Shown here piece after piece: positions 1 through 64,000 of a DNA stretch of 64,000 nucleotides. The notes under the pieces were generated by a model. The model did no database searches. It was not told where the DNA came from and worked only from the letters and a program-made list of their open reading frames with translations. The DNA comes from Candidatus Woesearchaeota archaeon. Lineage in GTDB: Archaea > Nanobdellota > Nanobdellia > Woesearchaeales > JABIAG01. The number at the start of each line of letters is the position of its first letter. The first letter of the stretch is position 1. The stretch is taken from assembly GCA_018653365.1 (NCBI GenBank), contig JABIAG010000001.1, forward strand, positions 352,001 through 416,000, given 5' to 3'. The translations under genes were made by a program, and so were the position numbers.

Positions 1-2541
1 CAAAACTTATCAACAAGATCATCTCCTCCAAAACACGCAATAACCTTAGTTGGACACACATCAACATTCTTGGCATCAATGCAAGCATATTATGCAGGAG
101 CGTTAGGGATGGCTTATGTGAATCTAGCTTTTGCACCATTTCTAGAAGGTATGTCGAGAACAAATGTTGGAAGAGTAAAAGAGGAAGTATTGGCCGCTCT
201 TGTAGGGGATCAGAGTTTGCATGGACGATTATCAAGCTATCTTGGTGCTGCTGAAGATTGGAAAAGAGTTTCTGGAGAGTTAGCTAATCGAAGTGTATCT
301 GATTCAGATTTAGAAACAATAGTGGGTTCGGTTTCAACAAAATTAGAGGGTAAACCAGAACTAGAACAATTTATGACTTTAGTTAATGATTATCGAGACA
401 TGCGAAGACAGGCAAAAGAACTGAATGCAATGTTAACAGACCCAACTCTTGTTGGAAGTTTAATGGAAGATATTCTTGAACGATTTGAGGGCAATGACGT
501 GTTATCAGACGAATTCCAACGATTAATGGTACAATATACTGACATGAAACAAATAGCGCAAAATTTTGTTTTTACACTATCACAATGCGCATTCTCTAGA
601 GGAAGTCAAACAATATTCACTGATGCAAACTTACATACTGGAGTGCCAACTGCACTGAAAGATATACCTATAGTAGTTCCAGGGGGAAGATATAGATTAA
701 TAGATAAAGAAACTGGAGAGACTGAAGATTTGCGAGCAAGAAAAGAACCAACAAGTAAAGATGGGTTCATATATACTGATTCCGAAGGAAATGTATTCTT
801 AGATGGTGAAGGAAATTTTAATTACAAACTTGCAAAAGAACAAGGAAGACGATTTGTAACTTATGGAGATTATGAAGAGACCTCACAAGAATTTCTAGAA
901 GCATTACTTGATGTTTACATGGAGGGAGATGAAATAGGAATGATGTTCCCATTCCCAAAATGTGACGTACATGTAGATGCCAATACCTTCAAACACGAAA
1001 GACAAAGACAACTATTAAGAAAAACATGTGAAGTGGCAGCTAAAAATTCAAGCGCATACTTTATCTTTGACAGAGATGCAGTAACCCTTGCTGCATGTTG
1101 CAGATTAAAAACTGCAGTAGACCCAAAAGCATTAGAACATCCCGAATCATTAAGATTTTGTGGATTCCAAAACGTAACCATAAACGTTCCACAAGCATCA
1201 TACCGAGCAGCAGAAGCTGGAAATTTAAATCTTGATGGAATTATTGATGAAGTTTTAGAAACCATGGAAACAGCACTTCAAGCTCATATCCAAAAAAGAG
1301 TAAAAACAGAAGAATTAATGCAACCAGGAGGACCATTGCACCAAATTGGAAAACCAAGCATGGATGGAAATCCTTATGTTGACTTAGATAAAGCAACATA
1401 CATAGTTGGAATGATTGGAGTAAATGACGCTGTCAAATTATTGACTGATTCTGAATTGCATGAAAATGAGGAATCAATGCAGGCAGGATTAGAGATCATT
1501 GCTGCAATGTATCAAAAAGCAAAAGAGATGAGTGAAAGAACAGGATGGAAAATTTCCCTAGAAGAAAGTCCTGCAGAAAGTGCAGCAAGAAACTTAGCAT
1601 TAAGAGACTTACGTCATCCTGTTTACGGAAAATACGCAAAACAGGTAATACAAGGAACTGAAGAGGACCCATACTATACAAACTCTGTACACCTAAGAGC
1701 AGATGCAAAAGATGTAGGCCCAATAGAAAGAATACAAAAACAATCAATGTTCCACCCAGTAATAGAATCTGGGGCAATTATCCATTTATTCACGGGCGAA
1801 GCAGATATAGATCCAGATGCATTATATGATTTAGTACAAAATATTTACGAAAATACACAATGTGCACAAATAACTGTATCTGGAACACATTCATTCTGTC
1901 CAGGATGTGGAACCCAAACAAGAGGAGAAGCGTTTGAATGTCCAAGATGTGGGACAGAAACAGATGTAATGCAAAAAGTTGTTGGATACAATTCTAAAAT
2001 GGTAAATTGGAATGGATCAAAACGAAGAGAATCAGAGGCAAGAGGAAGAGGAAGTTATGCTGCAGATGCATCTGAATGTATTGCAAAAGGAGACGATCTT
2101 GCTGAAGCATTAATACCCGGACAACCCGCAGTAAAAGCAGTAGTATATGGAATAAAACATCACCATCATTGTGACTGGTGTGAAGACCTGAATGATGCAG
2201 TAACCAAATTGGTAGGAAACAATTACAAAGGAAAAGTAGATGTAGAATTTGTAGATGTAACTGCACCAGGAGTAGAGGGAAGACAAAACTTAGCAAGAGC
2301 AATGCGAGCAGGTATAAATATGGGTACTACTCCCGGAGTGGGATTCGAATATAATACTGAAGGAATTCCTAGGCCCGTAGATACCGTGCGACCTTTAGAA
2401 ACAGAAAGTCTTGTACGACAAAATAGAGAAACTGGACACTTAGATGTGAAATATAAATTTCTAGACAAAGCCGGAGCTCCAAAAGTAAGAAAAGCACTTG
2501 ACGCGGTTCTTGCAGAAGCAGAAAGATATCTCACAACATAA
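1..2541 (+). CDS. nrdD: Anaerobic (class III) ribonucleoside-triphosphate reductase, 5'-truncated, with C-terminal thioredoxin/glutaredoxin-like domain
   Basis: Frame open from base 1 (QNLSTRSSPPKH...). Motifs: SRGSQT, FPFPK, AACCRL, LEESPAES, YYTNS, Zn site CPGC..CPRC, glycyl loop KVVGY. Extra C-terminal CDWC domain. Adjacent to nrdG. Confidence 0.95.
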   Translation, partial: QNLSTRSSPPKHAITLVGHTSTFLASMQAYYAGALGMAYVNLAFAPFLEGMSRTNVGRVKEEVLAALVGDQSLHGRLSSYLGAAEDWKRVSGELANRSVSDSDLETIVGSVSTKLEGKPELEQFMTLVNDYRDMRRQAKELNAMLTDPTLVGSLMEDILERFEGNDVLSDEFQRLMVQYTDMKQIAQNFVFTLSQCAFSRGSQTIFTDANLHTGVPTALKDIPIVVPGGRYRLIDKETGETEDLRARKEPTSKDGFIYTDSEGNVFLDGEGNFNYKLAKEQGRRFVTYGDYEETSQEFLEALLDVYMEGDEIGMMFPFPKCDVHVDANTFKHERQRQLLRKTCEVAAKNSSAYFIFDRDAVTLAACCRLKTAVDPKALEHPESLRFCGFQNVTINVPQASYRAAEAGNLNLDGIIDEVLETMETALQAHIQKRVKTEELMQPGGPLHQIGKPSMDGNPYVDLDKATYIVGMIGVNDAVKLLTDSELHENEESMQAGLEIIAAMYQKAKEMSERTGWKISLEESPAESAARNLALRDLRHPVYGKYAKQVIQGTEEDPYYTNSVHLRADAKDVGPIERIQKQSMFHPVIESGAIIHLFTGEADIDPDALYDLVQNIYENTQCAQITVSGTHSFCPGCGTQTRGEAFECPRCGTETDVMQKVVGYNSKMVNWNGSKRRESEARGRGSYAADASECIAKGDDLAEALIPGQPAVKAVVYGIKHHHHCDWCEDLNDAVTKLVGNNYKGKVDVEFVDVTAPGVEGRQNLARAMRAGINMGTTPGVGFEYNTEGIPRPVDTVRPLETESLVRQNRETGHLDVKYKFLDKAGAPKVRKALDAVLAEAERYLTT

Positions 2542-2542
2542 A

Positions 2543-3265
2543 ATGAATTTTGGTAACATATCTTCATCAGTGGATTTAGTCAGTTTCAGTAATGCAGAAG
2601 AACCCACAACAGTTCTATTTTATCAGGGATGCAATTTTGGGTGCGGGTATTGTCATAATAGCAACTTATGGCATGCCGAGGACGATACGCTAACTGAAAA
2701 AGGATTAAACGCAGTACTTTCAACTGCAAGAAGCAGATGGGTAAAGCTCGTGAACGTTTCTGGGGGAGAGCCAACAGAACAATTTGGTAATTTATGGGAT
2801 CTAACTGGTTATTTGAAACAACAAGGTTTTAAAGTAAAACTTGATACAAACGGAAGTCATCCCGAAGTTCTAGAAACCTTACTTGAATATGCTTTAGTAG
2901 ATTATGCTGCGATGGACATTAAAGGAACACTGGCACAGTATCCAGAAATAACTGGGTTTAGTGATGTTGAAAAAATAAGAAACTCAATAGAGTTAGTACA
3001 ATTTATGGGCAATCAAGGATTTGGTTACGAATTCAGAACAACAGCAGTTCCTGGCATTCATGGTGAATCGGAAATAAGGGAGATTGGGGAGATGTTACGC
3101 GGATCAAGAAGATATGCAATACAACAATTCAGACCTGATCTAGATGGGGGATGCTTAAACCCCCAATTTTGCAAGAAAGAATCCTATCCTGGTGAAACAT
3201 TAAGAGAGTTTGCAGAAGTAGTAAAAGACGATTTTGAAACAGTAATAGTTAGAGCAAGAGATTAG
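2543..3265 (+). CDS. nrdG: Anaerobic RNR activating enzyme (radical SAM)
   Basis: GCNFGCGYCHN, SGGEPT, KLDTNGS, YEFRTT. ATG at 2543 directly after the nrdD stop is preferred over the 2498 start. Confidence 0.93.
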   Translation: MNFGNISSSVDLVSFSNAEEPTTVLFYQGCNFGCGYCHNSNLWHAEDDTLTEKGLNAVLSTARSRWVKLVNVSGGEPTEQFGNLWDLTGYLKQQGFKVKLDTNGSHPEVLETLLEYALVDYAAMDIKGTLAQYPEITGFSDVEKIRNSIELVQFMGNQGFGYEFRTTAVPGIHGESEIREIGEMLRGSRRYAIQQFRPDLDGGCLNPQFCKKESYPGETLREFAEVVKDDFETVIVRARD

Positions 3266-3606
3266 AAAACACTTAAAGAACTAGTAATATCATCAATTTT
3301 TTCTTCTTTATCAGGACCAATACCCATACAGGTTTCAGTACCTGCTGGAACCTCAGTTAAGCCTGCATCACTAATCACACAAGTCTTCAAACCAGCATCT
3401 TTAGCAGCTTGTTCATACTTATGAAGTTCACCATCATTTTTAACTTTAAGAACAACTTTTTTAGCACCAAAACTGTTCCACTCTCGAACAAGATCATTAT
3501 CTGACTTCATAACACAATTAACAGCAGCATGAGCTACCTGAGCAGCCATTTTACCCGCAGACAATTTAATGTCTGTTCTTACCAAAATCACTTGTTTTAG
3601 TTCCAT
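3262..3606 (-). CDS. pth2: Peptidyl-tRNA hydrolase Pth2
   Basis: KQVILVRTD, GKMAAQVAHA, KKVVLKV, DAGLTEVPAGTETCMGIGP. Confidence 0.95.
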   Translation of the reverse strand: MELKQVILVRTDIKLSAGKMAAQVAHAAVNCVMKSDNDLVREWNSFGAKKVVLKVKNDGELHKYEQAAKDAGLKTCVISDAGLTEVPAGTETCMGIGPDKEEKIDDITSSLSVF

Positions 3607-3732
3607 AAAGCTATAGGTTTGAAAATGTATTTTTAAAGGTTTTTATTAAAAAGACAAATTATTGAGTTATTGACGTTTAACATATACTGTAAATTAGAAA
3701 GTTTTTTAAATAAACTCAAAAGGTAAATAGGT

Positions 3733-3927
3733 ATGGACGACGATTTTAACCCTGAAGAAAGTGAGGAGAATGTTTACTCAGAAGAAGGACGAGAAGGCTA
3801 CGTAGAAAGCGGTGAAATTTCAGCTGAAGAAGAAGCATTCATGAAAGGATATGAAGATGCGGAAGATGACAAAGACGATAAAGATGACAAAGAAGGCGAA
3901 GAAAATACCGACGAAGCCGAACAATAA
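3733..3927 (+). CDS. Small highly acidic protein of unknown function
   Basis: 64 aa, 30 Asp/Glu; TATA-like TTTTTAAATA upstream and T-tract after the stop. Confidence 0.75.
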   Translation: MDDDFNPEESEENVYSEEGREGYVESGEISAEEEAFMKGYEDAEDDKDDKDDKEGEENTDEAEQ

Positions 3928-3981
3928 TTCTTTTTTGCAAATATTTATAAATGTAGCTAGCTAATTTTTTAATGGATCAAA

Positions 3982-5640
3982 ATGGATTTTCAAAAAGAAA
4001 TTAAGAAAGCACTAAAAAAAGAGATAGGAAAGGAATTAGACCTAGAAATTCCACCAAATCCTGATTTAGGAGATTATGCAATTCCCTGTTTTATTCTAGC
4101 AAAACAATATAAAAAAGATCCTTCAGAAATAGCTAAAGAACTAGCGGATAAGTTAGAAATAAAAGAGGTAAGAATAAATGCAACCGGACCTTATCTAAAT
4201 TTTTTTGTTGATAAATCAACAACAGCAAAAAACGTCTTATCAGAAATATTCAAACAAGAGGATTATGGAAGTGGAAGTAAAAAGAAAGAAACAATAGTAA
4301 TAGACTTTTCTGCGCCAAATGTCGCAAAACATATGGGCATACATAATTTAAGATCTACAGTTATAGGGCATGCCCTAAGTAATACTTACAAATATCTTGG
4401 ATATAATGTAATTGGAGTAAATCATCTGGGAGACTGGGGAACCAATTTTGGACAATTAATTGTAGGAATAAAAAAACATTCTTCATTAAGTAAAATAAAA
4501 AACGTACAAGATTTAAACAAAATTTATGTACAATTTCATAAAGATGTAAAAAAACATCCAGAAATGGAACAACAAGCAAGAGACGAATTTGTAAATTTAG
4601 AAAATAAAAAACCAGAGGCAAAAAAGTACTGGCAAAAATTTGTTAATGTCTCTTTGAAAGACTATGATAAAATATATGATAGATTGGGCGTTAAATTTGA
4701 ATCTACAAAAGGGGAATCAGAATACACAAGACTAGTTAATGGTGCAATTAAACTATTAGAACAAAAAAAACTAACCAAAATAAGTGATGGAGCACTAGTG
4801 GCAGATGTTGGAAAAGACATGCCTCCTTGTTTGCTAAAAAAAACAGACGGATCGACTTTATACGGGTCAAGAGACATCGCAGCAGGTATGTTTCGATTAA
4901 AAAAATATTCTCCAAACAAAATTTTGTATGTTGTTGATGTAGCTCAATCATTACATTTTAAACAATGGTTCAAGGTAATGGAAAAGTTAAACAAAAAAAA
5001 TAAAACAATATTTGAACATATAGTGTTTGGAAGATTAAGTTTTAAAGATGGAACTATGTCAACAAGAAAAGGAAAAGTAGTAATCTTAGAAGATGTGTTA
5101 GATAAGGCTGCAAAAAAATCATTACAAATAATAAAAGAAAAAAATCCAAAACTGAAAAATAAAGCCAAGGTAGCAGAAAAAGTGGGAGTTGGCGCGGTAA
5201 TTTTTAGTGATTTATTTAATGATAGAATTCATAACATAACTTTTGATTGGGACAAAGTACTTGATTTTGAGGGATCAACAGGTCCGTACATTCAATACGC
5301 ATATGCAAGATGTAATTCAATACTAAAAAAATATGATAAAAAAATTGATGACAAAATAGCGTTTGAATTACTAAACGAAGATGCAGAATCAGCATTACTC
5401 AAAATGCTACAATTATTTCCAGAAGTAGTAGAAAGTGTAATCAAAGATAACAAACCATCCTTATTAGCAAAATACTCAGTAAAACTAGCACAAACATTCA
5501 ATAACTTCTATAGTGCTTGCCATGTAATCACAGAGGATGAAGAGTTAACAAAAGCAAGATCATTACTAGTTCATTGCACAAAAAAAGTTCTAGAAAAAGG
5601 ATTAACTTTATTAGGAATAAGCGCACCTTCAGAGATGTGA
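3982..5640 (+). CDS. argS: Arginine--tRNA ligase
   Basis: IDFSAPNVAKHMGIHNLRS (HIGH variant), NHLGDWG, MSTRKG, GPYIQYAYAR, C-terminal PSEM. Confidence 0.97.
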   Translation: MDFQKEIKKALKKEIGKELDLEIPPNPDLGDYAIPCFILAKQYKKDPSEIAKELADKLEIKEVRINATGPYLNFFVDKSTTAKNVLSEIFKQEDYGSGSKKKETIVIDFSAPNVAKHMGIHNLRSTVIGHALSNTYKYLGYNVIGVNHLGDWGTNFGQLIVGIKKHSSLSKIKNVQDLNKIYVQFHKDVKKHPEMEQQARDEFVNLENKKPEAKKYWQKFVNVSLKDYDKIYDRLGVKFESTKGESEYTRLVNGAIKLLEQKKLTKISDGALVADVGKDMPPCLLKKTDGSTLYGSRDIAAGMFRLKKYSPNKILYVVDVAQSLHFKQWFKVMEKLNKKNKTIFEHIVFGRLSFKDGTMSTRKGKVVILEDVLDKAAKKSLQIIKEKNPKLKNKAKVAEKVGVGAVIFSDLFNDRIHNITFDWDKVLDFEGSTGPYIQYAYARCNSILKKYDKKIDDKIAFELLNEDAESALLKMLQLFPEVVESVIKDNKPSLLAKYSVKLAQTFNNFYSACHVITEDEELTKARSLLVHCTKKVLEKGLTLLGISAPSEM

Positions 5641-6416
5641 TAATTAAAATTCCACTTTATGCTGGCGGCCTAGGAAAAACAAACGGGGTAGAGAAAGCTC
5701 CAGACAAAATCTTAGAAAAACTAAAAGAATTGAATTGTAATGAAGACGGATTTAAAGCACCATTAAACGAACTCGAAATCCAAATTGATAACTCAAATAT
5801 TGAAGCTAGTCAAAAAACCATTGAAGAAGAAATGAAAAAAGCCTTCACTAATTATCCTTGTCCAATAATTATTGGGGGAGATCACTCTATTACCTATGCC
5901 ACATTTAAAGCATTTAACCAAGAAAATTGTGGATTATTAATATTTGATGCACATCCTGATTTGATGCAAGAATTTGATCCTGCAACACACGAAAATTACT
6001 TACGAAACTTAGTTCGAGATGGTTTAGATCCTTCTAACATAATCCTTGTGGGAACAAGAAATCAAGATGCAGAAGAACTGAATTTCATAGCTCAAAATAA
6101 AATAAAAAACTTTAACATGAAAAAAATAAGTTACATGGGAAAAGAAGAGGTGTGCGACGCGATTATGGAAACCTGTAATAAGTTTGATAAAGTATACCTC
6201 TCAATAGATATAGATGCAGTAGATCCATCATTCGCACCAGGAACAGGACACTGTGAACCCGGCGGGTTAACATCACGCGAATTATTATACTTCTTACACC
6301 GATTGAAGAATTTAAAGAACATTAAGGCAATAGATTTAGTGGAGATCAATCCAGAAAAAGAAGAACGCCTAACTATTGGATTAGGAGCTAAAATAGTTAA
6401 CGAAATGATGAATTGA
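5637..6416 (+). CDS. Arginase/agmatinase family (ureohydrolase)
   Basis: GGDHSIT, DAHPD, SIDIDAVDPSFAPGTG, DLVEINP; GTG start overlapping the argS stop (GTGA). Confidence 0.92.
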   Translation: MIIKIPLYAGGLGKTNGVEKAPDKILEKLKELNCNEDGFKAPLNELEIQIDNSNIEASQKTIEEEMKKAFTNYPCPIIIGGDHSITYATFKAFNQENCGLLIFDAHPDLMQEFDPATHENYLRNLVRDGLDPSNIILVGTRNQDAEELNFIAQNKIKNFNMKKISYMGKEEVCDAIMETCNKFDKVYLSIDIDAVDPSFAPGTGHCEPGGLTSRELLYFLHRLKNLKNIKAIDLVEINPEKEERLTIGLGAKIVNEMMN

Positions 6417-6455
6417 ACATAAATCTTTAAAAAAAGGTCTTTGTTACTACTTTAA

Positions 6456-8159
6456 ATGGGGGATGAATCTTTGTCGGGAATGAACGCTTCAGTACAACAA
6501 ACATATATTTCTTTAGATGAAAGAGCAGAACAAGTCTATCATAGTATTCTAGAAGGAAGTCCCGAGTTTGCATTGTGGATAACAACTCCAAAACAAATAA
6601 CCTTTAATGATGAACAAAAGATGCAGATATTATTCTCAAATGCGTTAACAGCAGAAATGGCTTTGAAACGTTATGAGGAAGCATTAAGTGCAGCAGCAAG
6701 AAGAACAGGGAACTTTTCAGGAATGGATGTGCCGAGAGTTAGTAAGCTATGTTATGATGCAATAGCACCAAAAGCTGATGAAACAGTTCCTGAGCCAAAA
6801 CCTCGAAGAAAAAGTGAAATAAGTGCAGAAGGCCATTATGCTAACACCGATTTTGAAGCGGCATTAGCAAAACTAACTGTGAGAGGTGCAATAGACCGAT
6901 CAGAATACTTTCGTGGTGATTATAATGGAAGAGCATTTGCAAAGGGTATGGCCGTAATAGATAGTTTAAGATCAAAAAAAGCCATACGAAGAGCACTAAG
7001 AATCGTTGGCGATAACAGTTCAGGAAAAACAACTCTTCTAATGTACCTTGCGACCGTAGCAATAGAACATGGATTGACTCCTTTTTATTTAGATTTAGTG
7101 TACTTAGCAGATCAATATGATGCAATGGCAAAAAGTCCAACTAAGCCAACAAAAGAAGACTGGGCAAAGGTGAATTACAGTCCACAAGCACAAGCAGCAG
7201 ATCTGATCTTATTAGATGGTTGGGAAGGAATAATGAAAAAAGGGGATCCTAAAACAAATCAGGGGGCTCAAAGAAAAGCCCTTGAACTAACTAATGCAGG
7301 TTTAAGTAGAGGAAAAGGAGTTGTAATGGCATATTCCGGAGATGTGGCAAGCTGGGTTAAAATGATTGAAGGATTAAAAATTTTGGGAACCCAACAACCT
7401 GATGAACATTTTAGACATCTGTCAGCAAGAATGTCACGAGCAAGTCGCGCTGAATTACGTTATCCTTCTGTAGAAGAGAGACCTGATTTTATAAAAGATG
7501 CAATCCTTTCACTTACTGCAAGATGTAACGGACAATTAGATGAAGTTGCAGCACATTTGGACGGGATTTTAGGAAGAAATGCTGATCCTGGAACAATCAT
7601 GGCAAATGTGGAAGATCTAGTGGACGAAGCAGATGATGAAGATTGTGAAATAGACTTAGAATTTATCAAAGCAATATTGGGTGATGATCCAATCTTGGTG
7701 GAAGTCCCAGGACAAAGAGAGGATGCTATAAATGCATTAGTATTTAGAACAGCTTTAGACGCTATAGGTTTACCAAAAAGTTATGTGACTGGGAAAGGAC
7801 GAGAACCTACAAGAGTGAGAGCAAGAAATATGTTGTTAGCAGCAAGAAAAGCCTATACTGGTATGACTACTGCCGAACTAGTAGATGATTTACCAATAGG
7901 AAGAGCAACAGTAACACATAGTTTGAATAGTGTGGAAGAACAAGTGGGGGCAAATGACTTAGATGGATTCTTAACTCACATAGGTGCAACTCTTTTCGCA
8001 GCAGGATATAAAGATGTAGAACGAAAACCAATAACTCCTGGAAAAAGAGATAAAAAACAACCAGCTACACAAACAAAACCAGTTAATGCAGGGTCTGGCG
8101 ATCTTGGATTGAGTGGAAATGTTTCAGATGTTAAGGGAGGAAGTATTTTTCGTCGTTAA
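6456..8159 (+). CDS. dnaA: Divergent homolog of bacterial replication initiator DnaA (domains I, II, AAA+ III, HTH IV)
   Basis: Domain I-like EFALWI..N..KRY; YFRGDYN..A (cf. FVxGxxN); Walker A GDNSSGKT; DLILLD; HLSARM (Arg finger); IDLEFIKAIL; domain IV-like GKGREPTRVRARNM...TVTHS. Confidence 0.8.
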   Translation: MGDESLSGMNASVQQTYISLDERAEQVYHSILEGSPEFALWITTPKQITFNDEQKMQILFSNALTAEMALKRYEEALSAAARRTGNFSGMDVPRVSKLCYDAIAPKADETVPEPKPRRKSEISAEGHYANTDFEAALAKLTVRGAIDRSEYFRGDYNGRAFAKGMAVIDSLRSKKAIRRALRIVGDNSSGKTTLLMYLATVAIEHGLTPFYLDLVYLADQYDAMAKSPTKPTKEDWAKVNYSPQAQAADLILLDGWEGIMKKGDPKTNQGAQRKALELTNAGLSRGKGVVMAYSGDVASWVKMIEGLKILGTQQPDEHFRHLSARMSRASRAELRYPSVEERPDFIKDAILSLTARCNGQLDEVAAHLDGILGRNADPGTIMANVEDLVDEADDEDCEIDLEFIKAILGDDPILVEVPGQREDAINALVFRTALDAIGLPKSYVTGKGREPTRVRARNMLLAARKAYTGMTTAELVDDLPIGRATVTHSLNSVEEQVGANDLDGFLTHIGATLFAAGYKDVERKPITPGKRDKKQPATQTKPVNAGSGDLGLSGNVSDVKGGSIFRR

Positions 8160-8214
8160 TCAAAAAGTTTACCAATTAGTTAAATTTAAATAAATTCAAT
8201 ATATTTTCTAATTT

Positions 8215-9183
8215 ATGTATACGAAATATCTTTTTTTAGTGATGTTATTGCTTTGTATAAGTTTTGTTACAGCAGCTGAGAACGCCAATGTATTTCTTAG
8301 TTTGAAAGAGGCAACAACTAATATCGATATTAACAAAGTGGTTGTTTACATAGAAGAAAATGAACAGGTCATGAATAAATATGTTCCTAAAGGAGAAATT
8401 CTAAAATTAAGTCTAGAAAATGGCGAACACCATGTTACAATCAAAGTTGATGACCTAACAACCGAAGGAATAGACTATTTTGCTAAAACACAATTAACAG
8501 TACAAACAAGTCTGATTGAGGGAGTGTTTCTTTACTCTGTAGGTTCATTAAGAGGAATAGTAAAAGACGAACTTGATAATGTAATACCAAATGCTGAAAT
8601 AAAAATCGAATGCGGTTCAGATTATGGATTAAACTTACCTACAAAAGCCGATTCTTTTGGCACATTTAATACCGAAGTACCAATCGGGAACTGTAAGGTT
8701 TTTGCCCGGTCTGAAGAAGCAGTTAGCATGCAAGAATTTGAGGTAAGTAAGGGAGATGTGATTGATCTAGAACTAAATTTGGACAAAGTAAAAAAAGAAA
8801 AATCAAACCTGCTTGCCTGGAGTTTGATTATCTTGCTTGTAGTTATAATTGTTATCTTTCGGTGGAAACCGATTAAGAAAAAAACAAAAAAACCTGAAAC
8901 GATCATTAAAAAAGAGGTAAAATTAGTAGAACGATCAAAAGATGTATACAACACCTTAAAAGAAAAAGAAAAAGAAATAATTGACTTCATATTAGAGAGT
9001 AAGGGAAGTACAACCCAAGCAAAAATACACTATGGCACTGGAATTCCAAAAGCATCATTATTTAGATATGTACAATCATTAGAACAAAAAAATGTTATTC
9101 AAACACAAAAAATTGGAAAGGTAAAAAAAATCAGGTTTACCGACTGGTTTTTAGGTAAAAACACTTCTGAAAACGAACAATAG
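8215..9183 (+). CDS. Membrane-anchored protein with extracellular beta domains and cytoplasmic C-terminal winged HTH
   Basis: Signal peptide, carboxypeptidase-regulatory-like beta region, one TM helix, then wHTH (TTQAKIHYGTGIPKASLFRYVQSLEQKNVI). Confidence 0.8.
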   Translation: MYTKYLFLVMLLLCISFVTAAENANVFLSLKEATTNIDINKVVVYIEENEQVMNKYVPKGEILKLSLENGEHHVTIKVDDLTTEGIDYFAKTQLTVQTSLIEGVFLYSVGSLRGIVKDELDNVIPNAEIKIECGSDYGLNLPTKADSFGTFNTEVPIGNCKVFARSEEAVSMQEFEVSKGDVIDLELNLDKVKKEKSNLLAWSLIILLVVIIVIFRWKPIKKKTKKPETIIKKEVKLVERSKDVYNTLKEKEKEIIDFILESKGSTTQAKIHYGTGIPKASLFRYVQSLEQKNVIQTQKIGKVKKIRFTDWFLGKNTSENEQ

Positions 9184-9230
9184 TTCCACATCGTTCCAAT
9201 CGTTCCACTCAACCTATTTATATAGTTCCA
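9175..9230 (+). promoter_or_regulatory. GTTCCA repeat array around the TATA box of the 9270 gene
   Basis: GTTCCA at 9183, 9193, 9202 and 9225; TTTATATA at 9217-9224. Confidence 0.55.
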
Positions 9231-9269
9231 CCTTTCTAATTTTTATTAAAAATTGTGAGGTTAATCAAA

Positions 9270-11168
9270 ATGAAAAAAATATTTGGTATAATGTTGTTGA
9301 TGATGCTTGTACTCTCTATGAGCGCAATTGCAGATACAACTATAAAAGAAAAAAAATTACCTGCTTTTGTTGTAGCAATAGCGGAGGATGCACCTGCTTC
9401 AGATAGTGTATTGGGAACAAACATAGCAGTAGAACTAAAAAAAGCAGGATATGGAGATCTGCCTGTAAGTACATTTAAACTATTTAAAGATGTACAAAGA
9501 GGAGGCTTAGATGGCCGAGTAATCTTAGTATTGTATAAAGGTGAAGCAAAAATTATTGTTGGTTCAGATCTTGAATCCAGTGGTATATTGTTTGCTACAG
9601 ACTTAGCAACAATTCTTAAATACTACTCTGTCGATGTTGGACAGATAATGTTGAGTAAAGAAACCTCTTCTGATCTTATATCTTTATTTGAAGAGGGTCA
9701 CGTAGAGGATGTAATCATAACTAAAGAAACAGTTAAATGCGTATTTGAGGATTCAAGTGAAAAACAAGAATGTTACTTGGATGAACAAAACGAAATTGGT
9801 TGCAGTGGCGAAGAAACATGCACTGTGGAATCAATTGGTGTTAAAGGAACAAAACAAGTATGGAAAAGTACTTGTGGTGGTTATGCATATACTGTGCTTG
9901 ATGGAGATAATGAATACGCAGAATTCGACTGTGGAATTTCAATTCCAGAAAAGATTGATCTAGTAATTAAAGAACTTGAGTTTGTTAGAAAAAGTGATAA
10001 ATTGGCAACAATAGAATTTGATGTTGTTAATGCTGGACTAGCAGATGTTAAAGGATCTTTTGCAATGGCAGTATATATTAATGGAGAATTAACAACACAT
10101 ACTGCATATCATGGATATGATAATGAGTTAGATGCTGGAGAAAGTATGCATAGATCATTAAGCAATTATTACTGGTTGAATAATGGAGAATACGAAATAA
10201 CCGTTGTTGTAGATCGTTTTGAAGGGGGAGAAAAGGATAATCCTGTTTTTGATGGATTCTATGATAACATGGTTAAGGAATCTAACGAAGCAAACAATAA
10301 AGCAACAATAAGCGTGAACAATAAAATAGTTCATCATACGTTTGATCTAACAAACTATCCTGAACTATTTATTAAAAATGGAAAGTTCAATGGATATATT
10401 GTTGTAGGAGACAATGCCCCTGCATCAGATGTGATCAGTGCAATTGATATTGCTCAAAGCTTGCAACTTTATGATGCTGGCGAGGGCCAAATTGATGTTG
10501 GCGCAGCAAAATTAGCAAGTGAAATATCTGATCCCTATGCTATGAATGTTATTTCTGTAGGAAATGCATGCACTAATGCTGTTTCCGCTCGATTATTGGG
10601 AGATAAAAAAATCGAAGCGATTAATCGTTGTTCTCAACACTTTCAGAAAGGAGAGAGTACAATAAGATTATTCAACAATAATGGAAACGCACAATTACTT
10701 GTGGCGGGATATGGTGAGGCAGATACAAGATATGCAGCGAAAATGTTGGTTAATTACAAAGAGTATGATCTGGAAGGAATGGAAGTTGAATTCAATACTA
10801 TTTTTCCTGTTGAGGATAGTGTGGAAATCGAAATCTTAAATATTCCAGAACCAACACTTTATCCAACAACTCCGGGAGAAGTTTCACCTTCATTACCTGT
10901 AACTGCAACATGTAATAATGGCTGTTTACTTGAAGATACTTGCTTGCCTTTCGGAACCAGATTAGTTGATAATGAGGTTGCTAAGTACTGCGCAATAACA
11001 AAAGAACTTGTTGAACAACAAGCAAAAGAAGCACAGTGTCAAAACAACTATGAGTGTTCAACCAACCAGTGTAACGACGGAGCTTGTGGAAGTCTATCTG
11101 AAGAGTTAGAAGAAACAAGAGGTATGTTGAAACAGGTAATGAATTGGCTTTCAGGCTGGTTTAACTAA
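9270..11168 (+). CDS. Secreted S-layer-like / CARDB-domain surface protein
   Basis: Signal peptide from ATG 9270; duplicated S-layer-type motif (AEDAPASD / VVGDNAPASDVISAIDIA); CARDB-like VKESNEANN; Cys-rich C-terminus. Confidence 0.7.
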   Translation: MKKIFGIMLLMMLVLSMSAIADTTIKEKKLPAFVVAIAEDAPASDSVLGTNIAVELKKAGYGDLPVSTFKLFKDVQRGGLDGRVILVLYKGEAKIIVGSDLESSGILFATDLATILKYYSVDVGQIMLSKETSSDLISLFEEGHVEDVIITKETVKCVFEDSSEKQECYLDEQNEIGCSGEETCTVESIGVKGTKQVWKSTCGGYAYTVLDGDNEYAEFDCGISIPEKIDLVIKELEFVRKSDKLATIEFDVVNAGLADVKGSFAMAVYINGELTTHTAYHGYDNELDAGESMHRSLSNYYWLNNGEYEITVVVDRFEGGEKDNPVFDGFYDNMVKESNEANNKATISVNNKIVHHTFDLTNYPELFIKNGKFNGYIVVGDNAPASDVISAIDIAQSLQLYDAGEGQIDVGAAKLASEISDPYAMNVISVGNACTNAVSARLLGDKKIEAINRCSQHFQKGESTIRLFNNNGNAQLLVAGYGEADTRYAAKMLVNYKEYDLEGMEVEFNTIFPVEDSVEIEILNIPEPTLYPTTPGEVSPSLPVTATCNNGCLLEDTCLPFGTRLVDNEVAKYCAITKELVEQQAKEAQCQNNYECSTNQCNDGACGSLSEELEETRGMLKQVMNWLSGWFN

Positions 11169-11191
11169 TTTTTTCTTTTTTTCTTTTTTTC
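11169..11191 (+). terminator. Oligo-T archaeal terminator
   Basis: Nearly uninterrupted T-tract immediately after the stop codon. Confidence 0.55.
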
Positions 11192-11263
11192 TTTAAGTTC
11201 TACATTTTAAGCATAAAGTTTATTGAGGAAAACTTTATAAATAGATTAAGGCTACTTTAGGGT

Positions 11264-11452
11264 ATGGGACGAATTAAAACACAACTAATAAAGCGAGTAT
11301 CACATAAACTGATAGAAACCCATCCAACAAGGTTCAAAAAGACTTTTGAGGAAAACAAACAATTAGTGACAGAATCTGCAGACATAAAAAGTAAAAAACT
11401 ACGAAATGTCATAACAGGATATGTTACCAGATTAGTAAAAACAAGGAGGTAA
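11264..11452 (+). CDS. rps17e: 30S ribosomal protein S17e
   Basis: MGRIKT..IKR, FEENK, SKKLRNVITGYVTR. Confidence 0.96.
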   Translation: MGRIKTQLIKRVSHKLIETHPTRFKKTFEENKQLVTESADIKSKKLRNVITGYVTRLVKTRR

Positions 11453-11454
11453 AA

Positions 11455-11739
11455 ATGGCTGAGGACAACTCAATATTTATTGGGAACCGACCGTTTATGA
11501 ATTACGTTACGGGAGTAGTAATGCAATTTACCACCAAGGGCGCAGAAGAAGTGATAGTGAAGGCAAGAGGTAAGTTTATTGCACGAGCTGTAGATGTATC
11601 AGAAGTGGCTGCAAAAAGATTTCTAGAAGGAAGTGTTGGAGTGAAAGATATTAAAATTGATAGTGAAGAATTTGAAAATAAAGAAGGAAAACAAGTACGT
11701 GTTTCCACAATAGAAATCACACTAGAAAAAAATAAATAA
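11455..11739 (+). CDS. albA: DNA/RNA-binding protein Alba
   Basis: IFIGNRPFMNYV, VKARGKFIARAVDV, RVSTIEITL. Confidence 0.96.
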   Translation: MAEDNSIFIGNRPFMNYVTGVVMQFTTKGAEEVIVKARGKFIARAVDVSEVAAKRFLEGSVGVKDIKIDSEEFENKEGKQVRVSTIEITLEKNK

Positions 11740-11807
11740 ATTATTTTTCTTTTTTAACTTTTATTACAACGATAAATTTATAAACATGTTAATGAAGAAA
11801 ATGACTG

Positions 11808-12689
11808 ATGAAAAGAAGAAAGCTTCCTGTTTGGGTAATCATATTACTTGTTCTAATTATTCTCTCAGTTATTGGGTATATGATGCCCGAGCATAGTGGA
11901 AATATAGCACTAATAAAAGTTGAGGGAGTGATAACAACCCAGGGAATGAGTTCAATCTTCATGGACAGTCCATCATCAGTCAGTATAGTAGAAAAAATAC
12001 AAAGTGCAGAAGATGATAGACGAATAAAAGCAATAATACTAGAAATTAATTCTCCGGGAGGAAGCCCAGTAGGAAGTAAAGAAATTGTGGATACAATTAT
12101 AAAAACAGAAAAACCAGTAATAGCATACGTTCGCGATGTTGGAGCATCAGGAGGATACTGGGTAGCATCAGCAGCAGACACGATCTTAGCATCAGAACTC
12201 TCATTAGTCGGAAGTGTGGGAGTAAACGGAGCATATCTAGAATTCTCAGGATTACTTGATGAATATAATATTAGCTACGTACCTTTAACTTCAGGAAAAT
12301 ATAAAGATATCAAGAGCCCATTTAAAAATTTGGGAATGGAAGAAGAGATTAGACTAAGAGAAAAATTAGATTTAATGCATGAATATTTCATAAATTCAGT
12401 AAAAGAAAATAGGGGATTAACTGAAGAACAAGTTAATGAGATTAAAGAAGCAGATATTTATTTAGGACTACAAGCTAAAGACTTGGGCTTGATAGATGAA
12501 TTTGGGGGAAGAGAGGAGGCTGTTAAATTAATCGAAGAAAAATTAGAATTAAACGCAGAAATAGAATTATTTGAAGACGAAGTAAGTTTATTAAGTTTAT
12601 TTTCAAAAATAGTGGCAGAACAAAGTTTTAATTTCGGAAAAGGAATGAGTAGTAACTTATTCCAAAATGAAGGTTTAATGCTAAAATAA
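11808..12689 (+). CDS. sppA: Signal peptide peptidase SppA (S49)
   Basis: INSPGGS, GASGGYWVASAAD, VGSVGV, GKYKD, GLIDEFG. Confidence 0.94.
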   Translation: MKRRKLPVWVIILLVLIILSVIGYMMPEHSGNIALIKVEGVITTQGMSSIFMDSPSSVSIVEKIQSAEDDRRIKAIILEINSPGGSPVGSKEIVDTIIKTEKPVIAYVRDVGASGGYWVASAADTILASELSLVGSVGVNGAYLEFSGLLDEYNISYVPLTSGKYKDIKSPFKNLGMEEEIRLREKLDLMHEYFINSVKENRGLTEEQVNEIKEADIYLGLQAKDLGLIDEFGGREEAVKLIEEKLELNAEIELFEDEVSLLSLFSKIVAEQSFNFGKGMSSNLFQNEGLMLK

Positions 12690-12690
12690 A

Positions 12691-15600
12691 ATGAAGTGGG
12701 GGATAATATTAGTTTTATTGATTTCTTTAACTACCTTAGTTCTAGCTTCAGATAATGCAGGTAATGAAGAACTCCATGACGTAATAATCATGTTTGAAGA
12801 CGGGGAAACTCTTGATTTACACTCGGCTACAACTCGAAGTGGATATTCAGTACAAACCCTTAATGAGGTAGTGCCTGGAAAAGAAATCGAACATGTATTT
12901 ACTTCGTTTAATGGAATAAGCGGAAAATTCACAACTTCAGAATTAGAAAATATTCGAAAAAATAAAAAAGTAAAAGCAATAGAAGAAACACAAGCATATC
13001 AAGCAACACTGGATGTTTCCGTACCGTTAATGAATTCAACTTTGTTTCAAAATGTATCATTTAATGGAACTAAATTAAACGGAACTGGCGTAACAGTATG
13101 TATTTTAGATACAGGAATCGATGACACTCATGCAGCACTGAATGCTTCATTGATACCTGATGCTGGAAATTCAAGGGGGTTTGTAGGTTGGGACTATGTA
13201 AATGATGATGACTACCCTTATGACGATCAGGTTTTTAACACTTATGGTGTTCCCACTGTTGGAGGCCATGGAACACATGTGGCGGGAATAGTGGGTTCAA
13301 GAGATGCAACCTATCCTGGAATCGCTCCAGGTGTTAATATAATCCCCATAAAAGTGTTAAACGCATCTGGCGGAACAACAGTCACTCCTTTCTTAGCGGG
13401 AATAGAATGGTGTGTGAACAATGCAACACGTTTTAATATAAGTGTTATTTCAATAAGTATTGGAGGATCAACATATATTTCTGTATGTGATGGTGAGTCT
13501 ATCCCTTCTTTGTTTGTTCCGGTAATAAATGAAGCAGTGTCTAAAAATATCACGGTAATGGTCTCTGCAGGAAATGATTATAGTGCGTTGGGTTTGACTG
13601 ATCCCGCATGTATAGCTAATGCAACGTCAGTGGGAAGAACTAATGATGATGATACAATAAGTTCAAATTCAAAAACCGCTTCTTTTTTAGATTTTTTAGC
13701 ACCCGGAACTGGAATTATATCCACAAAAAGAACAGGCGGATTTACAAGTAAAGATGGAACCTCAATGTCAACTCCTCATGTAGCAGCAACAGTAGCACTA
13801 TTACAACAATACTATCATAAATATTATGGAAGATTTACAGACACAGAAACAATCAAAGCAGCACTAAATGCATCTGGACCAAAAATAAATGATACCAGAT
13901 TAGGCTTAGATCAAGAATTTACTAGAGTTGATGTATACGGTGCTTATGAAGCATTAATTACTGATGCACCTGTGTTAGCATTTATAGATCCAACACCTGC
14001 AAATGGTTCTGGGTTACTAACTTTGGATTATACTTTTAACGTATCAATAAATGATACCTCTCATAACATATCTTATTGTTATTTGACCTTTAATTCAACA
14101 CGATATGTGATGGGAGTAAATGACACAACAGTACAAAATGCAACTTGTAATGTAAGTGTGAATCTAGGAATGCCAGAAAAAGGCAATTATTCATATTATG
14201 TAACTGGATTAGATGATAAAGGTGAATTGGGCATATCTGAAACCTGGCAAGTAGAAGTACTCAATACCCCTCCAACAATAAATAATGTTTCCGAATACGG
14301 AAATTTAAGTAGTAAAGAAACAGAATTATTAACACTAACAGTTAACGTATCAGACTTTAATGGTGACACGTTAACATTTAATTGGTTATTAAATGAAACC
14401 AGTATAGCAACAACACAAAACCTAAGTCACACTTTTAATCATTCCCAAGCAGCAACATATTGGAATCTAACCCTAAACGTAAGCGATGGAGAAAATTATA
14501 CAACTCAGGTGTGGAACGTATCAGTAAATAACACAAACCGTTTACCTGTATTCAACAATCCAACTTCTTATGTTGTGAACGAATCTCAAATGATCAATAT
14601 AACTTTAAACGTAACAGACAATGATGATGACGACACCCTAACTTATGGAACAAATGCCTCACTGTTCACACAGAACGTCAATGATTTTAACTGGACAACA
14701 AACTATACTGATGCCGGAACATATTCAATACTGTTCAATGTGACTGATGGAACTGTGGTTGTAAATCAAACCGTAACACTTACGGTTAATGACAAAGCAA
14801 GACTTAACGCAAACTCATCAAATATAACCTCCTCAGTAGAACTTAACATTTTTGTTAATGGAAGTTTAAATGATACTGAACTAACTGAGGTTATTGCACT
14901 GAATTTAACAGATACATCAAATAATACATTAATAACTTTTGACTGGAACTTTAGTAGTGCAAATATGAGTGTAGATATAGACTATGTTGCAGGAAGTGGA
15001 ACCTTGATTGTAAGAGGACTAGATCTAAGTTCACAAAGTGTTACAAAAACAGTTTACGTAAACAAATCTACCTCTACTTTTGATTACGTTTGTGTAGTTG
15101 ATAAAGAGGTTGACTCAATAGCAACTTTATCATCAGACTGTTCTAATGCTAACGAAACAAACGTACCCTGTCCCGGAACTAATGGCGCCTATTCTTGCGC
15201 TGTAGAAGGATCATATTTCAAAGTATCTGGACTAAATCACTCAGCAATAAAAGGCATGACAACACCTGCTGTAGGCGATCCGGGAGGAAGTGGAACGGGG
15301 GGCAGTGGTGGAGGAGATGATAGCGATGATGATGTACTTGTTGTATGTCAAGAAGATTGGATTTGTGAAGGATTTAAAGAATGTATTGATGAAAAGTTAA
15401 CAAGAAGATGTTTTGATGGCAATAATTGTGGAACAACCCTACGACAACCCTTGTTAGAAAAAGAGTGTGTAGAAGAAACTTATCAAACACAAGAACCTGA
15501 AGTTGAACCAACGCCAGAAGTAGTTCCAGAAGTAGTACCTGAAGTAAAAAAATCAGGATTTCAACAAGTCATAAACAATATTGGGAACTGGTTTAAAAAT

Positions 15601-15738
15601 CTAAATAAAGAAAAAACAGATACAGAAGAGGTAGACTCAAATAAGTTTAACTTAGAAGGAAAAGGACAAAGAATATTACTATTCTTAATAGGAATATTTG
15701 CATTTTTATTAGTAATGCTTATCGTTTGGAAACGATAA
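12691..15738 (+). CDS. Membrane-anchored S8 (subtilisin-like) serine peptidase with Ig/cadherin-like repeats
   Basis: Catalytic triad ILDTG / HGTHVAG / GTSMSTP; I9-like prodomain; many NxS/T sequons; C-terminal TM helix. Confidence 0.92.
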   Translation: MKWGIILVLLISLTTLVLASDNAGNEELHDVIIMFEDGETLDLHSATTRSGYSVQTLNEVVPGKEIEHVFTSFNGISGKFTTSELENIRKNKKVKAIEETQAYQATLDVSVPLMNSTLFQNVSFNGTKLNGTGVTVCILDTGIDDTHAALNASLIPDAGNSRGFVGWDYVNDDDYPYDDQVFNTYGVPTVGGHGTHVAGIVGSRDATYPGIAPGVNIIPIKVLNASGGTTVTPFLAGIEWCVNNATRFNISVISISIGGSTYISVCDGESIPSLFVPVINEAVSKNITVMVSAGNDYSALGLTDPACIANATSVGRTNDDDTISSNSKTASFLDFLAPGTGIISTKRTGGFTSKDGTSMSTPHVAATVALLQQYYHKYYGRFTDTETIKAALNASGPKINDTRLGLDQEFTRVDVYGAYEALITDAPVLAFIDPTPANGSGLLTLDYTFNVSINDTSHNISYCYLTFNSTRYVMGVNDTTVQNATCNVSVNLGMPEKGNYSYYVTGLDDKGELGISETWQVEVLNTPPTINNVSEYGNLSSKETELLTLTVNVSDFNGDTLTFNWLLNETSIATTQNLSHTFNHSQAATYWNLTLNVSDGENYTTQVWNVSVNNTNRLPVFNNPTSYVVNESQMINITLNVTDNDDDDTLTYGTNASLFTQNVNDFNWTTNYTDAGTYSILFNVTDGTVVVNQTVTLTVNDKARLNANSSNITSSVELNIFVNGSLNDTELTEVIALNLTDTSNNTLITFDWNFSSANMSVDIDYVAGSGTLIVRGLDLSSQSVTKTVYVNKSTSTFDYVCVVDKEVDSIATLSSDCSNANETNVPCPGTNGAYSCAVEGSYFKVSGLNHSAIKGMTTPAVGDPGGSGTGGSGGGDDSDDDVLVVCQEDWICEGFKECIDEKLTRRCFDGNNCGTTLRQPLLEKECVEETYQTQEPEVEPTPEVVPEVVPEVKKSGFQQVINNIGNWFKNLNKEKTDTEEVDSNKFNLEGKGQRILLFLIGIFAFLLVMLIVWKR

Positions 15739-16882
15739 ACACTAAATCATTCTTTCTAACTTTGGTTGTTTCAAATGTTACAGAACCTCGTTTAACGTTA
15801 GATACAGATCTATTATTTTGTACGAGCTTAATGGGCTTTAAATTAATAACTCCTGTTGTAGGCCCTTGAATCATTAACTCGTCGCCTTTCTTGAACACAT
15901 TACTTTCTACTAATATTTCAGCCACTCCCTTTTTGTTATAATAGTTGGTAACTTTGCCAACATACTGTTTAGTTTTAGTTGATTTAGAACCATACGCGTT
16001 AGTAAACTCATTAACAGGTTGGTTAAGATAAAATCCTGATGAAAAATCACGATTATAAACAGTTTTTAACTTTTTTATTAGTTGTTGAGTTCTGGTTTTT
16101 GTTAATTTAGTGTCAATAGCTTCACGATAAACTTCCGTTACAGTCTTGATATATTCAGGAGAACGATTTCGACCCTCAATTTTAAATGATGATATCTTTG
16201 CTTGTTTAAGTTTATCTAAAAATTCTAAAGTACAAAGGTCTTTAGCAGACATAACAAAATTATTATCCAGTTTAAGTTCAAACTTCTCATCAACATCTTT
16301 TATTGTATATTCTCTTCTACAGTTCTGTAAACACTCCCCTCTATTTGCAGATTTACCAAAAGTAAATTGTGAAGTAAAACATCTGCCGGATACTGCTACG
16401 CACATTGCACCGTGAATAAAGACCTCTAAATCTATTTTTACTTTAGAACTTATTTCTTTTATTTGTTTTAGTGAACACTCTCTAGCTAGGATGATACGTT
16501 TAGCACCAAGCTTCTTGTAAAACAAAGCCGCTTGCGAATTCGAAACTGAGGCCTGAGTTGAAATATGAAATGGAACTTTATGTTTCTTACATAATTGAAT
16601 GATACTAAGATCCCAACAGATTACTGCCGTGATAAATGGTTTAGCAGTTTTAATTATTTTTTCTGCTTGTTTTAATTCAGACTCGTATATGATTGTGTTT
16701 AATGTTAGATAACGCTTAACACTTTTACAAATTGTTTTAATTTTCTTTAGATCTGATAATTTGAAATTCTTAGTACGCATATTTAATTTGTCAATTCCAA
16801 AGTAAACAGCGTCAGCACCGCCCTGAATCGCAGCCTTTAAACTAGTAAAATTGCCAGCTGGAGCGAGTAATTCTGGTTTCAT
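15719..16882 (-). CDS. U32 family protein (tRNA/rRNA hydroxylase-like)
   Basis: PELLAPAG, GADAVYFG, HISTQAS, HGAMCVAVSGRC, NRGECLQNCR, KIEGR. Confidence 0.92.
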   Translation of the reverse strand: MKPELLAPAGNFTSLKAAIQGGADAVYFGIDKLNMRTKNFKLSDLKKIKTICKSVKRYLTLNTIIYESELKQAEKIIKTAKPFITAVICWDLSIIQLCKKHKVPFHISTQASVSNSQAALFYKKLGAKRIILARECSLKQIKEISSKVKIDLEVFIHGAMCVAVSGRCFTSQFTFGKSANRGECLQNCRREYTIKDVDEKFELKLDNNFVMSAKDLCTLEFLDKLKQAKISSFKIEGRNRSPEYIKTVTEVYREAIDTKLTKTRTQQLIKKLKTVYNRDFSSGFYLNQPVNEFTNAYGSKSTKTKQYVGKVTNYYNKKGVAEILVESNVFKKGDELMIQGPTTGVINLKPIKLVQNNRSVSNVKRGSVTFETTKVRKNDLVFIVSKR

Positions 16883-17526
16883 TGTAATTCAGAAATGTTT
16901 AAACAACAAAAATCCTCAATAATTCTGGGACAGGCAGTGTTAACCCATGCTTTAATAAATGGAAAATCTTCTAATGATTGGAAGTTAATATTGTTGGCAA
17001 TTAAGATAAATGCAGTCTTCTTTTCTTTTTTTAGTTTTTCTTTTAGTTTAAGAGCAGACTTAAGATCTTCTTGGCCTGGTTTAGTGGAGACAAGAATTCC
17101 AATATTCTTAGCAGAATGATATTTTAGTAAAGCTGAACGCTTTTTAATTTCAATACGTTTGATCTCGTCTTGATTAAGCTTAGTTATGGTTCCATTCATT
17201 GGATTAAGTGTAAAAACTGGTTTGTTGGTTTCTAGTGCAGCATTAATGGGGTGAAATTTTCCTGTACCCATATATAAAATTGCATCAACATTAGGAATGT
17301 TAGCAGAACTAGATTCACAGCCTAAAACCTGTCCGGCAAAAGGTTGCTTGGCTTTATTTATGACGACTTTCTTTCCTGCTTTTTCAAGTGCAGATTTAAC
17401 TTCCTTAAGTTGGTTAACAAATTGAATTGTTGTAATCAAGCCTATTTTAGTGGGAAGTTTAGTAAACGAAGATTTATTTAGTTTAATTGTTCCCTTGTAC
17501 GCTGCGTTAACAAGTAGGGTTTTCAT
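16879..17526 (-). CDS. dph2: Diphthamide biosynthesis protein Dph2 (short form)
   Basis: TTIQF, GQVLGC, GTGKFH, STKPGQ, VNTACPRI. Confidence 0.88.
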   Translation of the reverse strand: MKTLLVNAAYKGTIKLNKSSFTKLPTKIGLITTIQFVNQLKEVKSALEKAGKKVVINKAKQPFAGQVLGCESSSANIPNVDAILYMGTGKFHPINAALETNKPVFTLNPMNGTITKLNQDEIKRIEIKKRSALLKYHSAKNIGILVSTKPGQEDLKSALKLKEKLKKEKKTAFILIANNINFQSLEDFPFIKAWVNTACPRIIEDFCCLNISELQ

Positions 17527-17611
17527 GATTGTAAAATATAAGTTAGAGTATATAAACCTTATCGCTATGAGGGCGGAATCTTTTTAAATGAGTCATCACT
17601 TTTGAAGTTTT

Positions 17612-18166
17612 ATGACTACTACAGACGCTGATGCACAAGTTCGTTTTCCAGGTATGGGAATAGCAAGTGAAGAAAGACTTGCGAGAACGGCTGAACTTTT
17701 TGGCGAAGTATTCTTAAATTATTGTGCAGGACTTGTTGGAGATGAACAGGCTTCTGATCTATATCAAGATGTTTTCCAAACAGCAGTAGAACAGACTGAT
17801 AGTCTAGGCCCAGATCAAGACGCGCTAATTTGGCTTCGTAATATGGCTCGAAACAGAGCAAGAGGTTATCATAAATCTCGTGAAATGCAGCTAAAACGTT
17901 TTGGCGAAGCAGATGAAGCTGATCTTTCAGATGAGGGATTAAGTCCGCGTGATATGGCACAAAGATCAGACTTACATAACGCAGTAAGAGCACAAGTAGA
18001 TGCTTTACAACCCACTTACCAAGAAGCAATTAGACTAACACTTTTAGAAGGTCATTCACAAAGACGGGCAGCAGAACTGGCAGGTTGTTCTCCAAGTACA
18101 ATTCAATACAGAGTAGGAAAAGCAAAAGAGGCATTAAGAACCAGTTTAGGTCAAATTCTAGATTAA
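17612..18166 (+). CDS. ECF-type sigma-70 family RNA polymerase sigma factor homolog
   Basis: Region 2 (ASDLYQDVF...IWLRNMARN) and region 4 (VDALQPTYQEAIRL..LEGHSQRRAAELAGCSPSTIQYRVGKAKEAL). Confidence 0.88.
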   Translation: MTTTDADAQVRFPGMGIASEERLARTAELFGEVFLNYCAGLVGDEQASDLYQDVFQTAVEQTDSLGPDQDALIWLRNMARNRARGYHKSREMQLKRFGEADEADLSDEGLSPRDMAQRSDLHNAVRAQVDALQPTYQEAIRLTLLEGHSQRRAAELAGCSPSTIQYRVGKAKEALRTSLGQILD

Positions 18167-19134
18167 TTAAAAAACAAAAATTGTCCAACTAAAAATATTA
18201 TATAAAACAATATAAGAATAATTCCATTAAGCCGAGTTAAAGATTTCTTCTTAACAAAATAAAATAATAACATGCTTGAAGCCAGGGTTAATATTCCAAT
18301 AAAAATAGCATTAAAAACACCAAACTCTAATGTGGTCATTAAAGCAAAGATTCCAAAAAACAAAAGTGATTTAAGAATCATACTTCCAATAATGTCCCCA
18401 AATGCAACTCCTTCATGACCTTTATCGATAGAATTTAAACCCAAAAATAAATCAGGAACTGAGGCACCTAAACCAATAAGAATTGTGGCAACAATGAATG
18501 CGGGCCAATTCATAATATAAGAAATTTGCATGGACGAATCAACTAAAAATCTAGACGCAAGTAAAATTACAACTAAACTTAAAAGAAAAATAAGGGAATC
18601 TTTCCAAATAAAATTAATTTCAACTCCTTTCTTTAACTTGCCAAGCTGACCCTCTCTTTTCCAAAGTAAAGAAACATAGAAAATGAACGCAACAAGCAAA
18701 ACTCCGCCATCAATTGCGGTTAATTTACCATCCAATAATAAAAGAAAGGGCAGAGCAATAAGAATTAAAACATCCCACTTAGTTTTATCAAAAACTTTCT
18801 GATTCATTGGGATTTTTTTGCCAACAATTGCTAATAAACCAATAACTAAGGTAACACCTAATAGATTAGAACCAAAAATAGTTCCAAATACAATTGGGGA
18901 GGCACCATAAAAGACCCCGCTTAATGAGGCTAAAAATTCAGGTGCTGAAGCTCCTGCAGCAACAATAAGTAAACCAACTAAGTATTCAGAAATTCCAAGC
19001 TTCTTAGCATAATTTGAAATACTTAAGACTAAAAAATATGATGCTTTAGCTAATAATGCCAAAGAAACAATTACTATGATTAGATGATACCAAACAGGGA
19101 AATTAAAAGCAAATTGTTGTAATATGGAAATCAT
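18163..19134 (-). CDS. Sodium/calcium antiporter (CaCA family)
   Basis: About 10 TM; alpha repeats GASAPE...GSN and GASVPD...GS. Confidence 0.9.
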   Translation of the reverse strand: MISILQQFAFNFPVWYHLIIVIVSLALLAKASYFLVLSISNYAKKLGISEYLVGLLIVAAGASAPEFLASLSGVFYGASPIVFGTIFGSNLLGVTLVIGLLAIVGKKIPMNQKVFDKTKWDVLILIALPFLLLLDGKLTAIDGGVLLVAFIFYVSLLWKREGQLGKLKKGVEINFIWKDSLIFLLSLVVILLASRFLVDSSMQISYIMNWPAFIVATILIGLGASVPDLFLGLNSIDKGHEGVAFGDIIGSMILKSLLFFGIFALMTTLEFGVFNAIFIGILTLASSMLLFYFVKKKSLTRLNGIILILFYIIFLVGQFLFFN

Positions 19135-21740
19135 TTTTTAAACACCTTAAATATTTCGCCCCCAATTAAAACCGTAACTGAGGTTAGTAAAGCAAGCCCC
19201 CAATCTTTTAGGGTTAAAGGAACAGTACCAAAAATGTTTGATAAAATTGGTAAGTACACTACTCCTAATTGTAATAGTATGGAGATGGATACTGCTAATA
19301 ATAAAAACTTATTACCAAAAAATTTGAGTTTGAAAATACTAACTTTTTCAGACCTATTATTGAATACATTAAACATTTGAAACAACATCAAAGTACAGAA
19401 TGCCATTGTAGAGGCATAAGCATAGCCTTTAGGAAGATATTTTACAAATAAGAAAATAGTTCCTACCATCATAATAATTCCCACTAAGAACACAAATTTG
19501 GCTTCACTCTTTGTTACAATCTTTTCTTTACTATCCCTTGGAGGGCGTTCCATAATGTTTGGCTCTGCTTTCTCAACACCTAATGCTAACGCAGGAAGTC
19601 CATCTGTAATTAAATTAATCCATAAAATCTGAATTGCGGTAATGGGAAGTGCAAGACCCATTAACATGGCTCCAAAAACTGTAAATACCTCTCCCACGTT
19701 TGAACTAAGTAAATAGGAAACGAATTTTTTGATATTACTAAAAATTGTTCTACCCTCTTTAACTGCATTAACAATTGAGGCAAAGTTATCATCAGTTAAA
19801 ATCATATCTGAGGCTTCTTTTGCAACATCTGTTCCTGTAATTCCCATAGAAATTCCAATATCTGCCTCTTTTAGAGCAGGGGCATCATTAACACCATCTC
19901 CAGTCATCGCAATAAAATAACCTTTATGTTGTAACGCATCAACTAATCTAGATTTGTGTTTTGGATCAACTCTTGCATAAATGTTAGTTTCATCAATGAC
20001 ATCTGTTAAATCAGCTAGTTTCTCTATCTCCTCACCAGTTAAAGAATTGCCCTCAATTCCAAGCTCATGAGCAATGGCAAGAGCAGTAGTTTTATGATCG
20101 CCTGTAATCATAACAACCTTAATTCCTGCATTTTTACATTCATGAATTGCATTCTTAACTTCCTCTCTTGGAGGGTCAATCATACCTTGTAGGCCAAGAA
20201 AGATCATATTATTCTCAACATTTTTTCCTTTAAGAATTTTATACGCAAAACCCAGTACTCGTAATGCTTCAGAAGCAAAATGTTCATTAACCTCAAGAAG
20301 ATGTTTCTTCATATCAGGAGTTAAATGTCTAACTGTATTGTTAATAAGAATTCTATCACACTGATTTAATAAAACATCTGGTGCACCTTTTGAAAAAGCA
20401 ACCTTGCTTGTAGCGTGTTTATGAATTGTAGTCATCATTTTTCTTTCAGAAGAAAAAGGAACTTCATCAACTCGTGGATAATGTTCAGTAAGATGAGTTC
20501 GAGAAAATCCTGCTTTCATTGCAGAAACAACCAAGCAACCCTCAGTAGGGTCGCCCATGATGTTAAACTCTTCACCTTTCTTAACAAGTTTAGAATCATT
20601 ACATAACATGCCTGCCATTAATAAATGGTGTAATTTTTTAGGATCATTAGAAAATTCACCCATTGGAGCATAGCCCGCACCCGAAACTTCGGTGACTTCA
20701 GTATTAGCATAAATCTTTCTAACGGTCATCTCATTATGAGTTAACGTGCCAGTTTTATCACTGCAAATAACATTACATGCACCCAGTGTTTCAACAGAAG
20801 AGAGTTTTCTAACTAGAGCATTCCTCTTAACCATCTTCTTAACACCAATTGCTAAGGATATGGTAACAACTGCAGGAAGTCCTTCAGGAATTGCAGCAAC
20901 AGCTAAAGCAACAGCGAAAATAAACATGTTAATAATATTTTCAGTAGCAAACCCTGAACGAATAACTCCTGTAGCAAAAATTACTGTTGCAATTATTAAA
21001 ACAATAATTCCCAACCACTTAGCTAAATCTTTTAATTGTTTTTGTAGTGGGGTGATACCTTCTTCTGCATCTTCAATTAGTTTGGCAATCTTACCAATCT
21101 CAGAATCTTTTCCAATATGAGTAACTACAACTTTACATCTTCCCTTAGTAACTATCGTAGAAGAATAAACTACATTCTTTCTATCTCCCAGGGCAAGTTC
21201 ACCATTTAAAATTTTATTACTTTTCTCAACAGGAACAGACTCACCAGTTAAGGTCGCTTCTTGAATTTCTAGGTTTGACGATTCAATAATTCTTCCATCA
21301 GCAGGCACTTTATCCCCGGTCTCTAATACAATGATGTCACCCGGAACCAAGAACTTAGTATTAATAGCCTTAATTTGGCCCTGTCTTATTACTTTAGCTT
21401 GTAATGCCGACATTTTTTTTAAAGCATCAATAGCTTTCTCTGCCTTGAATTCCTGAATAAAACCAAATAATGCATTAAGAATAAGAATAGTAAGAATAAC
21501 ATAACCTTCAGTAGTTTCTCCTAAAGCAAAAGAAATAACTGTAGCAGCAATTAAAATCCAAACTAGGGGTGAATTGAATTGAGCCAATAATATTTTCAGA
21601 GCGGAAATTTTCTTTTTTTGTTGTAACTCATTGAGTCCGTATAAAGTTCTACGTCTGTCAACTTCAGCATCAGAAAGCCCTTCTATATTAGTATTGAGTT
21701 CATGTAATGATTCTTCTGGACTTTTGTTGTAGTAAAACAT
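19131..21740 (-). CDS. Calcium-transporting P-type ATPase (type II)
   Basis: TGES, PEGL, DKTGTLT, KGAPD, TGD, GDGVNDAPAL, NLITDGLPA. Confidence 0.96.
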   Translation of the reverse strand: MFYYNKSPEESLHELNTNIEGLSDAEVDRRRTLYGLNELQQKKKISALKILLAQFNSPLVWILIAATVISFALGETTEGYVILTILILNALFGFIQEFKAEKAIDALKKMSALQAKVIRQGQIKAINTKFLVPGDIIVLETGDKVPADGRIIESSNLEIQEATLTGESVPVEKSNKILNGELALGDRKNVVYSSTIVTKGRCKVVVTHIGKDSEIGKIAKLIEDAEEGITPLQKQLKDLAKWLGIIVLIIATVIFATGVIRSGFATENIINMFIFAVALAVAAIPEGLPAVVTISLAIGVKKMVKRNALVRKLSSVETLGACNVICSDKTGTLTHNEMTVRKIYANTEVTEVSGAGYAPMGEFSNDPKKLHHLLMAGMLCNDSKLVKKGEEFNIMGDPTEGCLVVSAMKAGFSRTHLTEHYPRVDEVPFSSERKMMTTIHKHATSKVAFSKGAPDVLLNQCDRILINNTVRHLTPDMKKHLLEVNEHFASEALRVLGFAYKILKGKNVENNMIFLGLQGMIDPPREEVKNAIHECKNAGIKVVMITGDHKTTALAIAHELGIEGNSLTGEEIEKLADLTDVIDETNIYARVDPKHKSRLVDALQHKGYFIAMTGDGVNDAPALKEADIGISMGITGTDVAKEASDMILTDDNFASIVNAVKEGRTIFSNIKKFVSYLLSSNVGEVFTVFGAMLMGLALPITAIQILWINLITDGLPALALGVEKAEPNIMERPPRDSKEKIVTKSEAKFVFLVGIIMMVGTIFLFVKYLPKGYAYASTMAFCTLMLFQMFNVFNNRSEKVSIFKLKFFGNKFLLLAVSISILLQLGVVYLPILSNIFGTVPLTLKDWGLALLTSVTVLIGGEIFKVFKK

Positions 21741-21819
21741 ACACTAATTCTTGAATTATATGTATATAAATGTTTGGAAATGAGTGAATCTTTTTAAACA
21801 CTACAAACTTACTTTTTTT

Positions 21820-22377
21820 ATGGTAAATCCCTTATACTTAACCCCTCCTACTGTTGGAGAACTTTGTTGGGCTTCATTAATTAGAAACGAGTCTCCCTTA
21901 TTTGCTCTGGCAAAAATGAGGAGTCTTCTAGGTCCAGTAGGAGTGCCTAATCTGCTCCGAGAACAGTTTGCAATGGATGAATTATGCAATGTTGTAGAAC
22001 AAGAACCTAATGATGTACTAAGAGGTCTGACTTACATTGAACTTGATTTACTGACGACGGGTGATAATGCTTTCGAACAATTAGCGGCAGTACAGTCCTT
22101 TTTATCTCCAAACGCAACCCTGCGAAGAGGGGGTGGCGATTGTAAATCCTTTGTTATATTATATGTGGCGTTACAAAGAGCAAAAGGAAGAGCAGCAAGG
22201 TTTGGAACTTATGAAGGAAACCATATAATTACAGAATTAGATGTTGAGGGGGGTTGTAATTCAAGAATGTGGTTAAGACACGATCCCCGATGGTTTCCCC
22301 TTACTGGACCTTTAACTAATTCTGATGAAGGTTATAGTGAAGCATACGAAATAGCACTTGATATGTTAAACCAATAA
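21820..22377 (+). CDS. Transglutaminase-like (Cys-His-Asp) domain protein
   Basis: GDCKSF..LYVALQRAKG (Cys), NH (His), WLRHDP (Asp); leaderless ATG 21 nt after a TATA-like element. Confidence 0.65.
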   Translation: MVNPLYLTPPTVGELCWASLIRNESPLFALAKMRSLLGPVGVPNLLREQFAMDELCNVVEQEPNDVLRGLTYIELDLLTTGDNAFEQLAAVQSFLSPNATLRRGGGDCKSFVILYVALQRAKGRAARFGTYEGNHIITELDVEGGCNSRMWLRHDPRWFPLTGPLTNSDEGYSEAYEIALDMLNQ

Positions 22378-22429
22378 CCTAAAGTTCTTTACCACAAACT
22401 TTTTATACACTCAGGAATGTCTTTCGTTT

Positions 22430-23863
22430 ATGAGTAAAGATGAAAAAGGAATCACTGCAGAAAAAGATGAGTTTTCAGAATGGTTTACCCAAATCATGCT
22501 AAAAGCAGATCTAGCAGATTACACCAAAGTATCAGGTTGTATAGTATTCAAACCAACAGCCTGGGCAATATGGGAGAAAATAAGAGATCTAGTAGATATA
22601 CGTATGAAAAAAATGGGAGTACAAAATGTTAGTTTTCCCTTATTCATCCCAGAATCATTACTAGTAAAAGAAGAAGAACACGTAGAAGGATTTACTCCAG
22701 AAGTAGCCTGGGTAACACATACAGGAAAAACTAAATTAGCAGAACGGTTAGCTGTACGTCCTACTTCAGAAGCAATAATGTACGATTCATTCTCAAATTG
22801 GATAAGAAGTTGGAGAGACTTACCATTAAAATATAATCAATGGGCAAACGTAGTAAGATGGGAATTTAAACACCCTGTGCCTTTTCTAAGAACAAGAGAA
22901 TTTCACTTTAATGAAGGACATACCGTATACGCAACAGAAGCAGAAGCCGAAGCAGAAAAAGATCAGGTATTAGGTATGTATAAAGACATCTGTGATAATT
23001 ATTTGGCAATGCCCTCTTTAATCGGTAAAAAAACAGAAAAAGAAAAATTTGCAGGAGCAGTATATTCCTGCTCATTAGAACATTATATGCCAAATGGCAA
23101 GGCAATCCAGGGAGCAGCATTCCATTCTGATGGACAAAATTTTGCAAAAGCATATGAGATTAAGTTTGTAAATCAAAAAGAAAAAAGCGAATATGCCTGG
23201 CAAAATACCTGGGCAATTTCAACAAGAACATTAGGAATAGTGTTTGCATTACACTCAGATGATAAAGGATTAATTATGCCCCCAAAAGTAGCACCAAATA
23301 AGGTAGTAATAGTACCAATCATATTCGCAGATACAAAAGACAAAGTACTTGGTAAAGCAAGCAGTATAAAACAAAAACTCGAAAAGTACGGCACAATATT
23401 AGATGATCGAGAAGAATACAAGCCAGGATTTAAATTTAATGAATGGGAAATGAAAGGAATTCCAATCAGAATAGAACTAGGACCTAAAGACCTAGAAAAA
23501 AATTCAGTAATGATTGCAAGAAGAGATACTGGAGAGAAGAAGAGTGTTAAAATAGATCAGGTTGAGGAAGAGGTAGAAAAATTACTCGAAGAAATTCAGA
23601 TTAACCTATTCAATAAGGCTAAAAAATTGTTAGATGAAGCACAAGTTAACGTAACTGATCTGGCTGAACTAAAAAAAGCAATTAAAGATAAAAAAATAGC
23701 AATAGCCCCTCTTTGTAAAGAGACAAGATGTGAAGAAGATCTTAAATTCAAGACTGGGGGAGCAAAAGTACTAAACATCCCTGATGAACAACCTGCTAAG
23801 ACCAAATGTGTGATGTGTGGAGAAGACTCAGACTATGTAGCTAGAGTTGGAAAAAGTTATTAG
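22430..23863 (+). CDS. proS: Proline--tRNA ligase (archaeal/eukaryotic type)
   Basis: LAVRPTSE, NVVRWE, PFLRTREF, WEMKGIPIRIELGPKD, C-terminal GKSY. Confidence 0.97.
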   Translation: MSKDEKGITAEKDEFSEWFTQIMLKADLADYTKVSGCIVFKPTAWAIWEKIRDLVDIRMKKMGVQNVSFPLFIPESLLVKEEEHVEGFTPEVAWVTHTGKTKLAERLAVRPTSEAIMYDSFSNWIRSWRDLPLKYNQWANVVRWEFKHPVPFLRTREFHFNEGHTVYATEAEAEAEKDQVLGMYKDICDNYLAMPSLIGKKTEKEKFAGAVYSCSLEHYMPNGKAIQGAAFHSDGQNFAKAYEIKFVNQKEKSEYAWQNTWAISTRTLGIVFALHSDDKGLIMPPKVAPNKVVIVPIIFADTKDKVLGKASSIKQKLEKYGTILDDREEYKPGFKFNEWEMKGIPIRIELGPKDLEKNSVMIARRDTGEKKSVKIDQVEEEVEKLLEEIQINLFNKAKKLLDEAQVNVTDLAELKKAIKDKKIAIAPLCKETRCEEDLKFKTGGAKVLNIPDEQPAKTKCVMCGEDSDYVARVGKSY

Positions 23864-23885
23864 TTTTTCTAAAATTAATTTAAAT

Positions 23886-23912
23886 AAAAAAAATGGGTGT
23901 TAAAGTACACCC
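23886..23912 (-). terminator. Hairpin plus T-tract terminator
   Basis: Minus strand GGGTGT-ACTTTA-ACACCC followed by a T run, just after the 23920 stop. Confidence 0.6.
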
Positions 23913-23919
23913 TAAAACT

Positions 23920-24072
23920 TTACTTAGCATTACCTAATATTTTGTACATACCACAATTACAAACAGAACATTTGCCTTTCATAGCATTTCTTCCATTTTT
24001 CATGGTTACTTTTGTTGCACTTGCCATTTCTCTTTTTTCTTTACATTTAACACAATATCCTTCTTCAGCCAT
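23920..24072 (-). CDS. Small zinc-ribbon protein, DUF5679-like (absent from ORF track)
   Basis: MAEEGYCVKCKEKREMASATKVTMKNGRNAMKGKCSVCNCGMYKILGNAK; GGTGA SD and TATA upstream, terminator downstream. Confidence 0.85.
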   Translation of the reverse strand: MAEEGYCVKCKEKREMASATKVTMKNGRNAMKGKCSVCNCGMYKILGNAK

Positions 24073-24311
24073 GTATATCACCTTTATAGTTTATAGAGAA
24101 TAGATAACTGGGTCATTTATAAATTTTTAGAAAAAACAAGGCCAAAAACGAAAAAATGAGTTGTTTCTTGTGAGTGGTGTGAAAGTTAATTTTTGATGTT
24201 TTGATCTAACAAATTTGTCTTTTTTTGTGGATTATTCTTACTTGGTAGTAGATGCAGTTTGATCACAACATTTAAATATAATATGGTTAGGTTAGGACTT
24301 GGGGTGAAAAG

Positions 24312-25253
24312 ATTTACATAAGTTTATTGTGGTTAATACTATCTTTAGTAGCTTTAGTACTAAGTAGTCATTGGATGGTAAAATCTTTAGTAATCATATC
24401 TCGCTTCTTAAGAATGAGTGAATTTTTAGCAGCCTATATAATCATGGCAATTTCAACTTCTCTGCCCGAGCTGTTTATAGGAATAAATGCGGCAATAAAC
24501 CTGAATTCTTCTCTCTCACTGGGAAATGTAATCGGTGCAAATTTAGTTAATTTATCTCTTGTAGCGGGAATTGGGTTAATTTTTGTGGGGAAGTTTACAG
24601 TAAAATCAAAAGAGATCAAACGTGATTCTCTACATATGTTCTTTATAGCATTAGTTCCCTTGTTTTTGATGATTGTTGGGGGAGGACTGTCAAGAATTGA
24701 TGGGGCAATATTAGTTTTTATCTTTGTAGTGTATAATTATTTGTTAATAAAAAAACAAGCAGCGCATACCAAATTACTTGAAAATCATGTAAAAAAATAT
24801 CAGATGATTATCGCACCAGTTATTTTTGTTGGATGTTTGTTATTATTATTTGGAAGTTCACACTTTGCAATATTATTCGCATTAGAGGTATCGGGTGGGT
24901 TAGGTGTGCCAGCAATCTTAATTGGATTAGTTTTATTGGCTTTAGGAACAACCCTTCCAGAACTATCCTTTACCTTGAGTTCTTTTATGAGCCATCATGG
25001 TGAATTAAGTTTAGGTAATCTGGTTGGATCCGTAATTACTAATTCAACGTTGGTTTTAGGAATTACTGCAATGATCTTTCCAATAGTTGCAGGATTTTTC
25101 ACGTTTTTAATCGCATCATTGTTTATGGTGTTCGCGTTGTTCTTATTTGTGACTTTTATTGGTAGTGGAAAGTTGGGATATAAAGAAGGCATGTCTTTAG
25201 TGGGATTGTACGTGTTATTTATAATAATTCAAATATATGTTAATGTTTTATAG
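24312..25253 (+). CDS. Sodium/calcium antiporter (CaCA family), second copy
   Basis: STSLPE...GNVIGAN and GTTLPE...GNLVGS repeats; start uncertain (ATT 24312 after GGGGTGA SD, or TTG 24327). Confidence 0.88.
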   Translation: MYISLLWLILSLVALVLSSHWMVKSLVIISRFLRMSEFLAAYIIMAISTSLPELFIGINAAINLNSSLSLGNVIGANLVNLSLVAGIGLIFVGKFTVKSKEIKRDSLHMFFIALVPLFLMIVGGGLSRIDGAILVFIFVVYNYLLIKKQAAHTKLLENHVKKYQMIIAPVIFVGCLLLLFGSSHFAILFALEVSGGLGVPAILIGLVLLALGTTLPELSFTLSSFMSHHGELSLGNLVGSVITNSTLVLGITAMIFPIVAGFFTFLIASLFMVFALFLFVTFIGSGKLGYKEGMSLVGLYVLFIIIQIYVNVL

Positions 25254-25360
25254 TCATATGTTGTGACTATAATGGGTGCAAGATGAAACTATGTTGGTTT
25301 CAGGGTGTTGCTTAAATAGTTATTGGTTGGCACCTAAATAGCTACAGGTTATGACTATAA
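25248..25360. promoter_or_regulatory. Palindromic operator(s) upstream of the glycogen operon
   Basis: Perfect TTATAGTCA-N7-TGACTATAA at 25248-25272; second TGACTATAA half-site at 25352-25360 just upstream of the TATA box. Confidence 0.55.
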
Positions 25361-25401
25361 ATCAAAAGGTTTAAAAGAGAAATCAGGTTAATTGAACTAG
25401 A

Positions 25402-25635
25402 ATGAAAAGAACTTACGACAAAATACGGAAATCAATCCTTGCAGCAATTGATGGACCGCAAAAAATAATAAATGAAATTGCTAGAGTATCTAAGGTTAAT
25501 TGGAAAACAGTACAAAGACATCTAACCTATTTTAAAGGAATGGGATTCATAGAAGAAACATTCTCTTCACCGTATGTAAGAATATTTGAAATAACCGAAA
25601 AAGGAAAACAGGAGTTAAAAGAATGGAAATCCTAA
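25402..25635 (+). CDS. Winged helix-turn-helix transcriptional regulator
   Basis: INEIARVSKVNWKTVQRHL...FEITEKG. Confidence 0.85.
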   Translation: MKRTYDKIRKSILAAIDGPQKIINEIARVSKVNWKTVQRHLTYFKGMGFIEETFSSPYVRIFEITEKGKQELKEWKS

Positions 25636-26825
25636 TGTTTGGATGGGAATTTCCTCCAATGAAATCAGGGGGGTTAGGAACTGCTTGTTATGATCTATGT
25701 AAGGGTCTGTTTAAACAAGGAACCAAGGTAACTTTTGTAGTTCCAAGACTGCCCAAAACAATAAAAAGTAACTTTGTAAAATTATTAGGCGCAAATCAAT
25801 ATGCTAAATTAACTGAAGTGGATTCAATACTAACACCGTACATGACATCTAACCAATATTTGGATGTGTACGATAATCTTGATGTTGCAACAAAACAAAA
25901 CTATGGGAAAAATCTTTTAGCTGAGGTAAAAAGATATACTCAAGCTGCAATAAAGATAACTGAAAATGAAAATTTTGACATAATACATGTACATGACTGG
26001 ATGACCTATGAAGCAGGACAGATCGCAAAAGAAAAATCAGGAAAGTCACTAGTTGCACATATTCATGCAACAGAGTTTGATCGAACAGGGGGCAATCCTA
26101 ACATGGAAATTTCCCACAAAGAATATTTGGGATTGAATGCAGCAGATATGATAATTGCAAACTCGGAATACACTAAAGATAATGTAATCAAAAACTATAA
26201 GGTCGATGCAGATAAGTTACGAGTTGTACACTGGGGAATAGCTGAAGACAGCCCAAGCTATCATTTGAATGCAGAATCTCCATTTAAAGACAGTAAAGTT
26301 GTTTTATTTTTAGGTAGAGTGACGATACAAAAAGGACCTGACTATTTTGTTGATATGGCAGAAAAAGTAAAAAAATACGTACCAAATGTTAAGTTTGTTT
26401 TTGCAGGAGATGGAGACATGTTTCCAAAAATTGTAGATCAGGTAATGGAACGAGATCTAGCTGAGAATTTCGTATTCACTGGATTCTTAAGGGGAGAAGA
26501 CGTACATAAAGCATTTCAAATGGCAGATTTATACGCAATGCCCTCTGTATCTGAACCGTTTGGGTTAGTAGCACTAGAATCAATAAAAAACGGAACTCCT
26601 GTTTTGCTCTCAAAACAATCAGGAGTTGCAGAAGTATTAACCAATGCCTTTAAAGTTAATTTTTGGGATGTAGATGAAATGGCAAATAAAATAGTTTCAT
26701 TTCTTAACCATCCTGCATTAAGTCATGATCTAAAAGCAAACACAATTGAAGAAGCAAAAGGATTTAATTTAGATGACCCTGCCAAAAAATGTTTGGACTG
26801 TTATGACGAGGTAAAAAAATGGTAG
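25623..26825 (+). CDS. Glycosyltransferase family 4 (glycogen-related)
   Basis: FGWEFPP..SGGLG, HVHDWMT, HIHATEFDR, GRVTIQKG, SVSEPFGLVALE. Confidence 0.93.
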   Translation: MEILMFGWEFPPMKSGGLGTACYDLCKGLFKQGTKVTFVVPRLPKTIKSNFVKLLGANQYAKLTEVDSILTPYMTSNQYLDVYDNLDVATKQNYGKNLLAEVKRYTQAAIKITENENFDIIHVHDWMTYEAGQIAKEKSGKSLVAHIHATEFDRTGGNPNMEISHKEYLGLNAADMIIANSEYTKDNVIKNYKVDADKLRVVHWGIAEDSPSYHLNAESPFKDSKVVLFLGRVTIQKGPDYFVDMAEKVKKYVPNVKFVFAGDGDMFPKIVDQVMERDLAENFVFTGFLRGEDVHKAFQMADLYAMPSVSEPFGLVALESIKNGTPVLLSKQSGVAEVLTNAFKVNFWDVDEMANKIVSFLNHPALSHDLKANTIEEAKGFNLDDPAKKCLDCYDEVKKW

Positions 26826-28036
26826 ATATATGTTTTTATTTTCAGGTACACCAACCCTTTAGAATGAAAAAATACTCTATTTTTCAAATAGGTAATGATG
26901 AAAAATATTTTGATTCAACAAAAAATCAAGAAATAATGCAAAAAGTAACAAAAAAATGTTATTTACCAACAAATAAATTGATGTTAGAACTTTTAAGAAA
27001 ACATCCCGAATTCAAAATTGCATACTCCATTTCTGGAACTGCAATAGATCAATTTGAAAAATATAGTCCTGAAGTATTAGATACATTCAAAGAGCTAGCA
27101 AAAACAAAACAAGTTGAATTCTTGGATGAAACATACCACCATAGCTTGTCATTTTTATACTCTAAAAAAGAATTTTACGACCAAGTAGAAATGCACACCC
27201 AGAAAATGCAAAAACTATTTGGAGTAAAACCCAAAGTTTTCAGAAACACCGAGTTAATATATAATAATGAACTTGCAGAATACGTAGAAAAAATGGGTTA
27301 TAAAGGAATACTTGCCGAAGGTGCAGATCATGTTTTAGGCTGGAAAAGTCCGAATTTCTTATATCAACCAAGAAATACAAAAAAAATAAAATTATTATTA
27401 AAAAATTATAAATTAAGTGACGATATCGCATTTAGATTCTCAGATAAATCCTGGCCCGAACATCCACTTACAACAAAAAAGTTCGGGGGTTGGTTAAACA
27501 AAGTAAATGGAAATGGAATCTGTGTTAACTTATTTATGGATTATGAAACGTTTGGAGAGCATCAGTGGAGCGACACAGGAATATTCAAATTTATGAAAGG
27601 TTTACCTGCAGAACTATTAAAGCATCCTGATAACCAGTTTAAAACTCCGCTGGAGGTAGTAAACAGTCATGAAGCAGTAGACGAATTACATGTACCTCAC
27701 ACTGTAAGCTGGGCAGATACTGAACGAGATGTTTCAGCATGGTTAGGAAACAAAATGCAACAAGCAGCAATATCTCGACTATATGCAATAGAAGAAGAGG
27801 TAAAACAATCAGAAGATAAAAAATTACTAGAAACCTGGAGAAGATTAACAACATCAGACCATTTTTACTATATGTGCACTAAATGGTTCTCAGATGGAGA
27901 TGTACACAAATACTTTAATCCCTATGAAACCCCCTACGATTCATTCATAAACTTCATGAATATACTAAACGACATGCTTATCAGACTTAAGACTTCAAAT
28001 TCACAAACAGGGATAGAAAAAGCTAAAGTATATTAA
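26819..28036 (+). CDS. Glycoside hydrolase family 57 (alpha-amylase-like)
   Basis: FQVHQP, ETYHHSL, FRNTEL, SDDIAFRFS, FMDYETFGEHQW, TSDHFYYM. Confidence 0.95.
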   Translation: MVDICFYFQVHQPFRMKKYSIFQIGNDEKYFDSTKNQEIMQKVTKKCYLPTNKLMLELLRKHPEFKIAYSISGTAIDQFEKYSPEVLDTFKELAKTKQVEFLDETYHHSLSFLYSKKEFYDQVEMHTQKMQKLFGVKPKVFRNTELIYNNELAEYVEKMGYKGILAEGADHVLGWKSPNFLYQPRNTKKIKLLLKNYKLSDDIAFRFSDKSWPEHPLTTKKFGGWLNKVNGNGICVNLFMDYETFGEHQWSDTGIFKFMKGLPAELLKHPDNQFKTPLEVVNSHEAVDELHVPHTVSWADTERDVSAWLGNKMQQAAISRLYAIEEEVKQSEDKKLLETWRRLTTSDHFYYMCTKWFSDGDVHKYFNPYETPYDSFINFMNILNDMLIRLKTSNSQTGIEKAKVY

Positions 28037-28070
28037 TGAGAAAAATAAAAAGAATAAAAAAGAGGTGAAA

Positions 28071-28523
28071 ATGGCAAAGAAAACAGCAAAAAAAACTGCC
28101 AAAAAGAGTTCTAAGAAGAAAGTAGTCCGAAAACCAAAGAAAGCAGCAAAAATTGTAAAAAAGGTAAAAGTAAAACTTGTTAAGAAAAAAGTGGCAGCTA
28201 AAAAAGCTAAAACTCGAGTTGCAGTAACCGTAACAAGAAAAAGATTAGGAACTGCACCCGAAGAATACCATTTTGTATTAAATGACGGGAATCGACTGAA
28301 AAACATACAGGAATTAACTGATGCTCTAGAAACAATGAGTGAAGATGTATTCAAATATCACGCAAATGAATTCAAAAACGATTTTGCAAATTGGATCAGT
28401 GATGTGTTTGAGGAAAGCGATTTAGCAGAAGAAATAAAAAAAGCAAAGAGCAGAATAGAAACAAGAATAAAACTCTTGCAACGATTAGTAGATGAAGTAG
28501 TAAAACAAGGAAGAAAAAAATAA
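28071..28523 (+). CDS. DUF5752-like protein with Lys/Ala-rich (histone H1-like) N-terminal tail
   Basis: AKKTAKK.. tail; APEEYHFVLNDG, FKYHANEFKNDFANWISDVF; ATG after GAGGTGA. Confidence 0.75.
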   Translation: MAKKTAKKTAKKSSKKKVVRKPKKAAKIVKKVKVKLVKKKVAAKKAKTRVAVTVTRKRLGTAPEEYHFVLNDGNRLKNIQELTDALETMSEDVFKYHANEFKNDFANWISDVFEESDLAEEIKKAKSRIETRIKLLQRLVDEVVKQGRKK

Positions 28524-28535
28524 AAAAAGAGGGTT

Positions 28536-30335
28536 ATGATGAGTGAAAAGGCAAATGCAGATATATTACTAGAAGTAAGTTGGGAAGTTTGTAATAAAGT
28601 TGGTGGAATAAACACGGTTATTAAATCAAAAACTCCCCGAATACTTGAACAGTATGGAGATAAAAAATATATTGCCATAGGCCCATATTTTGCAAATAAA
28701 GTTGCTGGAGAGTTCGAAGAGCTTCCTCACCCAAAAACATTTCACAAAATATGTAATGATCTTGAAAAAGAAGGAATAAAGTTACATTTTGGAAAATGGC
28801 TCATAAAAGGCGAACCTAAAACAATTCTACTAGATTTTCAAGATTATCTCAAGGCTGGAGACCAAATAAAAAAAGAGTTATGGGAAAAAAATGGCATAGA
28901 TTCATTACGATCAGGATCAGATTATGGAGACCCCTTAATCTGGGGATATGCTGTAGGAAAGGTAATACAAAAAATAACTACTATTTTTCCAGACAAAAAA
29001 TTAGTTGCACAATTCCATGAATGGCTAGCAGGATCAGCACTACTTTATCTAAAAAATAATAATGTTAAAATCTCAACCGTGTTCACAACACACGCAACAA
29101 TACTTGGAAGAACACTAGCATCAAGCAATGTGGATCTGTATAAATATATCAAAAAATTTGATCCAACTAAAGAGGCATACAATTATGGAATAGAAGCCAA
29201 ATTTTTACTGGAAAAGCAAGCAGCACAAAAATCAGATGTGTTTACAACAGTATCAGAAATAACAGGAATTGAAGCACAATACTTACTTGGTAGAAAGCCA
29301 GATGTCTTATTACCTAACGGATTAGACATGGAAAAATTTCCTACTTTTGAAGAAGCATCAATACAACATAGAATTACGAGAAACAGAATAAAATCTTTCT
29401 TATCATACTACTTTTATCCCTATTATCAAGTTAATATGGGTGATGTGCTAATATACTTTTTAGCAGGAAGATACGAATTTAAAGATAAAGGAATAGATGT
29501 TTTCATCTCAGCATTATCAAAATTAAATGCTAAAATGAAAAAAGATAAGGTTAAAAAAACGGTAGTAGCATTCATTTGGGTTCCTGCAGATGCAGAAGCA
29601 ATTAAACAACAAATTTTGATTAACAAAACAAACTTTGGGGATATAAAAGACGAGCTAGCGGATGAAATGTCAGAAATAAATGAACGAATAATGTTTAACA
29701 TATTAGCGGGTAAAGAGATCAAAACTAGTACTATTTTTGATTCTGCATTTATTGCAACAACCAAGAAAAAAATAATGAAGTTTAAAGCAAAAGGTAACCC
29801 TGCAATGTCAACACACACATTGAGAAATAAAAATGACATAATCTTAAAAGAATTAGCAAAAGCAGGACTAGACAATTCTGAAAAAAATCCAGTGAAAGTA
29901 ATATTTTATCCAATATATTTAACTGGAGCAGATGGTTTGCTGGACTTGAACTATTATGAATGTATGCAGGGAAGTCATTTGGGAGTGTTCCCATCATTTT
30001 ATGAACCCTGGGGATATACACCACTAGAAGCAGGAGCACTAGGCACAAGTTCAGTAACAACAGACCTAGCAGGATTTGGAAGATACATACAAAAAACTAA
30101 ACTCAACCCAAAAACTCCCGGCGTTTTTGTACTAGAACGTGAAGGAAAAAGTGATGAAGCAATAAGTAATTCTTTAACTGACCTTATGTTCAAGTTTGCT
30201 AACTTTACTCGACATGAAAGAGTACAAAATAAAATTAATGCAAAAGCCATAGCTGCGAAAGCAGATTGGAAATTTTTAATTAAAGAATACATCAAAGCAC
30301 ATAATTTAGCATTGAGGAAGATAGATTGGACCTAA
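28536..30335 (+). CDS. Glycogen synthase, GT3 family
   Basis: EVSWEVCNKVGGI, FHEWLAG, FTTHATILGR, AGRYEFKDKG, GVFPSFYEPWGYTPLE. Confidence 0.94.
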   Translation: MMSEKANADILLEVSWEVCNKVGGINTVIKSKTPRILEQYGDKKYIAIGPYFANKVAGEFEELPHPKTFHKICNDLEKEGIKLHFGKWLIKGEPKTILLDFQDYLKAGDQIKKELWEKNGIDSLRSGSDYGDPLIWGYAVGKVIQKITTIFPDKKLVAQFHEWLAGSALLYLKNNNVKISTVFTTHATILGRTLASSNVDLYKYIKKFDPTKEAYNYGIEAKFLLEKQAAQKSDVFTTVSEITGIEAQYLLGRKPDVLLPNGLDMEKFPTFEEASIQHRITRNRIKSFLSYYFYPYYQVNMGDVLIYFLAGRYEFKDKGIDVFISALSKLNAKMKKDKVKKTVVAFIWVPADAEAIKQQILINKTNFGDIKDELADEMSEINERIMFNILAGKEIKTSTIFDSAFIATTKKKIMKFKAKGNPAMSTHTLRNKNDIILKELAKAGLDNSEKNPVKVIFYPIYLTGADGLLDLNYYECMQGSHLGVFPSFYEPWGYTPLEAGALGTSSVTTDLAGFGRYIQKTKLNPKTPGVFVLEREGKSDEAISNSLTDLMFKFANFTRHERVQNKINAKAIAAKADWKFLIKEYIKAHNLALRKIDWT

Positions 30336-31258
30336 GACGAGATTATTTTTTGGATAGATGGGTAATTATTAATCCTAAAAGAGGATTAAGACCACATCAG
30401 TTTACACATAAACCGAATCCAGGAAAAGCAAAAAAAGATTATTTTGCACCAGGAAATGAAATGACCACCCCAATGGAACTTGGGAGAGTTGGAACGGATA
30501 AAAAATGGGAAATAATGTGGTTCATGAATAAATTTCCAGCAGTACAAACAGACGGGGATTACACTATTCAAAGACACAACAAGTTTTACACTTTTTCTGC
30601 ATCATACGGGTGGCACGAAGTAATCGTTGAAACACCTTCAGGAACAAAACAATTATACAGTTTTACAAAAAAACAAGTAATGAAGCTATTGCGCGTGTAT
30701 CAACAAAGGATCAAGGACGTACGTGGAAAAGAGGGAGTCAAATATGCCTCTCTGTTTAAAAATCATGGACCTGATGCAGGAACATCAATCGCGCACTCAC
30801 ATTCACAATTAATCGGCTATAATTTAGTGCCTGAAATAATAAAGCAAAAGTTAAAAAAATCACGAAAACACGGAAAGTGTTTGTATTGTGAAGTAATAGA
30901 GGCAGAAAAAGATTCTGATCGAAGATGTTTTGAAAATGAAATGTTTATAGCCTTTACTCCTTACGCATCTAGATTTAATTATGAAATTTGGCTAATGCCT
31001 AAAAAACACATATCTGACTTTAGTAAGTTAAATCCTTGGCAACTAGACCAATTTTGTGATATATTTATGTTAATCTTAAAGAAATTAAAGAAAATAGGGT
31101 GTAGCTTTAATTTTTACTTTCAAAATTATGGCAAAATGCACTTTCATGTCGAGTTTTGTCCACGTATAGCAACCTGGGCAGGATTTGAATTTTCAACAGA
31201 CACAATTATTAACTCAATGTCACCAGAAGAAGCAGCAAAGTTTTATCGGGATAAATAA
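30326..31258 (+). CDS. galT: Galactose-1-phosphate uridylyltransferase-like (GalT/HIT) nucleotidyltransferase
   Basis: RWVII..KRGLRP, NKFPA, HEVIVETP, FKNHG..AGTSIAHSHSQ, CLYC. Confidence 0.88.
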   Translation: MDLRRDYFLDRWVIINPKRGLRPHQFTHKPNPGKAKKDYFAPGNEMTTPMELGRVGTDKKWEIMWFMNKFPAVQTDGDYTIQRHNKFYTFSASYGWHEVIVETPSGTKQLYSFTKKQVMKLLRVYQQRIKDVRGKEGVKYASLFKNHGPDAGTSIAHSHSQLIGYNLVPEIIKQKLKKSRKHGKCLYCEVIEAEKDSDRRCFENEMFIAFTPYASRFNYEIWLMPKKHISDFSKLNPWQLDQFCDIFMLILKKLKKIGCSFNFYFQNYGKMHFHVEFCPRIATWAGFEFSTDTIINSMSPEEAAKFYRDK

Positions 31259-31273
31259 TTTTTTGGGGGAATT

Positions 31274-32983
31274 ATGAAGGTAACTTACAAACTAGGACAG
31301 CATGCCCTTTCTAAAGAAGGCAACGGAAACTTACTTTTAACTAATTCAAAAGGGGGATTTCTTAATTTAGGCCAGCCAACATCTAAGTTTCAGGGCTGGT
31401 TCATAAAAGATTCTGGAGTGTTTAAAATACTTGAAGAAATTAAATTAGAGGGAGAGGTTAAAGAGCTTATTAGTGAAGTATACCAAATAAAGCGTAAGAA
31501 AAGTGTTACAGAAAGTTATATGCTACCTAAAAACTTTAATTCATTAGTTTACGAACTTAGTAAAGAGAGCGAGGTAGAATTAGTATTTGATGTACGAAAA
31601 GCATACGATCTTTCTGAAGAGGGAAGAGAATATAAACTAGATAAATACGGGAAAAAAATAATTCTTTGTTATCCAAAAGAAAAGATTTACGTTGTTATCG
31701 GGAATGTTAGTAAGTTTGAAGAAAAAAATGAATGGAAGGAATATGCGTATTTAGAAGATGAAAAAAGAAATTCCCCTCCCTTCTCAAGATATAATTATCT
31801 TGCACTGAAGTTCAAATGTAAAAAAATAGTAATAACTGCAGGATGTAATAGAGTAAAAGTATTAGAAGAAAACGAACTAATCTTAAAAGACTTAAATAAA
31901 ATAAAAAAAGCAGAAAAAAATTCTGTTAAACTTGTTTCTAAAGCTAAAAAGAATTTTGCAGTTAATCTAGCATCCAATTCAGTACTTGGACTTGTTGTAG
32001 AAGAGGGGATATACGCAGGGCTTCCTTGGTTCTTTCAAAAATGGACAAGAGATGAAATGATCTCACTCAAGTCACTAACATTAATTGGAGAAGAACAACT
32101 AACCAAAAAAATATTATTAGAACGAATAAAACAAATTAATAGCAATGGAAGGTTGCCAAACCGAATAGGGTTAGATGGGCTGGACTCTGCAGACTCAATA
32201 GGCTGGATGTTTCTACGATTTAATGATGTAATGAAATTACTTGATAAAAAAGAAAAAGAATTACTGAAAGTAGGATTAAAAAATTCAATAGAATTGATAA
32301 TCAAAAACTATCATTTACACGGATTTTTTGTTAATGGACCAAAAGAAACCTGGATGGATACAGACTTTGGAGGAGATGTGCGGGGAGGGGTTCGTATTGA
32401 GATACAAGCACTAATGATAAACATGTTTGATCTTACGTTTAAGTTAACTAAATCTCAAATTTATGGAAAGCTACGTGATAGTTTAATACATAATGTTAAA
32501 GAGAAAATGTTTGATGGCATGTTACACGATGGAGCAGGGGACAGGACTGTACGTCCAAACGTGTTTATTGCGTATTATGTTTATCCCAAATTGTTAAGTA
32601 AGAAAGAGTGGGGTATAGTTTTTGAAACTGCTTTAGATAAATTATGGTTAGACTGGGGTGGACTGAGTACAATAGATAAGAATAATTTATTATTTTGTTC
32701 CGAATACACTGGTGAGGATAATAAAAGTTATCATCGAGGGGATAGTTGGTATTGGATAAATTGTTTAGCTGCAGTATGTATGCTAAAAGTTAATAAGAAA
32801 AAGTTCAAAGCATATGTTGATATGATATATTCTGCTACTGAACAGAATATTTTGTTGCAAGGTGGATTGGGATGTTGTTCGGAAGTAAGTTCTGCTTCTA
32901 GTCAGACTGCAGATGGTTGCTTAAACCAAGCCTGGAGTAACGCAATGTTTATAGAGTTATGGAAAGAACTTAATAAAAAATGA
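31274..32983 (+). CDS. Amylo-alpha-1,6-glucosidase (glycogen debranching enzyme, GH133-like)
   Basis: YAGLPWFFQKWTRDEMISL, DSADS, ETWMDT, RPNVF, YHRGDSW, QAWS. Confidence 0.88.
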   Translation: MKVTYKLGQHALSKEGNGNLLLTNSKGGFLNLGQPTSKFQGWFIKDSGVFKILEEIKLEGEVKELISEVYQIKRKKSVTESYMLPKNFNSLVYELSKESEVELVFDVRKAYDLSEEGREYKLDKYGKKIILCYPKEKIYVVIGNVSKFEEKNEWKEYAYLEDEKRNSPPFSRYNYLALKFKCKKIVITAGCNRVKVLEENELILKDLNKIKKAEKNSVKLVSKAKKNFAVNLASNSVLGLVVEEGIYAGLPWFFQKWTRDEMISLKSLTLIGEEQLTKKILLERIKQINSNGRLPNRIGLDGLDSADSIGWMFLRFNDVMKLLDKKEKELLKVGLKNSIELIIKNYHLHGFFVNGPKETWMDTDFGGDVRGGVRIEIQALMINMFDLTFKLTKSQIYGKLRDSLIHNVKEKMFDGMLHDGAGDRTVRPNVFIAYYVYPKLLSKKEWGIVFETALDKLWLDWGGLSTIDKNNLLFCSEYTGEDNKSYHRGDSWYWINCLAAVCMLKVNKKKFKAYVDMIYSATEQNILLQGGLGCCSEVSSASSQTADGCLNQAWSNAMFIELWKELNKK

Positions 32984-33915
32984 AACTCGGAAGTCTAACA
33001 GTTAAAAACAAATTTCTTTTAGCACCAATGGATATGTATGCAGATAGTGCATTTCGTAAATTATGTCATGATTATAACTGTGGATATTCTTGTACTGAAT
33101 TAATCGCGACAGCAGGCTTTATACGTAAAAATGAAAGCTTTAGACGAAAAGTTGATCTGCACGTTAAAGGTGGGTTACAATTTGTTACTAATTCTACTTC
33201 TGAACTAAAAGAATCCATAAGAATAGTAAACGAAAAAGAATTTTATGCAGGATTAGGTAATGTAAATTGTATAGACATTAATTTAGGATGTCCTTCCCTG
33301 AAAATGATGAATCAGAATATGGGCTCAGCATTACTAAACCAACCAAAATTAGTTCGTTCATTGTTTAAGGTAATGAAAAAACATTCTTCTCTTTCTGTAT
33401 CTGCTAAGATTCGTTTAGCTATTAATTCCAAACACAAAAAACAATCCAAACCTTATCTGAAAATAGCACAAATAGCAAAAGAAGAAGGCATAGATTTTAT
33501 TATAGTTCATGGTCGAACAGCTGGACAAATGTACTCGGGAGAGGTAGATGTTGAGGCAATTAAAGAGTTGAGTGAAAAAGTAGATATTCCGTTAGTTGGA
33601 AATGGGAATATAATTGATGAAGAAAGTTGTAACAACTTTGAATTTTGCGATGCCGTAATGATTGGAAGAGAGGCACTGAAACGACCGTTCATATTTTCAT
33701 TGTTACAGGGTAAAAAGTTTGATGATGAAAAAGAGAAGAAAAAATGTGTTAAACAGTATTTGAAGTATGCAAAAGAGTTAGATACTGGATTTCAACACAT
33801 AAAAATTCACACTCAAGCATTTTTGAGAGGAATAGAGGGAAGTAAAGAGATCATTCGTGCACTAACTCATACAAAAACACTTGAAGATATTAAAGAATGC
33901 CTAAAACAACTATAA
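32980..33915 (+). CDS. dus: tRNA-dihydrouridine synthase family protein
   Basis: LAPM, IDINLGCP, GSALL, SAKIR, VHGRT, GNGNI, VMIGR. Confidence 0.92.
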   Translation: MKLGSLTVKNKFLLAPMDMYADSAFRKLCHDYNCGYSCTELIATAGFIRKNESFRRKVDLHVKGGLQFVTNSTSELKESIRIVNEKEFYAGLGNVNCIDINLGCPSLKMMNQNMGSALLNQPKLVRSLFKVMKKHSSLSVSAKIRLAINSKHKKQSKPYLKIAQIAKEEGIDFIIVHGRTAGQMYSGEVDVEAIKELSEKVDIPLVGNGNIIDEESCNNFEFCDAVMIGREALKRPFIFSLLQGKKFDDEKEKKKCVKQYLKYAKELDTGFQHIKIHTQAFLRGIEGSKEIIRALTHTKTLEDIKECLKQL

Positions 33916-34954
33916 TTCCTAAAAGTAACATTACTATCCCCGCAATTAAATGAAGCATTCTAAGATTTTTATCTTTCCAAGCATTAGCTTTTTTAACATC
34001 GGTTTTACCTATTGAAATAAGTACTGTGATAACAATTAAAGGAATTACAAAAAATAAATTATAAATTAAAAGAATGGGGATTGCACTCATTCGAGTAGTT
34101 TTTTCTGCTAATAGCCCTAAAATAAATAAGTATGGGCCACCGGTACAAGGGAGTTCAAATAAACAAACAACAAAACCAATAAGGAAAGCCCCCCAGGGAG
34201 TTGTAACCTTTCTTAGTAATTTTTTAAGCGTAGGACGCCATTTTCGAGGAATTTCCATAACAAATCCTAACTTGGCATACCAAAAGTAATCTTTTAAATT
34301 AGCTAAACCAATAAGTATTGCAAGAACGCCCACAATTTTATAAAACCATAATGACAAACCACTAACTTGAATGGCAGAAAAAAGACCTAAACCAAATAAA
34401 AAATAAATTACATAAATTGCAATGGTAAATGCAAAGCCTGCTTTTATGGCTCGCTTTTTATTACCTGCAGCTAAAAGAGCACTTAATAATATGAGTAAAA
34501 CAGCAATAGCACAGGGATTGATGGAATCAACTAGTGCAGCACCAATAACAGTTAATAAAGAAAGAGACGAAATTTCTTGTTTTTCTGTTTGATTTAATAA
34601 GGGACAAGAAATTCCTGGATTGTTTTTGATGACGGGTTTTAGTTTTGAATTAATCATGGAATCGCCAATGAGAATTTCATCTCCAACAATTACTGTTGGA
34701 ACACCACGAAGATCTTTATCAACATCAAATTGATTAAAAAAATTTTGTAACAACCCAATATTTGATCTATTATTATAAATCTCAAAAACATGTACTTCAA
34801 CAGAGGAATTTGCTTTTAATTCATCCATTAAGGGATATGCTTTAGCACAATGTTGACAACCATCTCCATGAAAAAAATAAACACAGGTATCTGCTAGAGC
34901 AATTCCTGAAAAGATAATAATAAAAATTAGGGGTATGATGATTTTGAGTTTCAT
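33890..34954 (-). CDS. Thioredoxin-domain / CcdA-type cytochrome c biogenesis membrane protein
   Basis: GCQHC, GVP, VDSINPCA, ELPCTGGPY, 6 TM. Confidence 0.88.
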   Translation of the reverse strand: MKLKIIIPLIFIIIFSGIALADTCVYFFHGDGCQHCAKAYPLMDELKANSSVEVHVFEIYNNRSNIGLLQNFFNQFDVDKDLRGVPTVIVGDEILIGDSMINSKLKPVIKNNPGISCPLLNQTEKQEISSLSLLTVIGAALVDSINPCAIAVLLILLSALLAAGNKKRAIKAGFAFTIAIYVIYFLFGLGLFSAIQVSGLSLWFYKIVGVLAILIGLANLKDYFWYAKLGFVMEIPRKWRPTLKKLLRKVTTPWGAFLIGFVVCLFELPCTGGPYLFILGLLAEKTTRMSAIPILLIYNLFFVIPLIVITVLISIGKTDVKKANAWKDKNLRMLHLIAGIVMLLLGIIVVLGIL

Positions 34955-35244
34955 TTTAGTTTAAAATTGCCGCCCTCAATCTTAATGGCTTTACCATTAA
35001 CAATTGCATCTGCGACTTTTTTTCTTGCCAACTTTACTAACCGATGAAAAGTGGGTTGAGATATGTTCATCTTATCTGCTGCGTCATTCTGATCTAATTC
35101 TTCTAAATCGTTTAATCTTAATGCTTCAAATTCTCCCAGGGTTAAGATGGAATAATCTAGTTTGTGCATTCTTACTCCTGCGGGTTTAAAAAAGTTAGAA
35201 TGAGGCATTTGCCCCACTCTCCTACACATTTTTGGACGTGGCAT
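34951..35244 (-). CDS. DUF134 HTH protein (UPF0251)
   Basis: MPRPKMCRRV, FKPAG, EFEALRLND, QNDAADKMNISQPTFHR..ARKKVADAIVNGKAIKIEGG. Confidence 0.93.
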   Translation of the reverse strand: MPRPKMCRRVGQMPHSNFFKPAGVRMHKLDYSILTLGEFEALRLNDLEELDQNDAADKMNISQPTFHRLVKLARKKVADAIVNGKAIKIEGGNFKLK

Positions 35245-35246
35245 TT

Positions 35247-35411
35247 TTATTCATCAATTGCTTTAGCAAAGCAGACCTCTATGCACTGTTTGCAATTATT
35301 ACACTTTTTTTTGTTAATAATTGCTTTGCCGTTTTCAACAGTTATTGCGTCTTTTGGACATACGGCAGCACAAGCTCCACAACCAAAACATTTATCGTTT
35401 ATTGTAGGCAT
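35247..35411 (-). CDS. 2x[4Fe-4S] ferredoxin (absent from ORF track)
   Basis: MPTINDKCFGCGACAAVCPKDAI...KCNNCKQCIEVCFAKAIDE; two CxxCxxCxxxC motifs. Confidence 0.92.
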   Translation of the reverse strand: MPTINDKCFGCGACAAVCPKDAITVENGKAIINKKKCNNCKQCIEVCFAKAIDE

Positions 35412-35412
35412 T

Positions 35413-35664
35413 TTAGTTTAACTCCTTTAATTGTTTTTCGATTTCTTCTTGTTCTGCGTTGAGTTCAGCAAGTTCAGCTTCAAGAATTTTTTTCTTTTGT
35501 TCAGAACTAAATTCTATGGTTCTGGCAAAACCTCGACCAAAACCTCTTCCTCTACCGCAAGGTCCAAATCCTCGTCCACGAGAAAGTGCACCTTCACAAT
35601 TTCCGAGTTGTCTTCCTGTTAATTTTCCTTTACCGGCAGGGCCGGTTCCATCTAATCTTGGCAT
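35413..35664 (-). CDS. DUF5320 family protein
   Basis: MPRLDGTGPAGKGKLTGRQLGNC, GRGRGFGRG, C-terminal coiled coil; GGAGG SD. Confidence 0.88.
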   Translation of the reverse strand: MPRLDGTGPAGKGKLTGRQLGNCEGALSRGRGFGPCGRGRGFGRGFARTIEFSSEQKKKILEAELAELNAEQEEIEKQLKELN

Positions 35665-35680
35665 TTTATTTTTCCTCCGT

Positions 35681-35755
35681 TTATTTACATGGGCCTTTTT
35701 TTCGCCCTGTTTTTGGTCCTTCTCCATCTGGTCCTGTTCCATCTCTATTTGGCAT
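35681..35755 (-). CDS. 24-aa microprotein consisting only of the DUF5320 N-terminal motif (absent from ORF track)
   Basis: MPNRDGTGPDGEGPKTGRKKGPCK; strong GGAGGT SD; first gene of the operon. Confidence 0.75.
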   Translation of the reverse strand: MPNRDGTGPDGEGPKTGRKKGPCK

Positions 35756-35768
35756 TTTATTTACCTCC

Positions 35769-35813
35769 ATAATGAATCCATATTCATTATTAGTAATGAA
35801 TACTAATTCATAA
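35769..35813. promoter_or_regulatory. Tandem palindromic operators ATGAAT-N4-ATTCAT
   Basis: ATAATGAAT-CCAT-ATTCATTAT (35769-35790) and TAATGAAT-ACTA-ATTCATAA (35794-35813), between the minus-strand TATA box (about 35817-35824) and the SD. Confidence 0.65.
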
Positions 35814-35878
35814 TACTATATAAAGCTTTTGTTTAAATTGTCAAAAAACATATAAATCAGGAATAAAGTCCGTTAGGC

Positions 35879-36283
35879 ATGAGATATCGAAAAGTATATG
35901 GGCAAAGTAAGGTTGCAACTTGTATGTTCTGTTCAAAACAGGCAACAACTCAAAACGAACAAGAAATTCCTGTCTGTATAGCTCATAAAAATTCTGAATT
36001 AAACGCGTTTAAGTGCGCATGTGGCGACTATCTTGATTTAATGCATGGAAAGTATGGTCCTTTTTTTAAATGCGAAAGATGCGGCCTAATTAACATGAAA
36101 AAAGCATTAGAACTGAATGAAATAAAAGATTTAAGTGAACAGGCTGAGACAGTAGAAAAAACAACGAATGATACTTCTTCTGAGTCTCAGGATAAGCCTA
36201 AGAAAGTAAACTTATTTGGTGAAGAAGATCCAGAAAATGCAGAAGAGATAGTACTGCCTGGAGATCCAATGTACTTTGATTAA
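35879..36283 (+). CDS. Hypothetical zinc-binding protein
   Basis: CMFC..C..H and CAC...GKYGPFFKCERC motifs; acidic tail. Confidence 0.75.
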   Translation: MRYRKVYGQSKVATCMFCSKQATTQNEQEIPVCIAHKNSELNAFKCACGDYLDLMHGKYGPFFKCERCGLINMKKALELNEIKDLSEQAETVEKTTNDTSSESQDKPKKVNLFGEEDPENAEEIVLPGDPMYFD

Positions 36284-36329
36284 AACATTAAAACAAACTT
36301 TTATAAAGGCCTTCTAACTTAGTTGACAT

Positions 36330-36773
36330 ATGAAACTAATGAAAATAATGTGGATTCTTTTATTGTTCATAATTATTGTTGGATTGTTCTATCCTTTGGT
36401 GGGATGGATAGTTCCCGTATTAATGATTATCTTATTAGTTACTGCATTTAAGAGAAAAAGATATTTTTGTTCAACAATGTGTCCAAGAGGAAGTTTTCTC
36501 TCAATGTTTATCAGAACAAAACGAGCCTCACCAAAACTATTTCATAAAACAGGATTTAGGTTGGTAATATTATTAGTGTTCTTTGTACTGTTCACACTTA
36601 GAATGATGCGAACAGAAATGATATTGGAACAGCTAGGACTGGCATTTGTAATGATTTGTCTAGCATCAACAATACTCTCTGTAATCTTGGGACTAATCTA
36701 TAGTTCTAGAACCTGGTGTGTAATCTGCCCAATGGGACTAGTACAAGAAGGAATAAATAAAATTAAGAAATAA
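36330..36773 (+). CDS. Membrane 4Fe-4S binding protein (NapH/FixG-like CxxxCP)
   Basis: RYFCSTMCPRGS and RTWCVICPMG with 4 TM. Confidence 0.85.
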   Translation: MKLMKIMWILLLFIIIVGLFYPLVGWIVPVLMIILLVTAFKRKRYFCSTMCPRGSFLSMFIRTKRASPKLFHKTGFRLVILLVFFVLFTLRMMRTEMILEQLGLAFVMICLASTILSVILGLIYSSRTWCVICPMGLVQEGINKIKK

Positions 36774-36777
36774 GTTT

Positions 36778-37230
36778 TTAATCTTGTTCTAATAATCTAA
36801 AGTGATATTGGGGGGTAATTGCAGTAAAGTTTTGTTTAGCAAGAAATGCCAATGCGTGAGGATTACCTTGTTCAACAATCCAATATAGTGCTTTACATCC
36901 AATTTCTAACGCATCTTCTGTTAACCTTTTGAGCGTTGCAGAGCCAACTCCACACTGTCTTAAATGCGGATTTTTGTGGGTTGCTCTACCATTAGGGAAA
37001 AATAAGTTGATGTTAGCAAGAAGATCATCATGAGAAAGGCCTGCTGCAATAAGTTGCTGATATGAATTGGGTTGTTGTCGATCACTAACTGGACCAATAA
37101 TAACTTGAGCATCTCCAGTAGGTCTTGTAGGATCAGAAAAAGTGGTATTATAACAAAGTGTAGTTCGTTTTCCTACAAAAGGAACATATATTTCTCTTTC
37201 AGTTCTTGTAATATTAAATCTTGGAACCAT
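36778..37230 (-). CDS. GNAT family acetyltransferase-like protein
   Basis: Motif A PHLRQCGVGSATLK; motif B NPHALAFLAKQNF. Confidence 0.7.
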   Translation of the reverse strand: MVPRFNITRTEREIYVPFVGKRTTLCYNTTFSDPTRPTGDAQVIIGPVSDRQQPNSYQQLIAAGLSHDDLLANINLFFPNGRATHKNPHLRQCGVGSATLKRLTEDALEIGCKALYWIVEQGNPHALAFLAKQNFTAITPQYHFRLLEQD

Positions 37231-37231
37231 T

Positions 37232-38227
37232 TTAAGCACTCGCAGCAACTAAATACATTGACTGAGCCCAACCTAATGGAGTGTTCTCATTCTGAATAAT
37301 TGAGTTGCCTAAGTATAATTCGGGCATTTCTTTATCAGGTGTCATAACATCCAAAGTTTTACGCATATAATAAGCATACTTATCTGGCTTGTTAAGAACT
37401 TTATAAATTTGAGCTAACCAGGGAAAACCCATGGTCCAACTAGGTTCTTGACCATTATTGTAGTACAAATCTCCAACATAACGAATAACGCCTTGTTTTC
37501 GAACTAACTTATTCTCAATGTTAGTGAGTATTTGTTCAGCCTGTTCTTTAGAAACAATGTTATAGGGATATATTAATGAAAGTAATGCTAAATCACAATC
37601 TTTGGTTGCAGATTCATTAGGTAATAATTTGTTTAATGTTTCTTCTCCTTTTTTAATAAGTGAGAGAGGGACATTAACAATTTTTGAAATCTTTTTTAAA
37701 CCAGCAACGCAAGCACCAACGCTAGAAGCATGAACTTCTTCGTTTTCTTCCCACATACCATTATCTTTATCTTGCCAGTATTCGATTGATAATAAGTAAT
37801 CAACTAATTTCTGTAAAATTCTTCGATGAACATCACTTCTAATTATTTTAATGCCTTTTTCTTCTAATTCTCCAACTTTAAATAAGAAAGCACCAATAGC
37901 ATCATTCTGCTTATTGCCCCAATCTTCATAAATTTCATCAAAAGTAATTGGATCATAACGAGCATGAATGTATTGATATTTCTCAGTTGGTTTTTGTTTT
38001 ATTGCATGATCGATTTTATACTCGTGTTTTAAGAAAATCTCAAATAAAGCCCAAAACGCTTTCTTAACTTCTTTTAAATTTTTAGTAGCTTCTAAACCCA
38101 GACTTTCATAAATACAATCTCGGATCCAAGCTTTATTATACCCTGTAGAAACCTCTTTTTTACTAGCTGAAAATAGGCCTGAGGGATGTTGTAGTTCTTT
38201 TAATATGGTGATTGATTTTTCTATCAT
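37232..38227 (-). CDS. Glycoside hydrolase family 15 (glucoamylase-like)
   Basis: GLFSAS, YNKAWIRD, KQNDAIG, DNGMWEE, HASSVG, GVIRY.GD.Y, PLGWAQS. Confidence 0.88.
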   Translation of the reverse strand: MIEKSITILKELQHPSGLFSASKKEVSTGYNKAWIRDCIYESLGLEATKNLKEVKKAFWALFEIFLKHEYKIDHAIKQKPTEKYQYIHARYDPITFDEIYEDWGNKQNDAIGAFLFKVGELEEKGIKIIRSDVHRRILQKLVDYLLSIEYWQDKDNGMWEENEEVHASSVGACVAGLKKISKIVNVPLSLIKKGEETLNKLLPNESATKDCDLALLSLIYPYNIVSKEQAEQILTNIENKLVRKQGVIRYVGDLYYNNGQEPSWTMGFPWLAQIYKVLNKPDKYAYYMRKTLDVMTPDKEMPELYLGNSIIQNENTPLGWAQSMYLVAASA

Positions 38228-38244
38228 TTGTTCCTCTGTCTAGT

Positions 38245-38352
38245 TTATACTGTTGCTTCTTGTGATTCACTTGATTTAGTCCAACATTCATCACACATTG
38301 GTTGATCCAAGTAAATTATTTCAGCTTCTTTATTACATTTAACACATTTCAT
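38245..38352 (-). CDS. 35-aa zinc-finger microprotein (absent from ORF track)
   Basis: MKCVKCNKEAEIIYLDQPMCDECWTKSSESQEATV; ATGA overlap with the upstream stop; AGGAG SD. Confidence 0.7.
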   Translation of the reverse strand: MKCVKCNKEAEIIYLDQPMCDECWTKSSESQEATV

Positions 38353-38762
38353 TTGGTTCTCCTTTCTTTATGATAAATTTCTACTGTTTTTGCATCACCT
38401 GCTTTAAGTTTTCTAACCACATCAATTCCTACTGATGCTCCTGAATCAAGGTTATATACTGGAACGGGGTCATCAGCTCCCATTGGTTGGATGTGCGCAA
38501 ATTTAGCAGTATGAGTAACTCTTCTAACAACATAGTGCATTTCAGGCGGTAGGCTGTGTTCAACTGCAATTATTGCTGGTTCTCTGTTGTCTCTTAATGT
38601 AGGATCTTGACTGGGAGTTGCTAGGTCTCTGATGCTTGTTGTTCTTAACGCAGCTAATTTTTCTTCAGACTCTCGTAAACCTCGAAGTGTTTTTTGTGTT
38701 TCTTCTCTTTCTCTTGCCCAACGTGCTTCTTTTTCTGCAAATGTTTCTGTTAAAGGGTTCAT
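38349..38762 (-). CDS. Hypothetical protein
   Basis: 137-aa ORF coupled to genes on both sides. Confidence 0.65.
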   Translation of the reverse strand: MNPLTETFAEKEARWAREREETQKTLRGLRESEEKLAALRTTSIRDLATPSQDPTLRDNREPAIIAVEHSLPPEMHYVVRRVTHTAKFAHIQPMGADDPVPVYNLDSGASVGIDVVRKLKAGDAKTVEIYHKERRTK

Positions 38763-39059
38763 CTAGTCCTCCATACAAGCGCAAGGTGCAAAACCTTTGT
38801 TTAAAGCATCAATCTTTGAACTAAATGCAATCTTATTCTTTGAAATAATTCGTTTAGCAACAGGGCAGTTTTCAACATGAACTTTTTTACCTTTAATTGT
38901 GGCAATGAGCCGTTTAGCTGATTTTTGCACCTTAATTGAGTTAAGGTAAGAAATAACCTTACGTTGGGTTTCTATTAATTCATTAATTCTCTCATTAATG
39001 TTATTAATGTCCTGTTTCACTCTTGTAAAACTTCTTATGACTTCTGTTTCGTTTACCAT
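38763..39059 (-). CDS. Hypothetical protein with C-terminal Ada-like metal-binding motif
   Basis: N-terminal coiled coil; KKVHVENCPVAKRI...ALNKGFAPCAC. Confidence 0.75.
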   Translation of the reverse strand: MVNETEVIRSFTRVKQDINNINERINELIETQRKVISYLNSIKVQKSAKRLIATIKGKKVHVENCPVAKRIISKNKIAFSSKIDALNKGFAPCACMED

Positions 39060-39163
39060 AATATTAGAAGTCTAGAACTAATATATAAATGTTTTGATTA
39101 TGTTACTACTTCAGAGTAGTTTAAAGCGAAATATTTAAATAGGATTCGCGCTTAAACAGGTCT

Positions 39164-39481
39164 ATGAATAGAATAAAATCAGTAATTGTATCGCTGGGCG
39201 CGTTAGTTTTAACAGGATGTGCTACTTTGGATCATTCAGGTGACACGTTTTTACAAACACCTGAAAGGATGCGAAGATTTGCAGTAAAACATCCAGGGAT
39301 TCACATTCAAAAATTGGAACGAAATGGGGAAGTAGAATTCTATTGGTATGGTAAATACAATGGATTGCATTTCGGTGAAGGATACACAAATCCTGCTTTA
39401 AGAGATGGAAATAGTCGTGATGGTGCTGCAAATGCTGAAAGACTAGGTTATACTGTACAAGATGTGGAGAGTATAGAATAA
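39164..39481 (+). CDS. Putative lipoprotein
   Basis: Signal peptide with lipobox LTGC. Confidence 0.65.
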   Translation: MNRIKSVIVSLGALVLTGCATLDHSGDTFLQTPERMRRFAVKHPGIHIQKLERNGEVEFYWYGKYNGLHFGEGYTNPALRDGNSRDGAANAERLGYTVQDVESIE

Positions 39482-39482
39482 A

Positions 39483-40964
39483 ATGGTTGTAAATTTGCTT
39501 GGAATAGAAAAAAGAGGCATACCTCATGCTAAATTATTAGCTTGTGCTATTTTGGCTTCGGATAAACTGACTCAATCTTCTGATTTGCCAGAGGTTATTA
39601 ATGATTATATTTTGTCAACTGATGAGGTCGCTTTGGGTGAACGCCAGGGGAGTGATCGTGAGGTGGCAATTAGACGGGAAGGACAGATTTTAAATGCAAC
39701 TCTTATTGAACAACATCTACCTAGAACATTTCAAGAGTTTGTTCAAACCTTGGAAGGTATGTTTAAGGAGGGCTATGAAAGCTTTTTACGAAAGCCTCTT
39801 GGTGAGGATGAGGACATGTTATTCTTTGACCCTGAAAACGACACTTCTTATCATGTGCGAGAAACGCGTAAGGAGTTAAAACCTGGTTTTGGATCTGATC
39901 GACTTGTGGCACTAAAATTATTGGTTGAGGGAGAGGGAAAAACAAATTCTTTTGGAATGGTTGCAAAAAGTTGTACTGCACCTGAAATGGCATTACGTGA
40001 ACAATTAATTTATGGTTTGATTCCTGAAATTTCAGAATTGGCTGAGTTGGGAGTTAGACCGATTCCATTTTATGGTAGGTTGGGAAGAGAAGTTTGTATG
40101 GGGTTAGCGCCTGGAGAAAATCTTGAAACAGTATTAAATGACCCTTCTTTGTCTGAAGATTTAAAAGAACAATTAAAACAAAAAGTTCTTTGCGCAACAC
40201 AGCTGATAGAACGAAGAACTAAACAATACTTGGCAAACCAGTTAGTGGATGATGCTCAATTAGGTAATGAAGATGCCCGTCAATTAAAGGACAGACTTGA
40301 ACAAGCAGTTTATGAGTTTGAAATAGCTAAACAAAGTGATTTAATATCTCCTGAAGCACGAGCAATGATTCCTGAGTTGAGTGCGAAGGCTAAAAAAAGA
40401 ATTGCAGAGTTATCTACTGTAAGAATTGGAAAAACAATTCAGCCAGGGGATACATATTTCGAGGAAAAAGCAAGAGGTGGAAGACAGGTATGTAATCTTG
40501 GTGAATCACATAAGGACGCTTTGGTTGAACTTGAAAGAAGGGGATTGTTAAAAACACACCTGGATGATCCAAGATATGCAAATTGGAATTATGATGTGAG
40601 CACGGATACTTTATATCCTATTGATTTTGGGCTAATTGATATTGGGAGTGAGTATAGTCATTTAGGAAGATTGCATGATTTGAGTGGAAATCGAGCAAAA
40701 AGAGAGGAAGTGCTTGCAGGATTAGCGAGCGCTGAAGATGCAAGACTTTCAATTTATTTTGGTGGGTTAAAAGCATTAAGAGATCATGAAGACAGAGGGA
40801 AAAAAGGATTTTATTGGACTCGACTTCCAATTTGTCATGCAGATGTATGTAAGTTGGCCGAAAATAATGCTGTTTGGCATGGTTTAAAACAAGATTTTGA
40901 AAAACATTATGGTGAAGATTTAAGAAGCTTAAAGCAAGATTCCAAGAGCAGGGCTACAGCATAA
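39483..40964 (+). CDS. Protein-kinase-like (APH/phosphotransferase fold) protein
   Basis: VAK (beta3 Lys), RE (alphaC), MGLAPGENL hinge, HLDDPRYAN catalytic loop, IDFG. Confidence 0.6.
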   Translation: MVVNLLGIEKRGIPHAKLLACAILASDKLTQSSDLPEVINDYILSTDEVALGERQGSDREVAIRREGQILNATLIEQHLPRTFQEFVQTLEGMFKEGYESFLRKPLGEDEDMLFFDPENDTSYHVRETRKELKPGFGSDRLVALKLLVEGEGKTNSFGMVAKSCTAPEMALREQLIYGLIPEISELAELGVRPIPFYGRLGREVCMGLAPGENLETVLNDPSLSEDLKEQLKQKVLCATQLIERRTKQYLANQLVDDAQLGNEDARQLKDRLEQAVYEFEIAKQSDLISPEARAMIPELSAKAKKRIAELSTVRIGKTIQPGDTYFEEKARGGRQVCNLGESHKDALVELERRGLLKTHLDDPRYANWNYDVSTDTLYPIDFGLIDIGSEYSHLGRLHDLSGNRAKREEVLAGLASAEDARLSIYFGGLKALRDHEDRGKKGFYWTRLPICHADVCKLAENNAVWHGLKQDFEKHYGEDLRSLKQDSKSRATA

Positions 40965-41768
40965 GTTAATTAATCTTGCAATTTCTAATAAATGATTGGC
41001 AGAGACTAAATTTCCTTTAAGATATTTTTCGGGGGAATGGAAAATCTTTTTTGTAATTTCAAAAACTTGATTTATTTTTTCTAAGTCTTTTTCAAAAAAT
41101 CCTTCATGTAAGTTTTTAAAAGCTTCAATAATTTTGTTAAGTAATTCTTTGTTAAGATTTTTTTTGTTTGGTGTAAGGTAGTATATTCTTCTATGAACCC
41201 AGGCAACAGTAGAAATGAAACTCCAGTAAAAGTGCGTTTTTTCTTTTTCAATGGATTTTTTGGAAATACTTCGTCTACAAAAGTTATCGATCATAACCAC
41301 TTCAACAGATGAGTTTTCAATGTTATTGGTTTTGGTTTTAAGATCGGCTAAATCAGTAACAATGATGAAGAACATTCTTCTTAATAGGGTATCAAACTTA
41401 TCAGAATTTGGTTCAGTAAGGTTTTCTAAGAGAATGTGAGGTGATGTTTTAGTTATTTGCCAACCTAGTAGTTTTGGGAGAGCAGTTTCAATGGCTTTTA
41501 ATGCATCTTTGTTTTGAGTGTTTATTTTTAAAACATCATATCCTGTTCTATATGCATTGTTTAAAATGTAACGGATAAAGTGATTATTGTGATTATCTAG
41601 GGTTATTTCTCCTTCTTTTTTTTGTGTTGAATTGGTTTTTATTGTTAAAGAATTTTTTTCTTCAATTACATCAATTTCTTCTTTTTTTTCAATGCCATGT
41701 TCTTGAACCCATTTTTTGGGGAGTGTGATGGTGTATGAATTTTTTTGTTTTATGATTTTACGTTTCAT
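40929..41768 (-). CDS. AbrB/MazE-domain, PhoU-like transcriptional regulator
   Basis: MKRKIIKQ..SYTITLPKKWV, AYRTGYD, LLRRMF, DNFCRR. Confidence 0.85.
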   Translation of the reverse strand: MKRKIIKQKNSYTITLPKKWVQEHGIEKKEEIDVIEEKNSLTIKTNSTQKKEGEITLDNHNNHFIRYILNNAYRTGYDVLKINTQNKDALKAIETALPKLLGWQITKTSPHILLENLTEPNSDKFDTLLRRMFFIIVTDLADLKTKTNNIENSSVEVVMIDNFCRRSISKKSIEKEKTHFYWSFISTVAWVHRRIYYLTPNKKNLNKELLNKIIEAFKNLHEGFFEKDLEKINQVFEITKKIFHSPEKYLKGNLVSANHLLEIARLINLCCSPALGILL

Positions 41769-41898
41769 GAATTTGGTTAAGTGGTCGGGGTATATAAATC
41801 TTTCTAAAATATACGAAACATACGCTTACTATGGGAAACGTACATAACGTAGATATGTGTTCCCTTACTAGTGATAAAAACATCACGGAGAAACAAAA

Positions 41899-42273
41899 AT
41901 GCAGTTTAATAATGATGTTCCAAGGAGTATGGAAAATTCCGTACAACAAACACTTGATGCTATGGCAAAGGATGGATTTATTTCATTAGTTAACCCAGAA
42001 ACTGGATTTAAACACATAGTACAATGTCCTACACAACCTGTAATGCTGTTTAATCCTAACCTAGCAGAACCTTATGAACAAAAAGGAATGCTTACTGCAA
42101 GAATTTACGATCCGGAAATAAAACAGCTTCGACTTGCAACAAATAAAGGAGAAAGAGTACGAATCCAAATTGTTGGAGAACGAGTTCGTGGACAGGCATG
42201 GATCAATAAAAAACTAACTGAGGATTGGGAATTGCCTTATCATATTGAAGGTTGTAATGGGGGGCAAGAATGA
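41899..42273 (+). CDS. Hypothetical protein (module A; paralog of the N-terminal half of 44005)
   Basis: GGAG SD; clear similarity to the 44005 product. Confidence 0.8.
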   Translation: MQFNNDVPRSMENSVQQTLDAMAKDGFISLVNPETGFKHIVQCPTQPVMLFNPNLAEPYEQKGMLTARIYDPEIKQLRLATNKGERVRIQIVGERVRGQAWINKKLTEDWELPYHIEGCNGGQE

Positions 42274-42560
42274 ATACTTTTACAAAATATTTGCCCAACC
42301 CTGGATGTTCTTTAGAAACTGGAGTGGCAGTATTGGATGTTAAAACTGGAACTTATGTTGCAACTTATACACAAGATCCGGGAGTGCACCCACAAATGAT
42401 TGTACCTGTTGTTGTAAGAGCACCAACTAATGATGTCAACAGAGTTTGTTTAAGACAAACTCAAAAAAACGAATCCTATGCGGTTACGCAACGACTTTTG
42501 AGTTTAGATGATCAGATTAGAGAAATAGAAATTAAAAGACAAGAAAGGATGAAAAAATGA
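42270..42560 (+). CDS. Hypothetical protein (module B; paralog of 45020)
   Basis: ATGA coupling; similarity to the 45020 product. Confidence 0.8.
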   Translation: MNTFTKYLPNPGCSLETGVAVLDVKTGTYVATYTQDPGVHPQMIVPVVVRAPTNDVNRVCLRQTQKNESYAVTQRLLSLDDQIREIEIKRQERMKK

Positions 42561-43462
42561 ATCAAACATATACTTTAAATCGAAAAAAAATTGAAGGTGC
42601 TCTGGAAAGCGTGTTAGATAGTTGTAGGACTGTGGGAGCGTATAGAGCAGTTGAATCACTTAATAACGTGTCTGATGAATTGGATCTGGCAGATTTAGTT
42701 TTGGAGCGAGATCCAATCGTTGAAAGACTTATGTCTGCACAACTGGATGTACAAGAAGCAGAATGGAAAGAGACCAATCAAGAATTAGCAAAAGCATTAG
42801 ATGGCGATGAACACGCACAAAAAATCTATTTGGCTGAACATTTTTTTAATGCTATACAATTACAGGCCCTGGGTGGAAAAAGAGATATTTGTTTCTCACT
42901 TCTTGATGGACTTGAACAAACGTTATCTATTGATGAAACTGAAGTTTGTGCTAAAGCTTATGCAATTCGAGGAAAAGTAGCATATGAACGAGCTGAATTA
43001 TTAATGTTGTCCGAAGAATCAGATTTGTTAACTACCGAAGCGATCAAAAAACATTACAAATCAGCAATAAGTAATTTTTCAAGAGCAATTAAGAATAGTT
43101 ATGATATCATAATCCCTGAACGAGCACAGACTCTTCACGAGTTAGCAATACTGGTTGGATTGAATACAGTTTCAGGAAAAGCAATAGCAAAGCTTGCAGT
43201 AGCAGATTATCAAAAAGCCTTTACAAAAGGTTATGTTGATGAAACCTTAATATTTCAATTGGATGATATAGCAAAAATCTGCTCATTAGAAGGAAATAAC
43301 TCTTTTGTGATACAATTGGGAGATAATTTACTTGAACAAGCAGAAGATTCTCGTTTAAAACAGATTGGATATCGTGCACTTTCTCAACATTGTAGGCGAA
43401 CGGGAGACTTGGAACTAAATCGATGGTATGATCAACAACTACAGGGGGTAGAAAATGTTTAA
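42557..43462 (+). CDS. Hypothetical alpha-helical (TPR-like) protein
   Basis: ATGA coupling; AYAIRG, AISNFSRAI, AVADYQKA TPR-like patterns. Confidence 0.7.
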   Translation: MNQTYTLNRKKIEGALESVLDSCRTVGAYRAVESLNNVSDELDLADLVLERDPIVERLMSAQLDVQEAEWKETNQELAKALDGDEHAQKIYLAEHFFNAIQLQALGGKRDICFSLLDGLEQTLSIDETEVCAKAYAIRGKVAYERAELLMLSEESDLLTTEAIKKHYKSAISNFSRAIKNSYDIIIPERAQTLHELAILVGLNTVSGKAIAKLAVADYQKAFTKGYVDETLIFQLDDIAKICSLEGNNSFVIQLGDNLLEQAEDSRLKQIGYRALSQHCRRTGDLELNRWYDQQLQGVENV

Positions 43463-44015
43463 TAATCACGATTCACAAGAATTATTCATCCCAAAAGATG
43501 CAATTCTTGATGAGGTAATCAAACAAGATACCCGAGAATTGGAACAAATTGGCGGATCCTTTGAAGCAATAGCCGATAGGATGGATCAGTTGATTGAAAC
43601 TGCAGAGGGGATTATTTCTCAAACGCCCAGGGGACAAAAGTGTTGTGCAGATGTAGAACCAAACCTGAGATTCAGAGGATATGTATCCACAAGAGGACTT
43701 CAATTCTGTCCTTTTTCAGATTGTAGAAAATCTGCAACTGAAAGTCGAGAATATCAGTTTATGGCAAGGGCTTCAGGAAAGAGTTTAACAATTAATAGAA
43801 TAACTAGTCATTTAGCAAGACATCATTCTCTATTAGAAAAAGGTAACCAATATGGTATTGGGGCAAGAGAATTCTATGAACATTTCATGCCCGAAGGGTG
43901 TGTAAACGTGCTAATGGGACCTGCTTCTCCAGAAGTTAATGCTGTAAAACACTCACCCTTTGCTCTGCTTATGAGACAAAGAGGAAAATATTCAAGAGGA
44001 AAAAATGAAAGATGA
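43455..44015 (+). CDS. Hypothetical protein with putative Cys/His metal site
   Basis: RGLQFCPFSDC ... HLARHH; overlaps both neighbours. Confidence 0.75.
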   Translation: MFNNHDSQELFIPKDAILDEVIKQDTRELEQIGGSFEAIADRMDQLIETAEGIISQTPRGQKCCADVEPNLRFRGYVSTRGLQFCPFSDCRKSATESREYQFMARASGKSLTINRITSHLARHHSLLEKGNQYGIGAREFYEHFMPEGCVNVLMGPASPEVNAVKHSPFALLMRQRGKYSRGKNER

Positions 44016-44841
44016 AAAAGAAAAAAGAATAATTGATCAGTTTGGATTAGGTAATGCAAAACGATTTGATTTGTTGTCTTTGAATTTTAGACAGCGCGAA
44101 CATACAAACCATAGAGAAGAACAAACAATAAGGGATATGGAAGCAGATGGCTTTTTATCATTGCTTCATCCTGCAACAGGTATGCAACATCTTGTACAAT
44201 ACCCTACTATTCCTGCATTAGTGTTTAATCCTGATTTTGCACCTCCTGAAGGTAAAACTGGTTATTTAACAAGAAGAACTTATGATGCGAAAACTAAAAC
44301 TTTGTTTTTAGAAACTAGCAAAGGAGAAGAAGCAAGATTACAAATAGCAAATGATAGAGTATTTGGAACTGTATGGCAAAACTCTGATGGATCAAGACAA
44401 ACAACAGAACTGTTTGATCTGCCTTATGAGCCAGATGCAAGACGAAGAAAGTTTCTTGAAGAGCACAATTCTGGAATTCGCGATGCATTGAATCAGTTAA
44501 ATGTTGAGAGTGCATGTCTTATATATGATGGAAGAAATTTAAGTGTTATTCTAGAAAGCGAAACTCAAGGGAATCACGTAGTGCATAATATGCCCCTGTC
44601 CTTTCCAACTGGAACTCGAATGGAATTGGTAGATTCAGGAATGACCACTTATATGTTATTGACTGGAAAAGATTTCGTAGATGTTCATGATGTACAAAAA
44701 CGAACCGCTAATTCCGCAATTATAGCATTAAATCCTGAACAGTTAGTTCAAAGAAAAATAATGTATTCTGCAATTGTTCGCGAACCATTTACAATAGTAG
44801 ATTTACAAACAACCATAAATTACATGGGGGGTGAAAAATGA
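44005..44841 (+). CDS. Hypothetical protein (module A' plus extra C-terminal domain)
   Basis: Paralog of the 41899 product. Confidence 0.8.
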   Translation: MKDEKEKRIIDQFGLGNAKRFDLLSLNFRQREHTNHREEQTIRDMEADGFLSLLHPATGMQHLVQYPTIPALVFNPDFAPPEGKTGYLTRRTYDAKTKTLFLETSKGEEARLQIANDRVFGTVWQNSDGSRQTTELFDLPYEPDARRRKFLEEHNSGIRDALNQLNVESACLIYDGRNLSVILESETQGNHVVHNMPLSFPTGTRMELVDSGMTTYMLLTGKDFVDVHDVQKRTANSAIIALNPEQLVQRKIMYSAIVREPFTIVDLQTTINYMGGEK

Positions 44842-45023
44842 ATGAAAATTATCAAACAAGAATAAAAAAACTTCCAAGTATTTTTGGAACTTTGACTGCA
44901 GTAGGAGTTGGAGCGGGACATTATGCAATGACACGAAATGCAGGAGAAGCAGTACTTTGCGCAACTGCAGTAAAAGTATTAGCAAGTTCACTAGATCATC
45001 TAGTTAAAGAGGTATTAAAATGA
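44838..45023 (+). CDS. Small hydrophobic hypothetical protein
   Basis: GGGGGTGA SD, ATGA coupling at both ends, Gly/Ala-rich hydrophobic segments. Confidence 0.7.
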   Translation: MNENYQTRIKKLPSIFGTLTAVGVGAGHYAMTRNAGEAVLCATAVKVLASSLDHLVKEVLK

Positions 45024-45373
45024 ATCGATTTAGAATTTCCTTACCTCATTACAATTGTCAGTTACGATCTGACTATGCTGTGTGGGATGAAAAGGAAAAA
45101 AGGTATGTAGCACAATATATAGAAAAACCAGGATTTCATGGAAGTGTGTGTAAACCAGTAACAGTTATTGCAAATACAACTCGGGCTGACTTGGTAGTTG
45201 CAAGAAAATGTCCTGAAAAGCAAATGACTGTTCAAGAACGAGCAATGGTCCAAGGACTAGAAGCAAAGTTCCAAGCACAACAACCTGACTCATTAGTTGC
45301 AGGTTATATGAAAAAATGGGCAAAAAGAAATGCAAGACCAACAACAGACTCAGAGTCTGATTTGCATTTATGA
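45020..45373 (+). CDS. Hypothetical protein (module B')
   Basis: GAGGT SD; paralog of the 42270 product. Confidence 0.8.
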   Translation: MNRFRISLPHYNCQLRSDYAVWDEKEKRYVAQYIEKPGFHGSVCKPVTVIANTTRADLVVARKCPEKQMTVQERAMVQGLEAKFQAQQPDSLVAGYMKKWAKRNARPTTDSESDLHL

Positions 45374-45380
45374 GGTAAAA

Positions 45381-45956
45381 ATGAATTTAGGACCAAAAAC
45401 ACAAGAACAAGCAAAAGAATTAGGACTTACAGAAACACATCTAGAAGATGTGCAACATTTTTGTATTGAATACGGAACATCTCCTCATGCAGTTGTAAAC
45501 TTCATGTATGAAACAAGATGTTCTGTAGAAGATATTGGGGGGTTGTTAGCAACGCGAGAAGGATTAAAAACAAGTTTTGCAGTTGCAGACCCTCTGGTTG
45601 GGAAAAAATTACAAGCAGTCATTCGTCCAGGGGTTTCATTAAAAGGCCTTTGGGGATATCATCAAGCAACATCAGGGAATGAACCTGTAGATTCAGAAGA
45701 ACTGCTTGAGGAGTTATGTGAAGCACATCATAGGCTGCGCAATACATATCTTTGTCAGAGCATAGCACAAGCAACCCAACTTGCTGAAGTTAAAGGACAA
45801 CAAGCATATAAACTTTGGTTAAGGGGAACAGATGAAATAAGTTATGACCAAGACGATGTCTGGGACAAAGAATACTGCCGGTTTAAAAACGATGAGGCAC
45901 TGGAAGCAGCAAGAAAAGAACGAAGTGAAAAAGGTTATGCAAGACGTAAATGTTAA
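45381..45956 (+). CDS. Hypothetical protein
   Basis: GAGGT SD before ATG 45381; last gene of the operon. Confidence 0.75.
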   Translation: MNLGPKTQEQAKELGLTETHLEDVQHFCIEYGTSPHAVVNFMYETRCSVEDIGGLLATREGLKTSFAVADPLVGKKLQAVIRPGVSLKGLWGYHQATSGNEPVDSEELLEELCEAHHRLRNTYLCQSIAQATQLAEVKGQQAYKLWLRGTDEISYDQDDVWDKEYCRFKNDEALEAARKERSEKGYARRKC

Positions 45957-46064
45957 ACTTGAAACAATTTCTTTTTCTGAAGTCGATAAGCAACTCAAAA
46001 GAATCTGAGTAAGTCATTGTTTGTGTTTGGAAAAGTATATAAATAATAACTGGAGTTGTTAAGA

Positions 46065-47207
46065 ATGCATTTAAGAACTGTTGGAACTTATGAAGTTAAG
46101 GGACAAAGACTTACGGTTGAAAGTCTTAAGTTCAAAGTATTATTTGAAGAAACGAAGCAAGAACTAAGGGGTTTGGGATTAGACGTTGCTGATTATTTTC
46201 AATCTGCTGAAAACCTTCAAGAGTTAGTAACATTATTGGTTCAAGACCCATTTAGTAAAAATATTAAACCAGATTTAAGACATCTCATTCCCGAATTAAC
46301 TGTTAGGTTAATAAACAAAGGAACGCTAACAAAATCATTTAAAGCAAAAAGATTTGTATTAGCAAAAGTAAAAACAGAAGACATTCTTGATTTAAATTTT
46401 AGAATTTATTTGAATGTGGACGAAATCATGCTTTATGCATCAGTAAAGGGTTCGGCTGGTTTATTGGGGCAGTTGGTTACTACCATAAACCACGAACTAA
46501 CGCATTTAATTAATGGAGTTCAAAATCAGTTTGGTAAAAAGGTCGAAAAAAGATTGAATAAGCTTGAGAAAGCTTCAAAAAGAACAAATATTGCGTTTTT
46601 TAAAACTCATTTAATGGATGATGATTTTGAAACCAGCATGCCTTTTGTTACTTTGACAAACCAATTTTATATTTCATTTAGACAAGTATTGATCGGTTTT
46701 CAAATGCTTGTTTTTGAGGAAGGATTAGCAAGATTTAATGAAAAGTTTTCACAAGATTTACAAGCAAGAAGTGCAGGATTGTATTACAAAAGAGCTGTTA
46801 CCCAAGCTAAAATAGTGATAAAAAGATCAAATTTGGTTTTAAACTTACTTAGTTTAACTTCAAAAAGTAATGAAACTAAACGTGTTGAAATTGCAAAATC
46901 ATATCTTGCACAATTTGAAAAAGAAATAAATTCAACTAGTTACGCAATAGGTTTTTATATTTACTTACGAATATTTGCTAATCAGTTACAAACACGAGAA
47001 GCAATAGATTTAGTTGAATTGTTAAAAATTAAAAATCCCGTACACTTAATTAGGTTATATGAACAAGTTGAAACAGAAAAAAAAGTGATTAGTTTAAAAG
47101 ATAAAAGCGCTATAATTTGTTTCAGAGACCTGGTGGGAAGGGCCAATCAGGAAAGAAAAAGGTTAATTAAATTAGCTGAAGAAGAAAACTGGGATGTAGC
47201 AGCCTAA
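46065..47207 (+). CDS. Hypothetical protein with zincin HExxH motif
   Basis: INHELTH plus downstream FEEGLA; TATA upstream. Confidence 0.6.
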   Translation: MHLRTVGTYEVKGQRLTVESLKFKVLFEETKQELRGLGLDVADYFQSAENLQELVTLLVQDPFSKNIKPDLRHLIPELTVRLINKGTLTKSFKAKRFVLAKVKTEDILDLNFRIYLNVDEIMLYASVKGSAGLLGQLVTTINHELTHLINGVQNQFGKKVEKRLNKLEKASKRTNIAFFKTHLMDDDFETSMPFVTLTNQFYISFRQVLIGFQMLVFEEGLARFNEKFSQDLQARSAGLYYKRAVTQAKIVIKRSNLVLNLLSLTSKSNETKRVEIAKSYLAQFEKEINSTSYAIGFYIYLRIFANQLQTREAIDLVELLKIKNPVHLIRLYEQVETEKKVISLKDKSAIICFRDLVGRANQERKRLIKLAEEENWDVAA

Positions 47208-47258
47208 AGAATTTTTGCGAAACCTTTATAAATAATTCATCAGTTTAAGCTTATATTA

Positions 47259-47285
47259 CCCAATATCACTACTTCGGTAGGAGGG
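47259..47285 (+). promoter_or_regulatory. Candidate uL1-binding translational operator in the rpl1 5' UTR
   Basis: CCC-AATATCA-CTAC-TTCG-GTAG-GA-GGG: two stems, asymmetric loop, cUUCGg tetraloop, overlapping the SD. Confidence 0.55.
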
Positions 47286-47288
47286 AAA

Positions 47289-47936
47289 ATGAACAATAAA
47301 GACGTAATAACTGCATTAAAAAAAGCACGTGAAGGTGCAAAGAAAAGAAAATTCTCTCAAACAATTGAGTTAATAATTAACTTTAGAGGACTAAATCTAA
47401 AAAATCCAGAACAACAATTAGATTTCTATATGCCAATAAAACATCCTTGGAAAGAACTTAAAGTATGTGGAATTGTTGGTGGAGAATTACTAGAAGAATC
47501 AAAAAAATCATTAGACACAACCGTATTTTCTGATGAACTTGGAAGTTATTCTGATAAGAAGAAAATAAAGAAATTAGCAAAAGCACATGATTACTTTGTC
47601 GCACAAGCAGATCTTATGCCACAAGTGGCAACAACCTTTGGAAGAGTATTTGGACCAATAGGAAAAATGCCAAATCCAAAAGCAGGATGTGTAGTACCAC
47701 CTAATGCAAATTTAGAAGCACTAAAACAAAAATTAAACAAAACAATTAATGTTTCTGTAAAAACCGTACCACTTTTACAATTAGGAATGGGAAAAGAAGA
47801 AAGTAAAGACGAAGATATGGCAGAAGACATAATGTCAATATATGATCAAGTTATACACCACTTACCTGGTGAAAAACAAAACATAAAATCAGTTTACGTG
47901 AAATTAACTATGGGAAAACCAGAGAGGATAGAATGA
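47289..47936 (+). CDS. rpl1: 50S ribosomal protein L1
   Basis: KKRKFSQTIELIIN, FVAQADLMP, GRVFGPIGKMPNPK, YVKLTMG. Confidence 0.97.
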   Translation: MNNKDVITALKKAREGAKKRKFSQTIELIINFRGLNLKNPEQQLDFYMPIKHPWKELKVCGIVGGELLEESKKSLDTTVFSDELGSYSDKKKIKKLAKAHDYFVAQADLMPQVATTFGRVFGPIGKMPNPKAGCVVPPNANLEALKQKLNKTINVSVKTVPLLQLGMGKEESKDEDMAEDIMSIYDQVIHHLPGEKQNIKSVYVKLTMGKPERIE

Positions 47937-49126
47937 GCAATCAAGACGAAAAGAAAAAACTAGTAAAAAAGGTCGAAGAATTGTTAAAAGGTTCTCCAGT
48001 AGTAGGAATCGTAAATATGCACGCACTTCCAACAGCACAATTACAAAGAATGAGAGAAAAATTAAGAGGAAGTGTTGACCTATTCTTAACTAAAAAACGT
48101 CTTATTAGATTTGCACTAGAAAATGTAAAAGCCGAAAAAAAAGGAATTGAAGGACTAGAAGAATTCTTAAAAGGAATACCTGCATTATTACTCTCTAACG
48201 ATAACCCATTCAAAGTTTTCTCAGTATTACAAAAAAATAAATCAAAAGCAGCTGCAAAAGGTGGCCAAATCGCACCAAATGACATAAAAATCCCTGCAGG
48301 AATGACACAATTCACTCCTGGACCGATCATAAGTGAGCTAGGTGCATTTGGACTAAAAACCAAAGTATCTGACGGAAAAATCGAAATACTTGAAGATGCA
48401 GTTGTAGTAAAAGAGGGTGAAGAAATAACCCAAGAAATCGCAGGATTACTTTCTAAAATGGGAATAGAACCAATGGAAATTGGCCTAGATTTAGTAGCAG
48501 TTTACGAAGCAGGACAAATATACAAAAAAGACGTACTTGCAATCGATGAAACTGAATACGCAAACAATTTCACACAAGCACAAAGTTGGGCATTTAATCT
48601 AGCTGTAGAAGCCGGAATTATGACCACAGAAACAACAGAATTAATGATACAAAAAGCAGCTCGAGAAGTAAAAGCTCTAGCTTTAGAAGCTAATATTTTA
48701 ACTGATGAAACAAAAGAAGAAATCTTAGCAAAAGCAGAAGCACATGGACAAGCAGTTGGAAAAGATCTAAACTTGCCTGCTAAAGATGCAGTTAAAGAAG
48801 ACAAACCTGAAGAAGCAAAGAAAGAAGAGCCAGTAAAGGAAGATCCTAAGGAAGAACCTGCAAAAGAAGAGAAAAAAGAAGCAGTTGAAGAACCTAAAAA
48901 GGAAGAAGCAAAAGAAGAAGCTAAAGTAGAAGATGTTAAGCCTGAAGAAGTAAAAGAAGAACCTAAACCTGAAGCACCAGTTGAAGAAGCTAAAACAGAA
49001 GAAAAACCTGTTGAAGAAAAAAAAGACGAAACCGATGAAAAAGTAGCAGGGATGGTAGATGCATGGAAGGATAAAGATAAACCTAAACCAACTGCAGAAG
49101 ATATTATTAAAGACGCAAAAGAATAA
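47933..49126 (+). CDS. rpl10: 50S ribosomal protein L10 (P0) with long acidic tail
   Basis: [34 protein letters not shown]. Confidence 0.96.
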
Positions 49127-49172
49127 CTTTTTAAAACTCAAATTCATAATACTTAATACGGAGGAAACAAAA

Positions 49173-49484
49173 ATGGAATATGTATATGCAGCAATGTTAA
49201 TCCACAAAGCTGGTGGAAAAGTAGACGAAGCAACAGTGAAAAAAGTACTTGACGCAGCAGGTGTAAAAACCGATGATGCAAGAGTAAAAGCACTAGTTGC
49301 AGCTCTAGAAAATGTTAATATCGACGAAGCAATCGAAAAAGCGGCTGTAGCCGCTGCACCTGTTGCTGCTGTTGCAGCACCTGCAGAGGGTGAAGCAAAA
49401 GTAGAAGACAAAAAAGCAGATGCTGCCGAAGAAGCTAAAAAAGAAGAAGAAGCAGCAGCTGGTTTAGGCGCACTATTCGGTTAA
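49173..49484 (+). CDS. rpl12: 50S ribosomal protein L12 (P1)
   Basis: [33 protein letters not shown]. Confidence 0.97.
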
Positions 49485-49487
49485 AAC

Positions 49488-49508
49488 GGGAAATTTTCCC
49501 ATTTTTTT
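49488..49508 (+). terminator. Hairpin plus T-tract terminator of the L1-L10-L12 operon
   Basis: GGGAA-ATT-TTCCC followed by ATTTTTTT. Confidence 0.55.
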
Positions 49509-49554
49509 ATTTTAACCAAATAAACTTCAAAAATAACTTAAAAAGTGATGTAGA

Positions 49555-50541
49555 GTGGAACAACAAAAGAAGAATCTTTTGAGCCCAGACAAAACGTCAG
49601 GACAACAAAAGGAAAAGCGAGAGGGCGAACAAAAAGAACGACCAAAATCTGAAGAACATGCTCAAACTAGTTCCAACGCGAATTCTCAAACAAATTTAAC
49701 TCAAGTTAATGCAGAAATTAAAGAATTAAAACAAAAACTTGACGAAATTAATGAAGTAAAAGAAAAGTGGTACACAAAAAAAGAAGAAGTATCTAAAAAA
49801 ATAGTGGCATTAATCACTTCAGTTAAAAGTTCTAAAACTGAACGAAATAAAGCAACAAATGAAGTAAAACAATCAAAACAAGAAAGAAACAAACTAAATT
49901 CTCAAATAAAAACAAAATTAGCTGAACTGAAAATCCTTAATGAGAAAAAACGAGAAATGTTACAAAAATTAGGCATAAAAGAAAATCCTACTAAAATAAA
50001 AGCTCAAATACAAGGAATTGAAACTAAACTTGAAACTGAGGTAATGAGCTTTGAAAAAGAAAAAGTTCTAAATAAACAAATTAAAGATTTAAAGAAACAA
50101 ATCGAGGGCAGTCAAGAAATTACTGCTGTTTTGAATCAAGTAAACGCAAAGAAGAAAGAATTAGACCAAATAAGAGCTAAAGCAGAACAAAAACACAAAA
50201 ATGTTCAAACAAAAGCACATTCCTCTCAAGAGAAACATGAAAACTTAATGGCATCATCAAAAGAAATTGATGCACTAAAATTAAAAGAAGAAGAAGCTTA
50301 TAAACACTTCTTCAAATATAAAGGTGAATTTACTGAAGTAAACAATCAACTAAAAGACAAGTTACAAACACTTAACAAACTAACAGGAAAAGCAAACCAA
50401 CAAAATAAAGCAAAAAAAGCAAGAAAAGAAAATCAACAAAATAAAGAACTTAAAGAAAAAGAAAGAGATGTAGAAGAAAAAATAAAGAAAAAACAAAAAT
50501 TAACAACAGAAGATTTACTAGTATTTCAAGGAAAGCAGTAA
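49555..50541 (+). CDS. Archaeal coiled-coil protein
   Basis: Long heptad pattern; LETEVMSFEKEK; C-terminal KLTTEDLLVFQ typical of a conserved archaeal family. Confidence 0.8.
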   Translation: MEQQKKNLLSPDKTSGQQKEKREGEQKERPKSEEHAQTSSNANSQTNLTQVNAEIKELKQKLDEINEVKEKWYTKKEEVSKKIVALITSVKSSKTERNKATNEVKQSKQERNKLNSQIKTKLAELKILNEKKREMLQKLGIKENPTKIKAQIQGIETKLETEVMSFEKEKVLNKQIKDLKKQIEGSQEITAVLNQVNAKKKELDQIRAKAEQKHKNVQTKAHSSQEKHENLMASSKEIDALKLKEEEAYKHFFKYKGEFTEVNNQLKDKLQTLNKLTGKANQQNKAKKARKENQQNKELKEKERDVEEKIKKKQKLTTEDLLVFQGKQ

Positions 50542-50627
50542 AACTTTGATTCTTAATTGGTTTTGTTATTACTGCACAGACACAATACTCAATAACCTTT
50601 ATAACTTGATTTGGCTTTTCGTTCTTA

Positions 50628-51887
50628 ATGAAAGATACTTATACTTTTGAAACAAAAGGTCGGGCGAGGAAGGATATTCTAAAATTTGGCCTAAGTCACC
50701 TGTACAAACCTGCGTCAGAAGCTAAAGTTCTAACTCTAATGGGACATGAACGAACAGAATTAGAAACTATGTGGGTTCCTATGGGGATTCAACCAGAAAA
50801 TATCACTGTGGTGGAAGAAGATCCGAACGTTCATGCTTTGATTAAGAAAAGAATTCCTGAAGTAAACTTAATTGAAAAACCCGTAAATTTATTGGAATAT
50901 TTAATACAAGTTCCAACTCAATTTGATTTTATGAACCTTGACACAATGAATCAGTTTTCTTTTGATGAAAGAGACTTGATAAGATGTATCGCATATAGAC
51001 AACTTTTAAGAGATAATGGGATTCTTGCAACCTGGTTTGTAGGTCATAGAGAACACGGGTATGCTTCAACATGGTATAAACAGACTTATAGAGAAAATAG
51101 GCATTTAAGAAATGTAGAGGGTTATGAGAGTAAGATTAAAGGAAGATCGGATGCTATCTCTGGAGCAATTGTTTCAATAATGATTGATGGAATAACGAAT
51201 GGTCAAGCACATCCTTTTGTAAATGCGGGGTCAAGAAAAAGAGTATATGAAAAATTACTTTCAGCAAAGCCTGAAGTGCAAAAAGTGTTAAGGGAGGGTT
51301 TTTCTTTAGATGGATTACATTCTTCTTTAGGACTTCATATAGCGCAAAAAATGCTTCGAAAACTGGTTGTTGCTCAAAACATAGTTTCTCCTGATTTAAT
51401 TGTAGAATTGCTTTATTATCAAGGGATAGGTGCCTACTTTTGCGATGCCCAAGATAGACTGAGATATGTAAGTGATAAGGGAACTCCCATGTTTGTAGAT
51501 ATGTTTCGCTTTTCAAGACAAGATTTCAAAGATTTAGTGAGTGCGCAACGTCAAAAGAAAAAAGTAGTTTTTAATCTTAACTATGCTGCTTTAGATCAAA
51601 GACAGGTTAGTATGAGGGTAGCACAATTTAATAGATATAGAAAACTTTGTTTTTCAAAAGGGATGATCCCGCGAAGAGATATTCGTGAGAATAAGTCAGG
51701 TAAACAAAAGAAGAAAAAACAAAAGAAATCTCAACCAGTAGAGTTAACTGAAACTGACTTAAATATTGTGGACCAACAAATAAGGGAGGGCAAAGGTTCA
51801 GTAGAAATAGCGATTCAATTTCCTGGGATAACTTGGCAAAAAATTGCAGCAAGAAAAAATGTTTTGAACAAGCAACAAAACCAGTAA
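50628..51887 (+). CDS. Hypothetical protein, SAM-methyltransferase-like N-terminal fold with C-terminal HTH-like domain
   Basis: KVLTLMG..E, NITVVEED, FDFMNLD, LLRDNGILATWF, GTPM; C-terminal KGSVEIAIQFPGITWQKIAARK. Confidence 0.55.
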   Translation: MKDTYTFETKGRARKDILKFGLSHLYKPASEAKVLTLMGHERTELETMWVPMGIQPENITVVEEDPNVHALIKKRIPEVNLIEKPVNLLEYLIQVPTQFDFMNLDTMNQFSFDERDLIRCIAYRQLLRDNGILATWFVGHREHGYASTWYKQTYRENRHLRNVEGYESKIKGRSDAISGAIVSIMIDGITNGQAHPFVNAGSRKRVYEKLLSAKPEVQKVLREGFSLDGLHSSLGLHIAQKMLRKLVVAQNIVSPDLIVELLYYQGIGAYFCDAQDRLRYVSDKGTPMFVDMFRFSRQDFKDLVSAQRQKKKVVFNLNYAALDQRQVSMRVAQFNRYRKLCFSKGMIPRRDIRENKSGKQKKKKQKKSQPVELTETDLNIVDQQIREGKGSVEIAIQFPGITWQKIAARKNVLNKQQNQ

Positions 51888-51922
51888 ACTTTATAATTCT
51901 AAATATATTAAATTGTTATGAA

Positions 51923-52300
51923 ATGGTTGATAGTGAATGCAGTTATAATCCAGGGGAAGTGTTACGTCGAGCAAGAATGATTCTTGCCCGAAGAGGAGAT
52001 TCAGGTAAGATCCGAGATGATACTGGGTTAACAGTAGTGACTGCATTTTATGGAGGAGAACTCTACATCACGGAAATGGAACAACGTGTTTTTACCTTTA
52101 AAGGATGGGACTTTAGTCCAAAAGGAAAAAAAGCAAGAAGACATAAAACAATACGTGAAGTAACCATTGGACTGGTATGTGATGAAGATGAAGTAGTATT
52201 TAGAACAACAAATTATCCTGATAGTAGTGATGTATACGTTCCTGGAAGTTGGCAAGAATCCTTAAACGAAACTTACAAAGAAGTAACAGGAAAAACATAA
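51923..52300 (+). CDS. Hypothetical protein
   Basis: ORF with TATA-like element upstream; ends VYVPGSWQ..L. Confidence 0.65.
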   Translation: MVDSECSYNPGEVLRRARMILARRGDSGKIRDDTGLTVVTAFYGGELYITEMEQRVFTFKGWDFSPKGKKARRHKTIREVTIGLVCDEDEVVFRTTNYPDSSDVYVPGSWQESLNETYKEVTGKT

Positions 52301-52305
52301 AATAA

Positions 52306-52518
52306 TTATTCTTTTTTATCAGAAGGTTCAGTATTTGTTTTTTCCATGTAACCACAACTACCGCAAGTCTTACGATCTTTATGATTAGCTAAAAAAATAC
52401 CTGGACCACACTTAGGACAAAAAGGATTCTTTCTCTTTAAAGGTTCGCCAGCTTCATACTTTTCCCATCTTTTAGAAGGATTGCCTTTTTTTACTACAGG
52501 TTGTTTATCGTCAGCCAT
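52306..52518 (-). CDS. rps27ae: 30S ribosomal protein S27ae (eS31)
   Basis: [29 protein letters not shown]. Confidence 0.96.
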
Positions 52519-52922
52519 TATTCATCACCTTTTGCTTCTTCTTTTGCAGGTTCTTCTGCTGGTTTTTCCTCTGCTTTCTCTTCTGCAGGTTTAGCTTCAG
52601 TAGCAGGCTCTGCAGGTTTTGCAGCTGCTTCTTCAGCTTTTTTCAATTTTTCTTCAATTTTCTTATGCATTAAGTAACCCTCAATTCTTTCAAGGTCTTC
52701 TTTTTTATTATAAGCTAAAATTTCAACACTTGCAATATTAGATTTAAATTTAGGAATAATTTCACGAACAACACTTAGGTCTTCTTTACATTTAAGTTGA
52801 GAACATAATTCTTTTTTAACAGCTTCTTTACTTGGAACTGCACCCTCAAAACTCATGTCTAGTCTGTATTCTTTTCTTCCCAATAATTCATTATTTGTTT
52901 CTTTTTTATTTAGAATATTCAT
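52518..52922 (-). CDS. rps24e: 30S ribosomal protein S24e
   Basis: [12 protein letters not shown], position between spt4 and rps27ae. Confidence 0.9.
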
Positions 52923-52924
52923 AT

Positions 52925-53113
52925 TTAATTCACCTTAATGGCATAATCGCCTTTTGCTTCAACACCCATTTCTTTAGCAATATCAGATTTAACAGGATCA
53001 AGAATGTAAATTTTACCTTTCCAACTATTTGAAAAGCCAGTACCTTTACAAAGTGGACACTGACTACCTTCAACAAAAATTCTACATTTTTTACAAGCTT
53101 TTAGTTTAACCAT
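52925..53113 (-). CDS. spt4: Transcription elongation factor Spt4 (RpoE'')
   Basis: ACKKC..CPLC, SNSWKG, DPVKSDIA, GDYAIKV. Confidence 0.95.
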   Translation of the reverse strand: MVKLKACKKCRIFVEGSQCPLCKGTGFSNSWKGKIYILDPVKSDIAKEMGVEAKGDYAIKVN

Positions 53114-53114
53114 T

Positions 53115-53681
53115 TTATTTCTTTTTCTCCTCTTTTGGTTCTTCTTTAGCTTCTTTCTTCTCATTCCACTCAGGTTTTCCTAAACCTTGTTGTCTCATGG
53201 TAAGACCAATTTTTGGATTAGTAATATCTTTATATGAAACTGCAATAATTCGAGCTCTACACTCATCACCAATTTTCAAACTTCTATTAGATTCTTTACC
53301 TTGTAATACCTTATCTTTTCCAAAGCTAACAAAGTCATCCATTGTTTGAGAAATGTGAATCATTCCCTCAATTGGACCAAGAGTAATAAATGCTCCAAAA
53401 TCAGCTAGGTCTTTAATCTTACCTGTAATAACTTCTTGTAATTCTGGTTTGAAAGTAATAATTTTAAATTGGGTATCAAAATAAGATGCGCCATCACCAG
53501 GAACAATAATTCCTTCACCGATTTCAACAACATCTACAACATCAATAACAATCCCCAAATCTTGAGAAATAAATCCGTCATATTTTTTCTTAATTTGTTG
53601 AATCAAAGCAGACTTAGTATTATCACCAAATAGTTTAGGTGGAACACGGATGTGATCTTTTAATTTCATTTCGTAGTACAT
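53115..53681 (-). CDS. rpoE1: DNA-directed RNA polymerase subunit E' (Rpo7)
   Basis: IRVPPKLFG, GIIVPGDG, FGAFITLGP, HISQ, KIGLTMRQ.GLGK. Confidence 0.97.
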   Translation of the reverse strand: MYYEMKLKDHIRVPPKLFGDNTKSALIQQIKKKYDGFISQDLGIVIDVVDVVEIGEGIIVPGDGASYFDTQFKIITFKPELQEVITGKIKDLADFGAFITLGPIEGMIHISQTMDDFVSFGKDKVLQGKESNRSLKIGDECRARIIAVSYKDITNPKIGLTMRQQGLGKPEWNEKKEAKEEPKEEKKK

Positions 53682-53735
53682 CTTTTATAAAACCTCAAGA
53701 GAAAGGGATAGTAAAGTGTTTTTAAAGCTTTCGCT

Positions 53736-54755
53736 TTAATCATAAGCATTCTTCACAATTTCTTTCATAGCCTTGTTTTTATCATAAGCAGCCCTGATTG
53801 GATCAAGAATTACATTAATTTCTTTAGCAATAGCCTGTTTTAGGTCCATTGGGTGTAAATCCTTAGCTACAAATGCTTTTTCTAGTTCATCATAAGTACT
53901 AAATTCTAGGTTTCCCCCAAATTTTTCAGGACGTTCAATAAGTAATGTGGACTTGTTAGGAAAAACAACACTTCGAGCAAAAGCTAAAACTCCATTATCT
54001 TCAACTTTGCCCTCTTCGCAAAAGGCCTTATTTAGTTTCTTCTTAACATCTTCTGCAGAATCAAATAAATCAATCTTAGATGCAGCTTCAGAAGAGCTCA
54101 TTTTGCCACCCGAAAGTCCAGGAAGCATAGGATTCATAAGATGAATTCTTTTCTTGTATCCAATTTGAGGAAGAAATTCTCTAGCAAACATGAAGATTTT
54201 TCTTTGATCCACACCACCAAACTGCGCATCAACATCTAAATATTGTTCATCTAATGATTGAAGAATAGGATAAATCAATCCAGATAATTTAGGACTTTCA
54301 ACTTGTTTAACAACTTCCGCTCCTGCACGAGTACAATCTCTTGTTGATGAGAGTGCAGCAATTTTATACATATCAAGAGTGTAATCTTTTTCTAACTGAA
54401 ATGAACTACCTCTAACAAAGTTAAGTTTTTCAACACTAGCACCTAAAGATTTCAGTGCTTCTTTAATGATAAACTCATAATATTGAGTTCTTAATTCTAA
54501 TTGTTCCCAGGTAGACTTCATATTATCAAGAAATGCGTGAATGTCAGCTAGTAAGATGGTAACTTTACATCCTGCTTTAAGAAAATCAGAAATTTTAGTT
54601 AAAGGGATCAAGTAACCAGTATGAATTCTTCCAGTAGTAGCCATACCAATATAAACCTTTAAATCTCGTTCATCAAGTAATGTTTTAAGTTCATCATTAC
54701 CAACAACTTCTTGAAGGTTACGTGTGATTAAATCAAATTTTTCTTCTGAGTTCAT
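53736..54755 (-). CDS. tyrS: Tyrosine--tRNA ligase
   Basis: [42 protein letters not shown]. Confidence 0.97.
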
Positions 54756-54784
54756 ACTAGCAGGATTGAGTCAAGATATATAAA

Positions 54785-54810
54785 TATTTGGGTAAAGTAT
54801 GGAAATCTTT
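54785..54810 (+). repeat. 26-bp direct repeat, left copy
   Basis: TATTTGGGTAAAGTATGGAAATCTTT, identical to 55489-55514. Confidence 0.9.
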
Positions 54811-54844
54811 TTATTTTTTAGAATTAAAAAATGAAAATAAAAAA

Positions 54845-55429
54845 TTATTCTTCAACAGAGACTGGGTTTTCGGGATTCTTTCCACGAACCACTCTTCTTC
54901 CGAGTTGCCAGGCCTTTTTACCGGCTTCTGTAAGCGCATCATATGCTAAACATGAAACTATGGCTCCAACTGCTGCATAAGCTAGTCCTTCTGGACTGAT
55001 ACTTACTGTGGGGTTGTCTTTGAAAACGTCAAAAGCTTTGGTTGCCATCTCTTGATCAAAATATCTGATAAATTCGACTGGTTTTTCAAACATTCCTGCA
55101 TTTTGTAAAGCATCTACAGCTTCTCTAAGAAATTGATACCTTTCATTTGTGTTAGCAATTAGATCGCCTTCTTGACTAATTACTTGGTTTGCATTAGTTC
55201 GAAATATATCGATTAGCATATCAAGACTTCCGTCACAAAGACTGTTAGCTCTTGATTGCCAATTATCGACTAATTTGCCAAGTTCTTGAGCTCCACCATC
55301 TAGTCTTTGAATGTATTGTGCAATAAAACCGGGAATTGCTCCACCCGCAGTGCCGCCGAGGATTCCACAAGCCAATACTCTACCTTCGTGACCTTTTCTT
55401 GCAATATAATTTTTAATTGGTTTAATCAT
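54845..55429 (-). CDS. Hypothetical membrane-associated protein (two Gly-rich hydrophobic segments)
   Basis: GILGGTAGGAIPG and GLAYAAVGAIVS; GGTGA SD; own TATA; flanked by direct repeats. Confidence 0.75.
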   Translation of the reverse strand: MIKPIKNYIARKGHEGRVLACGILGGTAGGAIPGFIAQYIQRLDGGAQELGKLVDNWQSRANSLCDGSLDMLIDIFRTNANQVISQEGDLIANTNERYQFLREAVDALQNAGMFEKPVEFIRYFDQEMATKAFDVFKDNPTVSISPEGLAYAAVGAIVSCLAYDALTEAGKKAWQLGRRVVRGKNPENPVSVEE

Positions 55430-55488
55430 TTGTATTCACCACTGTCTAGTAAGTATAACTTATATTTAAATGTTTTGTTTTTTGTGGG

Positions 55489-55514
55489 TATTTGGGTAAA
55501 GTATGGAAATCTTT
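55489..55514 (+). repeat. 26-bp direct repeat, right copy
   Basis: Identical to 54785-54810. Confidence 0.9.
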
Positions 55515-55543
55515 AAAATAAACTCTGGATTACGGATGAGAAT

Positions 55544-55942
55544 ATGAAAGAAAGTGACTTACCAAGACGAGTTAGAACCATTCTCCCAGGAGTAGCACTG
55601 AGTTCTCTTCTTCCGTGCGATAGAGCAGAGATTAAAGTAACTGATTGGAGTTCAGAATTAGTTTATGTTGGGGGAAAATGGCAAGGAAATTTAGTTGTAT
55701 CACCAAAATTAACTGGACAAGGATTACTAGATCAACCAAGACAATACAGAATTGAGACAGAAATAAGAGATTATCAACCCTTAAGAGCTGACAAGTTTTC
55801 ATTATTAGACAAATTTGGAGCTTGGTGCGCAAACCAACAAAATGCTATTTCAAAAAAAATTGATACGTGGGGAAGAGAAGCTAGACTAGGCAAAGGTACT
55901 GTTGTTGTCTCATACAGATTATTGCGATCTTTTTTGCCTTAA
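55544..55942 (+). CDS. Hypothetical protein
   Basis: TATA-like TTTAAAATA upstream; 3' end overlaps the PIN gene convergently. Confidence 0.55.
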   Translation: MKESDLPRRVRTILPGVALSSLLPCDRAEIKVTDWSSELVYVGGKWQGNLVVSPKLTGQGLLDQPRQYRIETEIRDYQPLRADKFSLLDKFGAWCANQQNAISKKIDTWGREARLGKGTVVVSYRLLRSFLP

Positions 55943-56261
55943 GACGTTGTTTTAGAACCATGTCCTGGGTACAAACAAACGTGTTCTCATCAGCTAATTC
56001 TACAATAAGATCATCCACTAATCCTGCGTCTGTTTTGATGAGATTAACTTTTCCTTCAATAAGCTGAAGCGCTAATTTAGCCGCCACTTTATCTTTACCT
56101 TTTTGTTCTTCAATAATCTTATTCAATTCCATTATTGTTTTATCTAATATGAATAATTCATATGGATGTTGCATAATACGCTTAATCTCTGAGAATATAT
56201 CTATCTTAAACTGTGCAGGAATTAGTAAAAAGTTAGTGTCGATGATGACTTTCTTTTTCAT
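55881..56261 (-). CDS. PIN domain protein (Fcf1/Utp24-like)
   Basis: VIIDTNFL, DIFSEI, ELNKI, VDD, VCTQD..LK. Confidence 0.92.
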   Translation of the reverse strand: MKKKVIIDTNFLLIPAQFKIDIFSEIKRIMQHPYELFILDKTIMELNKIIEEQKGKDKVAAKLALQLIEGKVNLIKTDAGLVDDLIVELADENTFVCTQDMVLKQRLKAKKIAIICMRQQQYLCLV

Positions 56262-56313
56262 AAACAAGAAGGAAACAATAAACTATATAAAGAATTCGAT
56301 TGTAATATTAAGT

Positions 56314-56721
56314 ATGACATACGAGTTTTTAGAACACACAGCAGACATAAAGTTTCGAGCTAAAGGTAAAAGTATAGAGGAAGTATTCAAAGAGTCAGCA
56401 ATGGCACTAAAAGAAACAATGACCAAAGGAACAGAAATAAAAAAAATAGAAGAAAAAGATGTTGGAGTTGAAGGAAAAGACTACGAATCAATGTTAAGAA
56501 ACTTTTTAGAAGAATTCTTATTCTTATTTGATGCAGAAGACTTTATTTTGTCAGACGTTACAGAAGTTATGATTGATGGATTCAGACTGGTAGCAACTGT
56601 TAAGGGGGATATAATAGATAATTACAAACTAACAAATGATGTTAAAGCAATAACTTATAATGAAATGTACGTAAAAGAAACAGAAAAAGGATGGGAAGCA
56701 CAAGTAGTGCTAGATGTATAA
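56314..56721 (+). CDS. Archease
   Basis: YEFLEHTAD, VKAITY, VVLDV; adjacent to rtcB. Confidence 0.95.
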   Translation: MTYEFLEHTADIKFRAKGKSIEEVFKESAMALKETMTKGTEIKKIEEKDVGVEGKDYESMLRNFLEEFLFLFDAEDFILSDVTEVMIDGFRLVATVKGDIIDNYKLTNDVKAITYNEMYVKETEKGWEAQVVLDV

Positions 56722-56723
56722 AA

Positions 56724-58139
56724 ATGGAAATCAAAAAAATATCCGAATACGAATGGGAAATACCAAAAACTGGAAAAATGAACGTACCAGGAAGAATTTA
56801 TGCTAGCGAGAAATTAATAAGTTTGATCAAACAAGACAAATCACTAGAACAGGTAAGTAATGTAGCACAACTACCCGGAATAATCAATGCATCAATAGCA
56901 ATGCCCGATGCACACCAGGGATATGGATTTTCAATAGGTGGAGTGGCAGCATTTGGCATGGAAGACGGAATCATAACTCCTGGAGGGGTGGGATTTGACA
57001 TAAACTGCGGAGTAAGAATACTTGCAACAGATATTACTGTAGAAGACATGATAAAAAAGAAAAAAGAAATCTTACATGATATATTCAGAGAGGTTCCATC
57101 GGGAGTTGGAAGAGGACATAAAGAAAAATTATCCATAGAAGAACTAGAAAACGTTTTGAAAAAAGGAGTAAACTGGGCAATCGAAAAAAGATTTGGAGTT
57201 AAAGAAGATGCAGATCGATGTGAAGAAAACGGATGCATGCAAAATGCTAACCCTGCAGACGTTTCCCAAAAAGCAAAATCAAGAGGTCTAGGACAATTAG
57301 GCACAATGGGTGCTGGAAATCACTTTTTAGAGATACAAGAAGTAGATGAAGTATTTGACGATGAAGTCGCTAAAACCTTCGGAGTAGAGAAAGGAAAAGT
57401 TGTAATTATGATACACTCAGGCTCTCGAGGATTAGGGCACCAAGTAGCATCAGATTTCATTCGAGAAATGGAAAACAAATATGGAAATGAAAACCTGCCA
57501 GATAGAGAGTTAATCAACGCTCCAATAAATTCAGAGCTGGGTAAGAAATATTTGTCAGCAATGAATTGTGCAGTGAACTTCGCATTCTGTAATCGACAAT
57601 TAATGATGCACTATGTACGAGAGGTGTTAAAGAAACACTTTCCTTCAAGTAAAAACCATTTAGTATATGATGTATGTCATAATATAGCAAAAATAGAGGA
57701 ACACTCGGTTAATGGTGAAATGAAAAAGGTATGTGTGCACAGAAAGGGGGCAACAAGATCATTTGGACCCGGACGAATAGAGGTACCTGAAGTATACCGT
57801 TCTGTAGGACAACCAGTAATCATGCCCGGAAGCATGGGAACATTTTCATACTTATTAGTTGGAACCAAGAAATCAGAAGAACTCGCTTTTGGTTCAACTG
57901 CACATGGGGCAGGGAGAGTAATGTCAAGATCACAAGCAATGAGAGAGATAAAAGGCGAAGATGTTAGAAAAGAATTATGTGATTGCGGAATAGATTTAGA
58001 AGCAGGTTCGTTAAAAGGAGTTGCAGAAGAAGCACCCGCAGTATACAAAGACATAGATGAAGTAATAAAAGTAAGTGACTCAGTCGGATTAGCAAAAAAA
58101 GTAGTGCGCCTGAAACCTTTAGCAGTGATGAAGGGATAA
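56724..58139 (+). CDS. rtcB: RNA-splicing ligase RtcB
   Basis: MPDAHQGYG, GFDINCG, GNHFLE, HSGSRG, HNIAK, HRKGAT, HGAGR. Confidence 0.97.
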   Translation: MEIKKISEYEWEIPKTGKMNVPGRIYASEKLISLIKQDKSLEQVSNVAQLPGIINASIAMPDAHQGYGFSIGGVAAFGMEDGIITPGGVGFDINCGVRILATDITVEDMIKKKKEILHDIFREVPSGVGRGHKEKLSIEELENVLKKGVNWAIEKRFGVKEDADRCEENGCMQNANPADVSQKAKSRGLGQLGTMGAGNHFLEIQEVDEVFDDEVAKTFGVEKGKVVIMIHSGSRGLGHQVASDFIREMENKYGNENLPDRELINAPINSELGKKYLSAMNCAVNFAFCNRQLMMHYVREVLKKHFPSSKNHLVYDVCHNIAKIEEHSVNGEMKKVCVHRKGATRSFGPGRIEVPEVYRSVGQPVIMPGSMGTFSYLLVGTKKSEELAFGSTAHGAGRVMSRSQAMREIKGEDVRKELCDCGIDLEAGSLKGVAEEAPAVYKDIDEVIKVSDSVGLAKKVVRLKPLAVMKG

Positions 58140-58179
58140 GACAACAAAGATTTTTAAAGTATTAAATTCTTCTAACTTT

Positions 58180-64000: not shown

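What the first reader, a model, noticed from the sequence alone, without database searches (positions are those of the whole stretch)
6456..8159. Full four-domain bacterial DnaA homolog inside an archaeal genome
Seen: segments matching every DnaA domain. Domain I: EFALWI..N..KRY, vs E. coli EFSMWI..N..KY. AAA+: YFRGDYNGRA, GDNSSGKT, DLILLD, HLSARM, YPSVEER, IDLEFIKAIL. Domain IV: GKGREPTRVRARNM..TVTHS, vs SKRRSRSVARPRQM..TVLHA. The gene sits between archaeal genes, is leaderless behind a TATA-like element and has AT-rich host-like codons. Established: archaea initiate replication with Orc1/Cdc6, not DnaA. Key residues differ: Walker B reads LLDG, sensor II (NVRELEG) appears replaced by DPGTIMA, and the box-reading RDHTT is IGRAT. 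Inference: an altered-specificity, possibly hydrolysis-deficient DnaA, either repurposed in the archaeon or acting on a bacterial partner's replication.
Basis: partly seen in the sequence, partly recalled or inferred. Interest (0 to 1): 0.9.

Follow-up and report, generated by a model that had tools for sequence, protein, structure and literature searches.

The report
Rewired bacterial DnaA in a nano-archaeon
A tiny marine archaeon carries, as its own chromosomal gene, a full-length but heavily altered copy of the bacterial replication starter DnaA; it probably cannot start replication, and its relatives look like inhibitors aimed at a bacterial cell, which would be a direct clue that these archaea live on bacteria.

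Summary
The ORF (567 aa) is real and is a DnaA homolog with domains I to IV. It fails the direct Pfam/NCBIfam DnaA tests, but a profile of its family hits B. subtilis DnaA end to end (E 1e-34), and language-model and structure searches rank DnaA first. It is not chimeric: 24 contigs carry it with the same archaeal neighbours, a congener has a syntenic 44-46% ortholog, and another has the empty site. It belongs to a rare, fast-evolving family of about ten proteins, all in archaeal contexts in two Nanobdellota orders, with archaeal TATA boxes. The genome keeps three orc1/cdc6 genes; dnaN, dnaB and DnaA-box clusters were not found. Walker A and the arginine finger are kept. The second Walker B acid, sensor II, unwinding residues and box-reading residues are lost, so it is not an initiator. 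Relatives have an Hda-like Box VII, and six of nine carry a beta-clamp-like motif in exposed linkers (this copy does not). Best reading: a DnaA/Hda mimic acting on a bacterial partner (0.45). Rival: a native archaeal regulator (0.35). The scan noted partial DnaA modules in other archaea, and this same stretch once, but no full-length copy on other DNA.

The parts
6424..6435 (+). Archaeal TATA box (TC then TTTAAAAA), 30 nt before the ATG; implies a leaderless transcript
   Evidence: Sequence; same spacing (-28 to -31) in six of six family genes with intact upstream DNA; -29/-30 is the genome-wide peak. Transcription itself is inferred.
6456..8159 (+). DnaA-derived gene, 567 aa (P0001)
6507..6770 (+). 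Domain I (residues about 18-105), most diverged folded part (31% to ortholog); Phe46 position is Leu64
   Evidence: Family profile hits B. subtilis domain I structure 4tps at E 2.3e-6; Atlas structure match spans residues 16-500
6771..6875 (+). Domain II, disordered linker
   Evidence: pLDDT under 50 for residues 109-144
6876..7685 (+). Domain III, DnaA-type AAA+ core and lid (residues 141-410)
   Evidence: VIA Z 19.9, rmsd 3.2, 233 aligned to 8bv3; Z 18.9 to Hda 5x06; best non-initiator AAA+ Z 16
7008..7031 (+). Walker A, Lys191/Thr192 kept
7200..7226 (+). Walker B: Asp254 kept, second Asp (E. coli D236, invariant in 80 bacterial DnaAs) is Gly255; Glu257 follows, as in Hda
7416..7433 (+). Box VII with the arginine finger Arg325 kept; R281 position is His321; preceded by a family-specific insertion
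7584..7595 (+). Sensor II position: Arg334 replaced by Gly379 (also Gly in the ortholog; Arg in most other family members)
7719..8003 (+). Domain IV helix-turn-helix: R399, R407 and H439 equivalents kept (R449, R457, H488); D433/H434/T435 replaced by G/R/A (S/S/Q in the ortholog)
8004..8156 (+). Basic, disordered C-terminal tail absent from bacterial DnaA, ending in a short peptide pattern shared with the ortholog

Best explanation
SHOWN (about 0.95): a domesticated, accessory, fast-evolving chromosomal gene of a Nanobdellota archaeon that descends from bacterial dnaA, keeps all four domains, and belongs to a small archaeal family. INFERRED from residues (about 0.85): it binds a nucleotide and DNA and offers an intact arginine finger to a neighbour, but is poor at hydrolysing its own ATP and cannot melt an origin or read canonical DnaA boxes, so it is not the cell's initiator. 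INFERRED mechanism (0.45): the family are DnaA/Hda mimics made by the archaeon to act in a bacterial partner. They sit on DNA (domain IV) and, in many members, on the bacterial beta clamp (linker motif), and use the arginine finger to trigger ATP hydrolysis in, or to cap, the partner's DnaA filament. This would stop host replication initiation and leave nucleotides for the symbiont. The window's copy is a derived form that has lost the clear clamp motif and sensor II, and would act as a filament poison rather than a clamp-timed inactivator.
For: Orc1/Cdc6 x3 present; dnaN, dnaB and bacterial rpoA not found in a 95% complete genome; DnaA boxes at chance level (9 seen, 11.9 expected) with no cluster. 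Arg finger kept in 8 of 9 members; Box VII reads D-L-x-[SD]-R-[LMI] in 6 of 9, like E. coli Hda, against 3 of 80 bacterial DnaAs; L185 matches Hda's eight residues at seven positions. Hda's Arg153 and clamp motif drive DnaA-ATP hydrolysis (PMC5397184). Q-type clamp-like motifs lie in linkers or tails of 6 of 9 members (shuffle P 9e-5, pattern chosen after seeing the first three); the two members found afterwards both had one (QGEMF, QMSLDF). P0003 linker plus domain IV with a bacterial beta clamp: weak support, score 0.38 against best control 0.00, runs agree in at least 78% of contacts, partner pLDDT at least 69; the mark was reached by 58 of 80 solved complexes and 2 of 110 mismatches, but at 0.60 or under by only 7 of the 80 and by both mismatches, and it may be memory of solved clamp-peptide structures. 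dN/dS about 0.43 against 0.09-0.17 for neighbours and patchy presence fit a host-interaction gene. The genome also has two sigma70-type genes, in the same Lys-poor protein class. Castelle et al. (PMC8204110) report sigma70 genes and murein transglycosylases in these lineages and leave bacterial hosts open.
Against: P0001 itself has no clamp motif. No signal peptide is evident in the sequence and no delivery route is shown. No bacterial host has been demonstrated for these archaea, and no SLT transglycosylase was found in this genome. Identity to bacterial DnaA is only 13-19%, so co-assembly with host DnaA is not a given. The loose clamp pattern also matches a buried domain IV helix in 66 of 80 bacterial DnaAs, so only its position in linkers is informative. 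The Hda likeness may be convergence through loss of constraint. Family members are related, so motif counts are not independent.
Confidence: 0.45

Rival explanations
1. Native regulator: the archaeon repurposed DnaA as a nucleotide-gated DNA-binding protein that controls its own genes or organises its chromosome, as bacterial DnaA also does as a transcription factor.
For: Archaeal promoter and host codons; basic loop and helix-turn-helix scaffold kept; changed recognition residues would suit new sites; domain IV is reused alone, in tandem and in fusions across Nanobdellota; no export signal; the bacterial-type NrdR-NrdD-NrdG operon lies 3 kb upstream.
Against: Recognition residues differ between syntenic orthologs; a congener with the same nrd operon lacks the gene; other members are not near nrd genes; no repeat shared by both ortholog loci; clamp-like motifs make little sense in a PCNA cell.
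Confidence: 0.35
2. Relic under relaxed selection: an old transferred dnaA that is slowly losing function.
For: Highest divergence in the locus, loss of catalytic and recognition residues, rare and patchy.
Against: Full-length open frames in both orthologs at dS above 1, dN/dS 0.43, conserved promoter, conserved Walker A and arginine finger across members only about 20% identical.
Confidence: 0.12
3. True initiator for a second origin or for a co-resident plasmid or virus.
For: All four domains and the arginine finger are kept; sensor II is dispensable for initiation in E. coli (PMC5742627).
Against: V211, R245, R227, K243 and R281 equivalents are not kept (the alignment has insertions here); no box cluster; dnaB and dnaN not found; three orc1/cdc6; no mobile-element genes beside any member; no viral match.
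Confidence: 0.05
4. Assembly or binning artefact (bacterial DNA in an archaeal bin).
For: Canonical dnaA hits in three other bins of this order are bacterial contaminant contigs.
Against: 24 contigs with the same neighbours, seven blocks over 1 Mb; single contigs span the gene and its archaeal flanks with no differing letters (X1 and X6 may be the source, X7 and X8 bridge the 5' and 3' junctions); syntenic ortholog in another species; host GC3.
Confidence: 0.02

Closest known systems
Bacterial DnaA (TIGR00362; PDB 8btg, 8bv3, 2z4r, 2hcb, 1j1v, 4tps)
   Same: Domain order I-II-III-IV, fold, Walker A, first Walker B Asp, Q247, arginine finger, R399, R407, H439
   Different: 13-19% identity; below all curated cut-offs; lacks D236, D269, R281, R334, H/B unwinding motifs and the DHT box-reading residues; extra Box VII insertion and basic tail; archaeal promoter; no dnaN next to it; accessory
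Hda (E. coli 5x06, Shewanella 3bos; TIGR03420)
   Same: DnaA-type AAA+ with a degenerate Walker B (D-x-x-E), kept arginine finger, D-L-x-S-R-L Box VII in most relatives, clamp-like motif in six of nine members
   Different: Keeps domains I and IV; canonical Walker A; motif mostly in the III-IV linker rather than at the N-terminus; the window's copy has His for the Box VII Asp and no clamp motif; archaeal host
Archaeal Orc1/Cdc6
   Same: Initiator-clade AAA+ with a C-terminal DNA-binding domain
   Different: C-terminal domain is DnaA domain IV, not a winged helix; not matched by TIGR02928; structure Z and E-values far below DnaA
Partial DnaA modules in archaea noted earlier by this scan (Thermoplasmatota DnaA-AAA+/DUF835 fusions; DPANN domain IV-only proteins)
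   Same: Bacterial DnaA parts domesticated in archaea that keep Orc1/Cdc6
   Different: Those have only domain III or only domain IV; this family keeps the whole protein
Sigma70 genes of Woesearchaeota (PMC8204110)
   Same: Bacterial information-processing protein without its bacterial partner machinery, function unknown
   Different: Published and widespread; the DnaA-like family is unreported and rare

Membership tests
DnaA (functional initiator) | Passes TIGR00362 / Bac_DnaA / Bac_DnaA_C cut-offs | tested here: not met
   No hit for P0001; Bac_DnaA_C 14.5 bits of 31.5; relatives reach 106 and 91 bits of 343.9
DnaA (homology) | Domains I, III and IV in order, homologous to DnaA | tested here: met
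   Family profile vs 8btg E 1.4e-34 over 28-503, 1j1v E 1.4e-11, 4tps E 2.3e-6; hhalign 99.8%; Atlas 0.96 and TM 0.56 over 16-500 from an independent model
DnaA (functional initiator) | Walker A and arginine finger | tested here: met
   K191, T192, R325
DnaA (functional initiator) | Walker B DD, sensor I Asp, sensor II Arg | tested here: not met
   G255, S294, G379
DnaA (functional initiator) | Single-strand binding and oligomer residues V211, R245, R227, K243, R281 | tested here: not met
   D222, G270, Q246, N268, H321; local insertions make single positions uncertain
DnaA (functional initiator) | DnaA signature (D433, H434, T435) and a cognate box cluster | tested here: not met
   G482, R483, A484; no box enrichment or cluster
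DnaA (functional initiator) | Origin unwinding and helicase loading | not testable with these tools
   Needs biochemistry; dnaB and dnaN not found in the genome
Hda | AAA+ only, without domains I and IV | tested here: not met
   Both domains present
Hda | Beta-clamp-binding motif | tested here: not met
   Absent in P0001; clamp-like motifs in six of nine family members; weak structural support for P0003
Hda | Box VII arginine finger acting in trans on DnaA-ATP | tested here: inconclusive
   Residue present; activity untested
Orc1/Cdc6 | TIGR02928 match and winged-helix C-terminus | tested here: not met
   The locus is not among the 13 TIGR02928 matches in the genome; C-terminus matches DnaA domain IV
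IstB / DnaC / generic AAA+ | Best match is IstB or DnaC/DnaI, no domain IV | tested here: not met
   IstB and DnaI E about 1e-3 against 1e-34 for DnaA; Z 15 against 20-22

The most novel reading that the evidence does not exclude
Nanobdellota archaea make DnaA/Hda mimics, with bacterial sliding-clamp motifs, that are delivered into bacterial hosts to shut down replication initiation; they are part of a co-regulated set of about 130 Lys-poor proteins (with sigma70-type factors) that works inside bacteria. This would be the first molecular case of an archaeon manipulating bacterial DNA replication.
Probability: 0.4. Interest if true: 0.93.

Novelty: new variant of a known kind. Interest (0 to 1): 0.76.

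Why it matters
DnaA is treated as a bacteria-only marker. A 2026 preprint on 208 complete Nanobdellota genomes states that dnaA is absent throughout (10.64898/2026.05.13.725050), and no paper found here describes a full-length archaeal homolog. This family is too diverged for standard HMM cut-offs. Whether Woesearchaeota and Pacearchaeota have bacterial hosts is an open question (PMC8204110). A protein whose likely partners (DnaA, beta clamp) exist only in bacteria makes it testable at the bench without culturing the archaeon. If instead it is a native regulator, it is a case of a bacterial initiator turned into an archaeal DNA-binding switch.

Tried and rejected
Direct Pfam, NCBIfam and PDB sequence searches with P0001: nothing but P-loop noise. 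Word-based homolog searches returned only the query, ABC proteins or four bacterial DnaAs. Single-sequence AlphaFold failed (pLDDT 36); the good model (pLDDT 84) used 52 bacterial DnaA rows, so its DnaA-first ranking is partly circular, and I rely as the independent evidence. Strong dnaA hits in G243, G195 and G044 were rejected as contaminant bacterial contigs; L187 is IstB. Metagenome and viral scans found no new members; phage hits were weak fragments. Second Atlas search (P0005, DnaA clusters skipped) gave no archaeal cluster. A repeat of the order search drew the same genomes. The order of G478 (240 genomes) had no full-length member; the order holding family f141 was only sampled (23 genomes). 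No RNA holder was listed. Genome-wide clamp-motif enrichment in the Lys-poor class was at best marginal (14 seen, 7.6 expected for the loosest pattern; none for stricter ones). The GTTCCAC repeat at 9178-9208 is two 12-nt copies after the next gene and has no counterpart in the ortholog locus: rejected as a target. A link to the nrd operon was rejected. The tree cannot name a donor: all archaeal branches are long. No named taxon was returned for the genome. No sigma70 promoter on the coding strand.

Full report
Observation. Window 6456-8159 is an intact 567-aa ORF between arginase and a membrane-anchored winged-helix gene, in the row nrdD-nrdG-pth2-argS-arginase-X-wHTH-S-layer-rps17e-alba. The genome is 1.09 Mb, 95% complete, 0.24% contaminated, from marine metagenomes. 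It is archaeal (Alba; three orc1/cdc6). The name Woesearchaeota comes from earlier scan notes, not from a tool result of mine.

Is it DnaA? Alone it misses every curated DnaA model and has no PDB hit; Bac_DnaA_C gives 14.5 bits. A full phmmer scan of 1.84 billion representatives returned seven relatives, one at 46% and six at about 25%, and no bacterial DnaA. Two of them pass the Bac_DnaA_C cut-off. A profile built only from these archaeal proteins hits B. subtilis DnaA end to end at E 1.4e-34, and the isolated domain I and domain IV structures separately. Profile-profile comparison with three bacterial DnaAs gives 99.8% over 416 columns. The ESM Atlas ranks DnaA clusters first by features (0.96) and by its own model (TM 0.56, residues 16-500). 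An AlphaFold model (pLDDT 84, built with bacterial DnaA rows, so partly circular) has a folded domain I, a disordered linker, AAA+ core and lid, a helical domain IV and a disordered tail. DnaA takes the top ten Foldseek ranks, and VIA gives Z 19.9, rmsd 3.2, 233 aligned to domain III, with Hda next. Homology over all four domains is established.

Is it really in the archaeon? Yes. 24 contigs read carry the identical protein with the same neighbours. Contigs of four runs lie across the locus with no differing letters. A congener has a syntenic ortholog, and another congener, 96% complete, has arginase directly followed by the wHTH gene. GC3 and synonymous codons are host-like. True contaminant dnaA contigs exist in other bins and look quite different.

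A family. Other members sit beside archaeal TyrRS, Elp3, Spt5/L11/STT3 and RpoE/S24e. Two contexts map to family f141 of another order; NCBI labels one member Pacearchaeota. Searching that genus gave two more full-length members in 18 genomes. In the window's order only 2 of 401 genomes had one. Six of six genes with intact upstream DNA have a TATA element at -28 to -31. They share derived motifs (after Walker A, at sensor I, and an insertion before Box VII) and form one side of a 100/100 branch against 30 bacterial DnaAs, but long branches forbid naming a donor or excluding attraction. Between the two orthologs dN/dS is about 0.43, against 0.09-0.17 for seven neighbours; identity is 44% against 70-94%. 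It is selected but fast-evolving.

Anatomy. Against E. coli DnaA (roles from PMC5742627), P0001 keeps K178, T179, D235, Q247, the arginine finger R285, R399, R407 and H439. It has lost D236, sensor I D269, R281, sensor II R334, the unwinding and oligomer residues V211, R245, R227 and K243, and the box-reading D433/H434/T435. R334 is needed for ATP hydrolysis; V211 and R245 for strand binding; T435 for box binding. The recognition residues differ between the orthologs. The genome has no excess or cluster of DnaA boxes, and dnaN, dnaB and bacterial rpoA were not found. I infer it is not an initiator.

Mechanism. What is conserved family-wide is nucleotide binding, the trans-acting finger and a DNA-binding scaffold. 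Box VII resembles Hda in 6 of 9 members against 3 of 80 bacterial DnaAs. Three of the first seven members had Q-x-[DN]-[LM]-F in the III-IV linker, where bacterial DnaA has none. Both later members had a clamp-like motif in a linker, and the ortholog has a hexamer-type one in its tail: 6 of 9, shuffle P 9e-5. The pattern was set after seeing the first cases, members are kin, and the loose pattern also hits a buried helix in most bacterial DnaAs, so position carries the argument. A predicted complex of the P0003 linker and domain IV with a bacterial clamp got weak support (0.38 against 0.00), possibly from likeness to solved clamp-peptide structures. In Hda, clamp motif plus arginine finger inactivate DnaA (PMC5397184). 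Archaea use PCNA (own knowledge), so these features point to a bacterial cytoplasm. P0001 lacks the motif, no export signal or host is known, and identity to DnaA is under 20%. I therefore put the mimic model at 0.45, a native regulator at 0.35, a relic at 0.12, an initiator at 0.05 and an artefact at 0.02.

Context. P0001 has host GC3 but is in the 98th percentile for Gly/Ala/Arg/Pro. It falls in a class of 132 such proteins that includes two sigma70-type factors and NrdD/NrdG. Their TATA boxes are preceded by TC in 24 of 57 cases against 17 of 242 (p 8e-10, post hoc), as is the box of this gene. That suggests a regulon, but the class also holds ordinary metabolic enzymes, so it does not prove export. 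Other Nanobdellota use domain IV alone, in two to four tandem copies, or behind a sigma-like region.

Comparison and verdict. It is a homolog, not a member, of functional DnaA; it may work like Hda but is not an Hda. Searches of the paper library found no full-length archaeal DnaA; one preprint reports absence; Castelle et al. describe sigma70 but not DnaA. New variant of a known kind, real and unreported, with an inferred mechanism that can be tested in laboratory bacteria. Interest 0.76.

Noticed in passing
window 17612-18166 (+) and G000 C1:619010-620095: Two sigma70-type genes (ECF-like, 184 aa; and 361 aa with regions 2 and 4) in a genome where bacterial rpoA was not found.
   Followed up: partly
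whole genome G000: About 130 genes with host-like GC3 but Lys/Ile/Asn-poor, Arg/Ala-rich products; their TATA boxes favour a preceding TC (p 8e-10, post hoc); two TFB paralogs at C1:514084 and C3:17906 could explain a separate regulon.
   Followed up: partly
L059, L061, L062, L065, L066, L060, L063, L064, L067, L070: Nanobdellota proteins made of one to four DnaA domain IV modules without the ATPase.
   Followed up: partly
L069:1408-2715 (-): 435-aa protein with a sigma70 region 2-like N-terminal part (by eye) and a C-terminal DnaA domain IV-like module.
   Followed up: no
window 1-3265 and G000 C1:350641-351084: Bacterial-type nrdR-nrdD-nrdG operon; NrdD has a thioredoxin-like C-terminal extension (by eye); conserved in congeners.
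   Followed up: partly
L021:9667-9774: A perfect 50-nt direct repeat (spacing 58) just after the ortholog, where the wHTH and S-layer genes of the window are missing; may be a deletion scar or an assembly feature.
   Followed up: no
L026, L164, L165, L185, L186: In family f141 the DnaA-like gene keeps a fixed place near LeuRS, DUF1003, an unknown 138-154 aa gene and AlaRS; the L164 copy has a frameshift near sensor II.
   Followed up: partly
L029, L030, L031: Canonical bacterial dnaA contigs mis-binned in three archaeal species representatives; a trap for surveys of DnaA in archaea.
   Followed up: yes
G000 C1:18100-18540: Long AT-rich stretch with ORB-like words upstream of the best orc1/cdc6 gene: likely the true origin.
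   Followed up: no
window 9178-9208: Two 12-nt direct repeats containing GTTCCAC between the wHTH and S-layer genes; no link to the DnaA-like gene found.
   Followed up: partly

Follow-up and report, generated by a model that had tools for sequence, protein, structure and literature searches.

Regulators of the AbrB type have been described as targets of Hanks-type kinases in Bacillus subtilis, where, in the account of Kobir et al. 2014 given through PMC4837961, PrkC, PrkD and YabT act on the transition-state regulator AbrB. Other described systems close to parts of the present locus are the TPR scaffold proteins YrrB (2q7f), LGN/Pins (3ro3 and 4a1s), MamA (3vtx) and PilF (2fi7), and the integrase-bearing integrated elements of archaea, one of which occurs in the closest relative of the tiny marine archaeon from which our DNA comes. 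The genomes compared are labelled G000 (this genome), G001 (same genus), G002 (same genus, the closest relative) and G003 (same family).

The window analysed, a whole stretch of 64,000 nt, contains an island of genes which, like the B. subtilis system in that account, combines a protein probably of kinase fold with an AbrB-type DNA-binding regulator. Unlike what is described there, the kinase-like and regulator genes are physically coupled, being convergent with a tail-to-tail overlap of 36 nt, the regulator has an extra C-terminal part, and the kinase-like protein looks APH-like rather than Hanks-type; phosphorylation here is putative. With the integrated element of G002 the island has in common the slot, a block of family-less genes and the lack of counterparts in the sister species searched, but it carries no integrase, att-like repeats, replication or capsid genes, and no shared protein. 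The reading that we tentatively prefer, at somewhat under an even chance, is that the island is accessory and specific to this lineage, and that its kinase-regulator pair would control an orphan operon encoding a soluble assembly of several proteins.

The insertion upstream of the rpl1 promoter

The features outside the operon, with the operon as a single entry, are the following:

38245..38352, − strand, zinc-ribbon ORF, 35 aa (CxxC...CxxC); core DNA, left island edge, upstream of a GH15-like gene
38349..38762, − strand, o137, 137 aa, no family
38763..39059, − strand, o98, 98 aa; coiled-coil-like N-terminal part, Cys/His C-terminal end
39164..39481, + strand, 105-aa protein with N-terminal hydrophobic segment and lipobox-like LTGC; 1 nt upstream of the kinase-like gene
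39483..40964, + strand, kinase-like protein, 493 aa, soluble, probably of APH/protein-kinase-like fold
40929..41768, − strand, AbrB-type regulator; PF04014 N-terminal domain and a C-terminal part of ~230 aa without family match
41769..41898, no strand, divergent control region, candidate operator
41899..45956, + strand, operon of eight ORFs (g1-g8)
46065..47207, + strand, o383, 380 aa from ATG 46065 (longest ORF from TTG 46056); last island gene
47216..47288, + strand, rpl1 promoter and leader; conserved core DNA, right island edge

The operon sits in an 8.9-kb insertion (38353-47215) between the zinc-ribbon gene and the rpl1 promoter. The distance between the starts of the GH15 gene and rpl1 was 9,061 bp here, versus 803 bp in G001 and 1,446 bp in G003. 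On the left, the zinc-ribbon DNA is kept in G001 and G002, and homology stops at the start codon of this ORF, the ATG of which overlaps the stop codon of o137 (ATGA). On the right, homology in a four-genome alignment starts at AACCTTTATAAA. Both edges were bridged with zero letter differences by contigs of other runs, the left one by X8 record 18 and the right one by X7 record 15 and X8 record 23. The insertion is best read as a lineage-specific accessory one, in a variable slot that immediately precedes the rpl1 promoter. Concerning the genes near its ends, o98 lacks an SD motif and is preceded by a TATA-like box at a distance of about 25-30 nt. The ORF o383 is preceded by a TATA-like box and an SD of its own and contains an HELTH (HExxH) motif; no family was found for o383, and none of 100 relatives carried it.

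A regulator family linked to kinase-fold genes

The first-pass annotation had described the regulator as AbrB/PhoU-like. The N-terminal AbrB/MazE domain was recovered (PF04014, E 1.5e-8), but no PhoU-like C-terminal part was detected by Pfam or PDB profile search. The regulated layout that it had proposed holds, with a local regulator divergent from the operon; the operon start that it had placed at 40929 is instead the 3′ end of the regulator gene. That annotation mentioned neither the kinase-like gene nor the setting in an island.

The 493-aa protein is probably of APH/protein-kinase-like fold. This is suggested by leads from one source, the Atlas (features 0.96 to PF01636 clusters in 20 of 30 matches; structural TM by target 0.58-0.67 across 261-299 aligned residues), by the motifs GFGSDRLVALK, HLDDPRYAN and IDFG, read by eye, and by one weak BLASTP match (E 0.004) to an APH-family protein encoded next to a paralogous regulator of G001. 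It gave no match with Pfam models, those for kinases included, or with a local HMM built from 7 Hanks kinases, and no membrane segment in its hydropathy profile. The substrates of APH-family enzymes are often small molecules, not proteins, which counts against the preferred reading.

The regulator family is multi-copy, with 5 members in G000 and 6, 1, 3 and 7 in G001-G004, respectively, and it is recurrently linked to kinase-fold genes. The 3′ neighbours of 15 members were surveyed (5 in G000, 6 in G001, 1 in G002 and 3 in G003), and in 6 of them the neighbour was of kinase fold, the island protein being included by the Atlas evidence only. The other five were a 580-aa Pkinase (E 1.2e-13, 44-nt overlap) and a 429-aa APH (29.6 bits) in G000, an 804-aa Pkinase and a 532-aa APH in G001, and a 456-aa APH in G003 at 22.0 bits, under the 23.2 cut-off. 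G000 has in total 4 Pkinase and 2 APH matches. The remaining nine neighbours were a receiver domain, an NTP transferase, a TrmB, a hydrolase, a GTPase, a SPOUT protein, an 835-aa family-less protein and two that were not scanned. The best relative of the island regulator (E 6e-34) was the one paired with the G001 Pkinase. At another G001 locus (L039), an APH kinase gene and a regulator gene converge, and the regulator in turn diverges from an operon of overlapping, family-less 338-, 185- and 181-aa genes, which is the same architecture with unrelated cargo. No paper joining DPANN, AbrB, kinase and regulator was found in the literature.

The control region contains a TATA-like box readable on both strands (at about 41789-41800) and two copies of GAAACRTAC (41815 and 41835, 20 nt apart), accompanied by the tandem AACGTACAT/AACGTAGAT; repeats and tandem together form a candidate operator. 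GAAACRTAC had 4 matches in the window versus 0.91 expected, and 4 were reached in 2 of 100 shuffles, a weak enrichment that counts against the preferred reading.

In the accessory-island reading, the island would have two arms, with the kinase-like protein and the regulator as a signalling pair and g1-g8 as the output. The regulator would bind the GAAACRTAC repeats just downstream of the shared TATA box and repress its own leaderless gene as well as the operon. On a signal, the kinase-fold protein would alter the DNA binding of the regulator, on the model of Hanks kinases and AbrB in the B. subtilis account. The operon would then yield eight soluble proteins acting together, possibly as a complex in which two old acidic/basic A-B pairs sit on the TPR-like scaffold g3 with the Cys/His-rich partners g4 and g8.

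The orphan operon and its duplicated module

The eight-gene operon noted previously was confirmed, and its genes are real ORFs, all on the same strand and divergent from the regulator:

41899-42273, + strand, g1, module A, 124 aa, pI 5.7
42270-42560, + strand, g2, module B, 96 aa, pI 9.0
42557-43462, + strand, g3, 301 aa, all-helical; predicted TPR-like solenoid in about residues 125-301
43455-44015, + strand, g4, 186 aa; 5 Cys and 6 His including CPFSDC...HLARHH (pattern by eye)
44005-44841, + strand, g5, module A′, 278 aa; A domain at residues 39-141, C-terminal ~135 aa without match
44838-45023, + strand, g6, 61 aa, small, mildly hydrophobic or amphipathic
45020-45373, + strand, g7, module B′, 117 aa, pI 9.4
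45381-45956, + strand, g8, 191 aa from an SD-led ATG; longest ORF (208 aa) from 45330

Consecutive genes from g1 to g7 overlap by 4, 4, 8, 11, 4 and 4 nt, and purine-rich SD-like motifs lie 5-12 nt 5′ of each of these seven. The start of g8, recorded in its 191-aa form, is more likely 45381, with the SD motif gaggt, than 45330, which leaves a 7-nt spacer after g7. Of the earlier description of eight SD-led, mostly ATGA-overlapping ORFs, the number of ORFs, the SD-like motifs of g1-g7 and the frequent 4-nt overlaps stand, but g8 is likely without overlap. That the ORFs are coding is supported by a GC3 of 0.10-0.24 versus whole-gene GC of 0.35-0.39, the same pattern as in the genome. From their layout, g1-g8 are best read as a co-transcribed operon of protein-coding orphan genes. 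A hydropathy scan with a transmembrane threshold of 1.6 yielded no signal peptide or transmembrane segment in any of the eight products (g6 peaked at 1.52). The product of g8 is acidic, with 7 Cys counted in the 208-aa form, and metal binding by g4 is putative, from its Cys/His pattern.

The paralogies proposed in the first-pass annotation were borne out and are far beyond chance as judged from sequence comparison: g1 matched g5 residues 39-141 with 47% identity (E 1e-31; Smith-Waterman z 47, 60 shuffles), and g2 matched g7 over residues 1-63 with 40% identity (E 5e-13; z 19). All remaining pairs among 15 island segments scored z 5.7 or lower, the top two of those failing BLASTP, and no extra copies of the module genes were found in the 1.09-Mb genome. 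The A members are acidic (pI 5.7 and 5.8), and the B members g2 and g7 are basic. The dN/dS ratios of the two pairs were ~0.48 and ~0.54, with dS near saturation, above 1. These ratios are just moderately below 1, an observation counted against the preferred reading.

The designation of gene 3 as TPR holds at the level of predicted fold and not at that of sequence, as Pfam gave no TPR at E <= 0.1. The C-terminal half of its AF2 model had a pLDDT of 75-93, the N-terminal 125 residues being modelled poorly, and the best Foldseek matches were the TPR domains of KLC, LGN and CTPR (top E 3.6e-3). Residues ~125-301 superposed on the TPR scaffolds named above with VIA Z 11.8-12.9 (12.9 for YrrB; 12.6 for LGN, rmsd 3.3 Å over 141 aa) and rmsd 3.0-3.3 Å over 132-141 aa in trimmed alignments, values at which helical repeats (Z under about 13) may share merely a common arrangement.

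Searches of Pfam, PHROGs, PADLOC and NCBIfam gave no match for any of the eight genes, in agreement with the earlier statement that no family was recognised. From 1.84 billion representatives, a g1/g5 profile recovered only its own two proteins, and a search of 400 genomes of the phylum gave no credible match. Synteny elsewhere, on which the first-pass annotation had staked its proposal of a system, was not found: the g1/g5, g3, 493-aa and 383-aa proteins had no relatives anywhere searched, so g1-g8 cannot be called a conserved system. The operon genes queried had no homologue outside this population, which counts against the preferred reading, and with no relatives found their roles can be guessed only from layout. 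Overall, the earlier interpretation is supported in part, namely for the unknown families, the lack of integrase and capsid in the island, the local regulator and the predicted TPR-like fold of g3.

Origin and role of the island

The earlier suggestion of a domesticated mobile element gains from the insertion itself and from the slot, which holds an integrase in G002. A live rival, rather unlikely in our estimate, is that the island is what decay has left of an integrated virus or plasmid, now without its integrase and ends, g1-g8 being fast-evolving element genes from an unsampled mobile pool, e.g., for morphogenesis or host takeover. It is consistent with the 8.9 kb inserted relative to G001 and G003 and with G002, the rpl1 junction of which carries a Phage_integrase gene (PF00589 tyrosine recombinase, E 2.6e-7), another ORF resembling an integrase and a HARE-HTH protein, with a PD-(D/E)XK nuclease and a UvrD fragment on the other side of the slot. 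The island genes queried had no relatives in 60-100 related genomes, and the amino-acid make-up departs from the host (Q and R up; K, I and N down). The A/A′ and B/B′ duplication is old (43-47% and 37-40% identity, dS above 1), but searches of sister species did not find the genes, so that they must have persisted elsewhere or evolved very fast. Against a remnant, no integrase was found in the island, the G002 integrase as query found nothing in G000, and no island protein resembled those of the G002 element. The 14 island ORFs scanned gave no PHROG match at E < 0.01, and the genes queried none in phage records, plasmid records or viral contigs. There were no flanking direct repeats or tRNA, and no island-skipping joint among those listed from 4 runs. 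Synonymous codon use was host-like (z -0.5 to +1.4), and the regulator is a member of a family that is chromosomal in this lineage; the same appears to be true of the kinase-like gene.

The role in stress, defence or host interaction suggested earlier found no backing in PADLOC matches (none at E < 0.01 in the 14 ORFs) or in the soluble character of the products. It is improbable that the operon is a conflict system, i.e., a defence or toxin-immunity set, with g5 as an A domain bearing a variable C-terminal toxin, g6 as immunity protein and g1-g2 as a toxin-less paralogous pair. The ~135-aa extension of g5 followed directly by the 61-aa gene, with none such at g1-g2, would suit it, as would acidic A and basic B members, as in toxin-antitoxin pairs, and the nuclease and helicase genes of the slot in G002; but this architecture argument would hold by analogy, no known toxin or immunity family was found in Pfam or NCBIfam, and none of the eight products has a secretion signal. 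Organisms of this kind are thought to be host-dependent, and products that target the host cell or work at the cell surface may be conceived, but we consider this very improbable: searches of Pfam and NCBIfam gave no adhesin, pilin or secretion family, and g1-g8 lack signal peptides and transmembrane windows above 1.6. The gene in its favour lies outside the operon and encodes the 105-aa protein, whose N-terminus (hydropathy 1.85 at residues 4-22) resembles a signal sequence with a lipobox. In the preferred accessory-island reading, this small lipoprotein-like protein would be coupled to the kinase-like protein.

Organization of the operon and its encoded proteins

The features of the locus are as follows (positions in the window; G001 and G002 are two genomes of the same genus as the genome under study, G000):

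37232–38227, − strand: GH15-like gene, conserved neighbour of rpl1
38245–38352, − strand: 35-aa zinc-ribbon ORF with two CxxC pairs, immediately 5′ of the GH15-like gene and conserved at the DNA level in G001 and G002
38353–47215: island
38763–39059, − strand: o98, a 98-aa ORF of the island
39483–40964, + strand: gene of the 493-aa, kinase-like protein
40929–41768, − strand: AbrB-type regulator gene
41899–45956, + strand: operon of eight ORFs, g1–g8, from ORF reading
46065–47207: o383, last gene of the island, 380–383 aa
47216–47288: rpl1 promoter and leader
47289: start of rpl1, conserved neighbour of the GH15-like gene

The source genome (1.09 Mb in three contigs, 95% complete) contains, near this locus, archaeal ribosomal genes and a gene similar to RNA-polymerase subunit E/Rpb7. 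Along the operon the ORFs overlap by 4, 4, 8, 11, 4 and 4 nt, every start is preceded by an SD-like motif, and a T-run, at 45969–45978, lies 3′ of g8. The start of g8 is most likely at 45381 and not at 45330, because the better SD is found there and the 191-aa form of the protein is on record. The product of g1 (A) aligned with residues 39–141 of g5 (A′) with 47% identity (E 1e-31), and that of g2 (B) with g7 (B′) over the first 63 residues with 40% identity (E 5e-13); the Smith-Waterman z scores against 60 shuffles were 47 and 19, respectively. Comparison of 15 island segments revealed no credible further pair among the remaining island proteins. The nucleotide identities were 57% (g1/g5) and 52% (g2/g7), with dS above 1 in both pairs and dN/dS of about 0.48 and 0.54, respectively; the A/A′ and B/B′ copies are old. 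The GC3 of all eight genes (0.10–0.24) is the genome's own low pattern and their synonymous codon scores are ordinary. In amino-acid composition, their products contain less K, I and N and more Q and R than is average for the genome. The paralogy statistics and the coding signal, together with the overlapping, SD-led ORFs, therefore confirm the eight-gene operon with an internal duplication that had been described in the first-pass annotation.

Concerning the operon products, neither signal peptides nor transmembrane windows above 1.6 were found in g1–g8 by a hydropathy scan, in which the mildly hydrophobic g6 reached a maximum of 1.52. The A-type products (A, A′) are acidic and the B-type ones (B, B′) basic, and g4 contains a Cys/His cluster. 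The protein encoded by g3, earlier labelled as TPR, is all-helical in a single-sequence AF2 model, the C-terminal half of which (pLDDT 75–93) superposes on TPR solenoids. In Foldseek (best E 3.6e-3), nine of the ten best rows were TPR domains and the remaining one a designed repeat protein, and VIA gave Z scores of 12.9 (YrrB) and 12.6 (LGN, rmsd 3.3 Å over 141 aa). No TPR repeat family of Pfam was matched at E ≤ 0.1. So, the label holds for the predicted solenoid fold, which superposes on solved TPR domains, but not for the sequence, which lacks a TPR signature in Pfam. The single-sequence AF2 model of g5 was unusable (mean pLDDT 36.6), and its Atlas model (pLDDT 0.37) gave no usable feature match and no structural row above TM 0.32. 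The prediction of a g1–g2 complex from two-row alignments scored below the mark and was informative neither way.

That no family could be recognized for g1–g8 was borne out by searches of Pfam, PHROGs, PADLOC and NCBIfam, which gave no match at E < 0.01; the same was true of the island ORFs of 137, 105, 493 and 383 aa, and o98 gave weak matches alone (E ≥ 0.0016, far below the curated cut-offs). The 14 island ORFs did not match the defence models of PADLOC-DB 2.0, the best E-values (0.0097–0.06) being all on o98, o137 and o383, and none on g1–g8. A g1/g5 profile run against 1.84 billion cluster representatives retrieved two proteins of the window, one repeat-protein artefact and nothing else, and the same profile found nothing credible in 400 genomes drawn from the phylum. 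This artefact, P0003 (2,965 aa, E 2.3e-4, four stretches), was rejected as a homologue: it is a bacterial repeat protein containing numerous copies of a short, hairpin-like motif (…DPD.GEAHVVAQ…), and its score is read as accumulated over the repeats rather than as homology. Among the 400 genomes, two marginal matches (per-genome E-values of 1.6e-3 and 4.4e-3) were ascribed to chance; both were interrupted by in-frame stops.

In word-based searches of a collection of 5.8 billion clusters, g5 and the 493-aa protein found only themselves and g3 found no match. g5 was absent from the 60 relatives searched and o383 from 100. No match was obtained in phage records (tblastn with g5), plasmid records (blastn with the operon DNA), viral contigs (four queries) or metagenome contigs (g5 query), and sequence searches of the PDB with the A profile, g3, g4 and g8 gave nothing below E 0.2. 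Islands of orphan genes are a common feature of these archaea, and many genes of the ultrasmall (DPANN-type) archaea are of unknown function. Here, the A and B copies are old, with identities that have fallen to 40–47%, yet they were found nowhere else; this points either to very fast evolution or to a gene pool that is large and unsampled.

The island inserted beside rpl1

The starts of the GH15-like gene and of rpl1 are separated by 803 bp in G001, where a single 149-aa ORF lies in the gap, by 1,446 bp in G003, a genome of the same family, and by 9,061 bp in G000. At the left edge, the sequence is homologous to that of G001 and G002 across the zinc-ribbon ORF as far as its start codon, which shares ATGA with the stop of the island gene o137, so that insertion and core gene adjoin with single-base precision. 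On the right, homology begins again at the TATA box of rpl1, at about 47216. Both edges being placed by alignment, the island is thus delimited at 38353 and 47215, with its 14 ORFs in the order o137, o98, the 105-aa lipoprotein-like ORF, the 493-aa ORF, the regulator, g1–g8 and o383.

Several observations concern the right edge and the outer genes. The rpl1 promoter and a leader of about 70 nt (…CTTATATTACCCAATATCACTACTTCGGTAGGAGGGAAAATG) are near-identical in four genomes of the family; structured leaders serve L1 autoregulation in other archaea, and the conservation of the rpl1 leader would fit one of that kind. o383 has a TATA-like box of its own and a HELTH (HExxH) motif as in zinc metalloproteases, and it matched no protease family. 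The C-terminal His/Cys pattern of o98, H…CP…PCAC, recalls small zinc-binding domains of the Ada type, for which no match was found in Pfam.

The exact island proteins are on record from 32–48 contigs each, with variants differing by single residues only; in g5 and g8 these differences were too few for a selection test. All or part of the stretch is present in ten DNA runs, which belong to at least three studies and bear the label marine metagenome; no RNA run was listed. The sequences are those of one nearly clonal population. Contigs of other runs bridge both island edges. In four runs, no joint corresponding to an empty site was listed, the sole joint listed being a 787-nt skip within rpl1/rplP0 with a 22-nt side, and the loose ends were short pieces of other contigs.

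The slot is occupied differently in G002, the closest relative (84–90% protein identity in the flanking genes). At its rpl1 junction, a tyrosine integrase (PF00589, E 2.6e-7) is accompanied by another integrase-like ORF and by a HARE-HTH protein; the opposite side, beyond a contig break, carries a PD-(D/E)XK nuclease and a truncated UvrD. A small AbrB-like ORF is also present in this slot (loci L014, 3197–6354, and L015, 1–1871). Its content looks like a different integrated element or a defence island. The presence of integrase genes at the same rpl1 junction therefore marks the slot as a hot spot for foreign DNA, and the island of G000 is, relative to related genomes, an insertion at a site used by other elements.

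The AbrB-type regulator, its kinase-like partner and the control region

The 279-aa regulator had been annotated as AbrB/PhoU-like. Its AbrB-type character is confirmed by a match to PF04014 (AbrB/SpoVT/MazE) above the Pfam cut-off (34.9 versus 24.7 bits, E 1.5e-8, residues 7–44). Concerning PhoU, the C-terminal part of about 230 aa and two paralogues matched no PhoU family at E ≤ 1, and no PhoU chain was retrieved from the PDB at E ≤ 1 with a profile of five members of the regulator family.

The 3′ end of the 493-aa ORF reaches 36 nt into the 3′ end of the regulator gene, and its start lies 1 nt after the 105-aa ORF, which encodes a signal- and lipobox-like N-terminus. The 493-aa protein has no Pfam match at E ≤ 0.1, was missed by the genome scans with PF01636 and PF00069, and gave E 1.4 with a local HMM of seven Hanks kinases. 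Two leads come from one source, the Atlas: its features matched APH clusters at 0.96 (20 of 30 matches), and its Atlas model (pLDDT 0.60) aligned to models of the APH family with TM by target of 0.58–0.67. Kinase-like motifs are read by eye in the correct order: GFGSDRLVALK (G-loop/VAxK), HLDDPRYAN (HxD...N) and IDFG (DFG-like). A weak BLASTP match (E 0.004) was found with an APH-family protein of G001 that converges on a paralogous regulator. From these models and motifs, a kinase fold (APH/protein-kinase-like) is probable for the 493-aa protein. A BLASTP comparison with a 580-aa Pkinase of G000 was not significant (best E 0.18), the VAxK stretch aligning at E 100 only.

Copies of the regulator family number five in G000, six in G001, one in G002, three in G003 and seven in G004, a further genome compared. 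The 3′ neighbours were examined for 15 copies, the seven of the unpublished G004 being left out, and in six of them the neighbour has a kinase fold.

Kinase-fold 3′ neighbours of regulator-family genes (genome, length, family)
G000, 580 aa, Pkinase
G000, 429 aa, APH
G001, 804 aa, Pkinase
G001, 532 aa, APH
G003, 456 aa, APH, slightly below cut-off
G000 (island), 493 aa, Atlas only

The other nine copies comprised one with a receiver-domain neighbour and eight with neighbours that were unrelated, in one case of no family, or unscanned. The association of regulator and kinase is not a matter of chance, since the Pfam-detectable kinase-fold genes in all of G000 are only six. The best relative of the island regulator is the copy paired with the Pkinase of G001. 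The Hanks-type kinases paired with these regulators turn over fast and evolve very fast: for the 580-aa kinase (G000:C1:616197-617939), neither same-genus genome gave a match at E ≤ 1e-5, and only four of 40 relatives gave matches. No paper linking DPANN, AbrB and kinases was found.

At another locus of G001 (L039, 2457–8171, G001:C11), the 532-aa APH-family gene is convergent with a regulator of the same family, with a 12-nt overlap. An overlapping operon for three proteins of no family (338, 185 and 181 aa) lies divergent to this regulator, a second example of the island layout.

In the control region between g1 and the divergent regulator gene, a TATA-like box (about 41789–41800) is readable on either strand; the regulator gene, devoid of an SD, would be leaderless. 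Directly downstream of the box, GAAACRTAC occurs twice, 20 nt apart (at 41815 and 41835); a tandem AACGTACAT/AACGTAGAT is also present downstream of it, and an inverted GAAACGTA copy lies within the first codons of the regulator. GAAACRTAC was counted four times in the window versus 0.91 expected, a number reached in 2 of 100 shuffles, and the repeats are put forward as a candidate operator only. A scan for sigma-70 promoters, a bacterial model not applicable to an archaeon, gave 25 versus 32.4 expected, with no enrichment.

Possible origin and function of the island

The best-supported reading is that of a lineage-specific accessory island in which the orphan, divergent operon is under the control of the kinase-like/AbrB pair and its soluble products probably form one assembly around two A–B pairs and a TPR-like scaffold. 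The main alternative takes the island for an integrated element of which a worn-down remnant is left, and the history of the slot and the age of the A/A′ and B/B′ duplication agree with it. Regarding the marks of such an element, none of the 14 island ORFs was recognized by Pfam as a Phage_integrase or as a member of another recombinase family, a search for virus or plasmid hallmark genes gave no PHROG match at E < 0.01, no pair of direct repeats (att) spans the two edges, and no tRNA is found in the window or the sister loci. The integrase of G002 has no match in G000 at E ≤ 1, no protein is common to the island and the G002 element, and no paper was found on Woesearchaeota islands with integrases. 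The remnant may nevertheless be a true account of the origin of the island even if the control of the operon by the kinase-like/AbrB pair is right. Two other readings of the operon, as a toxin–immunity system or as a system of host interaction, the latter suggested in the first-pass annotation, find little support.

A wider form of the regulatory reading, which we consider rather unlikely as a whole, regards the island as a portable unit by which ultrasmall archaea sense and respond, complete in itself. In it, the AbrB-type regulator and a soluble sensor with a kinase fold would switch on an eight-protein cytoplasmic machine (two ancient A–B pairs, a TPR scaffold and Cys/His-rich partners, of families without relatives in the searches run), and the unit would have been imported from an unsampled mobile gene pool of these archaea.

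To our knowledge, almost nothing is known of how ultrasmall archaea sense and respond to their surroundings. The locus offers a compact, testable case: the kinase-like gene and the AbrB-type regulator have a fixed tail-to-tail order, the control region is short and contains a repeated motif, and the output is a defined set of eight genes. Its present value is chiefly that of a well-delimited target for experiments. Three points are new here: the island has been given exact limits, within a hot spot next to rpl1; a kinase-regulator cassette is coupled to cargo genes that include an old duplication; and the cassette probably has a soluble, APH-like member. If the kinase-regulator logic were true, the kinase-to-AbrB link of Bacillus would be extended to archaea as a hard-wired gene pair, and kinase-regulator pairs would be seen to enter variable slots of the chromosome in company with the operons that they target.

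Another observation in G000 concerns a 368-aa protein with a bacterial sigma-70 region 4 (PF04545, E 1.8e-11) and a weak region 2, encoded at locus L028 (6990–8096; G000:C1:618989-620095), the gene of which is divergent from another kinase-regulator pair.
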